This document shows positions 1-32,000 of a stretch of 32,000 nucleotides of DNA, piece after piece. The translations under genes and the position numbers were made by a program. The stretch is from Cylindrospermopsis raciborskii Cr2010 (lineage in GTDB: Bacteria; Cyanobacteriota; Cyanobacteriia; Cyanobacteriales; Nostocaceae), in contig NZ_CP065936.1 of NCBI RefSeq assembly GCF_003367075.2, positions 690,001-722,000 of the forward strand, given 5' to 3'. The number at the start of each line of letters is the position of its first letter. Position 1 is the first letter of the stretch. A model generated the notes under the pieces. It saw only the letters and a program-made list of their open reading frames with translations. It was not told where the DNA came from and did not search any database.

Positions 1-293
1 GAGGAGTGAAAAGGTTAGGGATAGATGAAATAGCCTTGGTCAAAGGACAAGGAAACTATTTAGCAGTATTGGTAGATTTAGATACTCGAAAACCTATCGA
101 AATAGTGAAAACAAGAAGGATAGAAGATATACGTGAAGTCCTTACAGGGTGGGGATTAGAGGCACTGGAGCAAATACAAGAAGTGAGTATTGATATGTGG
201 TCTCCTTACAAAAGTTTGGTAGAAGAATTAATGCCCAATGCTAATATAACAGCAGATAGATTTCATGTAATGAAACAGGTAAATGATGAATTA
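1..293 (+). pseudogene. ISL3-family transposase, central fragment, broken at 293/294 by an IS insertion
   Basis: The frame is open from the window edge. GIDEIALVKGQGNYLAVLVDLDTRKPIEIV...SIDMWSPYKSLVEE...ADRFHVMKQVNDEL is the conserved DDE core region of ISL3 transposases. Confidence 0.8.
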
Positions 294-1434
294 GACATCT
301 CCGGAAATAGCCAAAGCGTTACCAATACTACTTTTTAAGGTGAGACACCCCAATACAAAAGTAGCTAGCTGGTATGTTAAAATAAGCGTTAGAGATGCCT
401 CTTGTTGGGAATTAACCAAAAGATAACACCTATCTGAGATAATTTATTTTTAGCCAAGTCCAAATCTTGATAACTAAAATAAGTAGGTTCCCATTCGGAA
501 ACGAACAAGTCCACAAATAGTCATGATTACCTGTTCATACTTACTTGAATTTAATCGAAATCTTTCTTGTGCCACTCTGAATATTTTCACTACACGAATT
601 AAATGTTCAACAAAAATTCGTTCGGAAGCTAACTCTTTATTTTTTTCTTTTTGTTCAGACGTTAATTCTTGGTTTTTAGGTTTTTTTGTCGGAGTTTTCA
701 TTAACTCCTCTCCTTGATAAGCTTTATCACCACTAAATTTTTGTTTTTTATCAAATATATTTCTGGTTTCACGGAATAAATTTACATCACTTTTTGGACC
801 AGGTTTACCCGCTACTACATCAACAATATCTTTACCATTTGGTAAAACGATTAGTTGACTTTTTCTAGTATGACAGGCTTTTTTACCTGAATAATATTTT
901 TTTTGTTCTTGGTACTCTCCAGGTCTGTCTATAGGCTGTTCATAGCTATCCACTATTAACTCAAATTCTGTTAATATTTCTTTAACGACTTCGTAATCAC
1001 TGGAGTTTTTTTTTACCTGTTCTAGCAAACTTGGTGGCAATAATTCTCCTATTATTGGCAACCAATAGTTAAAGATATCATTTGCAGTTGTTTCACTTAC
1101 TCCAAATTGAATACCTAGTAGCTGAAATGTTGTTAACTGCCGTAAATATGTTAATGTTAAGATTATTTGCTCCGACGGTGATAATTTGGGTTTGCGCCCT
1201 CCACCGCCTTGAATAATTCGGGTTTTTTTTGATTCAACCAATTGTTGTTTCTGATGATGCAGTTTTATGGCTTTTTCCAAAAGTTGCTGTAACTGCTCAT
1301 ACTTCAGACCCAATAAACGGTGTGATTCGTGAGGATTATTCTGGATATATTCAGATATGTTGCTCATAATAAGTTGCCAAAAATACCATTTCATATTATT
1401 TTATCACACTTTGATTCTTTTTCGGAGATGTCTA
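294..1434 (-). mobile_element. IS5/PIF-Harbinger-like insertion sequence (about 1.14 kb) inserted into the ISL3 transposase gene
   Basis: Terminal inverted repeats are GACATCTCCG at 294-303 and CGGAGATGTC at 1423-1432, extendable to TAGACATCTCCG. The element is flanked by TA (292-293 and 1433-1434) or TTA (291-293 and 1435-1437). Removing it restores an in-frame ISL3 ORF (..VNDEL(L)DNMRK..). Confidence 0.85.
474..1394 (-). CDS. DDE transposase (HTH_Tnp_4 + DDE_Tnp_4 type; IS5/Harbinger-like)
   Basis: 306-aa ORF. An N-terminal HTH region is followed by DDE-type motifs: LIVDSYEQPIDRP, YYSGKK..H, GKPGPKSDVNLF, FSGDKAYQG and RIFVEHLIRVVKIF. It fills the element bounded by the inverted repeats. 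Confidence 0.85.
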   Translation of the reverse strand: MKWYFWQLIMSNISEYIQNNPHESHRLLGLKYEQLQQLLEKAIKLHHQKQQLVESKKTRIIQGGGGRKPKLSPSEQIILTLTYLRQLTTFQLLGIQFGVSETTANDIFNYWLPIIGELLPPSLLEQVKKNSSDYEVVKEILTEFELIVDSYEQPIDRPGEYQEQKKYYSGKKACHTRKSQLIVLPNGKDIVDVVAGKPGPKSDVNLFRETRNIFDKKQKFSGDKAYQGEELMKTPTKKPKNQELTSEQKEKNKELASERIFVEHLIRVVKIFRVAQERFRLNSSKYEQVIMTICGLVRFRMGTYLF

Positions 1435-1926
1435 TTAGATAATATGCGTAAAACAGAGAAGAAAGCAGCAACATCTTTACCAAATGAATCAGGAAAAAAG
1501 AGAATATTAGCTGGATTAAATAAAAGTAAATATAGCCTAATTAAAAATGAAGACTCACTCAACGAAGAGCTAAAAGAACGTTTAAAATCAGTCCAGTCAG
1601 TTTCTCCCACTCTAGCCAAGATGCACTCCTTAAAAGAAAAATTCAGAGAAATCTTTGAACTCTCCACAAATTGGGGAGACAGCATCATTGATTTATTAGA
1701 TTGGATGCACGATGCCAAGTCTTTTTTCCCAAAAACTATTGGGACTATGATTAGATGGTTTGGAGAAATAGTCGGTTATTTTGATGGCAGAACTACGAGT
1801 GGTACTGTGGAAGGTATTAATAATAAACTCAAGTTGATTAAACGACTGGGATATGGATTTCGTAACTTCAACAATTTTCGTTTACGCAGTTTATTACACT
1901 GGCACTTTTCTATTAATTCTCCATAA
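1435..1926 (+). pseudogene. ISL3-family transposase, C-terminal fragment
   Basis: ..LDWMHDAKSFFPKTIGTMIRWFGEIVGYFDGRTTSGTVEGINNKLKLIKRLGYGFRNFNNFRLRSLL is the typical ISL3 transposase C-terminus (TSG.VEG.NNK.K..KR..YGFRN). The annotated Met at 1357 lies inside the inserted IS and is an artefact. Confidence 0.85.
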
Positions 1927-1981
1927 AACAGGCGCAAGAACCAATTAGTCTAAAGTCCAAGTCTTTACCCATGTATCAAAT

Positions 1982-4900
1982 TCAAACTATTCTTTCTATT
2001 ACAACATAGGTAGAAAATTTGACACAATACTTGCCGCCTTTTTTGACCAAAAAATTCATACCCATGTCAAAGATGACCTTATATTCCTTGTCATCTTTAA
2101 GGTGGATTTTTAGAGTACGTCCGTGAGGAACTTCATAACGTTTACAAGATGGTTTTACATCCACTTTTAAATTATCCTTGTTACCTTGAAGTCGAGAAAA
2201 AACTTTTGTCAAATCGTGCTGGAGATTGTTAGTTTCATCATCATTAGCAGTTACAATATTTACAATAGATTGGTCATCGAAATTGCTTACTTGCAAGAGG
2301 TCAACAAGAATTTCAGAACCAGGCACCTTCAAGTAGCGATCAGAATAAACAACCTTTGACACCATACTTCCCAATAAAACCGCCTCTATTCCGAGTTTTT
2401 TTCTTAATTCTGATATGCTGAAATCATTGCGCCACTCTCTTTCAGAAGGATTTATAGAAATCACAGTAGTATTTGGGTCTTCAAACTCAGAAGTTTCAAC
2501 TATTCTTGCTTGAGAACGTAAATTTTCTAAGCGAGTAAAAACTGTTGCGACCCCTTCTCTACTTCGCGTTTGAAACCATACAGACGGTTTACCTTTTGCA
2601 GACAGATGTAATGAGAATGCAGTGCCGTTGTTTTTGTTATAATTTAAACATAGAGTTGGACCCGACTCAACAGGGGACTGATAAAGTTTTACTAAACCTT
2701 GGTCTATCCACTCCTGTAAGCGTTTTTGCCATACTTTTAGGTGACTCTGCTTGTTTAACTTTACGTTCTCATCATATAGTGGTAACTTATTAACAATTAG
2801 TTCCAGGGGTTTGTTATGAAGTTTAAGTGAATAAACTACAGTTGTAATTAGATTTAACCAAGATAATGTTGAACCGTTATTCAAACCATATTCATCCGTT
2901 AGTTGTGGCAAATAAATTAGGGTATCTGGTGCAACCGTTCGGCAAAGCGTAGGTAGGTTATCGGCCATTAAAGATAAAGTAACTCGATTGGCATTAGGAG
3001 CAAAGTTTTGCAAATCGGTATCTGGACTTACTTGCTCCACTATAGGCATGAGAAAATCTGCTACTAAGTGGCGGTTTAATTGGGTATGAAATGGCTGGTT
3101 GGAATAAGTTTGCAGACAGTCATAACAACTGGTTTCACAAGTACAGGATACAACAATTTTCAGTGCCATTTTCAAAACTTCATCAAAACATTCAGCAATT
3201 CGGCGACTATATCCTGCTCCCCCCGGAACATCGTCATAAATAATAATGTTGGCACATCTATCTTTTCGTGGTTCAAATAAACCATTTAATTCGGAGCGAG
3301 GCACATCAATGACTTGAGATGATGCTGCTAACAATGCATAAGTAAGAGAACGCCAAAACTCCAAACCTCGAGTGTGATTTTTGAGATTAGTCATAATTTC
3401 CCCGTCATCTTCGTATTCTCCATCCCCACCAAATAAAGGTATAGGGTTTGTTCTGGCATTAAAAGCTACCTTCAGCAAATCACTGCAAAATTCATGTCCC
3501 AGATGTATAAAAGAGTATCTACCTCTACCTTCACAAAATTTACCTGTAATGGGATGAGTATGAGTATAAGTAATTAGTGATGATTGAGAATTCCTTGAGG
3601 AATTTTTACCAGATCCTTTTTTGCTTTTTTTATTATTATCCCGTTCTTTCCGAACTAAATCACTGAGGTCACGTCCACAGAAATCACAAATTGCAAACCC
3701 CTGCTTATCAAAACCTTTACCATTTCCCAAAGAACCCTGATTTGCTAGGAAAAAATTTCCTCCTTTGCTAACAGTAAGACTGTAAAGTTCTGAAGGGTGA
3801 AGGGTTTCTGAAGTGTCCCCGTCATTGATTAAGAAAATTTGCGATATGGGTTGACGCTGTGGTTTAATGTACGGTGTAACTTTGGGAACATTTTCCCAAT
3901 CAGTTAAAAATGTTTTAGGAATTTTGTAAAGCTTCTTTTTTTTGGCAGCAGATGAAGATGGTTCACGTCTGCAAACCGGACAGTTCTCTACTGGATCATC
4001 TTGTTTATCAGAACGAATAAAATAATTACAGTTCTGACAAACCCAATAATATTTATTTTCTAGTTCTCTGGGTTTGAGAATACCAACACTTTTATAAACT
4101 CGGTCATCAACAACTATTTCCTGATCTGGAGCGTATTCACCAAGTGCAAGACGACGATCTCGTTCTAATCTATGTCTTCCTTCTTTTGGGGAATTATAGA
4201 CATTACTCTCTCCAGTTAAAAGACGAACCACATCAATTGGAAAACCATAAATGGGTAAAATACTGGCTTGTGCTAGTTCATTATGTAGGAGACGATGAGC
4301 AATTTTTTCGATTTCAATCTCCAGGGCTTTAATATGATCCAAAGTCTTCTTCCTATCTTTCCTTTCAGAAGGATCGTTGAAACGCTGTTCCAGCTTGTAT
4401 ATGACTTCAGCTAAACTATCCCAATCTTTTAGTTGTTGCTCCTGAAACTTATCAAGCTCCTGGGCAAATTCATCTATTATTGTGTTAGTTTGGTTTTCTG
4501 AAGCACCTAACCGATTTAACCAAAGTGCAGTGAGACTTGCTACTACATCAGTTCTCAGCCAAGCTTGTAATTTACAAATCATGGCTTCAACAGAAGGAAT
4601 CAATTTTTCAGAAGCAGCTGGATTTTCTCTTGGTAAATCTGGTAAATCCAAAAATTTTGCTATCGTCACTTCTTCAGCACTCAAATTCCAATTGTTTCGC
4701 AAGAAGTCAGCTAATAATTCAGCTCGAATATGACGCTGCTGTATTTGGAAGTTGTCAGAATCGAGCTTGGGAATTTGATTGTTACCAGCAATTAACTGTT
4801 TGGGTTGCTCAAAATAAAAGCGGTCATGGGGACGACGTTGGCCATACATCAATGTAATAGCTACACCATCTGTGCGACGACCAGCACGTCCAGCACGCTG

Positions 4901-7900
4901 TTGGTAATTGTTAACATGGGGAGGAAAGTTACGGAGGACTACTGCTTGCAGTTCACCAATATCCACACCCATTTCTAATGTTGTTGAACAACTTAGCATA
5001 TTGATACGACCTTGGCGAAAACGATTTTCACGTTTTTCTAGTTCCGCAGGGCTAAGTTGTGCTGTATGTTCTTGCGCTCGTAGTGCCAAGGGTGAGTGCT
5101 TTGTGATTAAGTACTTTTGGTAATGTTCAGTTATGGACTGTTCAATTTTTTCAGGAGTATGAGGCTCAAGAGTTCCAGGACATTTATAAGCTGGACATAT
5201 TCGTACCCGCAGTTTAGGGTCAGTAATTTTTACTAAACCTGGAATATGAAAAACCTGCTGACAGCAATTGCATTTGTACCAGTCTTGCTGCGTTTCAATA
5301 ATATTTATTAGGTTCCAGTTAAGTTGAAATCCGTTCCTAGCTTTAACAAGTAAGTCAAACTTTTTAAGTTGTTCGAAAAGCCAGATAAAATGTTCTCTTG
5401 TAGGAAATTTTTCTGGCTCAAATATCTTATAAAAATACCAACCTATACGATTCTGTTTTGAACTAGTTTTACCATCTTGATTCCACCGTGGTAAAAAGAC
5501 TGGATAATTCTTTTTAGAATTTTTATTCTCCGGTGGTTTCTCTAGAAACAAATAATTTTTTGATCTACCTTGAACATCTATCATTTCAGGACGACCACCC
5601 TCAAAACCCCCTGTTTCTGGAAAGTAATTAGATGAACCTTCGATACTGACAATTCCAGTGCGGCGAATAATATCTGTCAAAGCGGTCAATATAATAATAG
5701 CTTCATTGTTAGTTATTGCAAATTTACTTGCAACCAATTCAATCAGGTTATTGTCTAAGTCTATATGACAAGTTAACAGTGCAAACGCTTCTAGAGTTAA
5801 ACGACGATTAAAAGGGAGAGCAAATTCTCTAACTAATATTTCTTTGGCACGTTTCTCAGCTAAAGTTTCTGCATCTATTTTGTTTTTTCTATCTTTCTGT
5901 TCGTCCTCTGGATCCATAGGACGATAGCTTGTGTAATTCAAATCTGATTTTCTGTCAGGATGAGGGATAGAAACTTCTAGAAATTTTCCTTTCAGTTCAT
6001 TAATTACTTGAGTAACAGATGTGACACCCTCATCATTCTTGATTCTTCGAAATGCTCGCCAAAGCATCTGACGATACACTATTTCAGTATGGGTACGTTG
6101 ATAATCTGAAGCAAAAAATGCTGCATCCTGACGACCATCAGAAAAAGTTAACAATTTCCGCTTTGAGGAGTTGTTTCCAATCTTTTCTGGTTCAGGTAGT
6201 AACTCAAAGAGACTATCAAGCATTGCTTCTAATGCTCCATCAGTATAAGTTACAAAGCGGTTAATTGCTAAATTAGTTCGTCCAATGCCAGCACCACAAG
6301 CCGCACATCTATTTAAATAACACCCATCCTGATTTTTATCATCATTTTTACGATGCCATGCTAGATATAATTCATTTTCAGATCGTTCTTTTGGTGCAAA
6401 TTCTTCATTTGATACTTTACCAATCCAGCCATTCTTTTGTAGTTCAAATTTAAAAGTTTTTATGGTTGGTTGTTGATATTCTTCATCCTCATCAATTTCA
6501 TCTTCCTCTGTTATACTGTCTAAATTGCCTGATGTTAATGTATAAATTTTGGTATTTTCCTTCAATGCTTGAATCGCTCTAGGTAAAGATTGCAATTCTC
6601 CAGAATCTTGACGCTGTGTAAATACATAAGCTTGACCGCATTGAGAACAACTGCCCAATTCTAATACGGGGGAAGCACAGCATTCACAAATCTTCTTATC
6701 ATTCAAATAAAGTTGCCCATATCGGACTTGACGCTCTGGATAATCTGGATGGCGCACTACTCCCAAACATTCAGGATTAATACAGGCATAAAGTCCTTCC
6801 AAGCTACGAAATAAAAGATGCAATCTTACTGGTAACAAAGGTAAATCGTCTGGATTCTCACGAGCCAAAGTACCTAATCGAAGTAGGTTAGCTAAAGCTA
6901 CTTTGGCATCGATATCATCAACATTTCCATCTAATTTAATTGGTAAATCTATACCCCATAATTCTTGAGAGCAGACAATTTGCTCCCAAGGTTGAGGGTC
7001 AGTGATCAGTATCTTAATCAGTCGTTGTATTACAGGATGTTGCTTAAGAACTAACCATAGAAATTTGTGGATTTTCCAGCTATGTTCTTTTAATGGCAAT
7101 CCTGCTGCAAGTTGTAAATGTGCTGCTTGTAATTCTTGCTCAGGTACAATAGCACTAAGTTGGTCATACCATTGATTTATTGGAGCATTAATTTCTGGTA
7201 TTTCCAGAATGCTTAAATACTGTAAAATATCTTCACTAATTACTTCATGAGGTAGATTATAAGGATTACCTAATCGGGCTTCAGCAGTGAGACGCTGACC
7301 CCGAATTACTTGACCAAAAGATTCACCAAAAAGTTCTTTTGCAAATTCCAAAACTTGCTTATCAACTGACTCATCCCCTAGGCTAGCACTAGTGGCAATG
7401 CAACGAATTTTACCTTTTTCATTGACTCCTACGGAAGCTTTAAAACGTTCTATAAGCATGGAAACTTCACTACCGGTTGCACCATTATAGGTGTGAGCTT
7501 CGTCTACTACTAACATTTTGAAAATATTTTCCGAAGCATTAAAAATATCTTTTCGCTCCTTCGGGCGAATTAACATATGTTCCAGCATTGAATAGTTAGT
7601 AATCAAAATATGAGGCGGTGAATCCCATATTTCTTGCCGTGATATTAGTTGTACCTGGGTAGTTTTCTCAATAGCTTTGTCAATTAATTCATCTTCTTTT
7701 ACGGATTCTTTTTCATTCTGGTCAAATAATTGCCATAGTTCTTTGGGATCATAAGCCTCAAATTCTTCCCTGATAGATTCTATTGCTTTTTGTTTATCTT
7801 TCTTAGTACGGCTGGTATAAAATCCAAATTTAATTTTGGCTATCTTTTGACGACATAATAGCTGTCGTAACCGTTTAACTTGGTCATTGACCAAAGCGTT

Positions 7901-8353
7901 CATTGGGTATAAAATTAATATGCGAACCCCAGCTAAGGATAAGTTATCTTCTTCCTTCAACAAAGTATTAAGCATAGGTATAATGAAACACTCTGTTTTC
8001 CCTGAACCTGTACCAGTAGCAACGACTATATTTTGCTGGTGTTCGAGAACGGCAAGGATAGCTTTTTCTTGATGTTCGTACAATCGACGATTACTGGGTG
8101 TAAATAGTGTTGCCATCTCAGGATGTAAAACACCTTCGGTAACTAACTGTTCAACACTGCGACTTGAACAATAAGGCTGAGAACCTTCAAGGTAAGGGTG
8201 TTGCCATAGATTTCCTGGTTGCTCTAGTAGCTGTTTGAAGCCATGGCGTAAGTGCGGGTCACGGAGGGGATAGTTTGTGAGTAGGTAGCGGATGAAGTCC
8301 TCACGGGTTTTTTCAACTGCTGCTTTTGGATCTAGATCTAGATATTTAGTCAT
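1982..8353 (-). CDS. Giant SF2 DEAH-box helicase with a zinc-ribbon-rich insertion, a DUF1998/MrfA-type Zn module and a 349-aa unknown C-terminal extension (DruE/DrmAB-like)
   Basis: 2,123-aa ORF. Motifs seen: Walker A ATGTGSGKTECF (about 7994-8020); YPMNALVNDQ; DEAH box VVDEAHTY (about 7492-7515); ATSASL; RecA2 motifs LSCSTTLEMGVDIG and QQRAGRAGRR (about 4871-4907). DUF1998 hallmarks are WVCQNC..CPVCRR, IIYDDVPGGAGYS and CTCETSCYDCL (about 3085-4050). Confidence 0.9.
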   Translation of the reverse strand: MTKYLDLDPKAAVEKTREDFIRYLLTNYPLRDPHLRHGFKQLLEQPGNLWQHPYLEGSQPYCSSRSVEQLVTEGVLHPEMATLFTPSNRRLYEHQEKAILAVLEHQQNIVVATGTGSGKTECFIIPMLNTLLKEEDNLSLAGVRILILYPMNALVNDQVKRLRQLLCRQKIAKIKFGFYTSRTKKDKQKAIESIREEFEAYDPKELWQLFDQNEKESVKEDELIDKAIEKTTQVQLISRQEIWDSPPHILITNYSMLEHMLIRPKERKDIFNASENIFKMLVVDEAHTYNGATGSEVSMLIERFKASVGVNEKGKIRCIATSASLGDESVDKQVLEFAKELFGESFGQVIRGQRLTAEARLGNPYNLPHEVISEDILQYLSILEIPEINAPINQWYDQLSAIVPEQELQAAHLQLAAGLPLKEHSWKIHKFLWLVLKQHPVIQRLIKILITDPQPWEQIVCSQELWGIDLPIKLDGNVDDIDAKVALANLLRLGTLARENPDDLPLLPVRLHLLFRSLEGLYACINPECLGVVRHPDYPERQVRYGQLYLNDKKICECCASPVLELGSCSQCGQAYVFTQRQDSGELQSLPRAIQALKENTKIYTLTSGNLDSITEEDEIDEDEEYQQPTIKTFKFELQKNGWIGKVSNEEFAPKERSENELYLAWHRKNDDKNQDGCYLNRCAACGAGIGRTNLAINRFVTYTDGALEAMLDSLFELLPEPEKIGNNSSKRKLLTFSDGRQDAAFFASDYQRTHTEIVYRQMLWRAFRRIKNDEGVTSVTQVINELKGKFLEVSIPHPDRKSDLNYTSYRPMDPEDEQKDRKNKIDAETLAEKRAKEILVREFALPFNRRLTLEAFALLTCHIDLDNNLIELVASKFAITNNEAIIILTALTDIIRRTGIVSIEGSSNYFPETGGFEGGRPEMIDVQGRSKNYLFLEKPPENKNSKKNYPVFLPRWNQDGKTSSKQNRIGWYFYKIFEPEKFPTREHFIWLFEQLKKFDLLVKARNGFQLNWNLINIIETQQDWYKCNCCQQVFHIPGLVKITDPKLRVRICPAYKCPGTLEPHTPEKIEQSITEHYQKYLITKHSPLALRAQEHTAQLSPAELEKRENRFRQGRINMLSCSTTLEMGVDIGELQAVVLRNFPPHVNNYQQRAGRAGRRTDGVAITLMYGQRRPHDRFYFEQPKQLIAGNNQIPKLDSDNFQIQQRHIRAELLADFLRNNWNLSAEEVTIAKFLDLPDLPRENPAASEKLIPSVEAMICKLQAWLRTDVVASLTALWLNRLGASENQTNTIIDEFAQELDKFQEQQLKDWDSLAEVIYKLEQRFNDPSERKDRKKTLDHIKALEIEIEKIAHRLLHNELAQASILPIYGFPIDVVRLLTGESNVYNSPKEGRHRLERDRRLALGEYAPDQEIVVDDRVYKSVGILKPRELENKYYWVCQNCNYFIRSDKQDDPVENCPVCRREPSSSAAKKKKLYKIPKTFLTDWENVPKVTPYIKPQRQPISQIFLINDGDTSETLHPSELYSLTVSKGGNFFLANQGSLGNGKGFDKQGFAICDFCGRDLSDLVRKERDNNKKSKKGSGKNSSRNSQSSLITYTHTHPITGKFCEGRGRYSFIHLGHEFCSDLLKVAFNARTNPIPLFGGDGEYEDDGEIMTNLKNHTRGLEFWRSLTYALLAASSQVIDVPRSELNGLFEPRKDRCANIIIYDDVPGGAGYSRRIAECFDEVLKMALKIVVSCTCETSCYDCLQTYSNQPFHTQLNRHLVADFLMPIVEQVSPDTDLQNFAPNANRVTLSLMADNLPTLCRTVAPDTLIYLPQLTDEYGLNNGSTLSWLNLITTVVYSLKLHNKPLELIVNKLPLYDENVKLNKQSHLKVWQKRLQEWIDQGLVKLYQSPVESGPTLCLNYNKNNGTAFSLHLSAKGKPSVWFQTRSREGVATVFTRLENLRSQARIVETSEFEDPNTTVISINPSEREWRNDFSISELRKKLGIEAVLLGSMVSKVVYSDRYLKVPGSEILVDLLQVSNFDDQSIVNIVTANDDETNNLQHDLTKVFSRLQGNKDNLKVDVKPSCKRYEVPHGRTLKIHLKDDKEYKVIFDMGMNFLVKKGGKYCVKFSTYVVIERIV

Positions 8354-8451
8354 ACTGATAACTGTTGAATATTAAAAAATCTGGAATAAAATTTGCCTAA
8401 AATATGTTACGACTTGACTTGAGCAATCTATATCAATCACTCATTATACGT

Positions 8452-8480
8452 ATTATACACTCATTTCCGAAAATTGTCAA
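8452..8480 (-). promoter_or_regulatory. Consensus sigma70-type promoter directed at the helicase gene
   Basis: The minus strand reads TTGACA (8480-8475), a 17-nt spacer, then TATAAT (8457-8452), a perfect match to both hexamers with optimal spacing. It lies about 100 nt upstream of the ATG at 8353, within the 219-bp gap after the 304-aa gene. Confidence 0.55.
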
Positions 8481-8572
8481 GGTATAATGTTGAGATTTTC
8501 ACCTTTGATAGGACTACTATAACTCAATATGTAAATATGTGAAGTTTCGTAACAATGTTTGACATTTCTGAG

Positions 8573-9487
8573 TCATACTAATTTAGCTCCTAAACGTTGA
8601 AATACTTCTTTAACAAGCAACCAGTTTTTTGATTCAAAATTTCGGGTTCTGTATTCTTCGCCAGCAGGTTGAGAAATATCCCATAACCATCGTTCATAGT
8701 TACTGGGGAGATAAATACTCTTCAACTTCAGTCTTCCAGCTGGTTCATCCCAACTTATTTTCAAAGGATACCCCATTTGTTGGTCCTGGTAAAACATGGC
8801 TAAAATAGCTAAATCTGGTTCTAATTCATAAAAAGTTTGGTCTTGAAACCAAATATATTCTCCCGTTGGTAAGCGTAATATATCTTCATTTTTAATACCT
8901 TCATAACTAAGATTCCGCCAGCGGTCTTTTTGTGGTGCATCACAGGGTGCATACAGCTGGATTTGCCAGTTTTTGAGGAAAAACGGATCTTCTGTCCAAG
9001 TGGAACGCAATTCGGATTTCAATGGTTTTCGAGGTTTTTGTAAATAATCTAGGCTATCTGAAATGATTAGCAAAGAAATACCGACTTGAGACAAGCGATA
9101 TTTAATTCTATTAAAATGCTTGTTTTTCGGCCGCAATATCAGAGGCTTTTGAGGATTTTGTTGACTGTCTAGTACTTTGTGCGCCAGAGTCAAATAAGCG
9201 CGATCGCCTCTAAATAACAAAGTTGTTAAATCTTCTCGATTTTTGGCTAAAACAGTGGGTAAAGCCATGCAGTAAAAGTTTCGTTTTCCTGCGACCACTT
9301 CTCCTTCAGATTCCAACTGTTTGAGAGCATTTTGGATTTGAGTTATCAGATTATCTTGAGATTCATTGGGAGAAATACTCGTGCCTAATAATGAAATGAT
9401 TTGATGTTTGGTTAAAGGCAATGGCATCTTCAAATTTTTTGGATTACGATGATTACTTAGCAATCTAGTGATTTTTTCAGTTAACAT
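8573..9487 (-). CDS. Hypothetical protein (304 aa), middle gene of the helicase cluster; possible N-terminal winged-helix
   Basis: The ATG at 9487 lies 4 nt after the stop of the upstream 993-aa ORF, suggesting translational coupling. No catalytic motif was recognised. The N-terminal LTKHQIISLLG...LKQLESEGEVVAGKRNFY is wHTH-like, a weak call. Confidence 0.65.
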   Translation of the reverse strand: MLTEKITRLLSNHRNPKNLKMPLPLTKHQIISLLGTSISPNESQDNLITQIQNALKQLESEGEVVAGKRNFYCMALPTVLAKNREDLTTLLFRGDRAYLTLAHKVLDSQQNPQKPLILRPKNKHFNRIKYRLSQVGISLLIISDSLDYLQKPRKPLKSELRSTWTEDPFFLKNWQIQLYAPCDAPQKDRWRNLSYEGIKNEDILRLPTGEYIWFQDQTFYELEPDLAILAMFYQDQQMGYPLKISWDEPAGRLKLKSIYLPSNYERWLWDISQPAGEEYRTRNFESKNWLLVKEVFQRLGAKLV

Positions 9488-9491
9488 AGTT

Positions 9492-12473
9492 TTAATATTT
9501 GTTCATTTGTTCAGCAGCTTTTTGGGACAAAGGTTTAATATTTTTCACGTATTCCAATGATTGAATACAAGTCTCAATCTGCATCTGTCCTGCGTTCTTG
9601 CATTCCAACAATATGAAATTTTCATACGGTTCTTCTGGAAGTTTAATACTTGATATTTTATCTCTTAATTCGTATTTATCAATTCTTTTTTCTATTAATT
9701 TCTTAACAAACTCACGTTTTTGGCTACTAGTCAATGTTATTAATAACCATTTTCTCGATGTATTAATTGAAGGAGAATTTTGGGCTTGTAATAAATTATT
9801 GTTAACCGCCTTTTGTTGTTGTGTACTCTTAATTTTCATATCGGTTTTTAAGGTGTCAAGAAGAGCTTGTAGCTTTTGAATCAGGGAATGATTATTTAAC
9901 CATTCAGGAAAGTAACTGTTATGAAAATCATTAATTATGTTTTCTAAAAATTGATAGTCATAATCAAATTTTTCCGCAGCTTTTATAAAATCATCATCAG
10001 ATTCATTATCCAGAATGGTATAGCAGTAATTTTCTAAATCGTAATTTTCTAAATCGTCATTTTCCAAAGCTTCATCTGGTAAATCATATTGATTGCTACC
10101 ACACCACCAACCTAGATTATGACGTTTTTTTAGTGAATCAAATAGCTGAATGTGATAAATCCCCGGTGGTAGTTTTAATGGAATAGTAATTGTCTTTTCA
10201 TTTGACGAAATAAGTGGAACTTGAATTTTTAATGGCCGATTTTCAGGCAAAAGTAAATTCCAACATGAAAGAAAATAATTTTCATGAGAAAATAAACCAG
10301 ATACCTTAACTTCCTGATTATCCCCAACCCAGCTAATTGATAAAGGAGTAGTTTGCATTTCAATTAAAGGTTCTATTTTACCACCTAACCGCTGGTAACC
10401 TAAAGCATAAAAATCTGAGTCAGATGATAATGAATCATATAAATGTGCTAAGCTTAACAATAAATTGCCTGACAGATCTGCTTGAAATTGAGAAAATACG
10501 GTTTCTAGTTTGTCTCCTAGGGATAAACTGATGATTTCTAGAGGAAAAAGTCCCTCTATTTTAACTTCCTCTGCCCAGAATTTGGTACTGGAATCTGTTA
10601 TAATAGGTAACTTTTGTAACCTATATTGTGAACTACTGCTGATTAATAGATCAATATTATTTACCTCATCATTGATTTGATATTGTTCTTGAATTTCAAA
10701 CTTGTATGACCAGCGATTTAATCGGTTTAATTGCTCCCATAATCTGACTTCATATTTTCCTGGTTTATTAATCAATTTATTCAGAATAATTGGTTCCCAA
10801 CTATTATTTGGAAGGATATTTTGGCGTTGCATAATAGTTTGCTGTTCAGCGATATTTTCTATAGAAATATTTAAAGATATTTCTCTCTCTACGGGTGGAT
10901 AAAAGATACTAGGAATCTCTATATAAACTGATTTTTTACCTTTTAGTTTTAATCCTATTAATCTCGGTTGCTCTTCAAGGGACTCCACCCAGGTAATTAG
11001 AATGTTGTGAGTATTTTTAGCATGGAAATCAATTGATGATTGCTTAGTTATGAGTTTTAGATGTTGACCTCGCCATTCCGTTATACTAGAGGGCACACAA
11101 GAGTCTAAAATTTCAATACCTTCATCAAGCTCTATGTGCATACATTTAGGAGTAAAGAAAATAATTTCTTGGATTCCTCTGATGGTAAAGTCATCAGATT
11201 CCAGATTTAGGCGATCACCTGTGAATGCGTTAAATACAACGTAAGGTAACTTATTAGCTATACCCTCAAGCTTCCACTCATTCAAACATTTATGGTTATG
11301 GTCTAAGAGTTGCCATATCCAACATTCGGCTACTTTTTTGATATCTACAACCTTTTCGGGAATCATTAGTTTCCCCTTTGAGGGAATACTACCTTCCCAT
11401 GTTGCTTCTGGAATTTGGCAAAAAGTTCCACCTAATTTGTCCCATTCCTTCTTCCAAATATTTTGTTCTGGTAGCACTAACTGTATATTTAATGAGTCAT
11501 TAATATCTAAAACTAGAGATAAAGCTTTTGGACGACAATTAAAAATTCTACGACTACTTCCCTGACGACTGTGACGGGGAGTTAAAACTTGAATTAAACT
11601 ATCCCAATTTCTTAAAAAGAAATTGTTTGGTAAGTAATAATTGCCTAACAATTTTTCACGTTCGTTATCATTTTTGATTTCTTTAGGTAATGTTCCTTGA
11701 CGTTCTAGTTCAACAGCAATAATAGCAATACCTTGAAGTAGTTGCCCAGAGATTGGTTCAGCTTCTTTTTGTTCTTGATCTGAACAACTAACTTTAAGGA
11801 AATTAATCAGAGTACGCCATTCACGATGCTTAAGTTCACAAAAATTCAGCAATTCCTCGGAAATATCTTCATAGCAAGTATGAGCAATTTCCCACCATCC
11901 ATATTCGTTTGAAAATTCCTGAACAAGACAGGAAAAATGGCTGATATTTCGTTGAGGAATACCACTTTGCAACCATAAGGTTGATACATAGCGATATCCT
12001 CCTTTGGCTTGGACAAGACCAAGCAACTCAAACCCTTCACCAACAATTTCACGAAGTGAATTTTCTATTTTATCCGTATGGCGTAGTTTGAGTTTTTCGC
12101 AAAAACCATGCCAAAACCCTCTTTCAATACCAGAATCAGTTTCAAAGCCAGAATAATAGTAGGCATATTCCGATAAAGCAAAAGTCAGAATTTTTAGCCA
12201 GTTCCGCTCCGGTTCAGGAAACCTCTCATGGATTCTTTCGTAGGAAATTGAACCTGAACCTATTCTTCGTAAATTGTAACCTACAACACTTAATACTTTA
12301 TCCGTGTCTTCTTGATTAATCCGAACACTACCTAAAAAACGTTGCCCATCTGGAAGATTCTGATGAGACCAACATGAAGAAATCTGCTGCCAAAGTCGTT
12401 GTGTGTCTTCTGGCACAGAGAAGTTAAATGGTACATGGAAGTTAAAGGTAGTCATTATTGAGTAGATAAACAA
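9492..12473 (-). CDS. Hypothetical large protein (993 aa from TTG 12473; 987 aa from the more likely ATG at 12455), first gene of the helicase cluster
   Basis: Long uninterrupted ORF co-oriented with the helicase. No NTPase, nuclease or methyltransferase motif was recognised by eye. It contains an acidic LENDD-LENYD-LENYC pentapeptide repeat encoded by a 15-bp tandem repeat at 10026-10070. Confidence 0.7.
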   Translation of the reverse strand: MFIYSIMTTFNFHVPFNFSVPEDTQRLWQQISSCWSHQNLPDGQRFLGSVRINQEDTDKVLSVVGYNLRRIGSGSISYERIHERFPEPERNWLKILTFALSEYAYYYSGFETDSGIERGFWHGFCEKLKLRHTDKIENSLREIVGEGFELLGLVQAKGGYRYVSTLWLQSGIPQRNISHFSCLVQEFSNEYGWWEIAHTCYEDISEELLNFCELKHREWRTLINFLKVSCSDQEQKEAEPISGQLLQGIAIIAVELERQGTLPKEIKNDNEREKLLGNYYLPNNFFLRNWDSLIQVLTPRHSRQGSSRRIFNCRPKALSLVLDINDSLNIQLVLPEQNIWKKEWDKLGGTFCQIPEATWEGSIPSKGKLMIPEKVVDIKKVAECWIWQLLDHNHKCLNEWKLEGIANKLPYVVFNAFTGDRLNLESDDFTIRGIQEIIFFTPKCMHIELDEGIEILDSCVPSSITEWRGQHLKLITKQSSIDFHAKNTHNILITWVESLEEQPRLIGLKLKGKKSVYIEIPSIFYPPVEREISLNISIENIAEQQTIMQRQNILPNNSWEPIILNKLINKPGKYEVRLWEQLNRLNRWSYKFEIQEQYQINDEVNNIDLLISSSSQYRLQKLPIITDSSTKFWAEEVKIEGLFPLEIISLSLGDKLETVFSQFQADLSGNLLLSLAHLYDSLSSDSDFYALGYQRLGGKIEPLIEMQTTPLSISWVGDNQEVKVSGLFSHENYFLSCWNLLLPENRPLKIQVPLISSNEKTITIPLKLPPGIYHIQLFDSLKKRHNLGWWCGSNQYDLPDEALENDDLENYDLENYCYTILDNESDDDFIKAAEKFDYDYQFLENIINDFHNSYFPEWLNNHSLIQKLQALLDTLKTDMKIKSTQQQKAVNNNLLQAQNSPSINTSRKWLLITLTSSQKREFVKKLIEKRIDKYELRDKISSIKLPEEPYENFILLECKNAGQMQIETCIQSLEYVKNIKPLSQKAAEQMNKY

Positions 12474-13237
12474 CCTAAATGTTTAAATCAAGTTAATAGC
12501 CATAGATTTTGCTTTTTTGACAAATTGATTATTTGTCCTGACAGTACCTTGTCCAAAAAAGAGTATTAAAAGGGAGATCCGATGTAGTAGAACTACAGTC
12601 TGGCACAACGAAAACTCAAAGACCACGCACAGCCCACTTTTAACATCATAACACTATTACAGTGCCTCCTACCAAAAGTAAAAATTAGGTAAGTTAGGGT
12701 CTGGGTATAGTTGCTGCCGTAGTGCCAGGAATTGGTCGGATTTGTATAGGTAGCAATTGTTTTAGATACATACTTCGTTTAGTTGAATGGTAGGTTATAA
12801 AAATATTAGTATAGTAATAAGAACCTTGTCCTCTATCTATGGAAGTATTTACATCTATCTAAAGATAGAGATTTGTGTGGGAATCTGGCTTTTTTTTACT
12901 GATCACATTTTCTGTTGATTTATTTTGCGTGCGATCGCTCAGAGGTGGAGTTCCATTCATAAAACAAATGTTTCTGGTAAAACCTTTACAAATCTTTTCT
13001 TTTAAAGATGGAACAACTCAGGAGATGATCGCCTCTGTCTCTGTCATAGATGGGTAACCTGAAATGCTAAGTGATGTCAGTGAATCAGTAACAAAGATCC
13101 TCGCCCTTTAAGGGGGAGTGTGTCAACGGATGCATATTATGATTAAATGTTGATGTTAAGTTTCGTATTAAACTCAACCTACTGTGATGAGGTGATTATA
13201 ATTATGAAATTGACTGATTTCATCCAGCTTCAACCTC

Positions 13238-13882
13238 ATGGAAAAACCAAAAGTGATTTTTTTAGATGCGGTAGGTACAATCTTTGGTGTCAAGGGTAGT
13301 GTGGGTGAGGTTTATAGCCAAATTGCTGCAGAATTTGGTGTCACGGTGACCCCGGAAATTTTAAATCGGGAGTTTCACAAAAGTTTTGCAGCTGCACCAG
13401 CTCCCATATTCCTCAATTGTGATGTAGAAGTTATACCTGACAAGGAATTTAACTGGTGGTACGATGTTGTTTTGAACACATTTCAGGGTGCAGGAGTATG
13501 GAGGGAATTTAGGGATTTTTCTGATTTTTTTGGTGAACTCTATGTTCATTTTGGTACTGCTGACCCTTGGTTTGTTTACCCCGATGTTTCCCTGGCTTTG
13601 GTCAATTGGTTGAGATTGGGGGTAGAATTGGGAGTGGTTTCTAATTTTGACTCTCGCATATACTCGGTTCTACAAAGTCTAGGTCTTAGGGACTATTTTA
13701 AGTCTATTACTGTTTCTACCCAGGCTCGCACAGCTAAGCCAGATCCTGAAATTTTTCATCTGGCTTTGAAAAATCATAACTGCTCCCCGGAATCAGCTTG
13801 GCATATTGGTGATAGTATTGTTGATGATTATCATGGTGCAAGAAGGGCTGGATTAAGAGGTATTTGGATTAATAGACACTAG
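13238..13882 (+). CDS. HAD-superfamily hydrolase, subfamily IA (REG-2-like)
   Basis: HAD motifs: I FLDAVGTIF, II VVSNFD, III KPDPEIF, IV HIGDSIVDDYHGARRAG. Confidence 0.85.
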   Translation: MEKPKVIFLDAVGTIFGVKGSVGEVYSQIAAEFGVTVTPEILNREFHKSFAAAPAPIFLNCDVEVIPDKEFNWWYDVVLNTFQGAGVWREFRDFSDFFGELYVHFGTADPWFVYPDVSLALVNWLRLGVELGVVSNFDSRIYSVLQSLGLRDYFKSITVSTQARTAKPDPEIFHLALKNHNCSPESAWHIGDSIVDDYHGARRAGLRGIWINRH

Positions 13883-13912
13883 TATATACGTATTATATAA
13901 ATTTACATACCA

Positions 13913-14992
13913 ATGAGAAACCTACTAGAAAAGTTAAATCAGCTATCAGTTTCGTTATCGGAGGGACAATTGAAATTTATAGCTTTGTTCAAAACGTTTA
14001 CTAAAGACTTCATGGGTAAAAGTGACAGCTGGACAGATGCTATAGCTCAAACCTTCGCAGCTGGACAAGGCTATATATCCCTTGGTTTGCTGGTGCTAGG
14101 GATTGTGGCGATTGGCTTTGCTCCTATTTTTATCACATGGAGTAACAATGAAATTAGTCCTGAAGCAACTACTTTTAATCGCTTGTGGATCTCCAGTGTT
14201 TTTTTTGGCACTTGGAACCTAATTTCTTTGATTCGTCGGGACAAATTAACTTCAGCTCCTTCTCTAATTAATAATTTATATACATTCCCAACTTGGGGCT
14301 TGTTTTTTCTAGTTGGTATTATATTTGCAGCAAGACAGCTATTTTGGGCTAAGTCACTAACCCATACTAGTGTGGCTAGTTCGGTAGCAATTATTTACGC
14401 ACTATTACCACCATTAACTGCTATAGGGGGATGGATTTTCTTTCGTCATCGCGTCAAGCAACAATTTGTGGTTGGCACAATTATTTCTATTACCGGTGCG
14501 ATCGCCATCAGTTTCCAAGATTTTTCCGTCTCTAGTAATGAGTTGCAAGGAGATTTCTTCTCCCTAATATCAGCAATTTTGTTGCCATTTTATTTACTGC
14601 TAATGGAAAAGCTCCTGACCCAGTTTGAAACCAAAACCTTGGTGTTCTGGTATTGCACTATTGGCGCATTAACCACCTTACCCATTTTACTGGTAACAGG
14701 AAACACCCTATTTCCGCTTTCTTGGCAAGGATGGTTTTCTGTAATTTCCTTAGCTTTAATTTGTCAGGTCATAGGACAGGGACTAATTGCCTATTCTCTC
14801 AATTCCTTACCCTCTTCTCTTGTAGCAGTAACAATGCTGCTTGATCCAGTAATTAGCACGGTTTTTGCCTGGCTAGTGTTGGGTGAACAAGTTGGTTTTG
14901 TCAAAGGTATAGCTTGTTTGATTGTTCTTATTGGCATATATTTAGCCATGGTAGGTCAATATGCACCGCTGAATGAGTCACCTTTGACCTAA
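13913..14992 (+). CDS. DMT/EamA-family membrane transporter
   Basis: About 10 predicted hydrophobic helices arranged as two EamA-like halves. The true start may be an internal Met (e.g. at about 14012). Confidence 0.65.
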   Translation: MRNLLEKLNQLSVSLSEGQLKFIALFKTFTKDFMGKSDSWTDAIAQTFAAGQGYISLGLLVLGIVAIGFAPIFITWSNNEISPEATTFNRLWISSVFFGTWNLISLIRRDKLTSAPSLINNLYTFPTWGLFFLVGIIFAARQLFWAKSLTHTSVASSVAIIYALLPPLTAIGGWIFFRHRVKQQFVVGTIISITGAIAISFQDFSVSSNELQGDFFSLISAILLPFYLLLMEKLLTQFETKTLVFWYCTIGALTTLPILLVTGNTLFPLSWQGWFSVISLALICQVIGQGLIAYSLNSLPSSLVAVTMLLDPVISTVFAWLVLGEQVGFVKGIACLIVLIGIYLAMVGQYAPLNESPLT

Positions 14993-15095
14993 ATTTTCCT
15001 ATGATATTGGTGGTAATAGATCAAAGTCTAAAAAGGACTATTGACTCCTGCAATTATCCCATGTCAATCATTATCTACTGTTTGTTGTTGAACCT

Positions 15096-15908
15096 ATGAA
15101 GTCTTATTTAGCCGCCGCCATTCAAATGACCAGTGTGCCTGATTTACAAAAAAACTTGGCACAAGCAGAAGAGTTTATTGATCTGGCCGTACGCCAGGGT
15201 GTAGAATTATTGGGGTTACCAGAAAATTTCTCCTTTATGGGGGAGGAAAAAGATAAACTTGCTCAAGCCAGTATTATTGCCCAAAAAACAGAAACGTTTC
15301 TCAAGCAAATGGCACAACGGTATCAAATTACCATTCTGGGCGGCGGCTTCCCCGTTCCCGTAGATAGTACAAGTAAAGTTTACAACACAGCTTTGCTGGT
15401 TGACCCCAATGGACAGGAAATCAGTCGTTACCATAAGGTACACCTATTTGATGTGAATGTTCCCGATGGCAATACTTATCAAGAATCTAGTACTGTCATG
15501 GCTGGTCGAGAATTACCACCAGTGTATGTTTCCCCAACTTTGGGTAAGATAGGTCTCTCTATTTGTTATGATGTGCGCTTTCCAGAATTATATCGAGATC
15601 TGGCAGCGAGGGAGGCTGATGTAGTTTTTATTCCTGCTGCTTTCACGGCTTTTACGGGAAAAGACCACTGGCAAGTGTTATTACAAGCCAGAGCGATTGA
15701 AAACACTTATTACATAATCGCCCCAGCTCAAACAGGTACTAATTATGCCCGTCGTCAAACCCATGGACATGCAATGATTGTTGACCCATGGGGAACAATT
15801 TTAGCTGATGCAGGAGATAAACCGGGGGTCGCTATTGCTGAAATTAAACCTACTAGACTAGAACAGGTGCGTCGTCAAATGCCATCTTTACAACACCGCG
15901 TTTTTTAA
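15096..15908 (+). CDS. Carbon-nitrogen hydrolase family protein (Nit/omega-amidase-like)
   Basis: An E-K-C catalytic triad context is present: LPENF, YHKVHLFD, GLSICYDVRFPE. The 270-aa length is typical of the family. Confidence 0.85.
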   Translation: MKSYLAAAIQMTSVPDLQKNLAQAEEFIDLAVRQGVELLGLPENFSFMGEEKDKLAQASIIAQKTETFLKQMAQRYQITILGGGFPVPVDSTSKVYNTALLVDPNGQEISRYHKVHLFDVNVPDGNTYQESSTVMAGRELPPVYVSPTLGKIGLSICYDVRFPELYRDLAAREADVVFIPAAFTAFTGKDHWQVLLQARAIENTYYIIAPAQTGTNYARRQTHGHAMIVDPWGTILADAGDKPGVAIAEIKPTRLEQVRRQMPSLQHRVF

Positions 15909-15935
15909 GTAAGACTTTGGAAACCCACCATCAAG

Positions 15936-15959
15936 AAACCGGGATTAATACCCCGGTTT
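15936..15959. terminator. Hairpin between convergent genes (possible bidirectional terminator)
   Basis: A perfect 8-bp stem, AAACCGGG (15936-15943) with CCCGGTTT (15952-15959), encloses an 8-nt loop. It lies between the C-N hydrolase stop (15908) and the fba stop (16008). There is no clear U-tract. Confidence 0.45.
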
Positions 15960-16007
15960 AGTCAGGTTGGGGTCTAGGTGTAACCCAGCCCCAATAAGTT
16001 TGTTGAA

Positions 16008-17081
16008 TTAAACTGCAGCAGCAGCTTTTACAGCCAATTCGCCTTTAGCGTACTTAGCAGCAAAATCTTCTAGGCTAACTTGTTTGATTTTGCTCGCATT
16101 ACCAGCAGTGCCAAACTGTTCATAACGATCAGCACAAACCTTCTGCATGTACTTAATAGAGGGCTTTAAGAAATGACGGGGGTCAAATTCTTTGGGATTT
16201 TTAGCCAGAGCTTCACGAACAGCAGCAGTGATAGCCAGACGGTTGTCGGTATCGATATTAACTTTACGTACGCCGCTCTTGATGCCTTTTTGAATTTCTT
16301 CTACGGGTACACCATAGGTTTCGGGGATAGCACCACCAAATTCGTTAATCAGTGCAATTAAATCTTCGGGTACGGAAGAAGATCCGTGCATTACCAAGTG
16401 GGTGTTAGGTAGGCGACGGTGAATTTCTTCAATGCGACTAATGGCTAAAATTTCACCAGTGGGCTTACGGGTGAATTTGTAAGCACCATGGCTAGTACCA
16501 ATAGCAACAGCTAAAGCATCTACTTGGGTAGCTTCTACGAAGTCCACAGCTTGATCCGGGTCAGTTAATAATTGGGAGTGGTCAAGGGTACCTTCAAAAC
16601 CGTGACCATCTTCTGCTTCACCAGCACCAGTTTCTAAAGATCCTAAACAACCTAGTTCACCTTCAACGCTCACACCTAAAGAGTGGGCAACATTAACAAC
16701 TTCACGGGTAACTGCGACGTTATATTCAAAGCTGGCAGGAGTTTTTGCATCAGCTTCTAAGGAACCATCCATCATTACACTGGTGAAATTGTTCTTAATG
16801 GCAGAATAGCAAGTAGAAGGAGCATTACCGTGATCTTGGTGCATCACAATGGGAATTTGTGGGTATGTTTCTACCGCAGCCAAAATTAAGTGGCGTAAGA
16901 AGTTTTCGCCAGCATAGTTACGAGCACCACGAGAGGCTTGCAAAATCACGGGGCTATCTGTTTCAGCAGCCGCCTTCATGATTGATTGAATCTGTTCTAA
17001 GTTATTAACGTTAAAAGCGGGAATGCCATAACCATTTTCAGCAGCGTGATCTAAAAGCAACCGCATAGGTACAAGCGCCAT
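16008..17081 (-). CDS. fba: Fructose-1,6-bisphosphate aldolase, class II
   Basis: [30 protein letters not shown]..., HQDHG, and HGSSSVP..INIDTD are characteristic of the cyanobacterial class II (CbbA-type) aldolase. Length is 357 aa. Confidence 0.95.
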
Positions 17082-17366
17082 AGATAATCCTCCTAATGTG
17101 TTTTTCAGCTGGGTAGTTTCAGACAGGCGTAAGGTTTACGCTAAATAAGAATTAGTTTTTTCAACTTATTAGGAAATTATATATAGTATGGGGTGTTTAT
17201 GTTGAAAAACTTTGCTCCCCCACTCCCTATCATTTTTCAGTGTATCTTGTGTTTTATATTCACTGTTGTTACCCCTAATACTGTCAATGGCAGTTATTTC
17301 AGTATCTAACAATACAAAAATCTGGTTTTTAGGATGTAAATCGCTCTTTTTGCAGCTGTGCTAAAA

Positions 17367-19133
17367 CTAACTCTGACTAAATTGTTGCGCATAAAAATGT
17401 GCATATTTACCTTCTAGGGACAATAATTGTTCATGATTCCCCGATTCCACAATTTGCCCTTTTTCTAGGACTAAAATGCGATCGCATTTTCTTACTGTTG
17501 ACAATCTATGAGCAATAATTAATACAGTACGATTTTGCATTAATCTTTCTAAAGCTTGCTGCACAAGAGCTTCGGACTCGGAATCTAAAGCTGAGGTTGC
17601 CTCATCAAGTATCAAAATTTTCGGGTCTAATAGCACTGCACGGGCGATGGCAATTCTTTGTCGTTGTCCCCCGGATAGGTTGACACCCCGTTCACCCACC
17701 CAAGTTTGATAACCTGCTGGTAATTGGATGATAAAGTCATGGGCATTAGCCACCCGGGCAGCTGCTTCTACTGCTTTTTGGTCAAAGTTGTCTTGTCCAA
17801 AAGCAATGTTTTGAGCTATAGTTCCTGAAAACATAATTGTTTCTTGCGGAACAATACCAATTTGCTTTCTTAAACTATTTAATGTCACATCACGAATGTT
17901 GACATCATCTATAAAGATATTACCTGGTTTAGGATCGTAAAATCTGGGGAGTAAATTGACGAAAGTGGTTTTACCAGCACCGGAAGCACCGACTAGGGCA
18001 ATGGCCTCCCCAGGACTGATAAACAGACTGACGTGATTTAAAACTAGCTCACCCGGTTTATAAGCAAAACTAACACCACGGTATTCAATCTTGCCATTAA
18101 TACTGGGAAGAGTCATAGCAATAGGATTTTCTAGGACTGTTGGTTTAATAGCCAACAGTTCAAATACTCGTTCCAAAGAAGCCTCACCCTGTTTGAACTC
18201 ATTATAGTTATGGGTAGTATGACCAATAGGATCAATTAGTAAAGCTGCTGCGGCTAAATAACTAAAAAACTCACCCACAGTAAGATTCTTCTGGGAAATC
18301 TGCCATACTCCCACCATAATGAGGGATAAAGCACTCAAGGCTTCTAAAAACCCTACAATAGGAATTTGAATCGCCTTTAGTTTTTCAGCGGAATATTTAG
18401 CCTTGAGGGTTCTTTGAGCTTCGTGAGTGAATCTAGCAATTTCATACTTTTCCGCTGCAAAGGCTTGAATTAAGCGAATACCACTAAAAACCTCGGTTAA
18501 AATAGCAGATAAATCAGAAATGCGATTTTGACTTTTGAGAGCATACTTACGTAAACGCTCCCCAAACCAACCAATTAAAACCCCCATAATTGGTGCTACT
18601 ATCACCGTGGCTAAAGTCAACTGCCAATTTAAATAAATCATGTAGATGGGAATGGCAATCAGTTGTAAAACACAGGGGATAAAATCATGAAACAACTTAT
18701 TGACAACCTCACCTACCCTGTCTACATCTTCTGTTAAGCGATAAGACAAATCCCCCGCTTTTGCTGTTTCAAAATAACTCAAGTTCAGTTTTTGTAAGTG
18801 TGTGTAGACATTTTGCCTGAGATGAAAAGCTACTCTCAAAGCAGCTTTGGACATATACAAGTCTTGAACGGACTGAAAAAAGCCCCGGACAAGAAATACC
18901 AAAGCACATACACCCGTTAATTGGGCGATCGCCACCACATTACCCTCTCCAAAAGGTAAAGCCAACTTACCAGCTAAGTGAATCAAGGTTAAAGTAGCGA
19001 AAACGTACCCTATAATGCCAATAAATCCTCTGGAGATAGTTGGCCACTGTTGCTGCAGATAGGGTAGAAGTAAACGATAATTAGAAAGTTCTTGGGAAGG
19101 TTCTTGGGTCATGTTTGGTAAATCAAAGGTCAA
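17367..19133 (-). CDS. ABC exporter, fused permease/ATPase (MsbA/ABCB-type)
   Basis: Six N-terminal transmembrane helices, then Walker A GASGAGKTT, signature LSGGQRQRIAIARA and Walker B ILILDEATSALD. The start is either TTG at 19133 or ATG at 19112. Confidence 0.9.
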   Translation of the reverse strand: MTFDLPNMTQEPSQELSNYRLLLPYLQQQWPTISRGFIGIIGYVFATLTLIHLAGKLALPFGEGNVVAIAQLTGVCALVFLVRGFFQSVQDLYMSKAALRVAFHLRQNVYTHLQKLNLSYFETAKAGDLSYRLTEDVDRVGEVVNKLFHDFIPCVLQLIAIPIYMIYLNWQLTLATVIVAPIMGVLIGWFGERLRKYALKSQNRISDLSAILTEVFSGIRLIQAFAAEKYEIARFTHEAQRTLKAKYSAEKLKAIQIPIVGFLEALSALSLIMVGVWQISQKNLTVGEFFSYLAAAALLIDPIGHTTHNYNEFKQGEASLERVFELLAIKPTVLENPIAMTLPSINGKIEYRGVSFAYKPGELVLNHVSLFISPGEAIALVGASGAGKTTFVNLLPRFYDPKPGNIFIDDVNIRDVTLNSLRKQIGIVPQETIMFSGTIAQNIAFGQDNFDQKAVEAAARVANAHDFIIQLPAGYQTWVGERGVNLSGGQRQRIAIARAVLLDPKILILDEATSALDSESEALVQQALERLMQNRTVLIIAHRLSTVRKCDRILVLEKGQIVESGNHEQLLSLEGKYAHFYAQQFSQS

Positions 19134-19142
19134 CCATTAAGC

Positions 19143-19217
19143 AGGGAGGCACAATTATTTGTAGGATGGGTTAGCGGGCGTTCAACCTACGTTCATCTTA
19201 TATTTAATTCCACCCAC
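19143..19217 (+). repeat. Dispersed intergenic repeat, short copy (see the inverted longer copy at 30492-30600)
   Basis: AGGGAGGCACAATTATTTGTAGGATGGGTTAG ... CAACCTACGTTCATCTTATATTTAATTCCAC matches the reverse complement of 30492-30600, apart from two internal segments missing here. Confidence 0.8.
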
Positions 19218-19233
19218 CCAGTTAATCATCAAA

Positions 19234-20016
19234 ATGCAAAGATATTTAAAAGTCATCAGATTATTTTGGAGTGCAGCTATTGCTGCTGAAATGGAATATC
19301 GTTTAAATTTCATCATAGCCGCCCTCAGTAGCTTGGGGAATCTTTTGGGGGGGATTTTTGGGTTGTTTTTATTTTATCGTACGGGTTACACCTTTAGCGG
19401 ATGGTCGTGGGATTCAGCCTTGGTTGTGTTGGGGGTTTTTACTCTCTTACAGGGTTTCTGGGCTACCTTTTTAGCTCCTAACTTAAACCGGATTGTGCGT
19501 CATGTGCGAGAAGGTACATTAGATTTTGTTTTATTAAAACCCATTCGTAGTCAGTTTTGGTTGTCAACCCATATTCTTTCCCTCTGGGGACTACCGGATC
19601 TACTATTTGGTTTGATCATCATTGGTTATGCGGGTAAAAATTTGGGTTTGGGACTAGATGACTATTTTTGGGGTATATTACCTCTCGGTTGTAGTCTGGT
19701 CATTCTCTATAGTTTATGGTTCATGTTAGGATCAACCAGTATTTGGTTTACGAAGGTTTATAATACCACCGAGGTGTTACGGGGACTGTTGGAGGCGGGT
19801 AGGTATCCCATGTCCGCATATCCCATGGGCTATCGAGTTTTTTTTACTTTTGTAGTTCCAGTATCTTTTCTGACTACCGTTCCTGCTCAAGCCATCTTAG
19901 GTCAAATCCATGTCGTTTGGCTAATAAGTGCTGTTTTTTTAGCCCTGTTTTTATTTTTCCTTTCCACTTGGTTTTGGCGATTTGCCCTAAGATTTTATAC
20001 TAGTGCTTCCAGTTAA
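19234..20016 (+). CDS. ABC-2 family transporter permease (DUF990-like)
   Basis: 260 aa with about 6 transmembrane helices. The N-terminus, MQRYLKVIRLFWSAAIAAEMEYRLNF, is typical of the ABC2_membrane_6-type permeases. Confidence 0.6.
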   Translation: MQRYLKVIRLFWSAAIAAEMEYRLNFIIAALSSLGNLLGGIFGLFLFYRTGYTFSGWSWDSALVVLGVFTLLQGFWATFLAPNLNRIVRHVREGTLDFVLLKPIRSQFWLSTHILSLWGLPDLLFGLIIIGYAGKNLGLGLDDYFWGILPLGCSLVILYSLWFMLGSTSIWFTKVYNTTEVLRGLLEAGRYPMSAYPMGYRVFFTFVVPVSFLTTVPAQAILGQIHVVWLISAVFLALFLFFLSTWFWRFALRFYTSASS

Positions 20017-20031
20017 AAAGGAGATAAAAAC

Positions 20032-20607
20032 ATGACACCCTTAATTCTAAATAACTCGGAAACAATACCCATTACCCATGAACAATTCTATGAACTTTGT
20101 GTCGCCAACCGTGACCTGCAACTGGAGCGAACTGCTCAAGGGAACCTAATTATTATGCCACCTACAGGAGCGGAAACCAGTAGGCGTAATTCAGATATTA
20201 ACCTGGAGTTGGGCCTATGGAATAGACAAACAAAATTAGGGATAACTTTTGATTCATCTGGCGGTTTTAGCCTTCCTAATGGAGCAGATTTTTCTCCCGA
20301 TGCAGCTTGGATACCTTTGGAAAGATGGCAAGCTCTAACTGCAGAACAAAAAACCAGATTTTTGCCCATGTCTCCTGATTTTGTGATTGAACTATGTTCT
20401 CCCAGTGATTCTTTGAAACCTCTGCAAGCTAAAATGCAGGAGTATATAAATAATGGAACCCGCTTAGGTTGGTTAATTAACCCAAAAAACCGCCAAGCCG
20501 AAATTTATCGCCCAGGAGAAGAAAAACAAGTTTTGGAAAACCCATCCACCTTATCAGGAGAAGATGTTTTACCGGGATTTGTTTTAAATCTTGAGTCAAT
20601 CTGGTAG
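20032..20607 (+). CDS. Uma2-family (DUF820) restriction-endonuclease-like protein
   Basis: GNLIIMPPTGAETSRRN, PDAAWIPLERW, PDFVIELCSPSD and GWLINP..AEIYRPG form the PD-(D/E)xK-like Uma2 pattern that is abundant in cyanobacteria. Confidence 0.85.
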   Translation: MTPLILNNSETIPITHEQFYELCVANRDLQLERTAQGNLIIMPPTGAETSRRNSDINLELGLWNRQTKLGITFDSSGGFSLPNGADFSPDAAWIPLERWQALTAEQKTRFLPMSPDFVIELCSPSDSLKPLQAKMQEYINNGTRLGWLINPKNRQAEIYRPGEEKQVLENPSTLSGEDVLPGFVLNLESIW

Positions 20608-20702
20608 GAGTTAATACTAATAATATCAAAATAATATCAAAAATATATTGAGAAACCCCGTGTTTCAATCGGGGAATCAAGAAAGCTCAATCCCTGGTCA
20701 AA

Positions 20703-21446
20703 TCATTCTACCAGTGTCATGTTACTTGCTTCACCAGATGGAGGTACAGCAGGTAACTCCAAACAATAACCTGCGCCATAAACCGTCTTAATATAACGAG
20801 GACGACGAGGATCAGGTTCAAGTTTGGTTCTGAGATGGCGAATGTGAACACGAATGGTTTCAATATCATCATCAGGGTCATAACCCCAAACTTCTCGCAG
20901 GATTTCACTGGGAGAGACGGTCTGACCATGACGTTGAAGTAAACAGTGAAGTAACTCAAATTCCAGATGAGTTAGTTTCACGGTTTCATGGAACCAGATA
21001 GCTTCAAACCTTTCTGGGACTAGAGTTAAGGACCCATAATTGAGAATTTCACTGTGCTTGGCAGCTTGGGGTATGCGATCGGCTCGCCGCAACAAAGCTC
21101 TGACTCGGGCCAACATTTCCTCTACTTCAAAAGGTTTTGTTAGGTAGTCATCCGCACCGGCGTTAAATCCCTCTACTTTGTACTGGGTTTGGTTTAAAGC
21201 GGTCAACATTAAGACGGGAATTTCAGCAGTACGCTCATCCCGACGCAGTCTTTGGCAAATGGTAAATCCATCTACTCTTGGCAACATCAGGTCAAGTAAA
21301 ATCAAGTCGGGTTGTAGTTGGAGAGCCAGCGCCTGACCTTTAATACCGTCTTCAGCTTGACTAACATCGTAGCCAGCCATTTCTAAGTTGACGGCAACAA
21401 GTTCTGAAATCGCTGGGTCATCGTCTATGACAAGAATCCTGGGCAT
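20703..21446 (-). CDS. rpaA: OmpR-family response regulator RpaA (circadian/redox output regulator)
   Basis: [83 protein letters not shown]...[30 protein letters not shown] closely matches RpaA as I remember it from Synechococcus/Anabaena. Confidence 0.85.
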
Positions 21447-21836
21447 TATTAAAAAATTATGACTACCTTATATTTAACGATAAATTAAGAATCTTTGATA
21501 TATACAAAGATTACTTTTCCGACGGACAAGAACATTTAAAATTGAACATAAGGACTAATGTGGTAAAGGACTTAGGTTCACAATTAAAGACATGAAAATA
21601 ATATCAGTTTACACCACCAGATGTAACTCACAAATTACAGTTTCTAACCCATATTTTTTCGAGGTCACATTGAGTCAGGAGTCAAGTTGATCATTACATA
21701 CGGAATAAATAAAGTATATCTTTTTACTTATTTGTTCTTAATGCACAAAAATAACATAAAAACAATAATTATTTACAATTTGTAAAATCTAGGTTATAAA
21801 ATTTAGGATATAACACCCTAAGAGCTGGAATTAGTT

Positions 21837-22559
21837 GTGAATCAGTCTATTGTTTGGCAACGGGCACCTGAAAATTTCCAGTTGTGTGATCAGGAAGTAC
21901 ATATCTGGAAGATTAACCTGAAGGTATCACCATGGGAAATGGAATTTTACCGCAGGGTTTTATCTGGTGATGAAATAGCTCGTGCAGAAAGATTTTATTT
22001 TCCACAACACCAAGAGCGGTTTATTGTTGGTCGTGCCTTTCTTAGAAAAATCCTGTCGAAGTATATAAACGTAGAAGCAAAAGAAATAGAATTTGAGTAT
22101 GAAGAGAGAGGAAAGCCATTATTAGGCTTGAAGTTTAAGCATTGTGGAATATGCTTTAATTTATCCCATTCTCAAGACCTAGGTTTATGTGGTGTGAGTC
22201 ATAATAGACTAATAGGAGTAGATTTAGAAGGTATTCGTCACACATCAGATATAGAAAACTTAGCCAAGCGCTTTTTTTCAGTTAGGGAATATGAGGTAAT
22301 TAAATCAGTAGCTCCGGAAGAACAACAGGAGATATTCTTCCGTTATTGGACTTGTAAGGAGGCTTATTTAAAAGCTACTGGGAAAGGTATATCTGAACTA
22401 GCTCAAGTAGAAATAGAATTATCGCCAAATAAATCTGCTAAATTGTGCATAGTAGGAAATTGGCAATTAAAAGAACTAGTACCAGCAGAGAATTTTGCAG
22501 CAGCAGTTGTTATAGCTAATCATAATCATTTAGACAGGTTTAGGTTTTGGGAACCTTGA
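21837..22559 (+). CDS. Sfp-type 4'-phosphopantetheinyl transferase (HetI-like)
   Basis: GTG start. Motifs seen: FNLSHS, GVDLE and WTCKEAYLKATGKG. Length is 240 aa. Confidence 0.85.
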   Translation: MNQSIVWQRAPENFQLCDQEVHIWKINLKVSPWEMEFYRRVLSGDEIARAERFYFPQHQERFIVGRAFLRKILSKYINVEAKEIEFEYEERGKPLLGLKFKHCGICFNLSHSQDLGLCGVSHNRLIGVDLEGIRHTSDIENLAKRFFSVREYEVIKSVAPEEQQEIFFRYWTCKEAYLKATGKGISELAQVEIELSPNKSAKLCIVGNWQLKELVPAENFAAAVVIANHNHLDRFRFWEP

Positions 22560-22960
22560 AGGGGGTAAATGCGATCGCGTAGGGAGTGTTTCGCAACCCC
22601 TATATATGTTCCGTGGGTTTGTTGGGTTATTAAACTCAACCTTGTATATTGAGAGAAGTGGTAGACCGTCCCTATATTCTGTAGCTTAAACTACATTCCA
22701 AATTTATAATTGCTGCCATGAGATTGAAAAACTTGATTAACTCATGAATAACTAATAAACTTGAGGTAAATTGAAATTATCCTACAGAATGACTAGAGAT
22801 GATTTGATAAAACAAAGACTAGGAGTTGTTATGGGAGCAGGGTGTCATTAGTTAGGTATATCAATGTGAAATAATGTCAGGGTGAAAACCTTTGTTGCAT
22901 CTAATTAATTTTTGTTATTCCTCCACAATTCTGTCCCGATCTAAGGATAACTGAAAATCA

Positions 22961-24902
22961 ATGGTTCGAGAACAAACAACAGATCTTCATGTAAATACTA
23001 GAAAAACAGATGTATTTGATATTTTTAACTTCAAGTATTATATTGGACCAAATCCCTATTTAGATACAGCAGCCATAGTATTTGACTTCGCCTTGACTGA
23101 ACATCAAGATCCCCTACCGATGGAAGACTATGTTCACACTATTAGTGATTTTTATCCCCAGTTAGCTGAACAAACCTATGAATTATATGCTGATTTATTT
23201 GCTCGAGTTGTATCAGAAGTTAATAAATTAGATATATCCCTATATTTCAATCTTTACAGTATAAATTCATATCATTCCTATGTAAAGATTGCCATTCAAG
23301 CATTGCATGAACATACAGCCAAGTCAGTAGTTTACTTAGTTTGGGACTGGTTTGAAAATATTAGCAAAGAACGGTATTTCCCCCTTGAAGAGAGACTGAT
23401 AAAATTACAAGATCAATTTCGTAAATCTGTTTATGGTGGACCGACTGTCTATGCTTTATGGCAAACTGCTTACCAACAGGGTATTCCTACTTTTTATCTA
23501 TGGGAAGAGGGGTTAATGCAATATGGTTATGGAAAAAAACAGCTGAGGGGAATTGGGACCACCTTTGATGTTGATAGTCATCTGGATTCCGAATTTACCA
23601 CTCGTAAAGATGACTGTAAGGAATTTTTGAACCGATTGGGTTTTCCTGTCCCCAAAGGTGATATTGTAACTTCAGAAAGACAAGCTCTAGCTGTAGCTCA
23701 AGAAATTGGTTACCCCGTTGTCATTAAACCTGTGTCTGGTCATAAAGGAATTGGTGTTACCCCTAATATAAGAGACTCGAGAAAATTAAAATCTGCTTAT
23801 GAGTTAGCAGTTTCAGCAATTCCTAAAGACCTGTCAGTTAGAGTGATTGTTGAAGAAAGTATCTGGGGAAAAGATTTTCGTTTGTTGTGTGTGAATGGTA
23901 AATTTGTTGCTGCAACAGAACGCCGTCCACCGTCGATAGTTGGGGATGGTTATTCGACAATTGAGGAACTAATTGCCAGAGAAAATAATCAACCACAAAG
24001 AAGAGATACCCCCACTTCTTCTATGAGTAAGATTGTGATTGATCGGGCTATGGAACGATATTTATATGGTCAAAGACTAGATTTAGATAGTGTAATTGAG
24101 AAAAATCGCATTATTTATCTTTCTGATGTTGCTAATATCTCTTCCGGTGGTGTTAGCATTAATGCTACTGATAAAATTCATCCAGACAATATTATTCTTG
24201 CAGAGGAAATTGCTCAAAATTTTCGCCTCACTTGTTTGGGGATTGATGTAATCGCTAAAAATATTGCCCATTCTTGGCGATATGGTAATTTTGCTGTTTT
24301 GGAAATTAATGCAGCACCGGGTATTTTTATGCATGTTAATCCTGTTATTGGTAAAAGTGTTGATGTTCCGCACTATATTCTATCACAGTTTTTCCCCTCT
24401 GCTGAGGATGCTAGAATCCCAATTATAACTTTTAATCGAATTACTAAGATGGCTTTACTGCATACTATTGCTTACTTGTTGTCAGAATATCCAAAATTAA
24501 AAATCGGCGGTGTTTCTCGTGAAGGTTCGTTTTTAAATCTTGCTCAGAGATTTTTTCATAGAAGATTATAATCGCAATGTTCAAAGTTTGTTACGTCATC
24601 CCCAACTGGATTTATTTATTGCTGAATATTCTGGGGATATTTTAGAAAGTATGGGAATGGTTTATAAAGGTAGTAATATTGTTGTTTTAGATCATCCCAC
24701 TGCAGCTGAGATGGTCTTGTTAAGAGATGCGATAGATGGTTCTATAGTTATTACCAGACAAAAACAAAATGTTTCCATTCGACATAAGGGGGTCGTCCAA
24801 CATTTGATTGTCAGATCAGATGTGGAGTTTTGCAATCTTTATCTGGAGAGAATTTCACAATTTATTCTAATGTCACTTGATGTCTGTTACCCGCCAACTT
24901 AA
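22961..24902 (+). pseudogene. cphA2: CphA2-type (truncated) cyanophycin synthetase-like gene, split by an apparent frameshift at a T6 run
   Basis: The first ORF (22961-24571) carries a CphA N-domain and an ATP-grasp domain (GYPVVIKPVSGHKGIGV, DFRLLCVNGKFVAA, SGGVS, VLEINAAPG). A degenerate Mur-ligase P-loop follows (IPIITFNRITK instead of GTNGKTT). The M-domain-like sequence continues in another frame (24540-24902: DLFIAEYSGDILESMG..NIVVLDHP). The two frames overlap across TTTTTT at 24551-24556, and the combined length is about 650 aa. Pseudogene versus sequencing error is unresolved. Confidence 0.65.
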
Positions 24903-26129
24903 TTTTAAATTAAGCCAAAAATTCCAAATTGTGGTCACGCCAATTGCTATGAGGTTTGCAATATAACGATTGGAAATTAAAAATTGAACCAGAAATTTTA
25001 ATATCAATACATTTATCATTAAACCCGCTAAACAAATCAAGTTGAATTTATAAAATCTCTTTATTCGCTGTTTCCAACTCCGTTGTTGGATAGAAATATC
25101 CCCAAATGTCCATGCATCATTCCACAGGAAATTATTGAAAATTGCCAGCTCCCCAGCTAGGATTTTGCTACCAATTAGGGGTAAAGCTAAAGTATCACTC
25201 AATAAGTACAGCACGACCGTATCTACAAACACCCCACTTAGTCCCACTAAACCAAATCGCATAAATCTACCTAGAGGAAGGGTAATTTGTAAGTTGAATT
25301 TCTGACTGATTTTTCCTAATCTTCCCGTAGATAAACGTAGACGTATTAGGTGTTGAATGTATTCTAGATACTGCTTCCAAGTTACTTTACTTTCCCCCTC
25401 CTCGCGTTCACAGAATACATAACCAACTTCCCCAATTTCTTTGACTTTTCCCCTTGCAATTACTTCTAAAATAATTTTATAGCCTATGGGGTTCATCTCT
25501 ACTCCAGCGATCGCATTTCGACGTACCATAAAATAACCACTCATGGGGTCACTAACTTTACCTAGGATATGTGGTAAAATAACCAACCCTAAAATTTGGG
25601 CTCCACGGGATAGAAATCGTCTGACTAGGTTCCAGCTACTAACACCACCACCATCCACATGACGACTGGCCACGGCTAAATCAGCTCCCCTTTTGATTTG
25701 GGATAACAGTTGTAATAGTATCTCTGGAGGATGCTGTAAATCCCCATCTATTACCCCCAAAACTTGCCCTTTGGCAGCTTGCCAACCTCTAATTACCGCT
25801 GAGGACAAACCTCTTTCCTGTTGACGACGCATCACTCGCAATTGGGGATATTCTGGAATTAATGATTCTGCTACTTGCCATGTCAAGTCGGGACTATTAT
25901 CATCAACTACTATTAGTTCGTAGTTATTGGGAATACTCTCCTCTAGTATGCTGTTGATGATGTTAATCATTTTATGAATGTTTTCTCGCTCTTGATAGGT
26001 GGGAATTACCAAGGATAAGAGAACAACATCATCATTCCACCCCAACTCGAAAGCTGGATATTCGGCAATTTTTAAGGGACCCGTGGGGGTAATTAATTTT
26101 GATTTTTCCACAAGTTGTGCTATTTCCAT
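24873..26129 (-). CDS. Family 2 glycosyltransferase with C-terminal GtrA-like membrane domain (polyprenyl-phosphate glycosyl synthase-like)
   Basis: DPM1-like motifs VVDDNSPDLT and DGDLQHPP are present, and the C-terminus has 4 transmembrane helices of the GtrA type. Confidence 0.8.
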   Translation of the reverse strand: MEIAQLVEKSKLITPTGPLKIAEYPAFELGWNDDVVLLSLVIPTYQERENIHKMINIINSILEESIPNNYELIVVDDNSPDLTWQVAESLIPEYPQLRVMRRQQERGLSSAVIRGWQAAKGQVLGVIDGDLQHPPEILLQLLSQIKRGADLAVASRHVDGGGVSSWNLVRRFLSRGAQILGLVILPHILGKVSDPMSGYFMVRRNAIAGVEMNPIGYKIILEVIARGKVKEIGEVGYVFCEREEGESKVTWKQYLEYIQHLIRLRLSTGRLGKISQKFNLQITLPLGRFMRFGLVGLSGVFVDTVVLYLLSDTLALPLIGSKILAGELAIFNNFLWNDAWTFGDISIQQRSWKQRIKRFYKFNLICLAGLMINVLILKFLVQFLISNRYIANLIAIGVTTIWNFWLNLKLSWRVTDIK

Positions 26130-26276
26130 GACTTTGACGCTGGAACATCATACCGCAAATACATAAGATGTAAAATCGGCTTTTAATGTTAAATTAGGTT
26201 AACTATCGTTAATTTTTGTTTTTCCGCTTATTTACTTATTGACATACTACTTGTCCTACCAAAAAAATCAAAACCA

Positions 26277-27476
26277 GTGAATAATATAACATTAACTCCT
26301 ATCAACCCTATTTTAGAGCGATCGCTACTAGGATCAGATATATCACCATCAGAGGCAGTAATTTTACTAAAGCAAACTGATCCAGAAACTATAAATACCA
26401 TTCGGGAAACAGCTGACAAGCTCCGCCAAAAACAAGCAGGAGAGGAGGTGACCTACGTTATCAATAGGAATATTAACTTTACCAACATCTGTGAACAACA
26501 TTGTAGTTTTTGTGCATTTCGGAGAGATGATAGTGATGAGGATGCCTATTGGCTAGATTGGTCACAAATTTTGGAAAAGTCTGCGGATGCGGTAAGTCGA
26601 GGCGCAACGGAAATTTGTATGCAGGGAGGACTCAACCCAAAAGCCCAAATCCATGGTAAGTCTCTACTATATTACATTAAACTAATAGAAACTATTAAAC
26701 AAAACTTTCCTCAACTACATATACATGCTTTTTCTCCTCAAGAGATACAATTTATTGCAAAACTAGACAGTATTTCTTATGAGCAAGTAATTACAGATTT
26801 AAGAGATGTAGGTTTGGGTTCCATACCAGGAACAGCAGCAGAAGTGTTGGATGATGAGGTGAGAAAAGTATTATGTCCCGAAAAGATCAACACAGCAACA
26901 TGGCTGGAAATTGTCACTACGGCCCACCAATTGGGTTTATGCACCACCAGCACTATGTTGTCTGGACATATTGAAACTCCAGAACAGCAAATTACACATC
27001 TAGAAAAACTGCGCCAACTCCAGCAAGCAGCACACGAAAAAGAATACCCAGGTCAAATTACCGAATTTATTTTACTTCCGTTTGTGGGTCAAGATGTACC
27101 AAAACCCCTACGTCGTCGAGTTGGTAGAGACCAACCCATTTTAGCTGATGCACTCTTATTAACAGCAGTAGCAAGAATATTTTTGGGTAAGTACATACCT
27201 AATCATCAACCAAGCTGGGTTAAATTAGGACTGACCGGTGCTATGGAAGCTTTAAATTGGGGTTGTAACGATATTGGAGGGACTTTAATGGAAGAACATA
27301 TTACTACTATGGCTGGTGCAATTGGTGGCACATGTGTGGAAGTAGAAACCCTACAAAATGCCATCCTATCTTTAAATAGACCGTATCAACAGCGTAATAC
27401 CCTGTATGTTCGCTTGTCTCCGGATTTCAACAACAGAGAGAAGTCAATCCCCGGATACCAATCCAAGATAGGATGA
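26277..27476 (+). CDS. cofH: Radical SAM enzyme, FO (7,8-didemethyl-8-hydroxy-5-deazariboflavin) synthase subunit CofH
   Basis: GTG start. The motif [21 protein letters not shown] gives a CxxxCxxC cluster in the CofH/MqnC-like context. Cyanobacteria carry split cofG/cofH and lack the futalosine pathway, so CofH is favoured. Confidence 0.75.
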
Positions 27477-27507
27477 AACTTGATTTACCTTTTTGTTTTA
27501 ATTGGAT

Positions 27508-27906
27508 ATGAAGAGTTATTGGTCGCGTTTGCTGGCACTGATTTTAGTGATTACCATTGGTTTGATGGGTTGTTCCGGTACTCCCGATAGTTTGACTGGA
27601 GATTATCGTCAAGACACTCTAGCAGTTGTTAAAGTGATGAGACAAGCCGTGGAAGTATCACCTAATGACCCTAATAAAGCAGCAATTCAAGCGGAAGCAC
27701 GTCAAAAAATCAATGACTTTTCTGCCCGTTATCAGCGTTCTAGTTCAGTTTCTAGTTTAAGCTCCTTTACGACTATGCGAACTGCGCTCAATGCTTTGGC
27801 AGGTCATTACAGTTCCTACCCCAATCGTCCCGTACCCCAAAAGCTAAAAGATCGCTTGGAATTTGAGTTTAATCGTGTTGAATTGGCGCTCAAGCGTGGT
27901 TACTAA
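27508..27906 (+). CDS. psb27: Photosystem II assembly lipoprotein Psb27
   Basis: A signal peptide with lipobox LMGC|SG is followed by LTGDYRQDTLAVV...FSARYQR...ALNALAGHYSSY, typical of Psb27. The ATG at 27508 is preferred over the TTG at 27502. Confidence 0.9.
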   Translation: MKSYWSRLLALILVITIGLMGCSGTPDSLTGDYRQDTLAVVKVMRQAVEVSPNDPNKAAIQAEARQKINDFSARYQRSSSVSSLSSFTTMRTALNALAGHYSSYPNRPVPQKLKDRLEFEFNRVELALKRGY

Positions 27907-27944
27907 TTATCGGTTCCAATTTGATCAGGTTAAGTATTTTTTAT

Positions 27945-27967
27945 AAGCAGGCTTGTCCTGCTTTTTC
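27945..27967 (+). terminator. Rho-independent terminator after psb27
   Basis: Stem AAGCAGG (27945-27951) pairs with CCTGCTT (27957-27963) around a 5-nt loop, followed by a T-run. Confidence 0.7.
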
Positions 27968-28155
27968 TATGAGATCACGTTATAAAAAACTGGTAAATAC
28001 GGCCCATCTAAGTTGAAATTGTTCCTAGTAAGATAGAATTAAAGGAGATTATTTTTTTGATGAAGATTTGACAAATTTCATAGAAACAGGAAATTTCAGC
28101 TGTTAGGTTATTAGTGGTTGATGATCTTGCTATTGTGCCTCCCTAATTAGCGAAA

Positions 28156-30393
28156 ATGAATTTATTTCCCAACAGCTCTATTGTTTATCAGAAATATATG
28201 AGAATTGTTCATCAAATTGTTCATCAAATTCATAAGATTCTTAGTAGTTTATTTTCTCAAAAGTCCTCTTTACTCAAATCTGGAAACATAGGTTTTCAGA
28301 TGTTACTGGTCACAATTTGTGGATTGATAATAATTTCTAGCACTACAGCATCTGGATTTGAATACACAACATCCTGGGTAGGTAATACTATAGGTAAGGG
28401 AAAACTGAGGGTACAAAATAATATAGAAGCTATGTATGTGACAGCCAATGGGCTGATTTACACAAATAGTATTTGGGATGAAAATGGAGGAGAAGCAGGA
28501 ATATATGAAAATGGTAAACCCATTGCATTTTTAGAAGATTTACATGGTTGGTATCGTCTTGGTGGTCGAGCAGTAACTGCAAATAATAAATATATTTATG
28601 TAGCCATGAGTCAAGGATCACTCCAAGGTGAAAAAGGAGGTGACAAAGATAGTTATCCACCCCAAGATAAAACTTGGTATTGTGTTAGACGTTATAATTT
28701 ACAAGGAAAACCTATTGCTTTTACCCAAGGTAAGGGTTGGGACAAAAGTATGTTGGTTATTAGTGACCAAGCGGAAGTAACCGGGTTGGCCACCCTTGGT
28801 GATAAATTGTTTGTCAGTCATGGGGGTAGTAATATGGTGAGAATTTTTCATAGGGAAACTATGGAAGAAATTGGCAGATTCCCTGTAGAAAATCCTGGAG
28901 GAATAGTTATTGATCAGCAGAATAATTTGTGGATTATCCAAAATAAAAAAGGGAACAAATCTGGAAAAGTATTGCACTACAGTCCCTCTGGGAAAAAATT
29001 GCCACAAGAAATTATGGATGTGCAAGATCCAACAGCGATCGCCATGGATCCGAAAAATAGATTATTGGTTGCAGAAAATAGTGAACGCCAGCAGATAGTA
29101 ATTTATGAAATAAAGAATCAACCTTTACAGGTGGGAACTTTTGGAGATAAAAAAGGTATTTATGGTGGTGTACCGGGAGCAGTTAGAGATTTAAAACTCT
29201 ATGGTATTACTGCCATTGGTACGGATCGAGTAGGCAATCTATATATTAATAGTAATGGATTTAATAGATCGGGAACAGATCTGAGGAAATTTTCTCCTTC
29301 AGGAAAATTACAATGGCAATTACTGGGTTTAATATTTGTGGATAATGGGGATACGGATCCGCAAAGTGACGGGACAGTCATCTTCACCAAACATGAAAAA
29401 TACCTAGTAGATTATAGTAAACCCATTGGTAAACAATGGACTTATCAGGCCTATACTTTAAACCCTTTTAAATATCCTCAAGACCCTCGGTTACACACCG
29501 CCCCTGATGGTCCGATTTTTCGCCGTATTCAAGGCAAACCATTTTTATTTCTGACGGACATGTTTGGGCGTTTATTACAAATTTATCGCTTTCAACCACA
29601 AACTGATGGGGAAATTGCAGTTCCTGCAGGGATGTTTGTGGGAACTAATGATAAAGGTAAAGCCATTAATGGTAATTGGCCTCCCCTTCAACCAAGTAAG
29701 GGAGAATGGATTTGGCGTGATAAGAATGGTAATGGTGCATTCGAACAAAATGAGTATGAAAGCAGCGAAGATTATTTATATATAGGTGGTTGGTGGGTAG
29801 ATACTAAAGGGGACGTATGGAAAACCCTACGGACTGAGGATGGTATTCGTCACTATCCTCTACAGGGATTGGATAGTCGGGGAAATCCAATTTATAGCTA
29901 TGGTTCTATGAAAAGAGAAAGAACTCCTCGTATGTTTCGAGATTTGCGCAGGATTGAATATTTCCCAGACACAGATACTATGTATTTGTCTGGTTTTACA
30001 GTTGATCATCCTTCCGTTGGTGATGATACCGGGGTTGTGGGATCAGAAATTATCCGCTTTGATCGCTGGAGTCAAGGAAATCGCACTCCCAAATGGCGAG
30101 CAGTAATTCCCTATGACAATACAGGTCAACGAGAAGTATCTACTGCTGCTATGAGCGTAGCAGGAGATTATGTATTTGCTGTTACAGTTAAAACTGCGGA
30201 GGTCTATGTTTATAGAAACGATACGGGAAAATTTGTGCGCAAATTTGGTCCAGGTCCAGAAGTCGGTAAGGAAAGTGGTTGGGTGGATATTCCCCATGGT
30301 ATTCGAGCTTTTCGTCGTCGCAATGGTGAATACTTATTGTTTGTAGAGGAGAATAGAAATGGCAAGGTGATTATTTATCGGTTCCGTTTTTAA
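28156..30393 (+). CDS. Exported or membrane-anchored beta-propeller protein (NHL/SMP-30-like repeats) with an EF-hand-like Ca-binding loop
   Basis: Signal/anchor segment MLLVTICGLIIISSTTASG; the real start is probably at about 28300. Recurrent blade-like motifs are GIVIDQQNNLWI, PTAIAMDPKNRLLVAEN and AIGTDRVGNLYINSNG. DKNGNGAFEQNE fits the 12-residue EF-hand loop. Function is unknown. Confidence 0.6.
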   Translation: MNLFPNSSIVYQKYMRIVHQIVHQIHKILSSLFSQKSSLLKSGNIGFQMLLVTICGLIIISSTTASGFEYTTSWVGNTIGKGKLRVQNNIEAMYVTANGLIYTNSIWDENGGEAGIYENGKPIAFLEDLHGWYRLGGRAVTANNKYIYVAMSQGSLQGEKGGDKDSYPPQDKTWYCVRRYNLQGKPIAFTQGKGWDKSMLVISDQAEVTGLATLGDKLFVSHGGSNMVRIFHRETMEEIGRFPVENPGGIVIDQQNNLWIIQNKKGNKSGKVLHYSPSGKKLPQEIMDVQDPTAIAMDPKNRLLVAENSERQQIVIYEIKNQPLQVGTFGDKKGIYGGVPGAVRDLKLYGITAIGTDRVGNLYINSNGFNRSGTDLRKFSPSGKLQWQLLGLIFVDNGDTDPQSDGTVIFTKHEKYLVDYSKPIGKQWTYQAYTLNPFKYPQDPRLHTAPDGPIFRRIQGKPFLFLTDMFGRLLQIYRFQPQTDGEIAVPAGMFVGTNDKGKAINGNWPPLQPSKGEWIWRDKNGNGAFEQNEYESSEDYLYIGGWWVDTKGDVWKTLRTEDGIRHYPLQGLDSRGNPIYSYGSMKRERTPRMFRDLRRIEYFPDTDTMYLSGFTVDHPSVGDDTGVVGSEIIRFDRWSQGNRTPKWRAVIPYDNTGQREVSTAAMSVAGDYVFAVTVKTAEVYVYRNDTGKFVRKFGPGPEVGKESGWVDIPHGIRAFRRRNGEYLLFVEENRNGKVIIYRFRF

Positions 30394-30491
30394 AAACAAT
30401 GACCATCTTCATATTCACATTCTGAATTTACACAATCAACAAATATCAGGTGTCTACATTCATTATCATAGTGAATAGGTTGTTAAGTAGG

Positions 30492-30600
30492 TGAGTGGAA
30501 TTAAACATAAGATGAACGTAGGTTGGGTTGAGGAACGAAACCCAACGCCCCCATGGGTTACCCTACCACTAACCCATCCTACAAATAATTGTGCCTCCCT
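30492..30600 (-). repeat. Dispersed intergenic repeat, long copy (inverted relative to 19143-19217)
   Basis: Both ends match copy A in reverse complement. It carries extra internal segments, including the hairpin GTTGGGTT-gaggaacga-AACCCAAC. Confidence 0.8.
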
Positions 30601-30693
30601 ACTTAGCTAAATTCTGGCTTTAGCTATAACGCCTATGACCATGGGATTGATGTTCATTAACAAGTTGATCCGTAATTAATAAATGACGGTTTT

Positions 30694-31497
30694 ATGAGTA
30701 GTTTTATGAGGAATATGCAAAAAACAACTTTGAGTAAATTACAAAGATTAATTCCCATTCATTTTTTAAGTACCATTCAGTATATCCATGCCTGTTTACT
30801 TTCGCACTGGATTTTACGATGGGGGAGTCAACCAATAGCATTGACCACAGCACCAGTTATGGTTTTCTCCCCCCATCAGGATGATGAGACTTTTGGCTGC
30901 GGGGGAATGATTGCTCGCAAACGACAACAGGCAATTAGGGTGGGAGTGGTGTTTCTTACCGATGGAAGAGGTTCCCATGGACTAGAACCTAATATCCAAA
31001 ATCAGGTTATGCAAATTCGTCAGCAGGAGTCCCTACAAGCATTAGAAATTTTGGGAGTTCCCCAAACAGAAATTAAGTTTTTAAATAGGGAGGATGGCAG
31101 TTTATTAGATTTGAATATTTCTCAAAAAAGACAACTGATCTCAGAAATAGTTACTTTGTTAAGAGATTATCAACCAGGTGAGGTTTATGTGCCTCATTTT
31201 AAGGATTGTCACAGAGATCACGAGGCTACATATTCTCTGGTAAAAGAGGCGATCGCCGAAAGTGGAATAAGCGTAGAACTTTTGCAGTACCCTATTTGGA
31301 TTTTTTGGAGAGCACCATTATTTATTCTGTTAAAATTACGGGATATTGCCCCAGCTTATAGATTATCAGTTGCACAAGTTCAATCTCAAAAACAACAGGC
31401 GATCGCCGCCTATTCTTCTCAAATATCCACTCTTCCTCGGGGCTTTATTAAGAGATTTTTACAAGCGGAAGAAATCTTCTTTAAAACGGAATATTAA
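30694..31497 (+). CDS. PIG-L/LmbE-family N-acetylglucosaminyl deacetylase
   Basis: VMVFSPHQDDETFGCGGMIA and HRDHEAT are the zinc-binding signature of PIG-L deacetylases. The exact start among the first three Met codons is unresolved. Confidence 0.85.
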   Translation: MSSFMRNMQKTTLSKLQRLIPIHFLSTIQYIHACLLSHWILRWGSQPIALTTAPVMVFSPHQDDETFGCGGMIARKRQQAIRVGVVFLTDGRGSHGLEPNIQNQVMQIRQQESLQALEILGVPQTEIKFLNREDGSLLDLNISQKRQLISEIVTLLRDYQPGEVYVPHFKDCHRDHEATYSLVKEAIAESGISVELLQYPIWIFWRAPLFILLKLRDIAPAYRLSVAQVQSQKQQAIAAYSSQISTLPRGFIKRFLQAEEIFFKTEY

Positions 31498-31542
31498 TTC
31501 TAGAGAAAATCAGTTTAAAAAAATACTGAGGAGTAAAAATAA

Positions 31543-32000
31543 ATGCGAATTTTACACTTAACTAACCATATTCAAAATGTTGGTAACGGTATTGTCAATG
31601 TGGCAGTAGATTTGGCTTGTTTACAAGCCACAGACGGTTTAGAAGTGGCAATTGCTTCCCTGGGAGGAGAATACGAAATACTCTTAGAAAAGTATGGTAT
31701 TTCTCACTTTGAATTAGACCAGTCCCGGAGAGTAACCAAGTTAATTAAGGCAGTTTATTCCTACCGGGACATAATTAAAAAATTTCAACCTGATATAGTT
31801 CATTGCCACATGATGACAGGAGTTTTACTAGCAGGAATTTTTAGAAATAATCATGAATATGGTTTAGTTGCTACAGTGCATAATGAATTCCAACGCAGTG
31901 CAATATTAATGGGATTAGCAGATCGGGTAATTGCAGTCAGTCATGCGGTGGCTAATTCGATGATCCGTCGTGGAATCCCATCCCGAAAATTGCGGGTAGT
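31543..32000 (+). CDS. Family 4 glycosyltransferase, N-terminal part (runs off the window)
   Basis: The ATG at 31543 is preceded by GAGGAG (31528-31533). MRILHLTNHIQNVGNGIVNVAVDLA...DIVHCHMM...TVHNEF is typical of the Glyco_trans_4 N-domain. This ORF is absent from the supplied track because it has no stop codon within the window. Confidence 0.8.
   Translation, partial: MRILHLTNHIQNVGNGIVNVAVDLACLQATDGLEVAIASLGGEYEILLEKYGISHFELDQSRRVTKLIKAVYSYRDIIKKFQPDIVHCHMMTGVLLAGIFRNNHEYGLVATVHNEFQRSAILMGLADRVIAVSHAVANSMIRRGIPSRKLRV

What the first reader, a model, noticed from the sequence alone, without database searches (positions are those of the whole stretch)
1982..12473. IS-flanked three-gene candidate defence system built around a 2,123-aa DEAH/DUF1998 helicase (Druantia-III-like, with an extra gene)
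**Seen in the sequence.** Three co-oriented minus-strand genes (993 aa, then 304 aa 4 nt downstream, then 2,123 aa) fill 10.5 kb between an IS nest and housekeeping genes. The last gene combines an SF2 DEAH helicase with a DUF1998/MrfA-type zinc module. The first two proteins show no enzymatic motif I can recognise. There is no methyltransferase, PLD or SNF2 gene in the cluster.

**Established knowledge.** Giant helicase+DUF1998 proteins are the signature of Druantia (DruE) and DISARM (DrmA/DrmB). Druantia type III is a two-gene DruH+DruE system whose mechanism is still unclear.

**Inference.** This is either a cyanobacterial Druantia-III variant that has gained a 304-aa component, or a distinct system that reuses a DruE-like motor with new partners. 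I cannot verify that the 993-aa protein is a DruH homologue.
Basis: partly seen in the sequence, partly recalled or inferred. Interest (0 to 1): 0.9.

Follow-up and report, generated by a model that had tools for sequence, protein, structure and literature searches.

The report
Cyanobacterial three-gene Druantia defence variant
This is a conserved cyanobacterial three-gene cassette built on the known anti-phage helicase-nuclease DruE; its two "unknown" partners are very divergent relatives of known Druantia proteins (DruD, well supported; DruH, tentative), so it is an undescribed combination of known parts, not a wholly new system.

Summary
The three minus-strand genes sit exactly where reported (993, 304 and 2,123 aa). 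The 2,123-aa protein is a bona fide DruE (PADLOC E 1.8e-230). It has intact Walker A, DEAH and MZB Cys motifs, and a fused C-terminal PLD-like pocket shared with E. coli type III-A DruE.

The triad occurs in the same order and strand in every complete locus I examined (33 of 34 initial loci, plus others). All are cyanobacterial. Five are on plasmids and the flanks differ, which fits a mobile defence cassette.

- **304-aa protein.** It has an N-terminal winged helix. It aligns over almost its whole length with verified type I DruD (hhalign score 38.5; column-shuffle null 15.2±2.5; z 9.4).
- **993-aa protein.** Its predicted architecture matches that published for DruH: α-helical N-domain, an Ig-like array, then a C-domain. 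The sequence link to DruH is marginal. Three of 42 family members hit one PADLOC DruH model (best E 7e-5), and profile-profile alignment to E. coli-type DruH is not above the null.
- **No match** to DruA, B, C, F, G, L or M.

Verdict: this is a Druantia-family system with a composition (DruH-like + DruD-like + PLD-bearing DruE) not listed among types I–IV or III-A/B. It is a new variant of a known kind. No function was tested.

The parts
9492..12473 (-). Gene A: 993-aa (probably 987-aa, from the ATG at 12455) DruH-like protein. It has an α-helical N-domain (~1-300), an Ig/FN3-like β-sandwich array (~310-785), and a C-terminal α plus small α/β domain (~790-987).
   Evidence: ORF. AF2 model has pLDDT 80. 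Foldseek hits tandem Ig/FN3/MG-domain arrays at E 2e-8. The family has 179 clusters, all cyanobacterial where named. Three of 42 members hit PADLOC DruH model PDLC00038, best E 7.1e-5, ending at the invariant YVSTLWLQSGIPQ motif.
8573..9487 (-). Gene B: 304-aa DruD-like protein with an N-terminal winged helix (~1-80) and a C-terminal DruD-like domain (~186-304).
   Evidence: AF2 model has pLDDT 91. Foldseek matches only the winged helix, weakly. hhalign against 7 verified DruD sequences scores 38.5, E 1.8e-4; the shuffle null is 15.2±2.5 with a maximum of 23.5. An expanded profile aligns B 26-304 with DruD 58-339.
1982..8353 (-). druE: 2,123-aa YprA/MrfA-family SF2 helicase-nuclease.
   Evidence: PADLOC DruE1 1.8e-230 and DruE3 7e-217. 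Pfam DEAD, Helicase_C and MZB. PDB DruE 9tu7 at E 8e-90.
7994..8014 (-). Walker A motif GTGSGKT (aa 114-120) of DruE.
   Evidence: Read from the translation. Present in all 33 clade DruE ORFs checked.
7493..7504 (-). DEAH motif (aa 284-287) of DruE.
   Evidence: Read from the translation. Present in all 33 clade DruE ORFs checked.
3113..3343 (-). MZB/DUF1998 zinc module (aa 1671-1747), including the Cys cluster SCTCETSCYDC.
   Evidence: Pfam PF09369 at E 4.6e-17; sequence.
1985..2986 (-). C-terminal PLD-like region of DruE (aa ~1790-2123), carrying YxDRYL, PHxRxL and FDxG.
   Evidence: Aligned with E. coli III-A DruE. PADLOC DruE3 model is covered to position 2012 of 2055. By motif pattern these correspond to the published PaDruE pocket residues D1917/R1918/Y1919 and H1999/R2001. 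YxDRY and FDxG are present in 28 of 33 clade ORFs; PHxRxL matched in 23.
8452..8480 (-). Consensus σ70-type promoter match (TTGACA-17-TATAAT, 12/12) in the 219-nt spacer upstream of druE.
   Evidence: Pattern scan only. Most relatives lack this spacer; there B and druE overlap.

Best explanation
The cluster is a cyanobacteria-restricted subtype of the Druantia anti-phage/anti-MGE family with three obligate components.

**Shown here.**
- DruE is intact (ATPase motifs, MZB Zn module, PLD-like pocket).
- The A-B-E order is strictly conserved, with overlapping or near-overlapping genes.
- The cassette moves between chromosomal and plasmid contexts.
- B is a remote DruD homologue.

**Inferred by analogy with the 2026 type III studies.**
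- The DruH-like protein A recognises ssDNA-containing or forked replication intermediates of an invader. It does this through its α-helical N-domain or its Ig-array/C-domain interface.
- A then recruits DruE through its C-terminal domain.
- DruE is released from an autoinhibited state, translocates 3'→5' and degrades DNA with its PLD-like domain.

**Inferred for B.** The winged-helix DruD-like protein is a third subunit, either a DNA-binding adaptor or a regulator coupling A to DruE. DruD has no known function in type I either.
For: **DruE identity.** PADLOC DruE1 E 1.8e-230 and DruE3 E 7e-217. Pfam DEAD/Helicase_C/MZB. PDB DruE 9tu7 at E 8e-90. Walker A and DEAH are present in all 33 clade ORFs; the PLD motifs YxDRY and FDxG in 28 of 33.

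**Operon conservation.** A-B-E are in the same order and strand in 33 of 34 loci; the exception is cut by a contig end. The same holds for the most distant B relatives.

**Mobility.** The cassette is on 5 cyanobacterial plasmids. Flanks differ between loci: phycobilisome genes, MobA/ParA, toxin-antitoxin genes.

**B ≈ DruD.**
- 7 of 39 members hit PADLOC DruD1.
- The B-family HMM ranks P. putida DruD first among 14 type I proteins.
- hhalign scores 38.5 against a null of 15.2±2.5, z 9.4.
- The alignment is collinear over ~250 columns and includes the winged-helix motif.
- The DruD reference sequences were verified by PADLOC at E ≤1e-116.

**A ≈ DruH.**
- Predicted α-domain + Ig array + C-domain matches the cryo-EM description of DruH.
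- It occupies the same position upstream of druE.
- Three members hit DruH model PDLC00038 over ~125 N-terminal residues, best E 7.1e-5.

**Mechanistic template.** Preprints read.
Against: - No experiment exists on this clade, so defence is inferred from family membership and context.
- The window's own A and B proteins hit no PADLOC, Pfam or NCBIfam model.
- The A-family profile against E. coli-type DruH is not above the shuffle null: 20.1 versus 17.2±3.0.
- The A profile does not find the solved DruH 9tud or the C. butyricum partner.
- hhalign probability for B-DruD is only 40-49%.
- In this window the neighbours on the non-IS side are housekeeping genes, not a defence island.
- The published type III studies disagree on what DruH does: ssDNA binder inhibited by ATP versus 3'-5' exonuclease.
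- A few clade members carry a DruE without the PLD region.
Confidence: 0.7

Rival explanations
1. This is ordinary type III (or III-B) Druantia. A is simply a fast-evolving DruH, and B is a dispensable accessory or hitch-hiking gene, not a system component.
For: A has the DruH architecture and position. DruE has the III-A-like PLD pocket. Some clade members lose the PLD region, as described for the 'type III-like' branch.
Against: B is present between A and druE in every complete locus, down to 41% identity, usually with overlapping stop and start codons. B-family proteins were found only in this context, with 49 representatives among 1.84 billion proteins. B is homologous to a bona fide Druantia component, DruD.
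Confidence: 0.1
2. This is a distinct DruE-based system whose large partner A is not a DruH homologue at all. The Ig-array architecture would be convergent or unrelated, and A would have a sensing mechanism of its own.
For: The window protein hits no DruH HMM. Precomputed Pfam annotation of 120 family members never lists the DruH families PF27205 or PF27201, which mark true DruH. The profile-profile score is within the null. 41 of 120 members carry a ~450-aa N-terminal coiled coil that was absent from the DruH sequences examined.
Against: Among 5,027 PADLOC models, the only recurrent hit for the family is DruH. The hits fall at collinear N-terminal positions and end on the family's most conserved motif. 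The three-part architecture, size and gene position are the same. DruH subfamilies are themselves mutually undetectable by HMM: the E. coli-type profile misses the C. butyricum partner.
Confidence: 0.17
3. This is a housekeeping or plasmid-maintenance function: MrfA/Lhr-like DNA repair, or chromosome/plasmid partition as the source annotations 'ParA' and 'chromosome segregation ATPase-like' suggest.
For: Sources name some A homologues ParA or segregation ATPase. Some loci are next to ParA/CbiA genes on plasmids. The window's neighbours are housekeeping genes.
Against: A has no P-loop or ATPase domain in any library; the names most likely follow the coiled-coil extensions. The helicase scores 767 bits on DruE models but 125 bits, against a cutoff of 874, on the closest NCBIfam helicase model. 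Distribution is patchy, with plasmid carriage and different flanks in each genome. No MrfB-like partner is present.
Confidence: 0.03

Closest known systems
Druantia type III (III-A, E. coli/P. aeruginosa DruH-DruE; PDB DruE 9tu7, DruH 9tud)
   Same: The signature DruE has a SF2 core, MZB module and C-terminal PLD-like pocket motifs. A ~1,000-aa partner sits immediately upstream with an α-domain + Ig-array + C-domain architecture. The cassette is compact and lacks a methyltransferase.
   Different: DruE is only ~25-28% identical to E. coli III-A DruE and forms its own clade. The partner is not recognised by DruH HMMs or Pfam families, apart from a marginal hit in 3 of 42 relatives. A third obligate gene (B) lies between the partner and druE. 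The system is restricted to cyanobacteria.
Druantia type I (DruABCDE; 'Type IV CoCoNuT' of Bell et al. 2025)
   Same: It contains a DruD-family protein directly upstream of druE. The helicase core is marginally closest to type I DruE (31-33% identity, weak NJ sister grouping, best PADLOC model DruE1).
   Different: There is no DruA, DruB or DruC. DruE ends in a PLD-like region rather than the inactivated Vsr domain described for types I and II.
Nitrosococcus watsonii pNWAT01 type I variant (DruA + 955-aa unknown + DruD + DruE)
   Same: The layout of a '~1,000-aa unannotated protein, then DruD, then DruE' is the same.
   Different: It carries DruA. Its 955-aa protein shows no detectable similarity to A, DruH, DruB or DruC. 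Its DruD is a canonical PADLOC DruD.
Druantia type IV (DruL-DruF-DruE, PADLOC 2021)
   Same: It is a three-gene DruE system without a methyltransferase.
   Different: A, B and 81 family members hit no DruF or DruL model. DruE4 is the weakest of the DruE subtypes on the helicase, at 491 bits.
DISARM / ARMADA (other YprA-family defence systems)
   Same: The helicase is YprA/MrfA-family with the DUF1998 module.
   Different: The helicase/DUF1998 pair is not split. There is no DrmC, BrxHII-like helicase or PglX-like methyltransferase. DrmA models score only ~45-48 bits.

Membership tests
Druantia (any type) | DruE: a ~1,800-2,100-aa YprA-family SF2 helicase with the DUF1998/MZB module, recognised by DruE HMMs | tested here: met
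   PADLOC DruE1 at 1.8e-230 and DruE3 at 7e-217. Pfam DEAD, Helicase_C and MZB.
Druantia (any type) | Protects against phage infection | not testable with these tools
   No experiment on this clade was found in the searchable literature.
Druantia type III | DruH (YjiT / STY4851 family) recognised by sequence models | tested here: not met
   The window protein has no PADLOC hit even at E ≤10. None of 120 homologues carries PF27205 or PF27201. Only 3 of 42 relatives hit DruH model PDLC00038, at 7e-5 to 3e-3. hhalign to E. coli-type DruH is within the null.
Druantia type III | Partner with DruH architecture: α-helical N-domain, about six Ig-like domains, C-terminal domain | tested here: inconclusive
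   The AF2 secondary structure and Foldseek Ig-array hits agree with this architecture.
Druantia type III | Two-gene composition (druH + druE only) | tested here: not met
   A third gene lies between them in all complete loci.
Druantia type III-A | DruE with C-terminal PLD-like domains and a conserved pocket | tested here: met
   YxDRYL, PHxRxL and FDxG are invariant with E. coli III-A DruE. The PADLOC DruE3 model aligns through profile position 2012 of 2055.
Druantia type I | DruA (DUF4338), DruB and DruC present | tested here: not met
   No such genes are in the cassette. The A profile shows nothing against DruB or DruC alignments. There are no PADLOC hits.
Druantia type I | DruD present upstream of druE | tested here: met
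   The homology is remote: hhalign 38.5, E 1.8e-4, z 9.4 against shuffles, collinear over ~250 columns. HMM hits are weak (E ≥0.0024), so B is a relative of DruD, not a canonical member.
Druantia types II / IV | DruM, DruF and DruG (type II), or DruF and DruL (type IV) | tested here: not met
   No PADLOC hit for A, B or their 81 family members at E ≤1.
DISARM | Split DrmA/DrmB, DrmC (PLD), and a methyltransferase | tested here: not met
   The helicase-MZB protein is a single polypeptide. DrmA models score only 45-48 bits. No methyltransferase ORF is present.
MrfA/YprA repair helicases | ~750-aa helicase, conserved core-genome context or an MrfB partner | tested here: not met
   The protein is 2,123 aa and matches YprA 6znp only over aa 1099-1226. 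It is plasmid-borne with variable contexts.

The most novel reading that the evidence does not exclude
The triad is a genuinely undescribed Druantia subtype. In it a DruD-family winged-helix protein is an obligate third subunit working with a DruH-type sensor and a PLD-bearing DruE. That would show that accessory proteins thought to be subtype-specific (DruD for type I, DruH for type III) can be shared and recombined. It would also give DruD, whose function is unknown, a minimal three-protein setting in which to be studied.
Probability: 0.55. Interest if true: 0.6.

Novelty: new variant of a known kind. Interest (0 to 1): 0.55.

Why it matters
Current descriptions hold that DruE is the only protein shared between Druantia subtypes and that DruH is specific to type III. 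A clade that combines a DruD relative with a DruH-like partner and a III-A-like PLD-bearing DruE would link types I and III in evolution.

It would also offer a compact system for asking what DruD does. And it would extend a mechanistically topical defence family (four mechanistic preprints in May 2026) into cyanobacteria. There, PADLOC v2.0.0 does not recognise either partner, so annotation built on these models would probably report only an orphan DruE.

The claim is limited. It is a subtype-level variant, not a new principle of immunity.

Tried and rejected
- **A+B as a split DruH.** Tested whether B corresponds to the DruH C-terminus. hhalign of the B profile against DruH found nothing. 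Rejected.
- **A as fused DruB+DruC.** The Nitrosococcus 955-aa gene suggested this. There is no similarity to DruB or DruC alignments, and that 955-aa protein is itself not DruB/C-like.
- **A versus E. coli-type DruH.** BLASTP, HMM and hhalign were tried. The best local alignment (A 114-261 with DruH 88-227) pairs 'YVSTLWLQSGIP' with 'FLGSLFSEGGLP'. Its score lies within the column-shuffle null, and global mode fails.
- **A-family profile and P0114 against PDB sequences,** including DruH 9tud. No hit.
- **B fold against PDB with Foldseek.** Only the ~70-residue winged helix matches (Stn1, RPA2, Zα; E ≥0.06). No McrC-like or nuclease fold was seen.
- **Supplementary Table S1 of Bell et al.** It is truncated in the held copy, so the published clade label of cyanobacterial DruE could not be read.
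- **Flanking direct or inverted repeats** that would mark an insertion. None were convincing.
- **E. coli and Allomeiothermus plasmid hits** that I took as possible type I loci. They carry a helicase–methyltransferase–DEAD/DEAH-helicase layout that fits ARMADA.
Full report
**Observation.**
The first ORF starts at TTG, and the ATG at 12455 giving 987 aa is likelier. Four nt separate the first two genes and 219 nt separate the last two.

On one side lies an IS nest: an ISL3 transposase ORF split by a DDE_Tnp_4 element. On the other side a 764-bp spacer is followed by HAD hydrolase, EamA, CN-hydrolase and class II FBA genes. Further on come Psb27 and other housekeeping genes. The cassette is therefore IS-bounded on one side only, and this window does not show a defence island.

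**The helicase is DruE.**
- PADLOC gives DruE1 at 1.8e-230 (best over the N-half) and DruE3 at 7e-217 (best over the C-half, to profile position 2012 of 2055).
- Pfam gives DEAD, Helicase_C and the MrfA Zn-binding domain.
- The closest solved chains are DruE 9tu7 (E 8e-90) and a 1,970-aa helicase, 9wae. YprA 6znp matches only aa 1099-1226.
- Walker A (aa 114-120), DEAH (284-287), QRAGRAGR and the MZB cysteines are intact.
- The C-terminal ~330 residues align with the PLD-like region of E. coli III-A DruE. YxDRYL, PHxRxL and FDxG are invariant. By motif pattern these are the D1917/R1918/Y1919 and H1999/R2001 pocket residues described for P. aeruginosa DruE.

**Where this DruE sits.** I built a neighbour-joining tree on 1,003 ungapped columns. 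The cyanobacterial DruEs form their own clade. They are 31-33% identical to type I DruE and to a C. butyricum compact DruE, and 28% identical to E. coli III-A. The sister grouping with type I is weak. tblastn against 72,556 plasmids shows a sharp drop in identity: 53-70% on five cyanobacterial plasmids, then ≤36% for everything else.

**The triad is a unit.**
- The 993-aa family (A) has 179 clusters and the 304-aa family (B) has 65. Every source that names an organism names a cyanobacterium.
- An exhaustive profile search of 1.84 billion representatives finds only 49 B-family proteins. Nearly all are stand-alone proteins of ~300 aa.
- A genome scan with the B profile returned 30 loci. With four earlier loci, tblastn shows A, B and DruE in the same order and strand in 33 of 34. 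The exception is cut by a contig end.
- The most distant B relatives (E 1e-17 to 1e-27) sit in the same arrangement.
- Contexts differ. They include phycobilisome/OCP genes in Coleofasciculus, plasmids with MobA/ParA or other helicases, and PsbH/PsbN on one side with PIN/HigB on the other in Scytonema.

This pattern fits a horizontally moving cassette. It argues against a core repair function.

**Protein B is a DruD relative.**
- The AF2 model is confident (pLDDT 91). It shows an N-terminal winged helix and a mixed α/β remainder with no significant PDB match.
- The window protein hits no library. When all 39 aligned members were scanned against PADLOC, the most recurrent family was DruD1, in 7 members with best E 0.0024.
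- I collected type I Druantia loci from plasmids (Ralstonia, Nitrosococcus, P. putida) and four metagenome contigs. I confirmed three of their DruD proteins, covering both PADLOC DruD subfamilies, at E ≤1e-116.
- hhalign of the B profile against the 7-sequence DruD alignment scores 38.5 (E 1.8e-4, probability 49%) over B 186-303 and DruD 203-335.
- 150 column-shuffled controls give 15.2±2.5 with a maximum of 23.5, so z is 9.4. The reversed profile scores 13.9.
- With 25 more divergent B members added, the alignment extends collinearly over ~250 columns (B 26-304, DruD 58-339). It includes the winged-helix motif L..L...G[ED][IL]V....[YW]...PP.

I conclude that B is a remote DruD homologue. No function for DruD was found in the literature I could search.

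**Protein A is DruH-like, but homology is not established.**
- The AF2 model (pLDDT 80) has an all-α N-domain (~1-300), a β-region (~310-785), and a C-terminal α plus small α/β region.
- Foldseek aligns the β-region to tandem Ig/FN3/MG arrays at E down to 2e-8.
- Two 2026 cryo-EM studies describe DruH in these terms: N-terminal domain, six Ig-like domains, C-terminal domain.
- On sequence the link is marginal. Three of 42 family members hit one DruH model (PDLC00038) at E 7.1e-5, 7e-4 and 3e-3, always at collinear N-terminal positions. Each hit ends at, or within a few residues of, the end of the family's invariant motif YVSTLWLQSGIPQqNLxHF.
- hhalign against an E. coli-type DruH alignment picks the same region, but its score is within the shuffle null.
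- The solved DruH 9tud is not detected.
- DruH-type partners are hard to link by sequence in general. The E. coli-type profile misses the 1,069-aa partner of the C. butyricum DruE, and no PADLOC DruH model hits it either.
- A shows nothing against DruB or DruC, and B shows nothing against DruH.
- 41 of the 120 listed A homologues are ≥1,200 aa. In the one I examined (Coleofasciculus P0020) the extra ~450 aa is an N-terminal extension with coiled-coil-type Pfam hits, which probably explains the 'ParA/segregation ATPase' names some sources give the family.

**Classification.** The types I could find in the literature are:
- I: DruABCDE
- II: DruMFGE
- III-A and III-B: DruHE
- IV: DruL-DruF-DruE

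.

The cassette matches none of them. It lacks DruA/B/C and M/F/G/L. It has three genes. It pairs a DruD relative with a DruH-like protein and a PLD-bearing DruE. [quoted passage not shown] I found no description of this composition, or of cyanobacterial Druantia, in the searchable literature. However, the table that would give the published clade label of these DruEs is truncated in the held copy. Within the clade, four intact-looking loci (L019, L027, L049, L050) have a 1,550-1,790-aa DruE without the PLD region. This resembles what Bell et al. say of their 'type III-like' branch.

**Mechanism (inferred).** By analogy with type III, A would sense ssDNA-containing or forked invader DNA and recruit DruE through its C-terminal domain. 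DruE would then translocate 3'→5' and degrade DNA through its PLD-like domain. B would act as a DNA-binding adaptor or regulator.

- Shown here: the domain and motif content, the operon conservation, the mobility, and the B-DruD relationship.
- Not shown: any activity, any protein-protein contact, or any protection.

**Verdict.** This is a real, conserved Druantia-family cassette with an apparently unlisted composition. It is a new variant of a known kind. The 'extra gene' is a DruD relative, not a novelty. An interest of about 0.55 is more appropriate than 0.9.

Noticed in passing
window 8354-8572 (promoter match 8452-8480, minus strand): The 219-nt spacer between gene B and druE carries a perfect σ70 consensus (TTGACA-17-TATAAT). 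In most relatives B and druE overlap, so this locus may have gained an internal druE promoter, or an insertion.
   Followed up: partly
window 6-1926: IS nest. An ISL3-family transposase ORF is split into 6-338 and 1357-1926 by a DDE_Tnp_4/IS5-like element (474-1394, opposite strand) bounded by 25-nt inverted repeats at 283-307 and 1419-1443. The nest ends 55 nt from the druE stop codon.
   Followed up: partly
L002 (Pseudanabaena sp. ABRG5-3 plasmid AP017561.1) 3792-8486 and 20056-22886: Next to the triad lies a second, convergent DruE-like gene (at least 1,896 aa; DEAD, YjiV_N, Helicase_C, MZB). There is also a 1,564-aa DEAD/ResIII + UvrD double-helicase fusion.
   Followed up: no
L041 (Nitrosococcus watsonii pNWAT01) 1916-4783: A type I-like operon reads DruA, a 955-aa protein with no PADLOC hit and no similarity to DruB, DruC, DruH or protein A, then canonical DruD and DruE. 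This may be another unlisted Druantia layout with the same 'large unknown + DruD + DruE' order.
   Followed up: partly
L039 (Clostridium butyricum pNPD4_2) 5795-9004: A 1,069-aa protein overlapping a compact 1,559-aa DruE looks like a III-B-type pair. It is not recognised by any PADLOC DruH model or by the E. coli-type DruH profile.
   Followed up: partly
L001 1676-5914 and 41 of 120 proteins: Long forms of protein A (1,200-1,450 aa). In P0020 the extra ~450 aa is an N-terminal extension with coiled-coil-type Pfam hits. Sources annotate several family members as 'ParA' or 'chromosome segregation ATPase-like', although no ATPase domain is detected.
   Followed up: partly
L019, L027, L049, L050: In these loci DruE is 1,550-1,790 aa and lacks the PLD-like C-terminus. 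In L049 and L050 (long-read metagenome contigs) gene A also appears fragmented, from either decay or assembly frameshifts.
   Followed up: no
L029 and L034: MAG contigs labelled 'uncultured Xanthomonas sp.' and 'Acetobacteraceae bacterium' carry the cyanobacterial-type cassette (B 45% and 71% identical). They are probably mis-binned contigs, not evidence of spread outside cyanobacteria.
   Followed up: no
window 20032-20607: A Uma2-family (PF05685, 'putative restriction endonuclease') gene, common in cyanobacteria, lies among otherwise housekeeping genes (response regulator, PPTase, GT2, radical SAM, Psb27).
   Followed up: no
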